Shown piece after piece: positions 1 through 64,000 of a stretch of 64,000 nt of DNA (position 1 is the stretch's first letter; every line of letters begins with the position of its first letter). The stretch covers positions 31,166,957-31,230,956 of the forward strand of contig NC_057719.1 of the NCBI RefSeq assembly GCF_004010195.1, in the 5' to 3' direction. Below the pieces are notes generated by a model. It saw only the letters and a list, made by a program, of their open reading frames with translations. It did not search any database and was not told where the DNA came from. Made by a program: the position numbers and the translations under genes. Source of the stretch: Chiloscyllium plagiosum. Lineage: Eukaryota.

Positions 1-867
1 GATCAGTCTGGTTTGGTACAAAGATGAAAAGGATTTTGAGAGTCTTTTTGTTTATATGTAAATAGATCAGACTTCACGCCAAAGTGGTCATGCTTTATAA
101 GTGACTTATGTAAAGAGGGTAGTGGTCAGCTCTTTAGCTAGCTGAGCTGAGCAGTTTTAGATTAGATTCCCTACAGTATTGAAACAGGCCCTTTGGCCCA
201 ACAAGTCCACACTGACCCTCTGAAAAGTAACCCATTCCTCTACCCTATATTTACCCCTAACTAATGCATCTAACACTGTGGGCAATTTAGCATGGCCAAT
301 TCACCTGACCTACGCATCTTTTGGATTGTGGGAGGAAACCAGAGTACCTGGAGGAAAACCCACACAAACACTGGGAGAATGTACAAACTCCACACAAACA
401 GTAGCCCGAGGCAGGAATTGAACCCGGGTCCCTGGTGCTGTGAGGCAGCAGTGTTAACCACTGAGCCACCATGCCGCCCGTAGTTGAATCCTGAACTGGG
501 AAATTCAACAGGGAGCTGTGTGAAAACTTTCTCTCTTTTCTGCCCTTCAACTTTGAACTGTAAGCATGTGTTCCATATATACTCCTTTTTAAAGGAAGTT
601 TGTTTATTGGGACTGTTGTGTGTTTTCGGAACAGCATAATTAAGTCTAGCTGGATAGGTTGACTTCTGTAGGGGTTCTTCATTCTGCTCTTTGTCTTTCA
701 TTGTGTAATTTTGTGAATACATTTTTGTCTGTTTTAAAATCTAGTAGTCAACCTAGCTGTCTTACTCTGGATAATTTTCACTGTACACTTACCGAAACAA
801 ATTGCAAAGTTAGGTCTAGAGCTACCTGCTTAAGAATGTTTTGAGTGATCTGGCCTAGTCCATAACA
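1..867 (+). mobile_element. Possible LTR fragment (ends ...CATAACA) hosting a SINE
   Basis: LTR-like 3' terminus TAACA. The 5' end is not visible. Confidence 0.3.
157..480 (-). mobile_element. HE1-type tRNA-derived V-SINE
   Basis: On the minus strand: tRNA box A/B head, V-domain (tgtgtggagttt...ctcccaca), (taatc)n-like tail. Confidence 0.85.
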
Positions 868-1033
868 GCTATTTCCAACTCTTTCTTGAAATCACACAAT
901 GTTTTGGTCTTGACTGCTTTCTGTGGTAACAAATTCTGTGGTAACAGACTCATCACTCGCTGGGCGAAGAAATTTCTCTTTACCTCGGTCCGGAATGGTT
1001 TACCACATATACTTAGACTGTAACTCCTGGTTC

Positions 1034-1303
1034 ACAGTGATTCAATGGTTAGTACTGCTGCTTCACAGCACCAGGGACCCAGGTTTAATTCCACTCTCAG
1101 GCGATGGTCTGTGTGGAGTTTGCACATTCTCCCCGTGGGTTTGCTCCAAGTGCTGTGGTTTCCTCCCACAGTCCAAAGATGAGCAGGTGAGATGGATTTG
1201 GCAATGGGAAATGCAGGGTACAGGGATGGAGTAGGTCTGGGTGGGAAGCTCTTCAGAGGGCAGAATGGGCAGAATGACCTGCTTCAACATTGTAGGGATT
1301 CTA
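1034..1303 (+). mobile_element. Diverged V-SINE within a minus-strand CR1 remnant
   Basis: tRNA-like head and V-domain. Confidence 0.75.
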
Positions 1304-2944
1304 TGGGGTTCCAAACTCCCCTGTCATCAGGAGCATCCACCCTTTCCAGTCTGTTAGAATTTCATAGGTTTGTATGAGATCCTTCCTCATTCTTCTGAAC
1401 TTCAGCAAATATAATCCTAACCCATTTAACTTCTTTTGATTCTTCAGTCCTGCCATTCCAGGAATCAGTCTGGTAAACCTTTGCTGTGCTTACTTTATGA
1501 GCATGTAGTCTTTTCCAATAAGCATTAGAATAGGTTTTCACCCTTAGTATTAGGTCATTAAAAGTTTTTAAATTAGTTTGAATTTTTAGTTATGCTTGAA
1601 TTAAGTCTTTTTTTAAAAACAAAATATGGTAATTTAATGAAGCAGTTTTTTTTTAAACAATCAAGATACCAGTATGGCTACCACGGTCATAAGCTGAGTT
1701 TTTCTTAAAAAAAAATCACTCAGAATTTTTATGCCACTATTAAGGCTAGCATTTCTTCACTGAAAACATTTGGTACAGCTGAGTGTATATGCTGCCAATT
1801 CAAAAGCCTGAAAAGATTAACAATGTTGGTGTGACCAACGCTTCATTGTAACTTTTAATGAACTCAGATTCTGCAACTGCCACAATATGGTTCGCAGTTG
1901 TGTTCTCTGCATTAACTTTTGTCCTTTTGAATTCTAGTCCGGTTACATGATAGCTACTATAATGTGTGTTAATAAACACAAATATTGTTTCAGGCAGGAA
2001 AGAAAAATCAAGGGTGGGAGTTGATGTGCAGAAGTTGAAAGTTGTACTGTAAATTTTGATATTCTCTATATGTTCCTTCTGCAATATTAGGTTACAAAAG
2101 GAAAATAAGTTGTAATTTTCAATATCCTGACCAAAGTTTGTCAGTTGTGAGTTTGAAACCTGTGTGTGACCTGTCCTGTAAGTTCAAATCCAGGAGAGGC
2201 CTCTGACTAATCTATCCTGTAAATCAAAATTTCACAAATTGATAATCTAAGATATGTTGTCAAATGTGACCCTTTGGATGGCTAGTATTTTAGAGAGTAG
2301 ATTTACACCTACAGTTTTCTCACACCTTAAATTTATGATTTCATGGAGTGGTGCCACTTACATCTTCCAAGGTGAATAAATAAAGTTTTGCTTTGCTCAT
2401 GTTTATTCTATCCTATCTTACTGATGCATATTTTCCCCAAATAAAGTCTTATTTTGATGTCAGTTTATGAAAAAAATAAAAATTGTCATAGTCCCAGAAG
2501 ACCATAAGTTGCTCTCTGATGAGAGGGAGGGAGAGAGAGAGATGACTAGATTGAGTTTAACTTGAAGGTCACCATATCTTGGGAGAGATGAGAAGGCAGG
2601 TCTATCATTGTGACTTCAGACCAAATTGGAATTGAACCCACCCTGTTAACATCACTTGGCATCATAAACCAGTTGTCTAGTCAACTGGGCTTTGGCATGT
2701 TGTTGATAGAACTGAAGATAGCTGTGTGAAGGAGTCATTTGGTAGTTGGAAGAAATTTTTATTGCTTGTGCCACTTTTCAATGCCTTATCCTTATCTCCA
2801 AAAGTTTATGCTTCCTTGGTTACTGGTTGATGTTATAGTTAATAAGTTTTACCAACTGATAACTTAGTTCACTTGCATGAAACTTGAATTCATTTTTTCT
2901 TTTTAACAGATCTTTAATTGTTTTTTTTTGTTTCTTCTGTTCAG

Positions 2945-3103
2945 CCATCTTAATGCTGTGGTCAGAAAATGCACAGCACAGCATCTTGCCAATGTAGTGG
3001 AGCGAATGGGAGCAGGACGACTTTTATCTGGAATTAAAGATATAACTGATCGGATTATACATGCGGTAGCAAAATTTGCACAGGATGGTTCTCAAGAAAC
3101 TAG
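2945..3103 (+). CDS. TOGARAM1: TOGARAM1 internal coding exon (S HLNAVVRKCTAQHL...AQDGSQETR)
   Basis: Polypyrimidine tract + AG at 2943-44. TOG/HEAT-repeat peptide recognisable as TOGARAM1. Ends AG|GCAAGT (GC donor), in frame with the next exon. Confidence 0.9.
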
Positions 3104-4337
3104 GCAAGTAAATACCTTGTAATAATGAGTTTCATAGGACAATGTACCGATTTAACTTGCAGACGAAGGGATGTGGGAATAATTTATTTTTTTCCCCAAG
3201 ATATTAATTTTTACAGTGCTGTACAGCATAAATCTGCCCATTGCATTATCATGACATTGTGGAAGCATGATTAGTAATTATTGGACAAGAAGGACTCCAG
3301 AGATGGGGAGGGCATCTGTATCTACTTATACTGAGGTCCAAACACACTAATTGTTTCTTTTCATCCTGCCACTCTATTCCTTCATTCTCGATGATGTACA
3401 TCCAACATCCCTTAATGTCAGTACTACCTGTTTCTATCATTCATTTTGACACTTTCAACACAGTTTAAAGAATGTCTTCTAAACACCTTATTTATTCCCA
3501 TGTACCTATCCTGTACTATATTAACTTTATGACCCTTTGTAGTACACTTGCTCACAAGTGAAACAGACCCCACATTCACCCTATTGAACCCTTTTATAAT
3601 TTTGACTTCTAACAAATCTGCTCAATTTTCTTCCTGATTATTACATCCTTTCAATTTTGGTAACATCTTGTAATTTTGTTTTTCCCTGCTATTCACCTGT
3701 GTTTTAATATCCATCATATAGAATGGAGACCAGAACTGTGCAAAGTAAACAATGGAAATGGATTTCTGTGAAAATAGTAACTGAGCCAAACAGACTAGAA
3801 GTAGATGAACAAGAGAAAAATAATGAAATCAATCAAATTAAATGTCAATGAGGTTAATAGTTTCAAATATGTGGGAAAGAAATTCTAAATTTTTAATCTT
3901 CCTCTTGTGTTTTGATGAACAACTATTGCAATTCAAGATTAATATTCAATGTTCTATGATTTAACCTGGCACCAATGTTCCAACTAAATATATTTCATCA
4001 TGTTGTGGTTCATCAAGTTGAATGCATGGTATCTTTACTTTTTTGCTTGGTTGCTGCCAATTTCTTAAGACAACTTACAAATGCCACAGATTACCTGGAA
4101 TTCTAGAAGGATCTTTCAATCTTGTAAAATACACTTTAATTGCTTGCCTGCTGATAAAGGTTTTGTTTAGACAAAACAAAAAAAATCACTTTTTCTCAGG
4201 TTCAAGCTTGAAAATATCAGTAGGATACACCCTATTTGGGTTTTATTTTTATCAAGAAACCATAACACATTGAAATTCTAATTGTAGTTTGTCATCCCTA
4301 GGTTACACATCTCTTACTTTGCTATTGAAAACATTGA

Positions 4338-4522
4338 GGAGAAAGTGAGGTCTGCAGATGCTGGAGATCAGAGCTGAAAATGTGTTGCTGGAAAAGCGCA
4401 GCAGGTCAGGCAGCATCCAGGGAACAGGAGAATCGACGTTTCGGGCATATGCCCGAAACATCGATTCTCCTGTTCTCTGGATGCTGCCTGACCTGCTGCG
4501 CTTTTCCAGCAACACATTTTCA
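4338..4522 (-). mobile_element. Palindromic PLE-derived mini-element (hammerhead core deleted at the palindrome centre)
   Basis: Inverted arms centred ~4450. TSD gctatt(g/t)aaaacattga at 4321-37 and 4523-39. Confidence 0.85.
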
Positions 4523-4592
4523 GCTATTTAAAACATTGAAACATTGTAATTCAATGTTTGTAGATATGCACTAACCTTTTTATATATTGCAG

Positions 4593-4719
4593 ATATTATG
4601 GACGCAAGATGCTTTTTATTATGATGTCTCACCACGATTTTGACAAGGTGCTTGAAAAACATTTGCCACCCAGAGACTTGCCTTATATTCGAGATACTGT
4701 TAATAATCTTCGACAAAAG
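4593..4719 (+). CDS. TOGARAM1: TOGARAM1 coding exon (YYGRKMLFIMMSHHDFDKVLEKHLPPRDLPYIRDTVNNLRQK)
   Basis: CTAAC branch-like site at 4571, acceptor AG 4591-92, donor AAG|GTACAA. Phases consistent. Confidence 0.92.
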
Positions 4720-5569
4720 GTACAAAGGAGTTTAAACACCCCAATCCATAGTTTGCTCAGTTTAATGCAGAAAGTTTTGGCGCTACATTACAATATTAAT
4801 GCTTTTGCTTAAATTTGCATTGGTAGTTGTTTCTTTTTTTGATACCTTGATATATTAAACCTAGCCATCTTGATTTCAGTTCTGTTATTTTAGAAGTTAA
4901 TCTCAGGAGTCTCGGGTACAAGTTACATCGATTTTTTTTTTGCCAACACATTGGGAGAGTTCTTTCTCAGAGCACTTCTGAAGCAGGAATCTGCTCAGTC
5001 AAGAAATCCATCAGATATTTATACGTTGAAAAACTCATAGGCAGTGCATTACGTGAATTCCAATGTGATTTTTTTTAGGCTTATTCCTGGGAGGGGAGAG
5101 GGTGTCTGAGACCCCCTTGTCTTAGCTACCACCCCTATTTCCAGATGCTTCTCTAATCTATCCTCTGGACCCTGATTGTTGTTACTGGTATTAATCTTGT
5201 ACACTTATATGGCCACTTTTGTCTACAACATCATGTTGTTGAGCATAAAATCAGTGGTACTGAGGTCACTAGGCATTCAAGCTACTATAAGGACTCAGAG
5301 ATTGCTATAAGTTCAGCCGCGAATACACTTAGCTGCCTGGCCTGTGTATTTGCTGCATCAGCATTTTAGCTGGTAAATTCAATTAACTCCAAAACCTTTC
5401 TAAATACAAGAAAACAAGAAATGAACTATACTTATTAAACTAACTAAATTCTTTAGTCCTTTCTAATGTAATTGCTTAACTCTGCATAAAACTTCTATTG
5501 ATCATATTAATTTCTTCCCTCATTGAATTGTAATGGGGGTAACTCATATCCAATATTTTCCCTTTACAG

Positions 5570-5685
5570 GGCCTTGGGGAAATGCCATTAGATACCCCAT
5601 CAGCAAAGGGCAGACGATATCCTGCCAGCGGAGGGAGCATGCGAGTGTCATCTAGCTCCAGGGAAATACAGAGTTTAACAGGAAG
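5570..5685 (+). CDS. TOGARAM1: TOGARAM1 coding exon (GLGEMPLDTPSAKGRRYPASGG...)
   Basis: ttttccctttacAG acceptor, AG|GTATTA donor, phase 0 to 2. The GLGEMPLDTPSAKGRR peptide resembles vertebrate TOGARAM1. Confidence 0.9.
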
Positions 5686-6806
5686 GTATTAGCAAATTTA
5701 CTGTATAGTTAATCATTAGTTAATTATTTGTAGACAGAACTTCATAATGTATTAGTTGAATTTCTCGTTCCAGTTTACTTAAACTCTATGATTTTATTAA
5801 TTTATAATTTAAATTAAATGTATAGATCATGCCGATGCATTATAATAATCTGCATAATAGGTTGCAATAAGGAATTGAAATAGTTTCTTGCTTACACCTA
5901 TACATTGTATGCAAGTTACATGCTTTGTTTTGTAAGTTACCAGAGACTGACATAATACTTAATTTGGTTTATTTTTTTATTTCTAAATTGTATATCATAA
6001 GTTGATGTTTGTATTAATGTAAAATGCTGGAAAGTATGAAACTCTTCACAGCAGGACATCCCACCTAGTCTAGGTTTTCTTTGCTTGATCTTTTTTTCTC
6101 ATTTCTTTCTAACCTGCTCAAAAAAATCTATTGATTTATCTTTAGGATGCTCTATACTTATATAGAGTTTGAAACTTGAGAACTCTGAAAAATTGGCAAT
6201 ACTGTATTTTCATTGTTTCAGACCTACTGACTGCAAAAATGTCGAGCTTATATTGTACTGTCATGATAGAGATGAAACAGAAATTGTAACCATGGTGATA
6301 CAGAAGGAATAATATATTTTAGAAGGAAACCAAAGACTTTTCTTCAACTAGTTACTTTATACAAAATATAATTTAAAAATCTAATCAGAATTATTTGTGT
6401 GGGTGTGTTTTTAAACTTTCACTTCATGGCTTTGTTGAAGCTCTCAATTCAATTTCCATGATTTTATTCATATCAGCCTTCAGTTTAATCAACACTAATA
6501 AATACACTTCCTAAGTACAACTGGGTACAAAATAGGCTTCACAATTATGTTTAAAACTGTTTAATAGTTTGCACTGTTATTAAGGGACTAAATAAATTTT
6601 TAGTCTCAAATCCACATCAAAATATAATAGTAAAAATGGACAAGTATTATTTTCCTTACACAGATCATTTTTGAGAATTTATCTTTCTCTAAACAACTGT
6701 TGTATGCTGTATTAGAGCAGAGCTTTGTTGAATTTTGATTTTTTTTTAAGTAAAACTGTTCTTCAAGTATGAAATCATGATTATGAAATAAAATCTAATC
6801 ATACAG

Positions 6807-7008
6807 GGATGTCACAGAAGCAACACTGAGTTTACGTGATTATACATGGAGACCATCTCCACGAAACTTGATTGAAAATGCAGAATATCTCAAGGAAATT
6901 ACAGGCCTATTGGGCGCAAAGGATTTTCGGGATCGCAGCCGAGGGATTGAGCAATTATTAACGGATTGTCAGAATAACCAAGAACTTGTTATAATCAATA
7001 TTGTTAAG
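6807..7008 (+). CDS. TOGARAM1: TOGARAM1 coding exon (DVTEATL...EITGLLGAKDFRDRSRGIEQLL...NIVK)
   Basis: catacAG acceptor (weak pyrimidine tract), AAG|GTAATA donor, open frame, phase 2 to 0. Start of the last TOG domain. Confidence 0.88.
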
Positions 7009-8080
7009 GTAATACTGGAACAATAAATTAAAATATTGCTGTGATAAATAAATAATTCTGAACAATCAACTTAGAGCTTTTGTAAAGTTTGTGATGTTGA
7101 AGTTGTTTTTGAATGAACCACTTCAGCTTGTTTAAATTAAAAGTTGATTAAATAATGTATTTGTAAAATATCAGTGCTACCAAATAAATTGTTTAGCTGT
7201 TACATCATTTTACTGAGAGTTATCGTAAGTACCCTTTAGTGGCACTACCCCTCCCCAATTTTTAATTATTTGGTCTGAAGCACACTTTATAATTTTATAT
7301 TTCTTAATTATTTAAGTTTTTAGTTTTATTTTCCTTTACAAATTGTATCCATGACTTTTCATTCTACTCTGTATTTTCTGTTTTTCTCACTTCAATTTTG
7401 TACTTCTCTTTTACTCAGCTATGACATGTTATGTCTACTTACTTTGTTCATTCTCATGTGGTATACTTCTTCATTCTTATTTGTTTTTCCTAATTTATTG
7501 CTTTGTTTTATACTCATCTTTCTTAATTTTTATTTTAAACATATTGTTTAAAACAAAAATATCCTGCACATTGAAAACTTTTCATTTCCCATACTCATTT
7601 TTGTCAGTTTGGGGAAGCAAAATGTTTCCATGTTTTGTATTCTGCATCCTTTACTCACTTACATTAGTTTTCATAAATCTCGTCTTTTTTGAAGTACCAG
7701 GTGGTCTGCATAATATCCCTATTAATGTGATCTGTCCCTTCCTGTCTTTAATTTCATTGCATGGTTTTAGCTTTTTTTTTCTAGTTATATCTCTTCCATA
7801 ATTGCCATTTTATCTCTAATCAATTCATTTATCCCAACTCCTTTTTTCTGTACTTTATCTGATTATTATAGCCTGCAGTATTCAGTTGCTAGTCTTTCTA
7901 TTTGTATAGGTATGTTTCAGTTACTTGGAGGCAACAATCTTTTGTAATATCAAATCCAAGCCATCTAATCTGTGACATACTTAATGTAAAATGAAAAAGT
8001 AAGATCTATTCATTCGTAATCTGCTTTGTTAAACTGGGACTTGAAAATGATCATATTAAATGTTAATATTTCCTCTCCAG

Positions 8081-8300
8081 ATCTTTGATGCTTTCAAACC
8101 TCGACTGCATGATTTCAACAGCAAGGTAAATCAGACAGCATTAGAAACCATGCAGAAAATGATTCCATTGTTGAAGGATAATCTGGCTCAGGTTTTGAAC
8201 GTTCTTTTCCCTGCCATTGTCGACAACAATCTGAATTCCAAGAATCTTGGAATTTATAATGCTGCCATCAGTGTTGTTCACACCCTTGTTCAACATATAG
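8081..8300 (+). CDS. TOGARAM1: TOGARAM1 coding exon (IFDAFKPRLHDFNSKVNQTALE...LVQHI)
   Basis: ttcctctccAG acceptor, G|GTATGT donor. HEAT-repeat peptide. Confidence 0.93.
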
Positions 8301-8599
8301 GTATGTAGAAGTGACTGAAATGATTATTTCAAGATGTTCTATCCACTAACAAAACCATGTTTGTTTATATTATTATTTGTCTGTAAGAATGTACATACAT
8401 GTTTATGTGTAGGGATAGAAGTGAATTTAACTCAACAGGAAAACATTTGATTAAAAAGAGCAGCCAGAAATTGAAGTATTCAGCAACATGACTAAGATTT
8501 AAAAAATCAAAATGTTGAAAATAGAACAATATGTTCAAACGTGTAACTATCAGAAGATAAGTGATCTCTGCTTCGGTGATAGGGAAGTTATATTAATGT

Positions 8600-9740
8600 A
8601 GAAACATAAAAAAGGGAGATGTATGTTTTTCAAACCTGTTATGCCATGTGTTAAGATCATGGCTGATCATCCAACTCAGTATCCTGTTGCCACTTACTCT
8701 GTTTGATTCCTTTAACACTAAGACCTATACCTAATACTTTCTTGAAAACATTCAATGGTTTGGCCTCAATCACTTTCAGTGGCAGAGAACTCCACAAGCT
8801 CACCAATCTATGGGTGAAGAAATTTCTCCTCATCTCAGTCCTAAATGAGCTACCGTGTATTCTTAAACTGTTTCCCTGGTTCTAGAGTCCTCAGCTATTA
8901 GGAACATCCTTTATGTATTTAACGTCTCTAGACCTGTTAGAATTTTATAGGTTTCTATGAGATCTCCAATCCCTCTTTCTCCAGTGAACAATAGTCCTAA
9001 CCAATCAAGTCTACCTTAATATATCAGTCCTGCCATCCCAGGAATCAGGCTGGTAAGCCTTTGTTGCACTCTCTCCATGGCTAAAAAATCCTTCCTCAGA
9101 TAAGCAGACCACACCTGGATACATTACTCCAGATGTGATCTCACCAAGGCTCTTGACATCCCTATTCCTTAATCAAATCCTCTTGCTGTGAAGGCCAACA
9201 TGCTATTTGTCTTCTTCACTTCCTGCAGTATTTACATGTTTATTTTCAGCGACTGGTGTACAAGGACACCCAAGTTTCATTGCACATTCCCCTTTCCCAA
9301 TCTATCGCCACTCAGAAAATAATCTGCCGCCTTGTTTTTGCTACCAAAATGGATAACCTCACATTTATTCACATTGTACTTCATCTGCCATGTATTTGCC
9401 CACTCATTCAACTTGTCCAAATCACACTGAAGCACCTATATCTTCCTCAAATTTCACCCTCTCACTCAGTTTATGACAACTGCAAATGTGGAGATATTAC
9501 ATTTATTTCACTTAACTAAATCATTGATATGTACTGTGAATAGCTGGGCCGAAGCACTGATCTCTATAGTTCCCCACTGGTCACTGTCTGACACTCAGTA
9601 AATGACCTGTTTATTCCTACTTTGTTTTCTGTCTCGCAGCCAGTTCTCCAGTCAGTATATTAAGCCCATTCCCACACCCTTTAACTTTACATGCTCATCT
9701 CTTATGTGAGACCTTGTTGAAATCCTTCTGAATGTCCAAG
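8600..9740 (-). mobile_element. CR1 LINE 3' fragment
   Basis: Reverse-strand CR1 RT C-terminus and 3'UTR-like sequence. Confidence 0.7.
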
Positions 9741-9906
9741 TAAACTACATCTGAATGATAACAGATTGGAAAAGGGGATGGTGCAACAAGACCTGGGTGT
9801 CCTTACACAACAGTTGCTGAAAGCAAGCTTGCAGATGGAAAAGGTAAACATTATGTTGGTCTTCACAGCATTAAGATTCAAGTGCAGGAACAAGGATATC
9901 TTGCTG

Positions 9907-11084
9907 GATGTAGGTTTGATCGCTGAGCTGGAAGGTTCATTTCCAGATGTTTCATCACCCGACTAAGTAACATCTTCAGTGAACCTCAGGCGAAGCACTG
10001 CTGATAATTCTTGCTTTCTATTTATGTGTTTGGGTTGGTGATGTCATTTCCGATGATGTCCCTTTCTGTTCTTTTTCTCAGGAGGTGGTAGATGGGGTCT
10101 AACTCGATGTATTTGTTGATAGAGTTCCAGTTGGAATGCCATGCTTCTAGGAATTCTCGTACGTGTCTTTGTCTGGCTTGTCCTAGGATGGATGTGTTGT
10201 CCCAGTCGAACTACAGAAGCAATCATCCCAACATCCACAAACGAAGCTGCATCAGAACATAATTTCAATGAGCCAACACACAATGCAGCACAGAGGAACT
10301 ATGCAGAGCAGAGGAAAATCACCTATACAGTGTATTAAAAAAAAATGGGTACCCAATGAACACAGTCCGCTGATTTCTCAGCAACAACCCCAAACAAGAA
10401 GACAAAACACGTCCAGAAACCCTAGCCACTCTCCCCTACATCAAAGGCATCTCGGAAATGACTGCCAGACTACTCAGACCGCTTAGCATCATGGTAGCCC
10501 ACAAACCAGTCAACACACTAAAACAGCAGCTAATGTATTTGAAAAACCCTATGCAGACAACAAGCCAAACTAATGTCATTTACAAAATACCGTGCAAGGA
10601 CTGTAACAAACACTACATTGGACAAAAAGGCAGAAAACTACCCACCAGGATACATGAACACCAACTAGCCACAAAAAGACATGACCCTCTCGCACCAGTA
10701 TCCTTACATACAGATGAGGAAGGACATCACTTTGACTGGGACAACACATCTATCCTAGGACAAGCCAAACAGAGACCCGCACGAGAATTCATAGAAGGAT
10801 GGCATTCCAACTGGAACTCTATCAACAAACACATCAAGTTAGACCCATCTACCACCCCCTGAGAAAAAGAACAGGTAGTGACTTCACCACAGGAAATGAC
10901 ATCACCAACCCAAAGAAACCCAAACATATAAATAGAAAGCAGGACTTATAAGCAGTGCTTTGCCTGAGGCCTGAAGATGTTAACTAATAGGATGACGAAA
11001 CGTCTGAAAATGAACCTTCCAGCTCAGCAAGCAAACCTACATCCGGAACCTCAACCTGAGCTACAAATCTTCTCAAAACTTGCT
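9907..11084 (+). mobile_element. Penelope-like element (Poseidon-type) 3' fragment with GIY-YIG endonuclease and inverted 3' duplication, nested in a + strand CR1
   Basis: ORF 10458-10862 NVIYKIPCKDCNKHYIGQ..R..RIHEH (GIY-YIG). 9907-10210 is an inverted copy of ~10735-11045. TSD aaggat(a/g)tcttgctg at 9892-9906 and 11085-99. The host CR1 reads KDILL|QLYRALVR across the insertion. Confidence 0.9.
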
Positions 11085-11424
11085 AAGGATGTCTTGCTGC
11101 AGTTATACAGAGCCTTGGTGAGGTTGGAGCATTGTGTGCAGTTTTGGTCTCCTTATCTGAGGAAGGATCTCTGGATCTGAAGGGAATGCAGCAGAGAAGA
11201 AGTAGACTGGAATGACAGGGCTGAGGTATGAAGAGATAATGGATCAGTTAGGACAATATTCACTGGTGACTAGAAGAATGTAGAGACAGAAAAACCCAAA
11301 TCAACATCTCCATTCAACTGACATGCATAGCAATGTGAAAAATCACACATCACCAGGTTATAGTCCAACGGGTTTATTTGGAGGCACTACCTTTCAGTGA
11401 CAAAGAAGCAGCGCTTCAAAAGCT

Positions 11425-13870
11425 CCATCCTAGGGAAAAAGACCTTTTGCTATTCACCTCATCCATGCCCCTCATGATTTTATAAACTTTATAAGGTCAC
11501 CCCTCAACTTCCTACACTCCAGTGAAAAGAGTCCCAGCCTATCCAAGCTATCTTTATAACTGAAACATTCCATTCCCAGCAATGTACCAGTAATTCTTTT
11601 CTGAACCCTTTCCAATTTAATAACATCTTTTCTATAGCAGGGTGATTAAAACTGTACACACTACTCCAGAAGAGACCTCACTCATGTCCTATACAACCTC
11701 AAATTGACATCCAATTCCTTTTCTCAAATGAAAGCAAGCGTGCTAAATGCCTCCTTAACCACCCTAGATACCTGTGACGCAAATTTCAAAGAATTATGTA
11801 TGTGGCCTCTGTATTCCTCAACACAGCTCAGGGCCCTACCATTAATTGTATAAGTCCTGCCCTAATCCAAATTAAACTCCAACTGCCACTCTTCAGCCCA
11901 TTCTCCTAATTGATCAAAATCTCCTTGTAATCTTAGATAAGCTTCTTCACTGTCCACTATACCACCAATTTTGATGCCATCTGCAAACCTGCTAACCATG
12001 TCTCTTAAATTCTCATTCAAATCATTTATGTAAAAGATTAACAAAAGTCCAAGTAACAACCCATCACCACTATGCTCAGTCTCCTGCCACAAGCCAATTT
12101 TGTAACCAATTGGGAAGCTCTCCCTGTGAGCTAACTTTTCTAATTAGCCTACCATGTGGAACCTTGTCAAAGGCTTTACTAAAGTCCATGTAAACAATGT
12201 CTACCGCTCTGCCCTCATCAATCTTTTTGGTTACTTTCTTACAAAAATTCAGTTAAGTTTGTGAGACAAGGTTTCCTTCACACAAAGCTTTGCTGACTAT
12301 CCTTAATCAGTCCTTGCTCCTCTAAATACATGTAAATCCTGACTTTCAGAATTATCTCAACAACTCACCCACCCCGGATATCAGACTTACAGATCTATTG
12401 TTCCCAGGCTTCTCCTTACAGCCTTTTACAGCACAACATTTAGTCATCCTCCAGTCCTCCAGCACCTCACCCATAGTTATAGATAAGACAAATATCTCTG
12501 CCCCACAACTTCCTCCCTAACATCCCACAAAGTCCTGGGATACACCTGATCAGGTCCTGGAGATTTATGCACCCTTATGTTTTCTAAGACCTCCAGAACC
12601 TCCTCTTTTGTAAACGTGAACTGTTTTCAAAACATCAATATTTATTTTCCCAAGTTTTCTAGCCTCCATTTCTTTCTCCACAGTAAAAACTCACACAAAA
12701 TATTCACTTAGTATCTCTCCCATCTCTTGAGGTTTAACACATGACCTCATTGATCTTTAATGGGCTCTATTCTCTCCTTAATTGCTCTTTTGCCCTTAAT
12801 GTACTTGTAGAATCTCTTTGGATTATCCTTAACCTTTTCTGTCAAGGATATCTCATATCCTCATTTTGCTCTCTTGATTTCTCTCTTGAATGCCCCTACA
12901 CCTTTTATACTCTTCAAGATATTCATTTGATCTCAGTTGTTTATATCAAATATATGACTCTTTCGTATTCTTGACCAGAACTTAAACATCTTTATTCATC
13001 CATTTATCTCTACTCTTACCAGCCTTACTCTTCACTCAAAGAGGAACATTATGTCTATGAACTCTCATTATCCTACTTTTGAAAGCCTCCCATTTGTCAG
13101 TCATCCCTTTGCCTGCAAGCGGTCTATTCCAATCAGCTTTTGCAAGTTTCTGACTCATAGCATCAAAATTTGCCTTACTGCAATTAAGAACTTTAACTAT
13201 TATAGAATGCCTATTTTTTTTCCATAACTGTTTTAAAACTAATAGAATTGTAATCACTAGTTCCCAAAGTGTTCCCCTACTAATCTTTCAGTAACTTGCC
13301 CTGCCTTATTTTGCAAGAGAAGATTAGATTTTGCTTCTTCTCTCATAGGTACATTTACATGTTGATAAAGAAAATTATCTTGAGCACATTTAACAAATTC
13401 CTCACTATCTAAGCCCTTTACTCTATTGCAGTTACAGACCATGTTTGGAAAATTAAAATCACCTACTATTACAACCCTCTAATTCTTACCTATTACAACC
13501 CTATTATTATATCTGAAATCTCTCTACATGTTTGCTCCTCAATTTCCCTCTGACTGTTCGAAGGCCGATAGTACAATCCCATCAAGGTGATCATCCCTTT
13601 CTTATTTCTAAGTTATAGCCATTATAGCTTCACTAGTCAATTCACCAAGAATATCCTAAGTACAGTAGTAATGTTTTCCTTAATGAAATACGCCACTCTC
13701 CCTCGTCTCTTGCCTCCATTTTATCCTTCGTATAGCATCTAAAACCCAAAATATTGAACTGCCAGTCCTGTCCTTACCCCAGCCAAATTTCTGCAATAAC
13801 TATGATATCCTAATCCCATGTCCCTTTAAATGCCCTGAGTTCATCAGCTTTACTTGTAAGATCCCTTGCA
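11425..13870 (-). mobile_element. CR1 LINE, degraded ORF2
   Basis: ORF pieces YINDLNENLRDMVSRFADGIKIGG and endonuclease-linker fragments. Confidence 0.85.
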
Positions 13871-14379
13871 ATGAAATGCAGTTTATTCTTCAGAGTTATC
13901 TTGTTCTCTGATTCACTTTTGTTCTGTCTTTCCTAATTAACTTCTTTTTTTTGGATTCAGAACCATCTTCATCTGCCTTTGTTATGTTATTATCACTATT
14001 TCCTCAGTGTTCACTTACGCTTGCTCCTCATACCTTCTCTGGTTCATTTCCCATTTCTAGATCCAATAGTGATTCCTCTCAGGATTGGCTTCTCAATAAT
14101 AAAAATAAATATTTGCATTGTATGCCAGGAAGATAAGTTGGTGATTTGCAAGCAGCAACAAATGGGAACATATGTAGATTGAAATTGTCATTCAGCAGCC
14201 ACAAGTATAAAGTTCCCCTCAAACCCTTCCAATAGCAGCATGCTCAGACATCCTTCTTTCACGTTTCTCACCTCACAGGTGAAACAATGATCAAACACCA
14301 ACAGTCACAGACATATCACCTGAAAGAAAATGACCTAACGGCATTAAATAATTGCACTTTTTAAAAAATTTGTATTTAG

Positions 14380-14466
14380 ATAATTTACTGCTGCTCCAAC
14401 ATTTCTGCAACAAGGCTCAGTTCTTGAATGGAAAAGCAAAACAAGACATGACTGAGACACTTGCAG
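14380..14466 (+). CDS. TOGARAM1: TOGARAM1 penultimate coding exon (DNLLLLQHFCNKAQFLNGKAKQDMTETLA)
   Basis: tttAG acceptor, CAG|GTAAGG donor, 87 nt, phase 1-1. Confidence 0.9.
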
Positions 14467-15253
14467 GTAAGGCTTTTTTTTTCTTAATAATGATTATTTG
14501 AAAGTGGAACACTACATGGGATGAAATACAGAACTAGTATTGCATGTTGGAAATGTAATTTAGCAATTAGACAAAGAAGATAGATGTTATTTCAGGTCTC
14601 CAAACCAACTGGCTCTGGAGATATCTACCAGATATCTAATGGTAGTATGAACCAATGAGATTTATGAGATATGAAAACATTTCCCACCAGCAGAAGGATG
14701 TTCTTTTATTCTTTGGCAGAAGTTAGTTTATTTGCCCTGGTACTGTCTGGTTGCATATTTGCTTGTACGTATTATGGACAGTGAGAATACTGGAGAAATT
14801 CAATAGGTGTAGCAACATCTGTGGAGAAAGAAACAGAGTTAACATCTTAAGTGCAGTCTGACTCTTCTTCAGAATAGTCTTTCAAGAACTGAGGGTATCC
14901 TTGGAGTATCTGTGGGTAATGTCCAATCTAACCATTTTCATCTACTTCATCAGTGACTTTTTCTCCAATATTATGACAGAGTCAAAATGTTCGCTGAAGA
15001 CAGAGTTGTGTTCAGTACCACTTATAACTTCTTAGTCACTGAAGCAATCTGAGCCTACATACAGCAAGACCTCGGCAACATTCAAAATTATTTTTAATCA
15101 ACCAGTTCAGAGATTTTGTGATTCAAATCTGAGGCAGGCAGGTCTTGAACTTAGATTATCGGGCTCAGATGTAAGGACACTATAACTGCATCACCAGACT
15201 CACCTCTGGATAATAATCAGACTAATTGTGTTAAATCATGTGAAGGCAGAAAG

Positions 15254-15950
15254 GATTCTTGTGGTGCAGAGGTAGTGTCGTTATCCCTGGATCGAGAGAC
15301 CTGGCTTCAGGTCCCATCTCCTGCAGAGGTGTTTAATAAAATCACTGAACAGATTGGTTAAGAAAAATAAGTACTGTCCCTACCCCTGGACCGAGAGACC
15401 GAGGTTCAGGTCCTACCTGCTTCAGAAGTGTTGTTAACATGTTATTAAGAGGTTGATTTAAAAATGTCTCGTGCCACAAGGTTAGCTTAGATAGCTGTAC
15501 AGCCATGAAGTTTCCCCCTTCTCAACCTTGTCCCTTACCTGAGGTATGGTGACTCTTGGGTTATTTTTACCACCATTTGCCTCCAGGAGAGAGCAGCCCT
15601 ATGATCCTCTATGGCAACTTTGGCAATTATAAAAAAGTGACAGCTACAATAGATGTTTAGGGACTCTTGTGGCACAGTAGTAGTGTTGCTACCTCTAGAC
15701 CAGAAAGCATGGTTTGAAGTCCCACTTAGCATCTCTGAACAACTTGATTTAAAACAAAATCTCTATGCAGGTGGAAAGGATTCTTGCGGGAGAGTGGTAG
15801 TGTCCTTATCCCTGAACCGAGAGGCATCTGGACTAATCAGTAGATGTAGTTACATACCTCTGGAGCTGATGCGACTTGAACCCAGGCCTCCTAGCTCAAA
15901 GGAAGCCTCTGGGAGTTCCTTGTTCACAATATCACTGTGCCACAAGAACC
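15254..15950 (+). repeat. Cluster of short tRNA-like SINE units
   Basis: Repeated ~110-nt units ggattcttgtggtgcag..ggtagtgtc..ggttcaggtccc at ~15254, 15373, 15661, 15777, plus an inverted piece ~15855-15950. Confidence 0.6.
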
Positions 15951-16121
15951 ACCTCCCACTGCACTGTATGCTTGTGATTTTACACCTCTTAAACAAATAA
16001 GTAAACATTAGCTTCATAATAATCCTTCACCAACTGGCTTTCCAGGTTTAACACTAAGTGACAATAAATATTTGCAACACACAATTGCCATTTGAGGATC
16101 ATCTCCAACAAGAGAGGCAAT

Positions 16122-16310
16122 AACAAAAATTGCTGGAGAAACTCAACAGGCCTGGCAGCATCTGTGGGAAAAAAGCAGAGTTAACACCTTGAATCCGGTG
16201 ACTCTTCATCAGAAGAATTAACTCTGTTTTCTTCCCACAGCTGCTGTCAGATCTGCTGAGTTTCTCCAGCAATATCTGTTCTTGTTTCTGATCTACCATA
16301 TCTACAGTTT
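16122..16310. mobile_element. Older palindromic PLE-derived element with degenerate hammerhead
   Basis: Inverted arms ttgctggagaaactca.../...tgagtttctccagcaa. Minus strand reads ctgatgaagagtcaccggattc. Confidence 0.65.
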
Positions 16311-17149
16311 TGTTTTATTCCACCAAGAGAGAGTACAGCAATCTCCTCATGACATTCAACAGCATTATCATCACTGATTTCCTCACTGTGAATTTCTGGG
16401 AATTATTATTAACCTGAAACTTAACTGGACTCACCAAAAAAAGCATAGTACAAGAGCAGGTCAAATACTAGAAATTCTATAGCAAATAACTCAGACCCTA
16501 ACTTCCCAAAGCTGCTCACCATCAATGAGAGACAAGTTAGGAGTATGATAGAGTACTCTCCACTTGCTAGGATGTGTGCAGCTCCAACAACAATTGAAGT
16601 TAGACATTATCCAAAACAATGCAGCCTGCCTTTAGCAACCCAAATACCACCTTAAACATTTCTTCTGTCTTCCATTAATGCTCAGTTTCAACATTCCTGG
16701 AGCAACTTACTAAGGGTCCTTCCACAGCAAACCAATCAACCTCTGCCATTTAAAGAAACAAGGGCAATGGATCCATAAGAGCGCCACCACCTGTACATTC
16801 TCCTCTAAGTTGCACACCATCCTTCAGTCTCCTGATTATCAAAGTCCTGACTCCCTCTCTAAAAATTTTGAAAATACCAACACTACATGGACTGAAACAA
16901 TCTAAGGCATTGGCTCACCATTACCATCTCAGGGACATTTAAGGATGGGAAATAAATGCTGACCTTGCCTACTATGTTCATATCCCAAAAGCAAATACAG
17001 TACAATAAGTCTGTGTAGGAAGTTTCTCACAGGACAGAAAACAAAGTAGTTGTTTTCCCAAAATAAAAGTAGGTTAGGTATGGAATTGGTAGTAACTTCA
17101 GAAAAATACAAGTTAATAGTTTCAACAAGTGGATACCAGCTAAAATGTA

Positions 17150-18905
17150 ATGTCGATTAAGAACCTGTAAACTGACAAATTTTCTAGAATTCTTTGAAGA
17201 GGCAAGAAGTGAGTTAGATCAAGAGAAAGCAAGGGATGAATATATTTAGATTTTCAGAAGGCATTTAAATAGGTACCACACATTAAGCTTAATAAACCAA
17301 CAGCCTATAGTAATGCATGTTGTATATTAACATGGGTAGGGGACTGGCTAACAAATAGAAGACAGTTGGGATAAGTGGGCATTTTCAGGGTGGTAACCTG
17401 TAATTGGTAGATTATCACAGGGATCAATACTGGCGTCACAATTATTTTCAAAATATTTTGATGACTTTGGTGAGGAAAGTGAATGTACTATAGCTGAATT
17501 TGCAGATAACACAAAAATTAAGACAAATGATAAGGATGACATAAAGAGTGTGCAGAAAGATGTAAACAGGTTAAGCAAGTGAGCAAAAACTTGTCAGATG
17601 AAATATAATGTGGGAAAATGTGAACTTGTGCAAGAAGAATAGAGGAACTGAATATTATGTAAGTGGAGAAAGATTACAGAAAGCTATGGAACAGAGGGAT
17701 TTGGGAGTCCTTGTCCATCACAGAAAGCTCGCATCGATGGGTAAAAGGAAAGGCATGTAGAATGTTGGTATTTATTTCAACCAGAATGGAATATAAAAGT
17801 AGAGAGGTTTGACCAAAACTAGACAAGGCACTAGTCAGACCACAGCTGGAATACTGTGAACAGCTTTAGGCTCCTTATCTCAGGAAAGGTATATTAACAT
17901 TGGAGACAGTCCAGAGAAGGTTAACCAGGCTGAAAACAGATATGGGAGCATTGTCTCATGGGGACAGGTTACATCAATTGGGCCTGTAATTGCTGGATTT
18001 TAGAATAATGAGAAGCAACATTATTGAACATACAAGCTTCTTAAGGAACTTGACATTGTGGATGCAGAAAGGTTGTTTCCCCTTCTGGAAGGGTTTTTTT
18101 GATTACAGATTACATTACAGTGTGGAAACAGGCCCTTCGGCCCAACAAGTCCCACCGACCCGCCAAAGCGAACCCACCCATACCCCTACATTTACCCCTT
18201 ACCTAACACTACGGGCAATTTAGTATGGCCAATTCACCTGACCCTGCACACCTTTGGACTGTGGGAGGAAACCGGAGCACCCGGAGGAAACCCACGCAGA
18301 CACGGGGAGAACATGCAAACTCCACACAGTCAGTCGCCTGAGGCGGGAATTCAACCCGGGTCTCTGGCGCTGTGAGGCAGCAGTGCTAACCACTGTGCCA
18401 CCATGCCGCCCACAAATTGGGCTATGCCCAATCTCCTGGACTGATGACAATTAATGTTGAGTTATTATGCTGGCACTCCCTGCCTGAAAGGTGTCTCTCT
18501 TGAACTAACTGCAGACTACTTCCTGTCGACCTTGAGACATGGCCATTTGGTTGAATCATATTTGATACGAATGCAGCTGGTACATAGCACAAATGCCTAC
18601 AGCAAAGTATCCACTGTCTCAATTCTAGGGCAACAGGACATAATCTTGGAACAAATGGTCATATAGTTAAGACAGAGATGAGAAGGAATTTATTCTCTCA
18701 AGGAGTTATGAACCTGTGGAATCCTTTATGGAAGAGGGCTGTCAAGACTGGATCGTTAAGTATATTCAAGGTTAAGTAGACAGACTTTAAATCAGTAAGG
18801 GAATAAAGGTTTATGGGAATAAGGCAGGAGAGTGGAGTTGAGGATTATCAGATCAGTTGTGATCTCAATGATTGGTGGGGCAGACTTGTACAAAATGGCC
18901 TACCT
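17150..18905 (+). mobile_element. CR1 LINE fragment interrupted by a SINE
   Basis: Degenerate RT motifs (tttgcagataacacaaaa) and CR1 3' end. Confidence 0.75.
18100..18412 (-). mobile_element. HE1-type V-SINE (young)
   Basis: Near-identical reverse complement of 18911-19210. Confidence 0.9.
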
Positions 18906-18910
18906 CTTTG

Positions 18911-19210
18911 TGGGCGGCACGGTGGCACAGTGGTTAGCACTGCTGCCTTACAGCGCCAGAGACCCGGGTTCAATTCCCGACTCAGGCGACTGACTGTGTG
19001 GAGTTTGCACATTCTCCCCGTGTCTGCGTGGGTTTCCTCCGGGTGCTCCGGTTTCCTCCCACAGTCCAAAGATGTGCAGGTCAGGTGAATTGGCCATACT
19101 ATATTGCCCGTAGTGTTAGGTAAGGGGTAAATGTAGGGGTATCAGTGGGGCGGTGTGGACTTGTTGGGCCGAAGGGCCTGTTTCCACACTGTAAGTAATC
19201 TAATCTAATC
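18911..19210 (+). mobile_element. HE1-type V-SINE (young, full length)
   Basis: gggcggcacggtggcacagtggttagc (box A), gggttcaattccc (box B), V-domain, taatctaatc tail. Confidence 0.9.
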
Positions 19211-22200
19211 TCCTCCTATATTTTAATGTCTCTTGAACTGTAAATCTTTAAAAAGGAGCTATGGACTTATGTGTTTGGGTAAACAGTTCTTAAAAGTGGG
19301 AATGGGAAGTTGTTGAATATTGTAACTTTTTTTTAAAAAAGCATGTGGGATTGCAAGTTTTATAATTGGGTTTATAGAATATACAAACAGGAAATGGTAA
19401 AGCTAAACCAATTATTGGATAGGTTAATTTTGTCATTTGAAGGATGTTGAAGCCATGGGTAAGTGCAAAAGTACTTTACATGTTAAACCAAGAGAAATCC
19501 TCCACTGTAAAGTGGTTAGCAGGAGAAATGGGCAAAAGCCAAAGGTACTTTCTGTTAATAACTATTACAGTTGCAATTTATATAACTGTATATTGTTTTG
19601 GGACTTTTCCTGTGACATGCTCTGAAGTTTGCCTGACAGCAAGACTGTGTGGTTCAATGGTTGGAGATTAATGGGGGCTGAGATTGTTTAAATGGAAAGA
19701 GGTGCATAGACTGAGCCCAAGTCCTAGAAAGTCTTGAAGGATCCGTTTGTAAATGGTTCTACTTTAAACTGACCATTTAATTACAAGATAAAAGAGAGTT
19801 GGGTCTCTAGGATTACCAATCGGCATTTCGACCTGAATAGAAGTATGTGATGTACTTTGTTATGGAGATTAGCTTGGAAAATGAAAGGATCCAACAAATC
19901 CCTGAAAACATACAGAAAAGGTTAGTATCACAGGATTTGAGAGGACAACAGCAACAATTTACAAGATTCTGTAGCTCACCACACAGGATTACAGATGGAA
20001 GCTCATGCATGGAGCAAATTCATAATATGATAAAAATGAGGTTGAAAGATTCAACTAGCTTACTTTGGAGGAGGATTCTCCCAGGAAAAACCTCATTCTG
20101 AGATTAGAAGATCCCATGCTAAGGAGGGCAAAGAATATAAATAAATCTAAGGGAATTCAGAATAACCTCAAATTGGTTCTGGGAGAATTGAGTGTCTACT
20201 TATGGACAGTGTAAAACATGTGTGAGATGTTTGTCAGCTGTCCTAAAACAAAAAAGGAGAATATTCTATTTTGTGGTCTAAAGAATAAGTTGCCAACTGA
20301 GATGGTGTTTAATAAATAGTACTTCAGTCTTTTTGGTACAGTAAAACCTTAAATTGTGAAATTTTGTCATTTTTTCAGCTTTTAAATTTTAAAAAGATTG
20401 AACATCCAGTGTCAATCTCTATGGAGATCATAACAAGTGGGCAATATTGATTTAAAACCATTTTCAAAGAAGAAGTTAGTAATTATTTTTGCATGTCATC
20501 TTAGTAGGATGTGGAAATTTGAAATAGGTGTGGAAAAACTATCTAATTAATGAGTTCAAAACATCAATTTGTATTTATTTGGCACAATTAAAGTAACAGA
20601 AGTCCTGAGGCATTTCAGAGGCATTATAAATCAAATGGGACACCAAGTCACATAAATAGAGTGCAGATGGCTAAAAACAAGAGGTAAGTTTTAAGCAATG
20701 CATTAAACGAAAGGGCGACATATAAAGTTTTAGAAATTTATGGAGGGAATTCCAGAGCTTACTGCCAAGAAGGTTGAATGTTCCCCCACCACTGATGACC
20801 ATGATGTGGAGATGCTAGTGTTGGGCTGGGGTGGACAAAGTTAAAAATCACACAACACCAGGTTATAGTCCAACAGGTTTATTTAGAAGTACAAGCTTTC
20901 AGTGCACTGCTCCTTCACCTGGTGAAGCACTTTGAAATAAGAGATTCTCAAGACGCCAAACTAGAACAGCACAGATTCCTGTGTTTGTGGATTTCTGGAG
21001 ATTACAGAGATGGGAGGGTCCAACTCATGGTAGGATTTGAAATCAAGAATGAGAATTTTCAGACTGAATCACTGCTTAACCAGGAGCCAGTATAAGCCAG
21101 TTGAGGGGTGGTGTGTGTCAACAGAATTTGGTTTGAGTTAGGATAATGGCAGCATAGTTTTGGCTGACCCATGGTCTAATGTGAGAGGCCAGCCAAGAAT
21201 GATTTAGGAAGGTAAAGACTAAAGGTTTCAGCATCAGAACAGCTGAGGTTGTCATAGAATTGGGTAATTCAACACAGATAAGTGATTGAAAGTGAAGCAA
21301 AATGACAATTATGGCTACCAACAGATCAATCAAATAATTTAGGAGGCGTTTGTACACAGAGAATGTGGAACTTACTGCTAGATGCTGTGAAAGGAGGAGA
21401 TAGCTTTAACAAGTTTAAATGATAGTTTGAAGTATACAATAGGGAGAGAGAATAGGAAAACATGGGGTAGTGTAAATAGGGTAATCAGAGTTAAGTGTAA
21501 AATATAAACACTGGGTAGTTCTAATACAGTTGTGATTGCTTAGCCAACTCACTATTTGCTCCAAGTGTTATGCTCCAGGATTTTGCCTGGGTTGGCAAGG
21601 AGAATTGTCAAACTCATCATGAATTCTAGACCTATCATAGCATGTGAATTGTGGAGACTGAGAAAGAGAATTTGGGTAGATCAATTGTTGCTACATTCAG
21701 CTGTGAGGTATACTGGGAGTGTCAAACATACATGTAATCACATGAGAAGAACATGGTATAAACAAATGCTTAGACAGAAGATAAAGCAAAACATGGCTTG
21801 AGCTTAATTAATGAATGGAAGAAACTACGATGTACTTTTGATGGTCCAGCAAACAGAAGGAACAAGAACTAATGAAAGTGTTGGATATATTGTCAAAAAT
21901 GACTTATTCTCATAAAGGATTACAGATCACTTAAGTGATCAATCTAATTTAAACCCAAAGTGAAGTGAATTAATTCAGCCCATGCTTGCTGCTGAGCTGA
22001 GAAACAGAAACTTAGTAATGGCAATCAAATATTTAAAAGTTATAGCATGGAAGTTGGCCTATTTGAAGACAATGGCATTAAAGGGATCATATGGACAGGA
22101 AAATGGTTGAGATAGAAAAGTCATTTTGCTACCCTACATTCTTTCTCCTCTACCCTGTTTTTCTTTTCTTATTTGTCCTTGTCTATTGACTGAACCGGCA

Positions 22201-22452
22201 AACTAGTATTAATTACCAGAGGAGCAATAGTAGTTCAGCAGATCATGTAGGACTGAAGATACGCATAGGCCAAACTAGGGAGAGGTGCTACATTCTTTTT
22301 CACTGAACACCCTTAGTGTATCAGTTAGATTTTTACAACATACAGCTTTCATATTACTTTCTGGTGCTACCCTGCAAATCTCCAGATTTCTAAAATTTAA
22401 TTTTATAAAGTTTGCTACAATGAAATTTAACCTCACAATCTCTATCTAGATT

Positions 22453-22573
22453 TCACACAACACCAGGTTATAGTCCAACAGGTTTAATTGGAAGTGCTGT
22501 TGGACTATAACCTGGTGTTGTGTGATTTTTAACTTTGTACACCCCAGTCCAACACCAGCATCTCTAAATCCTG
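22453..22573 (+). mobile_element. Short palindromic element (tcacacaacaccagg family)
   Basis: Perfect 29-bp inverted arms. TSD tctatctagatt at 22441-52 and 22574-85. Family members at ~11340, ~20810 and ~58700. Confidence 0.85.
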
Positions 22574-22712
22574 TCTATCTAGATTGCTAGTCAAAACCGC
22601 TAGCCATTAAACGTCTTACAGGAGGCAACAGCACATAATTACATTAATCTTTCTTGTTCTGTATGACAAAAAAAAGGAAGTAATCAGATTTACCACTTTC
22701 TTTTTATTTCAG

Positions 22713-22966
22713 ATCTGGTACCAGACCTGTACACACGGAAGCCTCAGATTGTTGAACAAAAGGTTTTGCCAGTTTTGTGGCATCTCCTGGGAAATATGAC
22801 AAACAGTGGATCACTTCCTGGTAGTGGAGGAAACATTCGTGTAGCTACAACTAAACTGGCAAAGGCGTTGTTTAAACCAATGGGTCAAAGTTTAATTGAT
22901 CAAGCCCCAACCCGACCACCCCATATTGCAAAGACTTTACAGGATCTGCTAGACTCAGCTCCCTAA
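22713..22966 (+). CDS. TOGARAM1: TOGARAM1 terminal coding exon (DLVPDLYTRKPQIVEQKVLPVLWHLLGNMTNSGSLPG...LLDSAP*)
   Basis: Strong pyrimidine tract + AG at 22711-12, phase 1, TAA stop at 22964-66. Confidence 0.92.
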
Positions 22967-24380
22967 AACTGCAAAGAACAAATTCAGTAATGTTACTCAG
23001 TGGTAATAAGAGGGATAGAGGCACAGATGTGTTCCTCATTGTTGCCTGCACTTTTCTCACGTCAGAATTAATTCATTTTTGAGGACTAGAACAAATTTTT
23101 AGTGCTTGCATACTATATATGCTCCAAATTGACACTGGACTCCAAATTCTGTAATTGTTACAATATACATTCTGGTTTCTCAAGTAACCTTAAACAGCCT
23201 TTACACTAAAATCACTGCAGCTAATTTTGCACTTCTGTACAGTAGAATCTAATAGACATGTAACACTATATCACTGTATGGAAATTGATGTAATTTATTG
23301 TAAAGGTGTAGTGCACATCAAATTATATGTGTTTCTATATTTGTAATCAGGTGTATTGTATTACTTAAAATACCCCAATCTCTCTTTAATGCTACATTTC
23401 CATATTTTTGGAGTGCAGAAAAGGTAAGGATCTGATGGAGTGACTTGGTAGTCAGCATTGAATAAATGATTGTTTTATAGTAGTCCTCTGGTGAAAATTG
23501 AAAAGCATTTATCACTCCAATTGTGTATTGTACAGTATACTTTGCTTCTGCTGGGTTGTAATTTATTATTTTATTGGCTTGAAAGCTGAATATAAATCCT
23601 ACTCCTTATATTGTGTTTAAACTAGTTATCATTAAGTGGTATGACCAAGATGACTACAAGAAAAAATATTTTTGTTACAGATTCTAATGTATATGCAGTT
23701 GTCTTTAAAAAACATTCTTGATAAATGTATATTTCCATATTTTTATGTGAGCATACTTAAAAATAATCTTGCTTTTAACTACAAATTTGTGAAACGGATT
23801 ACACTAAAGTCCATTTGTGTAATTGTGTAAATTGTTGGCAATAGCACAAGCTGCTCATCACAGGCAAAGAAATATGATTTTAGTCAAAATGTTTAAAGGA
23901 AGTAAATGATTTTATTTCTTTAAAAACAGTGTCTTCTTTTTTTGAGAACGTTATATATATATTTGGTTATTTTTAGTTGATTGATCAAGATCTGTTAAAA
24001 TAAGATAAATATGCCTCAGTATAACTCAAGATTCTCTTAACTGATTCCTGTCTACGGTGGCTCTGAGTGATAAAGCTGTCCAACAAATGTTATTTTTTTT
24101 CCTTGGTAAAGCAAAGTACAGTCAGTTCCACATTTCTTCTTGAGGACAGTCAGATGATGTCCACTGATGATGTGTTGTTAAAGTTGTTGAGCTTCCAAAG
24201 GATTCCTCTACAATTCATAAATGCCAGCCACATATATATTGCGTCAGATTAAAACACTGCCATTTTCATTAAAACTAATAATGATACATCTAGGAACAAT
24301 GATGATGTAACTCCTGTAGCACTAAATTTAAGTTCCATAAAAAGGAATCAAAATAAAACAAACGTCACAAGAATAAAGCC
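22967..24380 (+). other. TOGARAM1: TOGARAM1 3'UTR (end uncertain)
   Basis: AT-rich, repeat-poor sequence after the stop. AATAAA at 23461, 24352 and 24372. Confidence 0.5.
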
Positions 24381-26409
24381 TGATTGCACTCAGCATGCAG
24401 CAACATAGGAATCACTGGGACAGTGTCAAAGGTGTTTCATTTCTAGTCTGTAAAGTTGGAGAAATATACTAACTGACTGTTAGAATCAAACAACTTGCTA
24501 ATAAATCTGAGTTTTGTTACTGATGGTACTCAAATCATTCATTGTCACAATTTTAAATTCATAGTGTCATATAACAGAGACTATTTGGCTTACTGCATTT
24601 GTGCCAGCTTTTTGAAATAAAGACCCAATACACTCAGATTATTTGGCCTTAAATATGGAAATCTTTGTTTTCTCTTATTGTTGATTTTGTTTGTAAAATG
24701 CTATCAGTATCCCTCTACTATCTGATTCTCATGCTTTTTATTTCTCTTAGCCCTGAAAATGTTCCCTTTTCAGTGTCAACTGTCCACCAATCTAACCAAA
24801 TTTAAATTTAAAAGATTGGTAATTGTCATAAAACCATGCTCCCTTTAGAATAGTATCACAGTCACTCTCACTTTGCCTCTGCAAGTCAACTCTTTTGTCT
24901 GGACCAAGACTGTAATGATGTCTGGAGCTGAGTGGCCAGATTACAGCTAAGTAATACCACTCAATGTCAGTATGTTTCCATAACTTTGCTGATGATTGAG
25001 AGTAGGTTGGTGGGATGATAATTGACCTGGTTGGATTTGTCCTGTTTTGTAGTCAGAACATAACCAGGCAATTTTCCACATTATCAGCTATATTCCAGAA
25101 TTGCAGCTGTATTGAACAAGCATGGCCGAAGGTGCAGTTATTTCTGGAGCACAAGGCTTCAGTACCACAACTGGGATTTTTATAAAGCCCAAATTTTTTA
25201 TATGGATTGAACGTATCTGTCTGGCATTTCTGGAAGATGGGGAGGACTAAAGGGCTCAGATGGATCATCCACTTGGCATTTCTGACTGAGAATTGTGGGG
25301 GAAAAACTTTGTTTGCACAGCTGTGCTTCACTTCCTTGTCACTGAGGGTGGAGTTGATTTGGACACTGCTTAATTTACCAGATTCACTTTGACTCACTGA
25401 TAAGAATATGGCCCCATGGGGTCCAAGGAGAAATGACAAGTTAGATTCAGATTTGGCTCACTGTGACAGCAAGCTGCTGTTTCTGGGACTGGATGACTAG
25501 TTCCAATGGGGTTCTGCAAGCTCAGTATAGAATTCTTGCTTTCACAGCTAAATAGTAATCAGGGGTAAGTCATTCTGTCTAATAAGCCTACATCACCATT
25601 CAGTACACTCATGCATCATTATGTCATTGACAGATTTCTGAATCAATTTCTACATTAACTATATTCAAAAAAATTTGTGAGTTTCTACAGCTCACTGGAG
25701 TACAGAATTCCAAAGATTCACTGCCCTCAATGAAAAAAATTCTGCATCTCAGTCTTCAGTGGTTCCCCCCTTATTTCTTTTTGAAATTGTATCCACTGAA
25801 CTATATTTGTGGTAATTTAGACTTAAATGTAGAGTTTATGGCAAATGAGTTTTCAGGTGGTACAAAAATTGATTAATTGGTTAATAGTGAGGAATAAGCT
25901 ATAGATTGAATGAAAATATTAATGAATTGTTCAGAAAAGTGACAAGTGGATTTAAATTCTGAGAAGTGAGAAATAATCCATTTTGGAAGGGCAAATGAAT
26001 AAACAGGAGCAAAGGGAACTTGAAGAGCATGTCCATAGATTTTTGAGGGTCACATGATAGGACAGTTTAATGATTAAGAAAGTATATAAGATGCTTTGTG
26101 AGGAATATAGCAGCAGGAAGGTTATATTAGCACTGTATGAAACACTAGGCCACAGCCTAAAGGACATCAAAAAGATATGATTATGAGAGAAAGAGTGTAC
26201 AGACATTTAAAAGGATGTTGAAATTTTAGTTGAGAGGAAAGATAAGGTAGGTTGTTATTTCTCTTCAAAAAATGATGCTGGGGGCTAACAATTTAATTGA
26301 GTTGTTAAAAAACCTGAGGTACCTAGTTAAAGGGAGTAAGAAAGACCTATTTCTCTTCACAGATAATCAAGGGCCATAAAGTAGTCTGCAGAAGAAGCAG
26401 AAGGATAAT

Positions 26410-28235
26410 TAGAGACAGAGGTTTACAGCACAGAAAAAGGATCTTCAGCCAATTGCGTCTGCACAAATTAAAAACCTGCAAATACTATTCTAGTCCCATT
26501 TACCAGAATGGTCCATAACCTTGAATGCCCTGGCACAGAAGTATACTTCTAAATATTTCTTAAATGGTATGAGGATTTCTGTTCCTACTGCCCTTATTGG
26601 AAGTATAAGAAACCTTTTCCTCAAATCCCCTCTAAACATCCTGCCTTTCATTTTAAAAGTAAGCCTCCTTGTTCTTGACCCTTCGACTAAGATGAACAGC
26701 TGCTTTCTATCCACCTGTCCATGTTCCCCATAATCTTATACACCATTATCAGGTTCACCCTTCAAACTTCTCTGCTCCAAAGAAAACAACCCAAGCTTAT
26801 CCAGCCTCTCTGAAATGTTCCATCACAGGCAACATCCTGGTGAATCTCCTCTGCTTTACAATCACATTCTTCCTATAATGTGGTAATCAGAACTGCTCTC
26901 AGTACTTCAGCTGTGGCCTAAACAAACTTCTGTACAGCTCCAAAGTAACATGGAAAAGCATAGCCTAATTAGGAACAATCAGCATGGCATTGTGCGGGGC
27001 AGATCATGTCTTACTAACTTGATTGAATTTTTTGAAGAGTTGACAAAGGTGATCAATGAGAGTAGAGCAGTTGTTGTCGTCGGCATGGATTTTAATAAGG
27101 CTTTTGACAAGGTCCTTCATATTCGGCTCATTCAGAAGAGTATGATGCATGGGATCCATGGTAACGGTCGCTTGGATTCAGAATTTACTTGCCCAAAGAA
27201 GACAGAGGGTAGTGGCGGAAGTGACTTTTTCTGGCTAGATGTCTGTGACTAGTGGGTTCCGCAGGGATCCATACTGGGACCTCTGCTATTTGCGATGTAC
27301 ATAAATGATTTGGATGAAAATGTAGATGGGTGGGTCAGTAAGTTTGCAGATGATACAAAGATCACTAGAATTGTGGATAGTGTAGAATGTTGTCAAAGGA
27401 TACAGCGGGATATAGATCGGTTGCAGATAGGGGTGGCAGATGGGAGTTTAATCCAGGTAAGTGTGAGATGCTGCATTTTCAGAAATTAAATGTTAAGGAA
27501 AGGTATACAGTTACAAGCAAGATTCTGAACAGTATTGACGTACAGAGAGATCTTGGGGTTCAAATCCATAGCTCCCTAAAAGTGGCAACTCAAGTAGATA
27601 GAGTGATAGAGAAGGTGCATGGCATGCTTGCCTTATTGGTTGGGGAATTCAGTGCAAGAGTCAGGATGTCATGTTGCAGCTTTATAAGACTTTGCTTAGG
27701 CCACACTTAAGAGTATTGCATTCAATTTTGGTGACCACATTACGGGCACAATGTGGAGGCTTTGGAGAGGGCACAGAAGAGGTTTACCAGAATGCTGCTT
27801 GGATTAGAGGATATGATCTAGAAGAAGGGGCTTTAAAAACTAGGGCTATTTTCTCTTGAGCAGTGAATGCTGAGGGGAGACTTAATAGATAAAATTGAGA
27901 TGTATAGATAGGGCTGACGGTCAGAATCTTTCTCCCAGAGTTGAAATGTCTAATACTAATGCATTTAACTTGAGAGGGGAAAGTTCAAAGGAGATGTGAA
28001 GAACAAATTTTTTTGCACAGAGTAGGAGGAGGCTGGAAAATGCTGCTAGGGATGGTGGTGGAGGCAGATATGATAGGGGCATTTAAGGGACTTTTAGATA
28101 AGCACATGAATGTACAAGGATTGGAGGGATATGGACCAAGGGCAGGCAGAAGGGATTTGTTTAATTTAGCCTCATATTCGACATAACATTGTGGGCTGAA
28201 GGGCCTGTTCCTGTGCTGTACAGTTCTATGTTCTG
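26410..28235. mobile_element. CR1 LINE fragments (minus 26410-26945, plus 26950-28235)
   Basis: ORFs with [43 protein letters not shown]. Confidence 0.85.
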
Positions 28236-29939
28236 TCCTCCCACTCTTATGATGTACACCTTGACTGATAAAGGCAAGCTTCCAGCATGCCTTCTTACAT
28301 TCCCCATTAAGCTGTCCTGTCACCTTCAGGATCTATGGACAAGCGCCAAGATCCTTCTATTCTTCTGAGCTTCCTAATGTCATGCCATTTCATTGAATAC
28401 TCCCTTGTCTTGTTAGTTCTTCCAAAATATATGACCTCACAATTATCAGGATTACATTCCAACTGTCAGTGGTCTTCTAGTCTGTTTATATCCTTCTGTA
28501 ACCTTCCTCCCATCAACGACCTGGCCAATCTTTATGTCATGTGCAACTTATCATGCCTCACCACATTTTCATCTACATCATTTATGAAATTCACAAACAA
28601 ACAAAGGGCCAAACACTGATCCTTGTAGTATCCCATTGCACACTGGTCTCCAATCACATACACAGTCTTCCACCACCACCCTCTGTCTCCTGTCAACGCC
28701 TCATCTTCACCATGGAAAGCTCATAGTCCCACAACCCCGCACCGCCCGTTTCTACCTCCTGCCCAAAATCCACAAACCTGACTGCCCCGGACGACCCATC
28801 GTCTCAGCCTGCTCCTGCCCCACCGAACTCATCTCCGCATACCTCGACACGGTCCTGTCCCCATTAGTCCAAGAACTCCCCACCTACGTTCGTGACACCA
28901 CCCACGCCCTCCACCTCCTCCAGGATTTCCGCTCCCCCGGTCCCCAACGCCTCATCTTCACCATGGACACCCAGTCCCTGTACACCTCCATCCCCCATCA
29001 CGAAGGACTCAAAGCACTCCGCTCCTTCCTTTCCCGCCGTACCACCCAGTACCCTTCCACCGACACCCTCCTTCGACTGACCGAACTGATCCTCACCCTG
29101 AACAACTTTTCTTTCCAATCCTCCCACTTTCTCCAAACAAAAGGAGTAGCCATGGGCACCCCCATGGGCCCCAGCTATGCCTGCCTCTTCGTAGGGTATG
29201 TGGAACAATCCATCTCCCGCAACTACACTGGCCCCACCCCCCATCTTTTCCTCCGCTACATTGATGACTGTATCGGCACTACCTCGTGCTCCCACGAGGA
29301 GGTTGAACAGTTCATCCACTACACTAACACCTTCCACCCAGACCTCAAATTCACCTGGANNNNNNNNNNNNNNNNNNNNNNNNNNNNNNNNNNNNNNNNN
29401 NNNNNNNNNNNNNNNNNNNNNNNNNNNNNNNNNNNNNNNNNNNNNNNNNNNNNNNNNNNNNNNNNNNNNNNNNNNNNNNNNNNNNNNNNNNNNNNNNNNN
29501 NNNNNNNNNNNNNNNNNNNNNNNNNNNNNNNNNNNNNNNNNNNNNNNNNNNNNNNNNNNNNNNNNNNNNNNNNNNNNNNNNNNNNNNNNNNNNNNNNNNN
29601 NNNNNNNNNNNNNNNNNNNNNNNNNNNNNNNNNNNNNNNNNNNNNNNNNNNNNNNNNNNNNNNNNNNNNNNNNNNNNNNNNNNNNNNNNNNNNNNNNNNN
29701 NNNNNNNNNNNNNNNNNNNNNNNNNNNNNNNNNNNNNNNNNNNNNNNNNNNNNNNNNNNNNNNNNNNNNNNNNNNNNNNNNNNNNNNNNNNNNNNNNNNN
29801 NNNNNNNNNNNNNNNNNNNNNNNNNNNNNNNNNNNNNNNNNNNNNNNNNNNNNNNNNNNNNNNNNNNNNNNNNNNNNNNNNNNNNNNNNNNNNNNNNNNN
29901 NACAGCACAGCAGGTCAGGCAGCATCTAGGGAACAGAAG

Positions 29940-29975
29940 ATTCGACGTTTCGGGCACATGCCCTTCTTCAGGAAT
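29940..29975 (-). ncRNA. Minimal hammerhead ribozyme motif (inverted arm)
   Basis: Reverse complement reads attc CTGAAGA a GGGC atgt GCCC GAAA c GTC gaat. Confidence 0.8.
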
Positions 29976-30242
29976 GAGCAGAGAGTGTTCAGCAGGAGAA
30001 GATAAAAGGTAGGGAGGAGGGACTTGGAGGAGGGGAGTTGGAAGTGGAGGAGATGCGGTGGAGGGCACCGTCGACCACGTCGCCTTCCTGACCTGCAGTC
30101 TTCTTGTTGACCTCTCCGCCTCCATCCTACTCCGACCTATCACCCTCACCTTGACCTCTTTCCACCTATCACATTTCCAACGCCCCTCCTCCAAGTCCCT
30201 CCTCCCTACCTTTTATCTTCTCCTGCTGAACACTCTCTGCTC

Positions 30243-30278
30243 ATTCCTGAAGAAGGGCCTGTGCCCGAAACGTCGAAT
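30243..30278 (+). ncRNA. Minimal type I hammerhead ribozyme motif
   Basis: attc CTGAAGA a GGGC ctgt GCCC GAAA c GTC gaat: core, stem I, stem II and the palindromic ACGT in place of stem III. Confidence 0.8.
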
Positions 30279-32045
30279 CTCCTGTTCCCTGGATGCTGCC
30301 TGACCTGCTGTGCTGTTCCAGCAATAAAGTTTCAACTCCTGCCAATTAGCCAACTTTGGATCCAACTTGTCAAGTTACCTTGGATCACATGACCTTTGTA
30401 CCTTCCTTATCAGTTTCCGAGATGGGATCTCTTCAAAGGCCTTGCTGAATTCCACATAAACCACATCAACTGCCCCACATGCATCTACACACTTTGGTCA
30501 CCTCCTCAAACAAATTCAACGAGATAACATCACTTTTCATAACAAACTGCATCCTCTCCATTGCATTCATATATGTCCTATAATGTGGATTCCAGACTGC
30601 ATATTATACTCTAACTGTAACCTAACCAATGTTTTGTGTAGTACCTACATAATCTCCCTGCTCTTAAACTCTATGCCTCACTTAATAAAAACAAGAATCT
30701 CATATGCCTTCTTAACTACTTTATCTAAGTGTCCTGCTATCTTCAGGAATCAATGGATTTTACACATCAAGATCCCTTTGATCGTTGGTGCTTATCAGGC
30801 TTCTATCATTTATCATTTATTCCCTTGCCCTATCTTTGCTGCCTAAGCATATCACCTAATTGAAATGCTTTTTCACTCAGTATGGTACATCTGGAATCCA
30901 CTGCTTTATTGGGTGAAAAAGGTAGATGTCCTCCATGCATTTAAAAATGTAATTGAATATGCACTTGAAATGATGTAATTTACAGGTCTGCAGACCAAGA
31001 GCGAGAAAGTGGACTAAGACCGTGTAGTATTTTTCAAGTGGCACAGTGGCCAAAAGGACGCCTGCTGTACCGCAAGATTTCCATGTTTTGGAGAGATGTC
31101 ATAGAAGGAACAAAAGTTCTGTTTTGTTTTTACATTCTTACTTTTATATTAGAGTCATAGCACCGTAGAGTTAAACAGCATGGAATCATACCCTTCGGTT
31201 CAATCACTCCATGCTGACCATAATCCCAAACTAAACATGTCCCACCTGCTCTTGACTCATATCCCTCCAAACATTTCTTATTCATGTACTTATCCAAATG
31301 TCTTTTAAGCATTGTAACTAAACCCATATTCAACACTTCCTCTGGAAGTTCATTCCACACATTAACCACTCTGTGTAAAAAAGTCCTTTATGTCTTTTTT
31401 AAATATTTCTCCTCGCACCTTAAAAAATATGCCCCCTTATCATGAAAGCTCCCACCCAATGGAAAAGACACTTGCCATTCACTTTATCTACATACCTCAT
31501 GATTTTATAAACTTATATAAGGAGACTGACCAATGTCCTGTATAACCTCAGCTCCTATACGCAAAGGTCTGAACAATGAAAGCAAGCGTGCTAAACACTT
31601 TCTTAACTACCGTTTGTACATGTGACACAAACTTCAAAGAATTATAAACCTGAATTAGTCCTGCTCGTTTGTTTAATCAAAATGCAATACCTTGTATTTA
31701 TCCAAATTATCTCCATCTGCTACTCTTCAGCCCACTGACCCAATTGTATCCTCTGTAATTGTCTCATTACTGGCAGTTACACTGATCATCCTGGAAATTG
31801 CTGGGGCTATATTTACATTTTTCTGAACAAGGATGTAATGCTTGCAATTTTCAATTCCTCCACCACCAACTCCAGAATCCAGGGAAGATCCAAAGATTAT
31901 GGCAAGTACCTCTTACAATTTCCACTCTTACTTCTTTCAATATCTTTTGAGGCATTTCATCCAGTGCCAATACTTTGTCAACTTTAAGTACTGACAGTTT
32001 ATCCCATTCCTCCTCATCAATTTAAATGTAGACCCAAGAAAAGTA

Positions 32046-32295
32046 GGGCTCTTGTGGTGTAGTGATTGTGTCCCTATCCCTGAGCTAGGAGGCCTGAATT
32101 CAAGTCCCAACTTCTCCAGAGGTGTATAATAATATCACTGAACAGTTTGAATAGAAAAATAGGTTAAGAAAAGTTTAGACCCAAGGGAAGTTGTGTTCTT
32201 GTGGTTTAGTGGTAGAGTCCCTACCTCTGAGCTAGGAGGCCTGTGTTCAGGTCCCACCTGCTGCAGAGATATGTTATAACATATTGAGTAAAATA
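32046..32295 (+). repeat. Tandem pair of tRNA-like SINE units (same family as 15254-15950)
   Basis: Two similar units ..cttgtggt..agtg..gtcccta..ctgagctaggaggcctg..ttca.gtccca. Confidence 0.6.
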
Positions 32296-32784
32296 AATGT
32301 AACATAATGATTGTGTGAGACACAGCAAGGACGTGACGTGGCTGTATATGCCTCTGTTTGAGTGTTACACTCACCATAGCACTACCAGGGACTTCCTGTA
32401 GAGGTGCAGTTTAAAAACCAGTTTAGTTTTTTAATTCTTTCATAGAATGGGGGCATCACAAGCAAGACCAGCATTTGTTGCCCATCCGCAACTGCCCCTG
32501 AACTGAGTGGCTTGCCAGACCATTTCAGAGGGTAGTTAACAATCTTGTTGTAGGCTGATCAAGGAAGAGCAAAAGATTTTCCTCCTTAAAGGGTACTGGG
32601 GAACGAGATTGTGCTTTTTGTACAATGATCGATGATAATTGTCATGAGATAGAAACTAGATTAAAATTCTAGATTTATTAATTGTTTGTCAATTCCTTGA
32701 GAAACCAGATGAGTTCTGAGTTATTTATTGTCACAGATATCTAGAAAGCCATAGTATGAGATTATATGATAATAGGTCAACATT

Positions 32785-34330
32785 ACTTTGTGTGGAGTCG
32801 CAGAAAATAGGGGAGATACTAAATGAGTATTTTGCATCAATGTTTACTGTGGAAAAGGATATGGAAGATGTAGACTGTAGGGAAATAGATGGTGACATCT
32901 TGCAAAATGTCCATATTACAGAGGAGGAAGTGCTGGATGTCTTGAAACGGGTAAAGGTGGATAAATCCCCAGGACCTGATCAGGTGTACCCGAGAACTCT
33001 GTGGGAAGCTAGGGAAGTATTGCTGGGTCTGTTGCTGAGATATTTGTATCATCGATCGTCACAGGTGAGGTGCCGGAAGACTGGAGGTTGGCTAACGTGG
33101 TGCCACCGTTTAAGAAGGGTGGTAAGGACAAGCCAGGGAACGATAGACCGGTGAGCCTGACGTCGGTGGTGGGCAAGTTGTTGGAGGGAATCCTGAGGGA
33201 CAGGATGTACATGTGTTTGGAAAGGCAAGGCCTGATTAGGGATAGTCGACATGGCTTTGTTCATGGGAAATCATGTCTCACAAACTTGATTGAGTTTTTT
33301 GAAGAAGAGGTTTGATGAGGGCAGAGCGGTAGGTGTGATCTATATGGATTTCAGTAAGGCGTTCAACAAGGTTCCCCATGGGAAACTGATTAGCAAGGTT
33401 AGATCTCACCAAATACAGGGAGAACTAGCCATTTAGATACAGAACTGGCTCAAAGGTAGAAGACAGAGGGTGGTGGTGGAGGGTTGTTTTTCAGACTGGA
33501 TGCCTGTTTGGATGTACAGCATGGAAACAGACCCTTCGGTCCAACCCGTCCACAACGAGTGCCACAACGATCGGTGCTGGGTCCTCTACTTTTAGGTCAT
33601 TTACATAAATTATTTGGATGCAAGCATAAGAGGTACAGTTAGTAAGTTTGCAGATGACACCAAAATTGGAGGTGTAGTGGACAGTGAAGAGGGTTACCTC
33701 AGATTACAACATGATCTTGACCAGATGAGCCAATGGGCTGAGAAGTGGCAGATGGAGTTTAATTCAGATAAATGCGAGGTGCTGCATTTTGGGAAAGCAA
33801 ATCTNNNNNNNNNNNNNNNNNNNNNNNNNNNNNNNNNNNNNNNNNNNNNNNNNNNNNNNNNNNNNNNNNNNNNNNNNNNNNNNNNNNNNNNNNNNNNNNN
33901 NNNNNNNNNNNNNNNNNNNNNNNNNNNNNNNNNNNNNNNNNNNNNNNNNNNNNNNNNNNNNNNNNNNNNNNNNNNNNNNNNNNNNNNNNNNNNNNNNNNN
34001 NNNNNNNNNNNNNNNNNNNNNNNNNNNNNNNNNNNNNNNNNNNNNNNNNNNNNNNNNNNNNNNNNNNNNNNNNNNNNNNNNNNNNNNNNNNNNNNNNNNN
34101 NNNNNNNNNNNNNNNNNNNNNNNNNNTATGGAATGAGCTGCCGGAGGAAGTGGTGGAGGCTGGTACAATTGCAACATTTAAGAGGCATTTGGATGAGTAT
34201 ATGAATAGGAAGGGTTTGGAGGGATATGGGCCTGGTACTGGCAGGTGGGACTAGATTGGGTTGGGATATCTCGCCGGCATGGACGGGTTGGACCGAAGGG
34301 TCTGTTTCCATGCTGTACATCACTATGACT
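32785..34330 (+). mobile_element. CR1 (HER1-like) LINE, young, spanning a gap
   Basis: RT ORF pieces ([11 protein letters not shown]) and 3' tail. Highly similar to 37905-39835. Confidence 0.9.
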
Positions 34331-34389
34331 CTACTGAATATAGCTTTCAATTCCATATTTTATTGACTGAATTTATATTCTACCACTGT

Positions 34390-37300
34390 TGGAGTCATAC
34401 AGCACGAAAACAAGCCCTTTGGCCAACTCACCCATGCCAACCAGGCTCCCAACTGAAGTAGTCCCATTTGCTTGTGGTTGGTCCATATCCTTCTGAACCT
34501 TTCCCATCCATGTATCTGTCCAAATGTCTTTTAAATGTTGTAATTGTACTCACCTGTACTATGTCCTCTGGCAGGTTGTTTCATATACACACTATCCACT
34601 GTATGAAAATGTTGCCCCTCAGGTCCCTTTTAAATCTTTCCCCTCTCACATTAGACTTATGTTCCTAGTTTTGGATTTCTTTACCCTTGGAGAAAAGACC
34701 TTGGATATCCACCTTATTTATGGCATTCATGATTTTATAAACGTCTCTAACGTTACCCTTTAGCCTCCTACACTCCAGGAAAGAAAAGTCCCATGGAGAA
34801 AGTGAGGACTGCAGATGCTGGAGATCAGAGTCAAGAGTGTGGTGCTGGAAAAGCACAGCTGGTCAGGCAACATCCGAGGAGCAGGAGAATCAACGTTTTG
34901 GGCATTAGCCCTGAGGAAATAATAAGCCCTAACGAAAAGCTTGTGCCTGAAACGTCGATTCTCCTGCTCCTCGGATGCTGCCTGACCGGCTGTGTTTTTC
35001 CAGCACCACACTCTCAACGAAAAAAGTCCCAGCCTCAACCATATAACTCAAACCTTCTAGTCTTGGTAAATCTTTTTTGAACTATTTCCAGTTTAATAAC
35101 ATCCTTCCTATAGCAAGGTGACCAGAATTGAATGCAGTACTCCAGAAGTGGCTTTACCAATATCTTATATGGTCATAACATAACACCCCAACTATTATAC
35201 TCATTGCTTTGACTGAAGAAGAGAAGCAGTCTGACCACCTTCTTCACCACTTTGTCTACTTGTGACCCAACTTTCAAGGAACTATGCACCTGCACCACTA
35301 GATCTCTCTGTTCAACAATGCTCCCCCGGGCCCTATCATTAACTCTGTAAATCCTACTCTGGTTTGCCTTACCAAAATGCAACACATTGCATTTATCTGA
35401 ATTAAACTCCATCTGCCATTCCTCAGCCCACTGACCCAGTTGATCAAGATCCCATTGCATCATTACATAATATTCTTCCCTGTCCACTATATCACCAATT
35501 TTGCAGTGTCACCGGCAAACTTACAAACCATGCTTCCTTTATTCTCATCCAAATTGTTTATTTAAATGACAAACAACAGTGGATTCAGTGCCGATTTTTG
35601 TGGCACACTGCTGGTCACAGGCCTCCAGTCTGAACAACAACCCACTACCGTCGCCCTCTGTCACCTATCATCAAGCCAATGTTCTATCCAATTGGCTAGC
35701 TCTCCCTGAATCCCAAGTGATCTAACCTAAACTGTCTACCACGTAAAACCCCGAGAAAGGCCTTTCTAAAGATCATGTGCACAATGTCTACCACTCTGCT
35801 TTCATCTATCTTCTTAGTCACATCTTCAAAAGTCTCAAACAAATTTGTGAGGCACAATTTCCCATGCACAAAGCCATGTTGTCTATCCCTAAACAGTCCT
35901 TGCCTTGGTAGGTCCTGTGTCTCAGAATTCCCTCCAACACCTTGCCTACCACTGGCTTTGGGCTCACTAGTCTGCAGTTCCCAGGCTTTTCCTTGCAGCC
36001 TATCTTAAATAATGACACAACACTCTCCAGTCTTCTGGCACCTCGCATGTGGCTATAAATGATACAAATATCTCTGCTTAGGTCCATGCAATTTCTTCCC
36101 TAGCTTCTCAGTGTTCTGGGATACACCTGATCAGGTCCCTGGGATTTGTCTACCTTTATGCATTTTAACACCTCTAGCACCTTCTCTTCTGTCATGTGGA
36201 CTCTTTTCAAGACATCACTATTTATTTCACCAAGTTCCCTAGCTCCCATGTCTTTCTCCATGGCAAATACTGGTGAGAAATATTTGTTTTGGACCTCACC
36301 CATCTCCTGTGATGCCACACATAGACAGTGTCATTGATCTTTAAGGGGCCCAATTCCTCCATGGTTACTCTTCTGTCCTTAACATGCTTGGAGAATCCCT
36401 TATATTTCTTAAGAGATTTGCTCGATCCCAGCTGCCCATACCTGACAATATGCCTGCTTTTTCTTGACCAGGCCCTAACTACCTCTAGTTATCCAGTGTT
36501 TTCTACTCCTGCCAGCCTTGCCCTTTATACTAAAAGGAATATGTTGTCTGTGAACTTTCATTATCTCGCTTTTGAAAGCCTCCCACTTGCCAGACATCCC
36601 TTTACCCATGAACGCTCTCCCTCATGCAACTTTTGAAAGTTCCTGTCTAATACCATCAAAATTGGCCTTATCCAAATTTAGAACTTTAACTTGTGGACCA
36701 TGTCTATTCTTTTTTAATAACTATTTTAATAACTATTTTTAATAGTATTATGGTCAGGGGTCCCAAAGTGCTCCCCCACTGACACTTCAGTCACTTGCCC
36801 TGCCTTATTTCCCAAGAAGAGGTCACGTTTTGCGCCTTCTATAGTAGGCCCATCTACATATTTATTGAAAACATTTTATTGAACACACTTAAATTCCTGA
36901 CGATTCAATCCCTTATCACTGACAGTCCCAGTCTATGTTTGGAAAGTTAAAATCTCTGATAATTTCAACCCTATTATTCCTACAGCTATTTGCAATCTCC
37001 TTACAAATTTGCTCCTTAATTTCCCGATGACACGGGGTGGGGTTATAGTGCAATCCCAAAGCGATCACCCATTTTAGCGAGTTTTGAGAAGATTTGTAGC
37101 TCAGGTTGAGGTTCTGGGTGTAGGTTTGCTCGCTGAGTTGGAAGGTTCATTTCCAGACGTTTCATCACCCTACTAGGCAACATCTTCAATGGGCCTCAGG
37201 CGAAGCACTGCTGAAAATTCCTGCTTTCTGTTATATGTTTGGGTTTCTTTGGATTGGTGATGCCCCCTCCTCGCTTGCCTCCCTTTCCATCCTTATGGAT

Positions 37301-37420
37301 CTGTACCCCAGAACATCGAACTGCTAGTCTTGTTCCTCCTTCTGCCATGTTCCTGTAATAGGTCTGATATCCCAGTCCCATGTTTGCACCCGTGCCCATA
37401 ATTTTTCTGCCTCCCTGTCA
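34390..37420 (-). mobile_element. CR1 LINE with nested PLE-derived insertions (34794-35018, 37076-37262)
   Basis: Minus-strand ORF2 fragments. The nested palindromic element has TSD core aaaagtccca at 34784-93 and 35022-31. Confidence 0.85.
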
Positions 37421-37547
37421 GGCCGCTTGTGGCAACACCACTTGCTTTTTCTCAATGAACTTGAAATACTGCTTGTTATTTTGTTATCAAATCCTTCTCC
37501 TCTTTAGAATATAGTTATTTTAACCAAAACATACTACCTCTTACACA

Positions 37548-37638
37548 AAGAGTGTGGTGCTGGAAAAGCACAGCCAGTCAGGCAGCATCCAAGGAGCAGG
37601 AGAGTCAAAGTTTTGAGCATAAGCTCTTCATCAGGAAT
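37548..37638 (-). mobile_element. Single pLTR arm with degenerate hammerhead
   Basis: Reverse complement reads attc CTGATGA a GAGC ttat GCTC aaaa. Confidence 0.7.
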
Positions 37639-37904
37639 ACCACCGCATAGTCATTGATATGAAATTACATCTATAAAACCTGTAACTATAGCAGTCATCA
37701 GCCTGACATACGGACTCTGTCCTTGCTGAGCATTTCCAACGTGTTCTATACTAAATGCGTACATCTAGTCCATCACACACCCACCTCCCTGTGCAGCTTC
37801 ATTTAGTCCCTACAATTATTTGGAATGCATATTATTTTTGTATCATCTGAATACTGTACTACAAGCCTCTCCGTTCAAATCATTGAAGTAAACAGCAGAA
37901 ACTA

Positions 37905-39835
37905 AACAAATATTTTGCATCAGTGTTTACTGTGAAAAAGCACATGTAAGATATAGAATGTAGGGAAATAGATGGTGACATCCTGAAAAAATGTCCATAT
38001 TACAGAGGAGGACATTCTGGATGTCTTGAAACATATAAAAGTGGATAAATCCCCAGGACGTGATCAGGTGTACCCGAGAATTTTGTGGGAAGCTAGAGAA
38101 GTGATTGCTGGGCTTCTTACTGAGATATTTGTCGATAGTCACAGATGAGATGCCGGAAGACTGGAGGTTGGCTAATGTGGTGCCATGTTTAAGGAAGATT
38201 GTAAGGACAAGCCAGGGAACTATAGACCAGTGAACCTGATGTTAGTGGTGAGCAAGTTATTGGAGGGGATCCTCAGGGGCAGGATGTACATGTATTTGGA
38301 AAGGCAAGGACTGATTAGGGATCGTCAACATGGTTTTATGCATGGGAAATCATGTCTCACAAACTTGATTGAGTTTTTTGAGGAAGTAACAAAGAAGATT
38401 GATGAGGGCAGAGCAGTAGATGTGATCTATATGGACTTCAGTAAGGTGTTCGATAAGGTTCCCCATGGGAGACTGATTAGCAAGGTTAGATCTCATGGAA
38501 TACAGGGAGAACTAGCCATTTGGATACAGAACTGGCTCAAAAGTTGAAGACAGAGGGTGGTGGTGGAGGGTTGTTTTTCAGACTGGAGGCCTGTGACCAG
38601 TCGAGTGCCACAACGATCGGTGCTGGGTCCTCTACTTTTAGTCATTTACATAAATGATTTGGATGCGAGCATAAGAGGTACAGTTAGTAAGTTTACAGAT
38701 GACACTGAAAATTGGAGGTGTAGTGGACAGCAAAGAAGGTTACCTCAGATTAAAAATGGATCTTGATCAGATGGGCCAATGGGCTGAGAAGTGGCAGATG
38801 GAGATTAATTTAGATAAATGGGAGGTGCTGCATTTTGGGAAAGTAAATCTTAGCAGGACTTATACACTTAATGGTAAGGTCCTAGGGAGTGTTGCTGAAC
38901 AAAGAGACCTTAGAGTGCAGGTTCATAGCTCCTTGAAAGTGGAGTCACAGGTAGATAGGATAGTGAAGGTGTTTGGTATGCTTTCCTTTATTGGTCAGAG
39001 TATTGAGTACGGGAGTTAGGAGGTTACGTTGCGGCTGTACAGGACATTGGTTAGGCCACTGTTGGAATATTGCATACAATTCTGGTCTCCTTCCTATCAG
39101 AAAGATGTTGTGAAACTTGAAAGGGTTCAGAAAAGATTTACAAGGATGTTGCCAGGGTTGGAGGATTTGAGCTATAGGGAAAAGTTGAATAGGCTAGGTC
39201 TGTTTTCCCTGGAGCATTGGAGGCTGAGGGGTGACCTTATAGAGGTTTATAAAATCATGAGGGGCATGGATAGGATAAATGGACAAAGTCTTTTCCCTGG
39301 GGTGAGGGGAGTCCAGAACTAGAGGGCATAGGTTTAGGGTGAGAGGGGAAAGATATAAAAGAGACCTAAGGGGCAACTGTTTCATGCAGAGGGTAGTACA
39401 TGTTTTTTTTTTAGATTAGATTACATTACAGTGTAGAAACAGGCCCAACAAGTCCACACCAACCCGCCGAAGCGAAACCCCACCCATACCCCTACATTTA
39501 CCCCTTACCTAACACTACGGGCAATTTAGTGCAAACTCCACACAGTCAGTCGCCTGAGGCGGGAATTGAACCCGGGTCTCAGGCGCTGTGAGGCAGCAGT
39601 GCTAACCACTGTGCCACCGTGCCGCCCACTGTATGGAATGAGCTGCCAGAGGAAGTGGTAGATGCTAGTACAATTCAAAATTTCATAGGCATCTGGATGG
39701 GTATATGAATAGAAAGGGTTTGGAGGGATATGGGCCAGGTGCTGGCAGGTGGGACTAGATTGGGTTGAGATATCTGGTCGGCATCGACGAGTTAGAGCAA
39801 AGGGCCTGTTTACGTGCTGTACATCTCTATGACTC
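37905..39835 (+). mobile_element. CR1 (HER1-like) LINE 3' half, with a deleted V-SINE inserted at ~39405-39628 (minus)
   Basis: Consecutive RT ORF fragments 38185-39322 and the CR1 3' tail. Confidence 0.9.
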
Positions 39836-39982
39836 AATGTCAGAATACAAATCTGGGACATTGTCACCTACTGTGAGAACTGCTTTTAACTACTCTGTCC
39901 CAACTATTTTGATACAATTTGTTTCCCTCTCAATTTGATTTAGTTGCTCCTAAAGTTTCCTTGCTGTGGCATGTCGGAACTG

Positions 39983-41870
39983 TCAGTCGATGAGGTGAGC
40001 ATTATACCCTGTTCTTATGAGGGCATCCCTGAGTTCTTCCAGGTTCCCGTCACATTCCTCCTCATCTGAACAGATCCGGTGTACGCGTAGGACTTGTCCA
40101 TAGGGGATGGCTGTTTTAATACGTTTTGGGTGGAAGCTGGAGAAGTGTAGCATTGTGAGGTTGCATTGTGTGGCTTTGCAGTAGAGTGTGGTGCTGAGGT
40201 GTCCATCCTTGGTGGAGATACATGTGTCCAAGAATGAGATAGATAGTCGAGTGTAGTCCATGGTGGCTTTAGTGGTGGGGTGAAACTTGTTAATATCATT
40301 GTGTTGCTTTATCAGTTACTTCTACCCATGGGTCCAGAGGAAGAAAATGTCGTCAATGTACCTGGTGTACAATATTGTTTGGAGGTCCTGCGTAGAGAAG
40401 AAGTCTTGTTCAAACCTATGCATGAAGATGTTGGCATATTGGGGTGCAAATTTGGTCCCCATGGCTGTTCAGTGTGTCAGGATGAAGAACTGGTTGTCAA
40501 AGGTGAAGATGTTGTGATCGAGGACAAAGCAGTCTTCACAGGGATCTGTAGAGGAGCGACAAAGAAGGTGTCAACTTAGCCCCCACTGGAGAGCCGCTGT
40601 CCTGGGCTTGAGATATATGCTCAAACCATCAGGAAATATATAAATGCCAGATTCATCAGCCGTACCCACAAGGTAGAGCAAAATATCACCTGTTCACAAT
40701 GCAACGCCATTCAGGCTCTCAAAACCAATCACAACATTGTCATCAAACCAGCAAATATAGGAGGAGCCATTGTCATTTAGAATAGAACAGATTACTGCAA
40801 GGAAGTGTACCAACAACTGAACAACCAGGAACACTACAGGCAACTATCAGCTGATCCGACCAAAGAACACACCCGTGAATTAAACACATTGATCAGGACT
40901 TTGGATCCAGTCCTTCAGAGTTCCCTACGCGCCCTCATCCACGTACTTCTCGTGTAGGTAACTTCTACTGCCTTCCAAAGGTACACAAAGCCAACACACT
41001 AGGACATCCCATCGTATCAGGCAATGGGACCCTGTGTGAGAATCTCTCTGGATATGTTGAAGGCATCTTGAAACCTATCGTACAGGGAATCCCGAGCTTC
41101 TGTCGCGACACTACAGATTTCTTACAGAAACTCAGCACCCACGGATCAGTCAAACCGGGAACATTCCTCGTCACAATGGATGTTTCTGCACTCTACACCA
41201 GCACCCCCTATAATGACGGCATTGCGGCAACAGCCTCAGTACTCAACACCAACAACTGCCAATCTCCAAACACCATCCTACAACTCATCCGCTTTATCCT
41301 CGATCACAACATCTTCATCTTTGACAACCAGTTCTCCATCCAGACACACTGAACAGCTACTGGATCAAATTTTCACCCCAATATGCCAACATATTCATGC
41401 ACAGGTTGTAGGTACACTTCCTTGCACAAGACATCTTCTCTACGCAGGACCTCCAACCAACACTATACACCAGGTACATTGACGACATTTTCTTCCTCTG
41501 GACCCATGGCAAGGAGCCACTGATAAAGCTACAGTGATATCAACAAGTTTCATCCCAACATCAAACTCACCATGGACTATCTGTCTCATTCTTAGACACA
41601 TGCATCTCCACCAAGGATGGACGCCTCAGCACCACACTCTACCATAAAGCCACAACCTCTCAATGCTACACTTCTCCAGCTTCCACCCAAAACATTTTAA
41701 AACCGCCATTCCCTATGAACAAGCCCTACGCATACACCAGATCTGTTCAAATGAGGAGGAACGTGACGAGCACCTGGAAGCACTCATGGATGCCCTCATA
41801 AGAACGGGGTACAATGTTCAACTCATCGACCGACAGTTCCGACGTGCCACAGCAAGGAACCGTAATGACC
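39983..41870 (+). mobile_element. Penelope-like element (Neptune-type) RT fragment with inverted duplication
   Basis: RT pieces RDTTDFLQKL..LVTMDVSALYTS, YIDD, KTAIPYEQALRIHQICS. 39983-40530 is an inverted copy of ~41290-41835. Confidence 0.88.
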
Positions 41871-42239
41871 ACCATGGTTTACCTTTCGTCAAAGACTTTA
41901 CGAATGTCCATGTGCACCACAACGCACCCCGCTTCACTTTGCATAATCTTTGCAAGATTGTTAACCAACGACTGGGCCCTTCTTTTGTTTGATATCTGTG
42001 GTGTGTAGTATGTGATCTGAGCGTTGAGCCTTCACGACTCTACAAAAAGTAAAACGTTATCTGGAATTCAAAACAAGAGAAGTGGCAGAATTCCATGGAC
42101 ACTTATTGGATCGTAGGCGGAACAAACGAAAATCCTCCAAACTCATCGACTTTCTTAACATCCCGATGAAAAGCTAGAAGCTTCCACCTGATGTTCCCCG
42201 TTCGGTAGAGTTGTTCAATGATCAGCTGATCTGAAAGGG

Positions 42240-42720
42240 ATATGCACTTGGACGATGTACGCCTGCGCATTGAATGCAGTAGTGGGGGGTGGGGCATGAG
42301 GGGTGTACATGGTCGCACTCGCGCGGGGGCGGGTTGGCAGTAACGGCTTTAACGGTCTGTGGTATGGAGGCGCGAGGTAAGTGGGTGATCGACACGTTAT
42401 GTCAGATAAGTAGCTGTAGGACGTGGTTGTACTGCCGTAGTTTGGTGCGTCTTGGCATTGTATGTATTCATTGCCACGGTCTCGCCGAACTTCCGCCGTG
42501 GCTGGGCCTTTTGTGAGTACTACTCGAGCCCGGGTTCTCCGGCCTGTAATGGGGAATGGGGGGTTTCAGCTTTGGGTCAGCGGCCGCTTGCTGCTTGGGT
42601 TGACGCCATTTCTCCGCGCGGCGGTGTCTTCCTGATGGTGGGCTCCTCACTAATGCGGTCGTGCGATCACATCTAAAAGATATAATTTCTTTCCTCCTCC
42701 GTGGCTTGGCGCATGAAGTC
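42240..42720 (+). promoter_or_regulatory. PRPF39: CpG-rich promoter / first-exon region of PRPF39
   Basis: Local CpG enrichment. NRF1-like GCCTGCGCA (~42261), GC box GGGGCGGG (42326-33), ETS-like ACTTCCG (~42489), YY1-like CGCCATTT (~42604). Confidence 0.75.
42364..42376 (+). CDS. PRPF39: PRPF39 exon 1 coding part (MEAR + G)
   Basis: ggtATGG in strong Kozak context, GAG|GTAAGT consensus donor at 42377. Phase 1 joins in frame to exon 2. Confidence 0.7.
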
Positions 42721-44309
42721 AGGCCATAGGATCTGTATCAGTTACTTTAGTTAGTTTTCAACATCTCTCTGTGAGAGTGCACCTGTTTCACTGAGTTTTA
42801 ATTTACAATCTCTTTGGGAAACCTAACCTTCCTCTCCAAGGGAAGGAGACGTAGAAAGCTGGCTACTCGAGCAATGAGTTCATTGCGAAGAAGAATCGAG
42901 TTAGAGTGGAAACTTTTTCTGTCTCCACACAGGCATCGGGGACCTACTGAATTTCTCTAACACTTCAGCTCAATTTCTATCCTCATTCTTTCAGGATTTT
43001 CAGCTGGGTAGCACTTAATTTGTTGTATTTCTAGGGGTCTATCGTTCTCAAAAGTGCTAACTACTCCAGCTTAAACACTGCAGAAAATAGGGACGTATAA
43101 CAGTTGTTTTGTTATTCAACAATGTTTTAGTAATTCAAGTCTGATTTTGGGACCATCTTGTGTTTTGCACTTTAGAATTGCAGGTCTGTTAGAGGTTTAA
43201 ATTTTAGTGTTCAGCAGAAAAATCTTTCACATTATCAGTTGGTTACACTTTTTAGCTTGTGGTTTGGATGATAACCTAAATTTTCCTATGGTTGATATTT
43301 GAGTAATGATTTAACAATATCTTGGCCCTCAGTTGAAGAATTTACTCATTTGCATTTATGCAATTATCATAAAATACCATGGCTTTCTGGGTACATTTTT
43401 ACATCATATGCAACTAAGCTACAGTGTTGGGACATGATCAGATTCAAAATAAAATTAAGGATCATCTTGAAGGAACAAGAGGCAGAGAGACTTTACAATG
43501 TGAGACTTAAGAGCTGATGACATGTCTGTCAATGAGCTGGAAATTCTCGTTATCTAAACGATCAGAAGTGGGATAACTTGAGGTATGAGGGTTATAGGAC
43601 TCAAATGAAGGAAGGATTGGGTCATAGAACTGGCACATGAGGATGAGCATTTGAGACTGCAGGCACTGCCTGTCTAGGTCAATGAGCACAGCTGATAAAA
43701 TGTGTGCACCAAAGTTCTGGATGATTTGAGGATTGTAGAATGTGAGGGGGTTAAACAAAGTGAAATGCTCATTATGACTGGTGCAATCAAAGTGGGTTGA
43801 AAAGATTGCCTCCTGCCCTGTGACAATTCTGGTTGTGAGAACATACTAGAGTTGTAGATGTTGAGAATTTGTTTCCCCATGATGTATGACCAGAAAGCAT
43901 AATCTGAGGAAGGATCAACAATTTAATAAAGACTAGAAGGGGGCTGAGAGATCAATGGGAGGGAGAGTTGGGGGGAAGGTAGCTGGGAAGATGATAGATG
44001 CAGATGGGGGGGTGATTGAGAGGTCAGTGGGGAGGGTGGAACGGATTGGTGGGAAGGAACATGGACAGGTCAATAGGGTGGTGCCAAGTTGGAGGTTTGG
44101 ATCTGGGGATGAGATAGGGATGGGGAGATTTAGAAACTAGTGAAGTGGATGTTGTTGATGCTGTTTGGTTGAAGGGTCCCAATGTAGTTCAGGGGGGTTG
44201 AAGTGTGAGTAGAGACATCATACTGCAACTATACAAGGTGCTAGTGAGACCAGATCTGAAGAACTATGAGCATTTTTGGTCTCTTTCTATAAAGAAAAAT
44301 GGTGCTGCA

Positions 44310-45612
44310 GTTGTGGGTATGTTCACCTAGCTGGGAAGTTGATTTGTAGACATTTCACCGCCTGTCTAGGTGACATAGAGTCATAAAGATGCACAGTATA
44401 GAAACAGACCCTTTGGTCCAACCTGTCCATGCCGACCAGAGGTCCCACCGTCCCACATCCCTCAAGCCTTTCTTTTCGTATACCCATCCAAATGCCTTTT
44501 AAATGTTGCAATTGTTCCAGACTCCACCCCTTCCTCTGGCAGCTCATTCCAACACGTACCACCCTCTGTGTCCCTTAGGTCTCTTTTATATCCTTCCCCT
44601 CTCCCCCTAAACCTATGCCTTCAATGGAGTTTCCTGTGAAGCGCTGCTGTACTGTCTTCTGGAATTTTTGGCTCTGTTCCAGTTGCCGGTTCCAGTAGTT
44701 CATTGTAGTGGCTGGTATATTGGTCTAGGTCTATGTGTTTGTTGTGGTTGAGTGCCATATTTCTAGAAATTCTCTGGCTGTCCTATATTTAGCTTGTCCT
44801 GTAATCGTTGTGTTGTCCCAGTTGAATTTGTGCTCCTTGTCATCTGTGTGTATGGCTGCTAAGGACAGCTGGTCATGGCATTTAGTGGCTAGTTGGTGTT
44901 GATGGATGTGGATTGCTAGTTGTCTGCCTGTTTGTCCTACTTATGGTTTCTGTGCAGTCATTGCTGAGAGGGTCTTTTGTCCAGGTTAATTGTTTGAGAA
45001 TGGATGTCGGTTTGTGGGCTGTCATGAATCCCTGTGATTGGAGAAGTCTGGCTGTCAGTTCAGAGCTGTATTTTTGTATAAGATTATTGGCTAGTGTGTT
45101 GGGTCGTGGCATATCCTTTTTGTGTTGCCTGTCAGCTAGGCATCTGTGGGTGAAGTTGCAGGGATGTTCATTCTTAGTGAATGCTCAATAGAGATGTTCT
45201 TCCTCTTTTCACGGGTGTGGGGTACTGCAGTGTGTAGCCCTTTTGAACTGGGTCCTAATGCAGCTTCGCGTGTGTGTGTGTGTGTGTGTGTGCTGCTGGA
45301 GTTCAGGATCTGGTCTGTGTGGCTTTTCTGTTTACTTTGAAGTTCATTTACCCTTCCGTGTTCTTTTTACCATCAAATCCAGGAATGGAAGTTGATTGAT
45401 CATTTCCTCCTCTCTCATAAATCTGATCCCTGTGATTTTGTTGTTGATAATCATGTCAGTGTTCTCGATTTCTGCTCTTAAAAATTTGTCATCTACATAA
45501 CTGATCCTGAGTTTGGGTTAGATTTGTAGGAGGGCAAATCAACTTGCCAGCCCAGTGAACATACACACAACCAAGGCAACCAGCAGCTGAGCTGCAAATC
45601 TTTACTCATACC
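44310..45612 (-). mobile_element. Poseidon-type PLE fragment with nested CR1 3' end (44377-44618) and a (TG)n tract (~45270-92)
   Basis: Minus-strand peptide SELTARLL..AHKPT..LKQL similar to the 10458 ORF. Terminal inverted copy 44311-47 / 45535-72. Confidence 0.75.
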
Positions 45613-47586
45613 TTTAAAGAAACATGTTTTATTGGAGCTAGTTAGAGAAGGTTTGCTGGTATAGAGGGATTGTCTTGTGAGCGAAGGCTAAACTGTTTGA
45701 GGTTCTACTCACTGGAGATTAGAAGAATAAGAGTTGATCTCATTGAAATGTGTAGGATTCTTACAGGGCTTGACAAGGTCAGTGCTGAGAGGATGTTTCC
45801 CTTCATGGAGAAATCTTAAACCACAGGACCATTTTTACCTGCTTATATTTTTAAAAAGGTAGCAATGTTATTGCTTTACACTTTACTGTGACTTTGGAAA
45901 ATATAAAAGATTAGTCTCATCAGTAGTCCCACAATTTGAGGATGAAATCTACTATGGGTTTCTACTGTGGGCATTCTTATTACTGAATAGATTGAATTTT
46001 GACCTGCAAATCTTTCGGCATGAGGTATTGGGTCCAGAATACTTCCTTTTCTTTGCTATTTCTCTGCTTCTAGGTATTATGATTGGTTAGTATTTGAAAA
46101 GTATACAGATATATTCCAGTGGAGGCAGTGTTTTTATCAATTTTAAGATCCAATGTAGATGAAAACCCTACATTTGAGATCAGTTTGTTCAATTTAGAAT
46201 ATTCAGATAATGTGATTTGTTCTAAGATGGGGGAGTAGTTGGTATCTGTAGTAGTTACCTACATTCCTCATATGTATGTTATTTGAATTCTGTTGAATTC
46301 CTCTCAAAGACCGATGGAAGCTACTATGCTCAGTGTCTCTCGGACGATAAACTTTCTAAAATCTTAGTATTTCTGAACACTGCATCTTTTGCTTTTGAGT
46401 GTAATTTAATATAAATACGGACAGAATATTTAAGAGTTAAATATATTGGTGTCTGTCTCATCAGTTCCAAAGTTTATTTTTACCAAGACTAAAAATCAAC
46501 ATGCTTAAATTCTCAAGTACCTATTACTTTTTGCTAGTTCTTCGGGAGAGAAAACGCTCCTTTGTAAATATTAGTAAGCTTATCCAACATGGGAGACCTT
46601 GGCTAACTGGCTTCAAAGGCAACCATTGACACAATGGTGCATTGCACTTGGCAGAGATAGATGTCACATGCCATTTAGATCAATACAAATTGAATGCTTT
46701 CATAACTAGCTTTCTTCTAACTGTATATACAGGTAGAGACATTTCCCTGCAGATCATCTTGCCTGAATATCGTACAAAATCATAAAGGAAAACTGTAAAT
46801 CACTTACAATGTGATGCATTGCCAGTAATTTTGAAGAAACCAGTCTTCTGTCCCTTTCAAACTTAACAATTCTCCAACATCTCAATTTTAAATGTTGTTC
46901 ACTTTCAGTACAAGCACAAATCCTATGCAAAGTGGCATTCTTTATTAAAATGTTTTTCTTCTTTACTATCTTTTATAAGAATACTAAAATGTTAAATGCT
47001 ACATTTTTCCAGTTGAATCAGACCTAGACTAAATGGCAAAAAGGGAATATTCTGATAGACATGTTACAGAGTTCATTTATCATTGTTTTTTATTATAACG
47101 CTTTGCATAAAAACTAGCTGCTGTCTTGACAGGCTTGTGTGCAAGTACTTAGTAATGCAAGGAAATTCAGCACATTCACTTGATCAGGAAAGAAGGATGC
47201 ATAAGTAGTAACATTCAAGACTCTTCGCAAACAAGGGAAGAAAATTCATTAATGGTATGCTATAATTAGCATCACTATTGCCTTTCTGTTGGGGGCTAGT
47301 GCAAGGCAATGTTTTCATTAGAAATAAAGCTGTTGGCTGGGAGATTTAGGAAAAATAACTCCTGTAGTGTGCGTTAGCAAAGCCATCATCGCAATTTTAG
47401 CTTAGAAACTAATCTTGAAATTGGAATGTTACCAGTCTTCTCTTCCCAGTTGGAATCTTTGCTTGAAGTGTCAAGGTTGTAGTGAGGACATTCCTTTTTT
47501 GGAAGATAGATTAACTGTTCAACAGTATTATTCCTAACATTTAATGATTTAGTCATGATTACTAATTTTTTATTTCCCTTTTTAAG

Positions 47587-48038
47587 ACTCTAATCAGACA
47601 CTGCCACCACAGAATGATGGACTTAAGTCTGCAGATGAATGTGATTTTCATAAAAGTATTTCGTCTACTGCTGATTCCCTTTCACATGAGCTGCTCAATC
47701 CAAACATGGAGTCTGCTGATGAAGCCATCAATTTGAAATCAAGAGGAGTGATTAGTGAGGATGAAGTTGATCAGACAACCAGTTTGAAGCCTTTTACAGA
47801 TTTGTCAGAAATATCTGTGGCTCAAGTTGAATCTCCTGAAGGATCCGCATCAATGGACACTGAATCTCAACCTGAGAATTCCCCACCTGAAGGAACAGTA
47901 GAAGAGATAGAAAATATAGAACTGAATGATTCAGGGATCCCCTTTCCTACAGAGTATGAAAAGTTTTGGAAAGTGGTTGAAGACAATCCCCAGGACTTCA
48001 CTGGTTGGACATACTTGTTGCAATATGTGGAACAAGAG
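47587..48038 (+). CDS. PRPF39: PRPF39 exon 2 (acidic N-terminus ...FPTEYEKFWKVVEDNPQDFTGWTYLLQYVEQE)
   Basis: Pyrimidine tract + AAG acceptor, open frame throughout, GAG|GTGAGT donor. The C-terminal part is the PRPF39 first HAT repeat. Confidence 0.92.
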
Positions 48039-48438
48039 GTGAGTAAGGCGATTGAAATGCTAGAAAGGAAGTAATCTTTCCTACAATCACTTAATGCATC
48101 TAGAAGTAGGTTGGTCTTCAGTATGCTAGTGGTGTCAGATTCGTGCAATCAGCTAGATTATTTCATTATTAACTACTATATCATTGATGCTCAACCATTC
48201 TTATCACCGATTTAAAACCGAACATTGTGGGGGATAGTCAGAGAACTGACAGTGACAGGAGCTTGATACCAAATAGTCAAGCTTATTTACCAAGCTTCTT
48301 CTTGCTTTGAATCCAAACACCTGAATAATGATACAGCAGCAGAAAAGAAATGAAAAAGGAAATTCTGCACTCTGCAGCCCACTACTTCAGGGTATCCTGT
48401 TTTGTCCTCAAAGACTGCCATGGTGACTCTAGTTCTTC

Positions 48439-48657
48439 TAGGAGAAAGTGAGGACTGCAGATGCTGGAGATCAGAGCTGAAAATGTGTTGCTGGAAAAGC
48501 GCAGCAGGTCAGGCAGCATCCAAGGAGCAGGAGAATCGACGTTTCGGGCATGAGCCCTTCATGAATTCCTGAAGAAGGGCTCATGCCCGAAACGTCGATT
48601 CTCCTGCTCCTTGGATGCTGCCTGACCTGCACTTTTCCAGCAACACATTTTCAGCTC
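48439..48657 (-). mobile_element. Palindromic PLE-derived mini-element with a + strand hammerhead (48563-48601)
   Basis: Perfect 15-bp TSD tgactctagttcttc at 48424-38 and 48658-72. CTGAAGA a GGGC tcat GCCC GAAA c GTC. Confidence 0.9.
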
Positions 48658-49617
48658 TGACTCTAGTTCTTCAAGGTTTATCTGAATTCTGTTAACTAGT
48701 TTCAAAAAGAACAGGAATATTTGTTTGACAGTCTTACCATTGAATCTGGGCACTATCTGAATGGAAGAAATTAACGTTTTAGGTCAATGGCCTTCCATTA
48801 GAACTATCATTGATGTGAAAATGGTAGTGGGACTAATTAGTTATGTTCTTGTCTTCATGCTGACAGACCTGCTGAGTGTTTCCACTATTTTCTGTTTTCA
48901 TTTTGATATAGCATTTTGCTTTTGCAGTCCCTGCAAGTTTATTTATATTGCACATTTATCATCTCTCATAGTGAAGTATAAAGGCAGTGAAGTAGGAGTT
49001 AAAATTTTAAAGGGCTTTCGATTTCAGGATTAGAGAGAATGTGGTTTCTACTGACTAGTAACTTGAGGATAAGAAAAAATAAAATGGAATTAAATGTGGT
49101 TCTGTTTTTTTAAAAAATGTCTTTCTAAACACTTTTTAAAAAATCTCGAATGTTTCCGAGGCACCTCACCATTTGTCAGCAACAAATATTCAGATTGTGT
49201 TCCGGATGCCTAAATTTACTTTTGTTCCTTTTCTGCTGCAGTCTGATCATTCGGGTGTTTAGATTCAAAGCATGATGCAGCTTGGGAAACAAGTTCTGAC
49301 CATTTGGTATAAAGTTCGTACCACTCATTGTCAGTCTGGTGTGCTTCAAAGAGAGCTTTGGAGTGTAAAACATTTTTGTTCTCTACAGGAGAAATAGCTA
49401 TTTGAGATTTGTCAAACCAAGATCTGCTAGGGAGAAGCCCCTTTCGGACTTCAGACAGGCTGTCCTGGTGACATTTGTAGTTGGTTTTTCTTCACAGGGT
49501 TGATCTGAATTCTTGAGAATCTGGTTTCAAGAAGAACAGTTAATTTAGTTGATGGTCCTCCCATTGAATCTAGCAGAAACACTCAGTGGAATTTCTTCTT
49601 TGCTGTTACATATTGCT

Positions 49618-49736
49618 AATGCAGACTGGGTCTCTCTGCAATGCAGACTGGGTCTCTCTGCAATGCAGACTGGGTCTCTCTGGCAATGCAGACTGGGTCT
49701 CTCTGCAATGCAGACTGGGTCTCTCTGCAATGCAGA
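49618..49736 (+). repeat. 22-bp minisatellite, ~5.4 copies (aatgcagactgggtctctctgc)
   Basis: Directly visible. One unit has an extra g. Confidence 0.95.
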
Positions 49737-50659
49737 TTGATGACCCCTCCTGTGTACACAAGATTTTTGACTTAGTTTTGAATATAAAAATGCAGTTTCT
49801 TTTTTAACTGGCTAGGCTACAACTAGAGAAATGCATCCAGTTTTGATCACATTTAAGTATGTGAAAGTGCTCGAGTGCAAAGGAGATTTGCCTGACTGGT
49901 TCTTGGGGTAAGGATGATATTAAATGAAAAGTCAAGTTTGAGAAGCTACAGTTATTTTCTCTGGAGCAAGAGCAATTGGTTTGATAACTTTTCACATTTG
50001 TGACCCTTTTAAGATAAAATGGACAAAAAAAGCTTTTCCATTATCTGGCAGTCCAAGAACTTAAAAACAAAAATAAGGTATTGGCAGGGGGTACAAGGGG
50101 GAAATGAAAAAAAATATTTTTTTAACTCAGTAGTTATGAGCTGGAACTTCCTGCCGGCAAGGATGGTGAGAGTTGAGCTTGTAAATAGGTTGGGCGAGTC
50201 CAGAACTAAAGGGCACAGGTTTAGGGTGAGAAAGGAAAGATTGAAAAGGGACGTAGGGGGCAATGTTTTCACGCGTTGTGCACATATGGAATGAGCTGCC
50301 TGAGGAAGTTATGGAGGCTAGTACAACTACAGCATTTAAATGGTATCTGTGTGGATATATGAATAGGAGGGGTTTAGAGGGATATGGGCCAAATGCCAGA
50401 AAAAGGAATGGATTTAGTTAGGATATTTGGTTGGTCCAACTTGTCCACGCCAAAGGGTCTGTTTCTGTGCTGTACGTCTGACTCTAAAAGTGGATAGACA
50501 GTCAAAGTAACAGACTTTCAGGGCCACTGAGATAGAATAGCAGCTTCACACAGCATAGTGGATGTGATGAGTTAAATTGCCACAATTACTGTTGTTGTAA
50601 AGCTTCCATAAGATGATTGAACGTCAGCAAAATAAATTGTGTATGAAATGGAAGATTGA

Positions 50660-51820
50660 AAGAACATAAGATGTAGAAGCAGAATAGACTGTTTAGTCCA
50701 TAGAGGAGTTCCAGCATTCGGTGAAATTATGTTAATCCGACAATCCTCAACTCCACTTTCTTGCCTTTCCCCATAACCGTTGATTCCTTTAACAATTAGA
50801 AATCTCTATCTTAGCCTTGCACCCTCCATAGCCCTCCTACAATGAAGAATTCTACAGATTCACCACCTCCAGAAAAAAATCCTTCAAGAAACAATGTCTC
50901 TGCACCAACCCTATCAAGCCTCTAAGAATCTTTTGTTTCAGGAAGGGTCTCCTCATTCTGCTGAACTCTAGTGGGTAAAAGCTCAACCTGTCCTCAAGTC
51001 TCTCTATACCTGGGATCGATCTAATTAACCTTCTCTGTACTGCCTCTAATGCCAATGTATACTTCTCCTAAAATAAGGGGACCAAAACTCTTCAGTATTG
51101 TGGAGTCAGACTGTTGCCTGTAAAATTTTGTTTTTTAGCAAGCCCTATTTTTCTATTCCATTCCCTTTTTGAAATAAAGGCCAGCATTCCATTTGTTTTG
51201 CCTATTACCCACTGAACTTGGCTTTGTGCATGAGAACACTGAAATACCTTTTGTGGTGGAGCTTTCTGCAGGCTCTACTGATTTTTAAATAATATGCACT
51301 CCATTCTTCATGCCAAAGTGTATAGCCTCCTGTTTCCTCAGATTCCATCTGCCAGGTTGTTGCCCACTCACTTAACCTGTATATATCTCTGCAGACTCCT
51401 TGTATAATCCTTGACACATTGCAGATGAGAGTGAGAAGACAAACTGGTGATGGAAGTGAATGTACTATCATCCAAATAATTAATATAATTGTCAGCATAG
51501 CACTGATCTCTGTGGTTCCTATCCTAAAAATTCCCTCTTTATCCCCATTCTTCTATTAACTTGTCAATAGTTGATTCATGCTCAATTAACCTAAGCTCTT
51601 AAGTAGCAATATATGGGAGCTTAATGCATGCCTTCTGGAAATCCAAATGTTGCACTTACTGATTTGCTTTTTTTTTTATATATCCTGCTTGTTACTTCCT
51701 TTAAATAATTCTAATAAATTTCAGTCATGATTTACCACTGTTGAAACCATGCTGACTCTGCTTGATCATCAGGTATTTCTGAATGTTCTGCTATTACATT
51801 CTTTGTAATAGACTCAGCAT
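50660..51820 (-). mobile_element. CR1 LINE fragment
   Basis: ALEAVQRRLIRSIPG peptide on the minus strand. Confidence 0.7.
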
Positions 51821-52651
51821 TATCGGCTCAATATTCAACTCTGGTGGAACCTTGCCCCTGTGAAGTTCTCCAATGTCTGATTTGATGTACTGTTTGCCTG
51901 ACAGCTGGTAGTGGTGGTGTGTGAATTTCTAAAAACAAAATCTTCAGTCTTCATGCAAACTCCCATTTCTTAGCCAGTGACCCCACTCTTCTGAGTTTGA
52001 ACCAAGTGATTTGTAATAGTGTCCTGTCTGATGCAAAGAGGCCAAAATCTAAGATTGTATAGTGTGATCAAATAGGGAGGAATTAACCTGAGGGATGTCA
52101 CCACTTCCTAGAAATTGGGTGGACACTTCTTTAAACACTAAAGCAGTAAAAAGTTTTAATTTTCACTGGTTGAGTGTATAATTTTGAGATTTAGATTCCC
52201 AGCATGCCAGGAGCAAATGCAGAATTTCACCCCAAAAAGCCAAGTTGCTCTGGTTAATGAGATAACACAAAGTTCTCAATTTTGTTTTTGCAGAAAATAT
52301 GCTCTAACTGCAATTATCAAAACAAAAAAACCTTTCTCAAATTAGAATAGTATCCCTACTATGTAAATCTGGATAAGTTAAACTGTCAGAAATAGCATTT
52401 GCCTACATTAAGGCATCAATTAGTTATTGCAATCTCAGTGACAAATAGAACACAACGCCATAAAATCAGTAATATGCTAGATTCTGCTACATTCATCAAT
52501 ACTAAATGTTAGCAGCCACTTCAAGTGCAGCAACAAAAATGCATATTGAGGGACGGAAGTTTCAAACTGCATTTTTTTTAATTGAATCTTCCATCAGTAA
52601 TCAACATTATCCATATAGGCAACATGCATTACCCTACCCTCTGTCACCTTA

Positions 52652-53232
52652 GGAGACAGTAAGGACTGCCAATGCTGGAAGTCAGAATCGATAGATGTGA
52701 AGTTGGAAGAGCACAGGAGGTCAGACAGCATCTGAAGAGAAGGAAAGTCCATGTTTCGGACAGAAACCCTTCGTCAGGTTACCAGCTCCTTTAATTTCTC
52801 CCTCCCACTCCCCCAGCAACATGTCCATCCTTGGTGTCTCCCCCCCCACTCTGTGAAGCCAAACTGAAACTGAAGGAACATCACCACATTATTTCGCATG
52901 GGAAGCTTACAGCCCAATGGCCTCAATGTCAACTTCACTGGCTTCAAAGTCCATCTGCCCCCAGCCTTATCTCATGTGTAGTCCTTCTGCCTCCTTCGCC
53001 TTCCTGACTTATTCCACCCTGTCCATTTTCCTGCTCGCCAATCTGCTCCAGCTTTCCCTCTAACCTGTCACAATAACCACCTCCATGTGTTCATCTATTA
53101 CCATCCCACCTACTCCTCCCAGCCCCACCCCACTCTTTATTTCTGGGCTTCCCTCCCCAGTACCAATAAAGGGTTTTGGCCCAAAACAGTGACTTGGCTG
53201 CTCCTTGGGAGCTGTCTGCCCTACTATGCTCA
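52652..53232. mobile_element. Neptune-type PLE remnant: inverted pLTR arm + endonuclease C-terminus + pyrimidine-rich 3'UTR
   Basis: Minus strand ctgacgaagggtttctgtccgaaac. Plus strand degenerate ..PSHSPSNMSILG..IFRMGSLQPNGLNVNF. Confidence 0.7.
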
Positions 53233-53792
53233 ATCACCATTTCCTCAAACATCGAAACTTGCGAGACAAGACCTGCCTGGCACAGTCATGCTAAATATCC
53301 CTAATAAGTCCATTCTTTTCCAAATGTGAATGAATCCTGCTCCTAAGAATCTTCTCCAATAATTACCCTGCCACTGACATAAGGCTCAACTGTCTATAAT
53401 TTGCTGGAGTATCCCTGTTGCCTTTTTTAAAAAAAAAAATACTGGCCATTCTTTAGTCTTCTGACATCTCACCTGTGGCTAAAGAGAACACCAAGATTTG
53501 TCATGGCCTCAGCAATCTTCTTCCTTACCTCCCTCAGCATCCTGGGTTAGATCCCCTTGTAAAAATTTCTGTTTTCTGAAATAAAACTGAGCCAGGATGT
53601 TATCTAGTATGACATTGATTGCTGAGAAAGAAGTTTCAGGTACTTATGAATTTTATTTCAAATCTTTGTCAGCACAAAATAGACAGGGCTCCTTCACCAA
53701 GAGCATTAAAGTTACATTATGTGAAGAAATATTGCTATGAGCCCATTTAGAGTAGTTTGTTTATTCTAGCTTTGGGAGAAACAAACCAATCA

Positions 53793-54098
53793 GGATGGCT
53801 CAGTGGTTAGCACTGCAGTCTCACAGCACCAGGATCCCAGGTTCGATTCCAGCCTCTGGTGACTGTCTGTGTGCAAACTGCATGCAGATATTCTCCCCGT
53901 GTCTGCGTGGGTTTCCTCCGGGTGCTCCGGTTTCCTCCCACAGTCCAAAGATGTGTTAGGTGCATTAGTGCATCTCATCCAAAAATGTGTTAGGCGCATG
54001 AGTCAGAGGAAAATGGGTCTGGATGGGTTACTGTTCGGAGGGTTAGTGTGGACTGGTTGGGCTGAAGGGCCTGGTTCCACACTGTAGGGAATCTAATC
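53793..54098 (+). mobile_element. V-SINE
   Basis: tRNA head, V-domain, aatctaatc tail. Confidence 0.85.
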
Positions 54099-54808
54099 AC
54101 CACTGCCATCCATTATGTGAAGAAACATGGTAGTAAAACTTACTGACGATACCAATAGCAACAATTTAGTAAATCTCCATGCAATTTCTATTATCTTTCT
54201 ATATTTGAGCTGTGTCCAAACCAGTAATTTTCCAAAGACGGAGTTACCTTTTTCAACTCCGACTACTGTAAGATTTACAATATCTAGGTTTTAATTATTC
54301 ACTTCCCTTAAAACATCTTTTCAAAGTGTAATCAAGATTTGCTCCAAAGAATAGCTCATGGCATGTACTGTATTAATAACCTTACAAGGGGTAAGCAAAT
54401 GAAATCGAAGACTCTCAGTTGATGTGTATCCTTTCTGCTCTGTTCTTGTTACTGAATCGAGCAGTATGAGGAACAGTAGAGAGGAGCTCAAGGTTTCCCT
54501 AGTACATGCTTTCTAGAGATTTTTATCTTCATCTCCTTGATTATTTGGTATTTTTGAAATGTTAGTATCTGAGTGTGAATGCTGATGCAAAATATTTATG
54601 CAATTCTTCTGAAATTTCTTTGCTCATTATTTCCCCAGCCTTGTTCTTTTAGATGTGAGGTTGAAATACCTGATGCCCAGACTGTTTTGAAAATTGCACA
54701 ATAAAAACAAATCAGTCGTAAACTAAGTTAATATATGATCATTAGAAACAAAGTGGTGTAATATGTGTACGTGAAACAGTAAGCTTAAATACTTTATCCT
54801 GTTTGCAG

Positions 54809-54934
54809 AATCATATCCTTGCAGCCAGAAAAGCTTTCGATCACTTCTTGTCCCACTATCCATACTGTTATGGCTATTGGAAAAAATATGCTGATCTTGA
54901 GCGGCGACATCACAATGTGAAACGGGCAGAAGAG
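54809..54934 (+). CDS. PRPF39: PRPF39 exon 3 ([42 protein letters not shown])
   Basis: tttgcAG acceptor, GAG|GTAACT donor, 126 nt. Hallmark [13 protein letters not shown] motif. Confidence 0.95.
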
Positions 54935-55334
54935 GTAACTTGTGACTGACTTTCAGTTTTCTTTTCACTTTTAATTATAACCTGGTTTTGTCTCAGACTG
55001 CTACTCCAAGCCAGCTTCTACTCAAAGGCTAAAATACAAGCCAGGTTTTGAAGAGATTTTGAGTTTGATCTTGGCTTTCAGTAGATGGTCTCCACATTTA
55101 CACATTTGAAATAAAACATTTACCCTTAGCAGTTTTCAGCTAATATCTTCTCTCTTTGTTAACAGGTTCATTAGTACTACAGTTTGTCAAGCTTTGCAGT
55201 GCAAATCAATGCAGTTTAACAAGTAAAGCAGGGCATTCCTGACAGTTTTACTTGGGTGCTATGATTTTTAAACTAAATTGGACTTTCCTTATTTTGTTTG
55301 TTTTTTGCTGAACTTTATTACATTTTGCGGTTAG

Positions 55335-55493
55335 AGGCTGTCAGTGATGTTCTAATGGGTCTGTGCCCTATGGTCTGTACCCCAAGCCTGCCCTACCTGG
55401 TCAGAATGCAGGAGCCATCTCACACTCTGAAGATCAAGGCTGTACGCGTGGAGAGCAGAACATAGTGATGTTCTTTCTACCCTCCACACAATG
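55335..55493 (+). other. PRPF39: Candidate PRPF39 poison exon in intron 3
   Basis: T-rich tract + ttAG, ATG|GTAATG donor, in-frame TAA at 55353-55. Confidence 0.6.
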
Positions 55494-55639
55494 GTAATGG
55501 CAGATTATTCAAACAAATTCCTGATTTTTATCTGCTTTTCTGAAAACAAAGTTATCCAGAAAGTAACATTTTTGGTGTAGAGACTCTCTGGTTGTTTTCT
55601 ATTAAGTACTAGTTATTACTAGAAACCTCTTTGTCATAG

Positions 55640-55758
55640 GTATACCGACGAGGTCTTCAAGCAATACCACTTAGCGTTGATCTTTGGCTTCACTATATCA
55701 ATTTCTTAAAAGAGACCTTGGACAGCAACTGTCCAGAGATTGATGACCAAATAAAAAG
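55640..55758 (+). CDS. PRPF39: PRPF39 exon 4 (VYRRGLQAIPLSVDLWLHYINFLKETLDSNCPEIDDQIK)
   Basis: catAG acceptor, AG|GTAATA donor, 119 nt, HAT-repeat peptide. Exon 5 was not seen in the window. Confidence 0.95.
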
Positions 55759-55891
55759 GTAATATTGTGTTTACTTCCTGAATTTTCCTTAATGCATCTT
55801 AACTCAATTTTATTGTTTTGTGGTCAGAACTGCAGTCGAGTATTGCTGATGAAAGACATTTTAACAAAGCTTTTCTTCTTGCGCTCATCAG

Positions 55892-55968
55892 GACTCACCC
55901 ACAAGAATACCAATGTATTGAGGTACAACATCTTATACTGTGAGCGAAGAGTGATGATTGATTGGTTA
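55892..55968 (+). other. PRPF39: Candidate PRPF39 poison exon in intron 4 (ends at 55964 or 55968)
   Basis: TTTTAAC branch-like site, cttttcttctt tract, catcAG acceptor, overlapping donors GTTAGT/GTAAGT, in-frame TGA at 55941-43. Confidence 0.65.
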
Positions 55969-57189
55969 GTAAGTGAATTCTGGACAAGACAGTGCTGCAA
56001 GAAATATGCTCGAGTGGCTGACACCAATTTTGTTCAGTTGAAGCAGGCACAATATTATTAATACATGTGTTTGCAAACATGTAACATAAACTGGGTGTCA
56101 GCATAATGCTTGGCACACTTCAGGACTGGCAGATCATGAGAGACTATGTCCTTTCAGCTGTTTGCAACAGGCAAGGTGCTGACTGTGTTCAACCAGCCCA
56201 ACTTGCAAAACTGAAGAAAACATTAGGTGCAATTCCAGCATGTGACAAATAATCCTAGATCTGGCAGGAATTGCACTGATAACCAACTTAAGATGGTCAT
56301 TTGGGTTTGCAGTATGGTGCACTTGCGCGCGCACACACACAAACTACAAGCATTAACACACAGGTCACTGTTAATGGTAGGCAAAAATTGCAGCCTCTTC
56401 AATTGAATAAAACATGCAATAATCATTCTCTGGTCAAGATGTTGCTCTGAAGAGGAAACCAAAGTCAACCATGTCTGGTTTAAATTTAAACAAATCTTGG
56501 TTGATGACTGAAAGTTAACTATGCATTCTCCATAGCAATATGTCTATCAGAGTGCACTTGTCACCCACCCAGCGCATAATTTTGTTGCATAAAATGCCAT
56601 TCCCCACTACATTGCAGTCATCAGGACATTCAAGATTCCAATGTAAAGAGCTTTGATATTCATTTTAGCCTCCCTTTGCATTGTACTGCCAATGTTTTCA
56701 ACTTGAAATTTATTGAACTAACTGATTTATGAATCAATAATTTTGACAACTAGCCATCCTAATGCTTCATAGAAGTTTGGCAGTCTACAATGGAGGTTTA
56801 TCCTATTATACAGTTGATCAAGGTTTTTGGTTTGTTCATAAAGTTAAGTAGGCCAAGTTTTTGAAATCTTTTGTCATGAATCTTATTCTGATTTTCAATG
56901 TCATAATATGCTGAACTGTATTAAAATTATTGCTCAGTGGTAAATTGTTAAGCTGTAGCTTATGCTTTGCTCTTCATTATTTTTGCGAAATAGAAAATTA
57001 TTGTTGGGTAGAGTTGGTTTAGACTACTCGAGAGTTTGGATACCAATAAGAACCAAAAAGATCTGCAGGTGCTGTAAATAAGAATCCAAAGCAGGAGTTG
57101 CTAGAGAAGCTCAGCAGGTCTGGTAGCATCTGTGAAGAGAAATCAAGGTTAATATTTTGGGTCCAATGACTCTAACAAACCTACCATAA

Positions 57190-60080
57190 CACTTTAAACT
57201 TTCTCAGCAAGTTTCACTCTCTTCACCTTGCAGATCTGATCTGTCCAACAATAATCTCTGCCACCTAATTTGGGACAAGCCCCTTTCACTCATACTATTC
57301 CATGTTGAGCACCACTTAGTGCTTGCACCAAGGGTGGTAAAGGTGTTGTATGTACTGAATGGGGGTTTCAATGTGCTCTGCCAAGAGTGGCTCAGTAGCA
57401 GCAGCACTGCTGATTGAGCTGGTTGAATCCTAATGGCCATTGCTGCTAGACTGGGTTTGCAGCAACTGGTGAGAGAACTGATAAGGGAGTAGCATACTTG
57501 ATTTCATTTTCATCAGTCTGCCTGCCCCAGAGGAATCTGTCATTGGCAGTATCAGTAAAAGTAACCACAGTGCAGTCCTTGTGGAGACAAAGTCTTGTCT
57601 TTGCATAGCGAGTACTTTAAATCATGTTTTCTAAATGGAAGAGGCTTCAAACAGATCATTCAAAACTGCAACTTTGTAGCCTGGCATGTCCCTGAATCCA
57701 CCATTACTATCCAGCCAGGAGATCAACCCTGGTTGAATGAAGAGTGTAGGAGGACCAAGAGGCATACCTAAAAGTGGGGTGTCAACTTTGTTGAAGCTAC
57801 AGTATGGGACTACATCATCCTTACACTATAAGCAATGAGTGACAGACAGCTGAGTGATTCCACAATTAATGGATCAGATCTAATTTCTGCAGTCTACTAT
57901 CTCAGCCAAAATGGAGGTAAACAATTTAAAAACTTGGTAGAAGAGGATCCACAAATAGCCTCATTCTCAATGATAGGGAAATGCCTCTCAGCAGTGTAAA
58001 AGACAAGGCTGAAGTATATGTGGCAACATTCAGCTAAAGTGCTAATTGGGTGATCTATCCTGGGCTCTTCTAGAGCTCTGTAGTATCAGAGATGCCAATC
58101 TTCAGCCAATTCTATTCATTCCGCGTACCAATAAGAAATGGCTGGATGTACTGAATACTGTAAAGGCTATGGCCCTGATACAATACCGTAGTACTGAAGA
58201 CATGCTCCAGAAACTGCCCTACCCCTAATCAAACTATTACGTGCAGTTAGAATGCTGGCATCTACCTGATAAGGTTGAAAATCCCCAAGGTTTTGCTAAA
58301 CACAAATCCAACCAGGCCAATTACTGCTCCATTGGTCTGCTCTGGACCATTAGTAAAATGATGGAAGGTGTCATTTAAGCAGCACTTTGCACAATAACCT
58401 GCTTGCTGATGCCTGGTTTCTGTTCCATTAGGACCACCTGAGGTTCTGCCATAACTACAGCCTTGATTCAAACATGGATAAAAGAGCTAAGTTTTTAAGT
58501 TGTGTGAATAAGGATGTTTGTGAATGATTGTGCAATATTCAGCATATTTAAGACCCCTTAGATGCTGAAATAGTCATGTCCAAATGTAGCAAGACCTGAA
58601 AAATATATGGGATTGGAGTGAAAAGTGGCATGTAACATTTGTAATTCAACTATTTCCAACAAGAGAATGTAGCCACACTCCCTTGAAGTTCAGTGGTAAA
58701 AATCTCTCAACGCCAGGTGCTCCGAAAGCTAGACTTCCAAATAAACTTGTTGAACTATAACTTGGTATTGTGATTTTTAACTTTATCCATGCCAGTCCAA
58801 CACGGGCACTTCCTCATCTTGAAGTTCAGTGGCATCGCTCTAACTGAATCCCATGTTTTCAACATCCTGGAGTTTACCATTGGTCATACAAAGTGGCTGC
58901 ATGAGCATGTCAGGAGAGGCTGATTTATTTATTGTTGTCTATCTTGTTAGAATATAGCAAAATGTTGTATAGTGTTGCCACTCTTCACCATCCTAAAGAA
59001 CATAAATAAAACCATAGAATATAAAGGCAGAAAAATGAAGAAATAGTGTCTATCTTTATGGTCCTTGTTAAGTGCTCTGTCATTGGGCTGGTGGCCAGAT
59101 GAGTCCCCTTCTCTCTGCCACCGATGTAAAGTTGTCACTCTTTAGTACCAGCTTCCCTCTGCCCTCACTGGACTTTGCCAATGCAAATGCCACCAATGCT
59201 GCCAGGTACTGCACTGGCCTAAACTCTATTCTGCCTTTGCCATGAGACCACTTCAGGCCCATCTTGCAGATGTAGCCACTCCTGATGAAGTGGCGTCTAG
59301 TACCAGGTCTGAACTCCCCACCTCCACCACTTCCATGAAACTGCACTGGAAGCAGATGCCACTGGGAACCCTCACTGCCCCGAATCTCCTTTGCAGGGCC
59401 TAGTTGAGTCTCAGCTGCTAGGCCCATTCGCTGTTGCTGATATTGTTGCCATGAGCAAGCTCCCCACCAAGAGGCAAGTAAAATGGAGAACAAAGAAATG
59501 AAAAGGAAAAGTGAATGAGCTCCGGGCTCCGAAGTCCTACCTCCCTCACTACCTTAGCAGAATTAGGAAGTAACTAAGAATCCTGCAGTGAGAAATTCAG
59601 TTCCTGATTCCCCAAAGCTTGTTCACTATCCACAAGTCAGGAGTGTTATGGAACCTTCCTCACTTGCTTGGGCACTTATGTTCCAAGACCATTCGAGAAT
59701 CTTGACACCATCGATGATAAAGCAGCCACATCCTCAAATATGTGTTCTCCACTGATGTTTATCAGCAGCATTGTGTACAAGCTGTTTTGCAGCAATTAAT
59801 CAAACATCATTAGCACCTTCCAAACTCACTATCACTTCCAACTAGAAGGGCAAGGGCAGTGGATGCACCTGCAAGATCCCTTTCAAGCCTTTCACTTTCT
59901 AACTTAGAAATGAAATATATCTGTTTCTTCAGTGTCACTGGGTCAAAATCCTGAAGCGCTCCCTTTCTAACAGCATTGTGGATCTACTTGCACATAGACT
60001 GCAGCAGTTGAGAAGGCAGCTCATCAACTTCTCAAGGGCAGCTAGGAATGGGTGATAAATATTGGCTAGCCTGTGGTGAG
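57190..60080 (+). mobile_element. Highly degraded L2/CR1-clade LINE with nested insertions
   Basis: Sequence similar to 14880-15080 and 16320-16990, with a shared 3' end (..ggatgggaataaatgctg..). Confidence 0.55.
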
Positions 60081-60232
60081 CCTTTTAAAAAGCTCCTATT
60101 TAAAATCCTCATTCTCCAGCTCAGGGTTTGTTTTTAATTTATGGTATGCATACTTTTATTGCACCCTTTTTTAATGCCAGGAAGGTAGTTAGGTATCAGT
60201 CACATTTGAGAGTCTGGGGTAATGCAAGTCAG

Positions 60233-60463
60233 TGTTGAAACTTTATTGCTGGAACAGCACAGCAGGTCAGGCAGCATCCAGGGAACAGGAGATTCGACGT
60301 TTCGGGCACAGGCCCTTCTTCAGGCCCTTCTCATTCCTGAAGAAGGGCCTGTGCCCGAAACGTCGAATCTCCTGTTCCCTGGATGCTGCCTGACCTGCTG
60401 TGCTGTTCCAGCAATAAAGTTTCAACTTTGATCTCCAGCATCTGCAGACCTCACTTTCTCCTC
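60233..60463 (+). mobile_element. Palindromic PLE-derived mini-element with an intact + strand hammerhead (60333-60368)
   Basis: Perfect 15-bp TSD ggtaatgcaagtcag at 60218-32 and 60464-78. The arm is essentially identical to 30240-30336. Confidence 0.92.
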
Positions 60464-61254
60464 GGTAATGCAAGTCAGCCTGGGTAAGGATGGCAGATAT
60501 CCTTCCCTCGGGGGCATGATTGCGTCTGATGGGGATTTTATGACTATCAGTAGTAGTTCATTGTCACCATTAGACTAGTTTTTTTTTAATTTCAAATTTA
60601 ACCTACTGCAGTGGGATTTGGATCCATGTTTATATTAACTTGGATTATGAGCCCAGTGACATTACCACAAAACCACTACAAACCATCGCAGCTGAATTCT
60701 TTCTGCTATTGTAACTTCATTTTTAGGATTAGAAGTTGTCAGTGTCCTACGTGACAAAGGATGGGAATGTGGGTTGTGATGGAGGAAAACCTGTGTAAGT
60801 GAATGGGGACCATGTTAGAGCATGGTCACACGAATTTGGAAACCATCTGTGATTGCCACCTACCACTTCAGCTGATGAAGACCCCAAGATAAATGAACAG
60901 ATTTAGGCTTTTTGACCCAACAAATCTGCTTTACCATTTGATCATGGTTGATTTGTTTCTCAACTGCATTCTCCTGTCTTCTCCCAGTAACCCTTGATCT
61001 TCTTCCTAGCCTTGAATACACTCAATTACTTTGCTTCCACAGCCTTCTGCAGAAGTGAGATCTGCAGATTCACCACCCTCTGCCTTAAGAAATTCCTCAT
61101 GTCTGTTCTAATGCATCATCCCTTTACTGAGGCTGTGCCCTTGAGTCCTAATCCGTTGTCAAAATCTCTTTAAATATATCCCCTCTATCCAGGACTGTCA
61201 GTATTTTGGAAGTTTCAATCGGATCCACCTCATCCTTCTAAACTTCAAATGTAG

Positions 61255-61426
61255 GAGAAAGTGAGGACTGCAGATGCTGGAGATCAGATATGGAAAAGCG
61301 CAGCAAGTCAGGCAGCATCCAAGGACCAGGAGAATCGACGTTTCGGGCATGAGCATTTCCTGAAGAAGGGCTCATGCCCGAAACATCGATTCTCCTGCTC
61401 CTTGGATGCTGCCTGACCTGCTGCGC
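61255..61426 (-). mobile_element. Palindromic PLE-derived mini-element
   Basis: TSD aaact(t/c)caaatgtag at 61240-54 and 61427-41. The hammerhead has GTC changed to ATC. Confidence 0.85.
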
Positions 61427-61979
61427 AAACTCCAAATGTAGTCCAAGAGTCCTCAACTGATCCTGATATGACAAGCCCTTCGTCACTAGGATCATTCATA
61501 TAAAGCTCCTTTTGCCCCTCAAAGGTCAGCACCTCTTTAGAAACATCATCAAAACCGCTGACAATATTGCAAGTGTAGTCTGCCCAGAGTCTCGGCCTCA
61601 ACAGTACATCTTGTCTGGTATTCTAGCTCTTGAAATGAATGCTAACATTGCATTTGCCTTCCTACCTGCTAACTATTCCTGTGTGTTAACCTTAAGAGAA
61701 TACTGAACTAGGTGATAAGGTGCTGCTAAAAGGTTAGTTCACAAGGTTGGCTCATAGAGGTTTAAGGGTAATTTATTAGCTTGGTTGGTGTCTGGTTGAC
61801 AGACAGAAGACCGAGTCAGGATAAGTGGACTTTTCTTGCCATCCAGAAAAAAAGTAACTACTAGGTGCTACGTGGTTCACCTCTTGGACCCCAGCTATTA
61901 TTAATGACTTGGATTCTCATTAACAGGGGTAGAAGGCTCTATAGCTAAATTTGTGGATGACACCAAAATAGGTGGGACG

Positions 61980-63215
61980 GTTGTCATATACATGAACTTT
62001 AGTAAGGTGTTTGATAAGGTTCCTTATGGTAGACTAATGGAGAAAGTGAAGTCACATTGTGCCAAAAGAGAAAATGCTGGAAAATCTCAACAGGTCTGGC
62101 AGCATTGTGTCGGGTATTCTAGCTAGGTGGATTAAAAAAAACTGGTTGAGCAGCAGGAGACAGTGGTAGTTGAAGGGAGTTTCTCGAAGTGGAGAAAGGT
62201 GACCAGTGGTGTTCCACAGGGGTCAGTGTTGGGTCCACTGTTGTTTGTAATATACATAAATGATCTGGAAGAGGGCACTGTTGGTATGATCAGCAAGTTT
62301 GCAGATGACACGAAGATTGGTGGAGTAGCAGAAAGCATAAGGGACTGTCAGAGAATACAGGCAGATATAGATAGACTGGAGAGTTGGGCTGAAAAGTGGC
62401 AGATGGTTCTCAATCCAGACAAATGTGAGGTGATGTATTTAGGCAAGACTAATTCTAGAGCGAATTATACACTGAACGGAAGAGCCTTGGGAAAAGTTGA
62501 TGGGCAGAGAGATCAGGGAGTGCAGGTCCATTGTACCCTGAAGGTTGCTGCACGGGTGGATGGAGTGGTCAAGAAGGTATATAGTATGCTTGCCTTCATT
62601 GGACAGGGTATTGAGCATAAGAGCTGGCAAGTCATGTTAAAATTGTACAGGACATTGGTTCGGCTGCATTTAGAATACTGTATACAGTTCTGGTTGCTAC
62701 ATTACCAAAAGGATGTGGACGTTTTGGAGAGGCTGCAGAGAAGGTTTACGAGGATGTTGCCTGGTATGGAAGGTGCTAGCTATGAAGAGAGGTTGAGTAG
62801 GTTAGGTTTGTTTTCATTAGAAAAAAGGAGATTGAGGGGGGACCTGATTGAGGTTTACAAAATCATGAAGGATATAGACAGGATGGATAGAGACAAGCTT
62901 TTTCCCAGGGTGAAGGATTCAATAACAAGAGGTCAAGCTTTCAAGGTGAGAGGTGGAAAGCTAAAGGGGGATACACACGGCAAGTACTTCATACAGAGGG
63001 TGGTGGGAGTTTGGAATGCGTTGCCAGCAGAGGTGGTAGAGGCAGGCACAATAGATTCATTTAAGATGCGTCTGGACAGATGCATGAGTAGGTGGGGAGC
63101 AGAGGGATACAGAACCTTAAGAATTGACCGACCGATTTAGAGAGTACATTTGGATAGGCTCAGGCTTGGAGGGCCGAAGTGCCTGTTCCTGGGCTGTAAA
63201 ATTTCTTTGTTCCTT
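61980..63215 (+). mobile_element. CR1 LINE 3' end, uninterrupted 325-aa RT C-terminal ORF (62163-63140)
   Basis: [34 protein letters not shown] motifs. Confidence 0.92.
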
Positions 63216-63257
63216 GTAAGTTGCAATGAGGAAATAAGAACCTTATAAATGGATATG

Positions 63258-63572
63258 GATTAGATTAGATCCCTTACAGTATGGAAACAGACCCTTCACC
63301 CCAGCAAGTCCATACCGCACCTCCAAAGAGTAACCCACCCAGACCCAATCCCCTACCCTATATTTACTCCTGACTAATGCACCTAACACTACGGGCAATT
63401 TAGCTTGGCCAATTTGCCCAACCTGGATTGTGGGAGGAAACCGGAGCACCCGGACGAAACCCATAGGGAGAATGTGCAAACTCCACACAGACTGTTGCCC
63501 ATGGCAGGTATCGAACCCGGGTTCCTGGTGCTGTGAGACAGCAGTGCTAACTACTGTGCCACCGTGTCGCCT
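63258..63572 (-). mobile_element. V-SINE
   Basis: Reverse-strand tRNA head and V-domain. Confidence 0.85.
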
Positions 63573-64000
63573 CCGGTTAGGAGAATGGGCCTAAATGTGG
63601 TAGATGGAGTTTCACTTGGATAAGTGTGAGGTCTTGCATATTGATTGGAAAAAATGGAAAGGTGAGCTATTATCTAAATGGGGAGAGACTTTGGGGTGCT
63701 CCAATGCAGAGGGATCTGGGTGTCCTCGTTCATGAGTTACAGCGAACTAGCATGCAGGTACAGCAGGTAATAAGGCAAATGAAATGTTGGCTTTTGTAGC
63801 TAAAGGAACAGAATATAAATGTAAGGAAGTATTGTTGCAGTTAGACAAGGCATTGGTGAAACTACACCTGGAGTATTGTGGACAGGCTTGGTCCCTTGAT
63901 TTGAGGAAAGATGTAGTGGCATTGGAGGCAGTTCAGAGGAGGTTCCCTAGATCTATCCCAAAGATGAGGATTTTTCATATGAACAGAGATTGAACAGTTT

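What the first reader, a model, noticed from the sequence alone, without database searches (positions are those of the whole stretch)
60218..60478. Non-coding palindromic mini-retroelements carrying a hammerhead ribozyme (retrozyme-like PLE derivatives)
Seen: five ~170-230 bp insertions (4338, 34794, 48439, 60233, 61255) are made of two inverted copies of one arm, each flanked by its own TSD. The arm matches the pLTR next to the Neptune RT fragment (30182-30336) and contains CTGAAGA-stem II-GAAAC-GTC. Known: PLE pseudo-LTRs carry minimal type I hammerheads that are thought to cleave as dimers. Inference: these are either a non-autonomous, ribozyme-processed family mobilised in trans, or recurrent extreme 5'-truncation plus inversion products of the PLE. 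The palindrome centre differs in every copy, which favours independent formation at each insertion.
Basis: partly seen in the sequence, partly recalled or inferred. Interest (0 to 1): 0.75.

Follow-up and report, generated by a model that had tools for sequence, protein, structure and literature searches.

The report
Head-to-head stubs of a shark Penelope retroelement
The five small mirror-image inserts are real, but they are paired end-pieces of a Penelope-type jumping gene in a shark-like genome, likely built anew at each insertion, and their hammerhead ribozyme motif is mostly broken or predicted to be zipped shut, so they are ordinary debris rather than a new ribozyme-driven mobile element.

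Summary
Observation confirmed. Five 172-231 bp inserts, each flanked by its own 10-17 bp TSD, consist of two head-to-head copies of the 3' end (pLTR) of a Neptune-type Penelope-like element (PLE) whose RT fragment lies at 28.7-29.4 kb. In 5 of 5, only one arm carries the 36-nt PLE 'tail'. All five centres differ, and the arms belong to three subfamilies. This inverted-pLTR-plus-tail layout is published. A second, unrelated PLE in the window (9907-11084) has the same layout. The minimal hammerhead is real, with cleavage predicted after 60364. But it is complete in 1 of 10 arms, absent from 2 of 5 inserts, never tandem, and predicted to cost 57 kcal/mol to fold inside the hairpin. Retrozyme membership fails. 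Extra point: all 12 short arms start within 26 nt at the hammerhead's front edge, and reads from three species-labelled data sets pile up there. This looks like the RNA's 5' end rather than random truncation. Likely mechanism: both target nicks prime reverse transcription, one at each known start site, and the two short cDNAs are end-joined. The scan noted the same elements on other pieces of this genome.

The parts
60218..60232 (+). left target-site duplication (15 bp)
   Evidence: identical to 60464-60478
60234..60324 (-). tailless inverted pLTR arm; has both hammerhead core boxes but has lost the 5' strand of stem I
   Evidence: 91/91 complementary to 60336-60426; stem I 2 of 4
60325..60335 (.). 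centre of the palindrome; begins with a short repeat of nearby arm sequence (templated-insertion-like)
   Evidence: sequence
60333..60368 (+). minimal type I hammerhead motif: stem I 60333-36/60365-68, core 60337-43, extra A, stem II 60345-48/60353-56, GAAA, palindromic ACGT; predicted cleavage after 60364
   Evidence: activity not tested
60330..60427 (+). tailed pLTR arm (core part)
   Evidence: 99% identical to 30237-30337
60428..60463 (+). 36-nt PLE 'tail', present on one arm only
   Evidence: same tail in loose ends of 218 RNA-library reads behind 30334
60464..60478 (+). right target-site duplication
4338..4522 (.). sister palindrome, subfamily B; tail on the left (minus) arm; centre inside stem II, no hammerhead; TSD 4321-4337/4523-4539 (17 bp, 1 mismatch)
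34794..35021 (.). sister palindrome, subfamily C, older; tail on the left arm; no intact hammerhead; TSD 34784-34793/35022-35031; inserted in a CR1-like repeat
48439..48657 (.). sister palindrome, subfamily B; tail on the left arm; near-complete hammerhead in the tailless arm; TSD 48424-48438/48658-48672
61255..61426 (.). sister palindrome, subfamily B; tail on the left arm; decayed hammerhead in the tailless arm; TSD 61240-61254/61427-61441 (15 bp, 1 mismatch)
37548..37638 (-). solo tailless arm, subfamily C, starts exactly at the first base of stem I; no TSD found
52651..52778 (-). solo tailed arm, most diverged; no TSD found
28714..29358 (+). 5'-truncated RT fragment of a Neptune-type PLE (parent family)
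   Evidence: PF00078 E 5.8e-11; 87% identical to a Chiloscyllium punctatum protein; long relatives carry the Zn-finger-like linker and GIY-YIG
29902..30071 (-). inverted pLTR arm of the larger PLE insertion, with a full hammerhead motif
   Evidence: 96.6% inverted match 29902-30046 / 30172-30316; motif at 29971
30072..30337 (+). forward 3' end / pLTR of the PLE, tailless, full hammerhead 30243-30278; TSD 28687-28696/30336-30345 in a CR1 host

Best explanation
The inserts are head-to-head pairs of the last 70-130 bases of a Neptune-type Penelope-like element, likely built anew at each insertion by the element's own RT/GIY-YIG protein and likely dead on arrival, with the hammerhead as a passenger. 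Shown: the anatomy (TSD, tailless arm, variable centre, tailed arm, TSD), the parent family, three subfamilies, the clustering of 5' ends at the hammerhead's front edge, and the broken state of most hammerheads. Inferred steps: (1) the PLE RNA begins at or near the first base of stem I (30243/60333), which sits in an initiator-like motif; (2) the endonuclease makes a staggered cut about 15 nt apart; (3) both 3'-OH ends prime reverse transcription, one at the tail-end site and one at the core-end site 36 nt upstream, as the two internal start sites of the Anolis PLE do in vitro; (4) both cDNAs run off the RNA's 5' end after about 95 and 130 nt; (5) their free ends are trimmed and joined by microhomology-type end joining, which gives a different centre each time. 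Confidence is about 0.85 for the outer claim (ordinary PLE insertion product, not a family) and about 0.5 for the double-priming detail.
For: Tail on exactly one arm in 5 of 5 inserts, and in the unrelated 9907-11084 element. Outer ends fall at two fixed points: tail end +129 to +131 in 5 of 5 tailed arms, and core end +94/+95 in 3 of 5 tailless arms, with 48k running on by microhomology and 61k at +71. Five different centres. Each arm's nearest or tied-nearest neighbour is its own partner for 60k, 4k, 48k and 34k, and the arms fall into three subfamilies; subfamily A is identical over 73 nt to the RT-linked pLTR. All 12 short arms start at 30237-30262 equivalents. On a single-arm reference, soft-clipped ends with near-random upstream sequence (agreement 0.33-0.42) pile at 30242-30244: 167 reads in the RNA run, and 50, 46 and 46 contigs in the three contig sets; raw-read depth rises about threefold there. 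Opposite-strand joints listed all use 30242/30243 on one side and 30254, 30255 or 30292 on the other. In 48k and 61k each arm holds sequence the other lacks, which a simple fold-back cannot give. A second PLE family has the same layout at 1.2 kb with a 15-bp TSD. Literature: inverted 5'-truncated copy plus one-sided 30-40 bp tail (PMC8557442, passages; PMC3846280, passages and Discussion). Close opposite-strand minimal hammerheads were read as truncated PLEs (PMC4209133). In vitro the Anolis PLE cuts and extends both strands, starts at two internal sites bounding the tail, needs RNA downstream of those sites, and does not need hammerhead cleavage (PMC11167929).
Against: No whole genome was held, so junction sharing was not counted genome-wide. 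One opposite-strand joint (30243/30255) stands in a contig of depth 108, against 3-12 for the six other joints listed for that run, so several copies may share a junction. No pile-up of RNA molecule starts was found at 30243 (table 6), so the start site is not shown; the initiator-like match is weak (1.3% of positions fit the loose consensus, 0.19% the strict one). The depth step in the DNA contigs is largely an artefact of subfamily divergence at 30216-30242. The 60k and 4k centres fit fold-back equally well, and 34k is ambiguous. For 61k the partner arm is not clearly the nearest. The in vitro data come from the Poseidon clade, not Neptune.
Confidence: 0.8

Rival explanations
1. Same origin (PLE insertion by-product), but the second arm is made by fold-back: the first cDNA, or an antisense template, self-primes and is copied back until just short of the tail.
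For: Self-priming was proposed for PLE inverted junctions (PMC3846280 Discussion). The 4k centre is a perfect palindrome on stem II. In 60k the tailless arm lies wholly within the span of the tailed arm. Partner arms are near-identical: 91/91, 83/84, 70/72.
Against: In 48k and 61k the tailless arm reaches the first base of stem I, 9-14 nt further than the tailed arm, while only the other arm has the tail. Neither arm can then be a plain copy of the other unless the centre was deleted later.
Confidence: 0.3
2. A non-autonomous palindromic family: some palindromes are transcribed as hairpin RNA and re-inserted whole by the PLE protein in trans.
For: Fairly uniform size (172-231 bp). The tailed arm keeps the start-site region, with a tail-to-core helix predicted in 6 of 6 tailed arms (no compensatory change). 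One junction has above-single-copy depth. PLE action in trans is documented (PMC3846280).
Against: Five of five centres differ, across three subfamilies. The uniform size follows from fixed end points. The RT would have to unwind a 70-91 bp helix. By analogy with the Anolis element, the copies lack the downstream RNA needed for activity.
Confidence: 0.1
3. Retrozyme-like element: the hammerhead cuts the unit out of a longer RNA, which is circularised and reinserted.
For: A real minimal hammerhead. Among the 40 best-supported variants shown, those inside 30243-30278 fall only at the free core position N7 (30251), loop II (30259, 30261) and one stem I base (30277) (107 more variants were not shown). 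Retrozymes are proposed PLE pLTR derivatives (bioRxiv 10.64898/2026.07.22.740005).
Against: No direct tandem repeats, and never two complete motifs on one strand. 1 of 10 arms complete, 2 of 5 inserts with none. The hammerhead-competent fold costs +57.5 kcal/mol in the palindrome, with pair probabilities about 0, against +0.5 in a single arm. No arm begins at the cleavage site: all 12 begin 13-38 nt upstream of it. No pile-up of read ends there (weak, fragmented poly(A) library).
Confidence: 0.03

Closest known systems
Insertion unit of endonuclease-bearing Penelope-like elements: inverted 5'-truncated pLTR, one-sided 30-40 bp tail, TSD (Arkhipova et al. 2013, PMC3846280; Craig et al. 2021, PMC8557442)
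   Same: Head-to-head inverted pLTR arms, tail on one end only, TSD, small palindromes or overlaps at the junction, parent RT of Neptune type
   Different: Here the unit is cut down to the two pLTR ends with no ORF, and the 5' ends cluster in 26 nt at the hammerhead's front edge; TSDs are about 15 bp against the 8-10 bp in the rotifer passages read
[quoted passage not shown]
   Same: [quoted passage not shown]
   Different: Stem II is 4 bp (7-8 bp in the Schistosoma motifs); in these inserts most motifs are clipped by the junction; sharks are not named in the parts read
Anolis Poseidon PLE (PAc) in vitro (Frangieh et al. 2024, PMC11167929)
   Same: Two adjacent internal RT start sites bounding the tail, downstream of the hammerhead; the tail end here lies about 118 nt after the start of stem II, against 111-118 nt given for a PAc start site
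   Different: Different clade (Poseidon); the parts read do not link two-strand priming to inverted genomic copies
Non-LTR retrozymes (Cervera and De la Pena 2020, PMC7229834; Li et al. 2026, bioRxiv 10.64898/2026.07.22.740005)
   Same: Non-coding, about 170-400 nt, type I hammerhead, pLTR-related
   Different: Retrozymes are direct tandem repeats with at least two complete hammerheads on one strand that release a monomer for circularisation; these inserts are inverted, mostly lack a complete motif and are predicted to block it
LINE-1 twin priming (recalled, from no call)
   Same: Both target nicks prime reverse transcription, and the two cDNAs are joined at microhomologies to give an inversion
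   Different: In L1 the second primer sits upstream on the RNA, so the inversion does not duplicate sequence; here both starts would lie 36 nt apart, giving a near-full palindrome

Membership tests
EN+ Penelope-like element insertion (Neptune type) | PLE-type RT in the parent element | tested here: met
   PF00078; 1053 longer relatives at E <= 0.001, best 87% identical, from sharks and rays
EN+ Penelope-like element insertion (Neptune type) | C-terminal GIY-YIG endonuclease with a Zn-finger-like linker (Neptune/Nematis) | tested here: inconclusive
   Falls in the N gap in the window. Met by proxy: 39 of 40 relatives of 750 aa or more show the Cys linker, 31 of 40 match both patterns; GIY-YIG in P0012 and P0050. 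Neptune versus Nematis was not separated by a tree.
EN+ Penelope-like element insertion (Neptune type) | pLTR in inverted, head-to-head arrangement | tested here: met
   5 of 5 inserts, plus 29902-30337
EN+ Penelope-like element insertion (Neptune type) | 30-40 bp tail on one end only | tested here: met
   36 nt, 5 of 5
EN+ Penelope-like element insertion (Neptune type) | target-site duplication | tested here: met
   10-17 bp in 5 of 5; null 3 of 2930
PLE minimal type I hammerhead | core boxes, stem I and II, extra nucleotide after A9, palindromic helix III | tested here: met
   at 60337, 30247 and 29971; complete in only 1 of the 10 palindrome arms; no Rfam match at gathering score
PLE minimal type I hammerhead | self-cleavage as a dimer | not testable with these tools
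   needs an in vitro assay; a co-fold of two motif copies gave intermolecular stems but not a modelled active dimer
Non-LTR retrozyme | direct tandem repeats with at least two complete hammerheads on one strand | tested here: not met
   arms are inverted; no insert has two complete motifs on one strand
Non-LTR retrozyme | hammerhead free to fold in the unit RNA, unit bounded by cleavage sites | tested here: not met
   +57.5 kcal/mol in the palindrome; arm starts lie 13-38 nt upstream of the cleavage site
Non-LTR retrozyme | abundant discrete linear or circular RNA | tested here: inconclusive
   2011 reads of a poly(A) single-cell run lay on both strands with no pile-up of ends; this library would not show circles
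Self-propagating non-autonomous family (SINE-like) | many unlinked copies sharing one junction and diagnostic changes | tested here: inconclusive
   0 shared centres among 5 in the window; one joint at depth 108 in one contig set; no genome held

The most novel reading that the evidence does not exclude
A subset of these palindromes has become a hairpin-RNA non-autonomous family that the Neptune PLE protein re-inserts whole, for example the junction joining 30243 to 30255, which several copies appear to share. Short of that, the stubs would be a very large natural record of double-ended priming (one nick at each of the two start sites, both cDNAs running off a start site at the hammerhead's edge; about 0.5 likely), which would explain the long-unexplained inverted-plus-tail layout of PLEs.
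Probability: 0.1. Interest if true: 0.65.

Novelty: new member of a known kind. Interest (0 to 1): 0.25.

Why it matters
As an object it is ordinary: a known PLE insertion layout in its shortest form, noted several times already in this genome by this scan. Its use is as material. How PLEs make inverted copies with a one-sided tail is still called undefined in the papers read (PMC8557442). Tens of thousands of contigs per run lay on this one arm, so a census of arm ends could tell double priming from fold-back without a bench. It would also place the RNA's 5' end next to, not at, the hammerhead cut, which bears on whether PLE hammerheads cut the template at all.

Tried and rejected
Whole-genome census: no genome held. 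Rfam at gathering score: 0 matches in 64 kb. A 20-nt arm pattern gave 0 loci in viral contigs, 17 in metagenome contigs and 9 in prokaryote genomes; all 26 matched over at most 27 nt and were dropped as chance. No solved structure related to the RT fragment. No RNA holder listed for the arm, which is no evidence on expression. The threefold depth step at 30243 in DNA contigs was rejected as evidence, because depth upstream at 30144-30206 is nearly as high and the dip at 30216-30242 reflects subfamily divergence; only the soft-clip pile and the raw-read step were kept. A splice acceptor at 30243 was rejected: no AG before it, and upstream loose ends are heterogeneous. An extra G before 30243/30244 in four listed joints (table 5c) might be a cap copy, but the table does not give the joint's orientation and 27 rows were not shown; left as a lead. 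The consensus fold of 6 tailed arms had 0 of 23 pairs with a compensatory change, so the tail-to-core helix is unsupported by covariation. A look-up of earlier findings by sequence gave nothing. Seven paper searches listed no paper on pLTR-only palindromes in sharks or on double priming as their cause; the library is open-access only, and Repbase and Dfam were not searched. A term search in 3 supplementary files of PMC11167929 found nothing; its supplementary figure S2 and the bioRxiv supplements were not seen and may bear on end positions and on shark retrozymes.

Full report
Observation. The insert at 60233-60463 lies between identical 15-bp repeats (60218-60232, 60464-60478) and consists of two arms that are 91 of 91 complementary, an 11-nt centre and an unpaired right-hand extension. 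It folds at -207.5 kcal/mol, z = -25.8, with 0 of 200 shuffles as stable. Their TSDs of 10-17 bp (0-1 mismatch) score 10-16, a level reached by 3 of 2930 random position pairs. Two solo arms without a TSD lie at 37548-37638 and 52651-52778. All five centres differ.

Parent. The arm is the 3' end of a Penelope-like element. The 60k arm is 99% identical to 30237-30337. An RT fragment at 28714-29358 matches PF00078; its best relatives are shark and ray proteins, the closest 87% identical, from Chiloscyllium punctatum, so the window is shark-like. Of 40 relatives of 750 aa or more, 39 show a Cys-rich linker before the endonuclease and 31 match both linker and GIY-YIG patterns (Pfam GIY-YIG in two tested). 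That linker marks the Neptune and Nematis clades (PMC8557442, passages). An N gap (29360-29901) separates RT and pLTR. However, a 10-bp TSD with one mismatch (28687-28696 / 30336-30345) and flanks collinear on another CR1 copy, offset by exactly that TSD, place both within one insertion site. That insertion itself ends in an inverted pLTR pair (29902-30046 / 30172-30316, 96.6%).

The arms are unequal. In 5 of 5 inserts one arm carries a 36-nt extension and the other stops short: tailed arms end at +129 to +131 from the first base of stem I, tailless arms at +94, +95, +94, a microhomology run-on (48k) and +71 (61k). This is the published PLE layout: an inverted 5'-truncated copy, and a 30-40 bp tail often at one end only (PMC8557442; PMC3846280, passages and Discussion; PMC8969392, passages). 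An unrelated PLE in the same window, with a GIY-YIG remnant at 10557-10796, shows the same layout at 1.2 kb: inverted arms 9906-10210 / 10731-11044, about 40 extra nt on one side, hammerhead-like motifs in both arms and a 15-bp TSD. A third, RT-bearing inversion lies at 39957-41859. The small palindromes are therefore the short end of a general PLE product. The arms fall into three subfamilies (60k with the 30 kb pLTR; 4k, 48k and 61k; 34k with the 37k solo), and for four of five inserts the partner arm is the nearest or tied-nearest sequence.

Hammerhead. The motif fits the minimal type I hammerhead described for PLE pLTRs: 4-bp stem I, an extra nucleotide after A9, G10.1-C11.1, and palindromic ACGT in place of helix III (PMC4209133, parts 1-2 of 4 read). 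Rfam gave no match at gathering score. Among the 40 best-supported variants shown for laid reads, those inside the motif fall at N7, loop II and one stem I base (107 more not shown), which suggests selection on the motif in the parent elements. In the palindromes it is a passenger: complete in 1 of 10 arms, near-complete in 1, with a broken stem I or helix III in 2, and missing a core box in 6; the 4k and 34k inserts have none. Forcing the hammerhead fold costs 57.5 kcal/mol in the 60k palindrome against 0.5 in a single arm. Retrozymes are direct tandems with at least two complete motifs (PMC7229834, passages; bioRxiv 10.64898/2026.07.22.740005, parts 1-3 of 5); this test is failed. The 2014 paper already reports pairs of minimal hammerheads about 100-700 bp apart on opposite strands and reads them as truncated PLEs.

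5' ends are not random. All 12 short arms begin at positions equivalent to 30237-30262, two of them exactly at the first base of stem I (30243) and one a base after it; only the two arms of the 30 kb element run further upstream. None begins at the cleavage site. I laid one raw RNA run and three contig sets (two of organism A, one of organism C) on the single arm 30072-30337: 2011 reads and 31270, 25784 and 8157 contigs (4 of the 24 runs listed). Soft-clipped ends with near-random upstream sequence (agreement 0.33-0.42) pile at 30242-30244 (167 reads; 50, 46 and 46 contigs), and raw-read depth rises from 213 to 661 there. The similar step in contig depth is mostly a subfamily artefact and was not counted. 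The four opposite-strand joints listed join 30242/30243 to 30254, 30255 or 30292 (11 reads, 2 contigs). One of these contigs has depth 108 against 3-12 for the run's other listed joints, so a junction may be shared by several copies; with both ends being hot spots this does not need re-copying. No place with many molecule starts or ends was found, neither at 30243 nor at the cleavage site; the library is fragmented poly(A) RNA, so this is weak. Base 30243 sits in an initiator-like motif (consensus recalled; 0.19-1.3% of positions match by chance). PLE promoters lie in the pLTR (PMC2377424, passages).

Mechanism. The Anolis Poseidon PLE cuts and extends both target strands, starts reverse transcription at two internal sites that bound the tail, needs RNA downstream of them, and does not need hammerhead cleavage (PMC11167929, parts 1-2 of 4). 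Applied here by analogy, an RNA that begins at the hammerhead's front edge and is primed at these two sites from the two nicks would give cDNAs of about 95 and 130 nt pointing at each other, to be trimmed and joined. That predicts the size, the one-sided tail, the TSD and the variable centre. It fits 48k and 61k, where each arm holds sequence the other lacks. The 60k and 4k centres fit fold-back, proposed in PMC3846280, equally well, and 34k is ambiguous. The copies would lack the downstream RNA that the Anolis protein needs, so they are likely dead on arrival. I put about 0.85 on 'ordinary PLE product, not a family' and about 0.5 on double priming as the route.

Novelty and verdict. New member of a known kind. 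Seven searches of the open-access library listed no paper on shark pLTR-only palindromes or on double priming as their cause; Repbase and Dfam were not searched. Earlier notes of this scan on other pieces of the same genome describe the same elements and the same clustering of ends; they are unchecked AI notes and not independent support, and my reading was written down before I saw them. Interest 0.25.

Noticed in passing
window 9892-11099: Second, unrelated PLE (GIY-YIG remnant 10557-10796) inserted in a CR1-like repeat as head-to-head arms with a 15-bp TSD, a one-sided extension of about 40 nt, and hammerhead-like motifs with a longer stem II at 10971 (+) and 9979 (-); a solo end of the same family at 37074-37262.
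   Followed up: partly
window 39957-41859: Decayed RT of a third, Neptune-like PLE family in a head-to-head inversion (arms 39957-40530 / 41291-41859, 84%); no pLTR ends seen.
   Followed up: partly
window 28694-28716 and 28945-28967: The 5' junction of the RT fragment starts with an exact 23-bp copy of RT sequence from 250 bp downstream, like a templated insertion at the truncation point.
   Followed up: no
window 28697-30337: Odd order inside one TSD: forward RT, gap, inverted pLTR, forward pLTR. The gap (542 N) looks too short for the rest of the ORF plus a pLTR; may be a nested insertion or an assembly collapse.
   Followed up: no
window 18108-19200: Two copies of a SINE-like repeat (about 300 bp, 91.6%) in inverted orientation 490 bp apart; resemblance to a shark tRNA-derived SINE is recalled, not tested.
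   Followed up: no
window 30243-30277 (table 5c): Four listed joints entering 30241-30244 carry an extra G just before the entry point, possibly a copy of the RNA cap; orientation of these joints is not given.
   Followed up: no
window 60372-60448: The tail is predicted to pair back with the conserved core of the arm in all 6 tailed arms (12 pairs, no compensatory change); a candidate signal for the two RT start sites.
   Followed up: partly
window 49596-49761: 22-bp tandem repeat, about 6 copies.
   Followed up: no
window 57059-57130 and 62039-62105: Faint (about 70%) matches to the arm core, probably older PLE ends.
   Followed up: no
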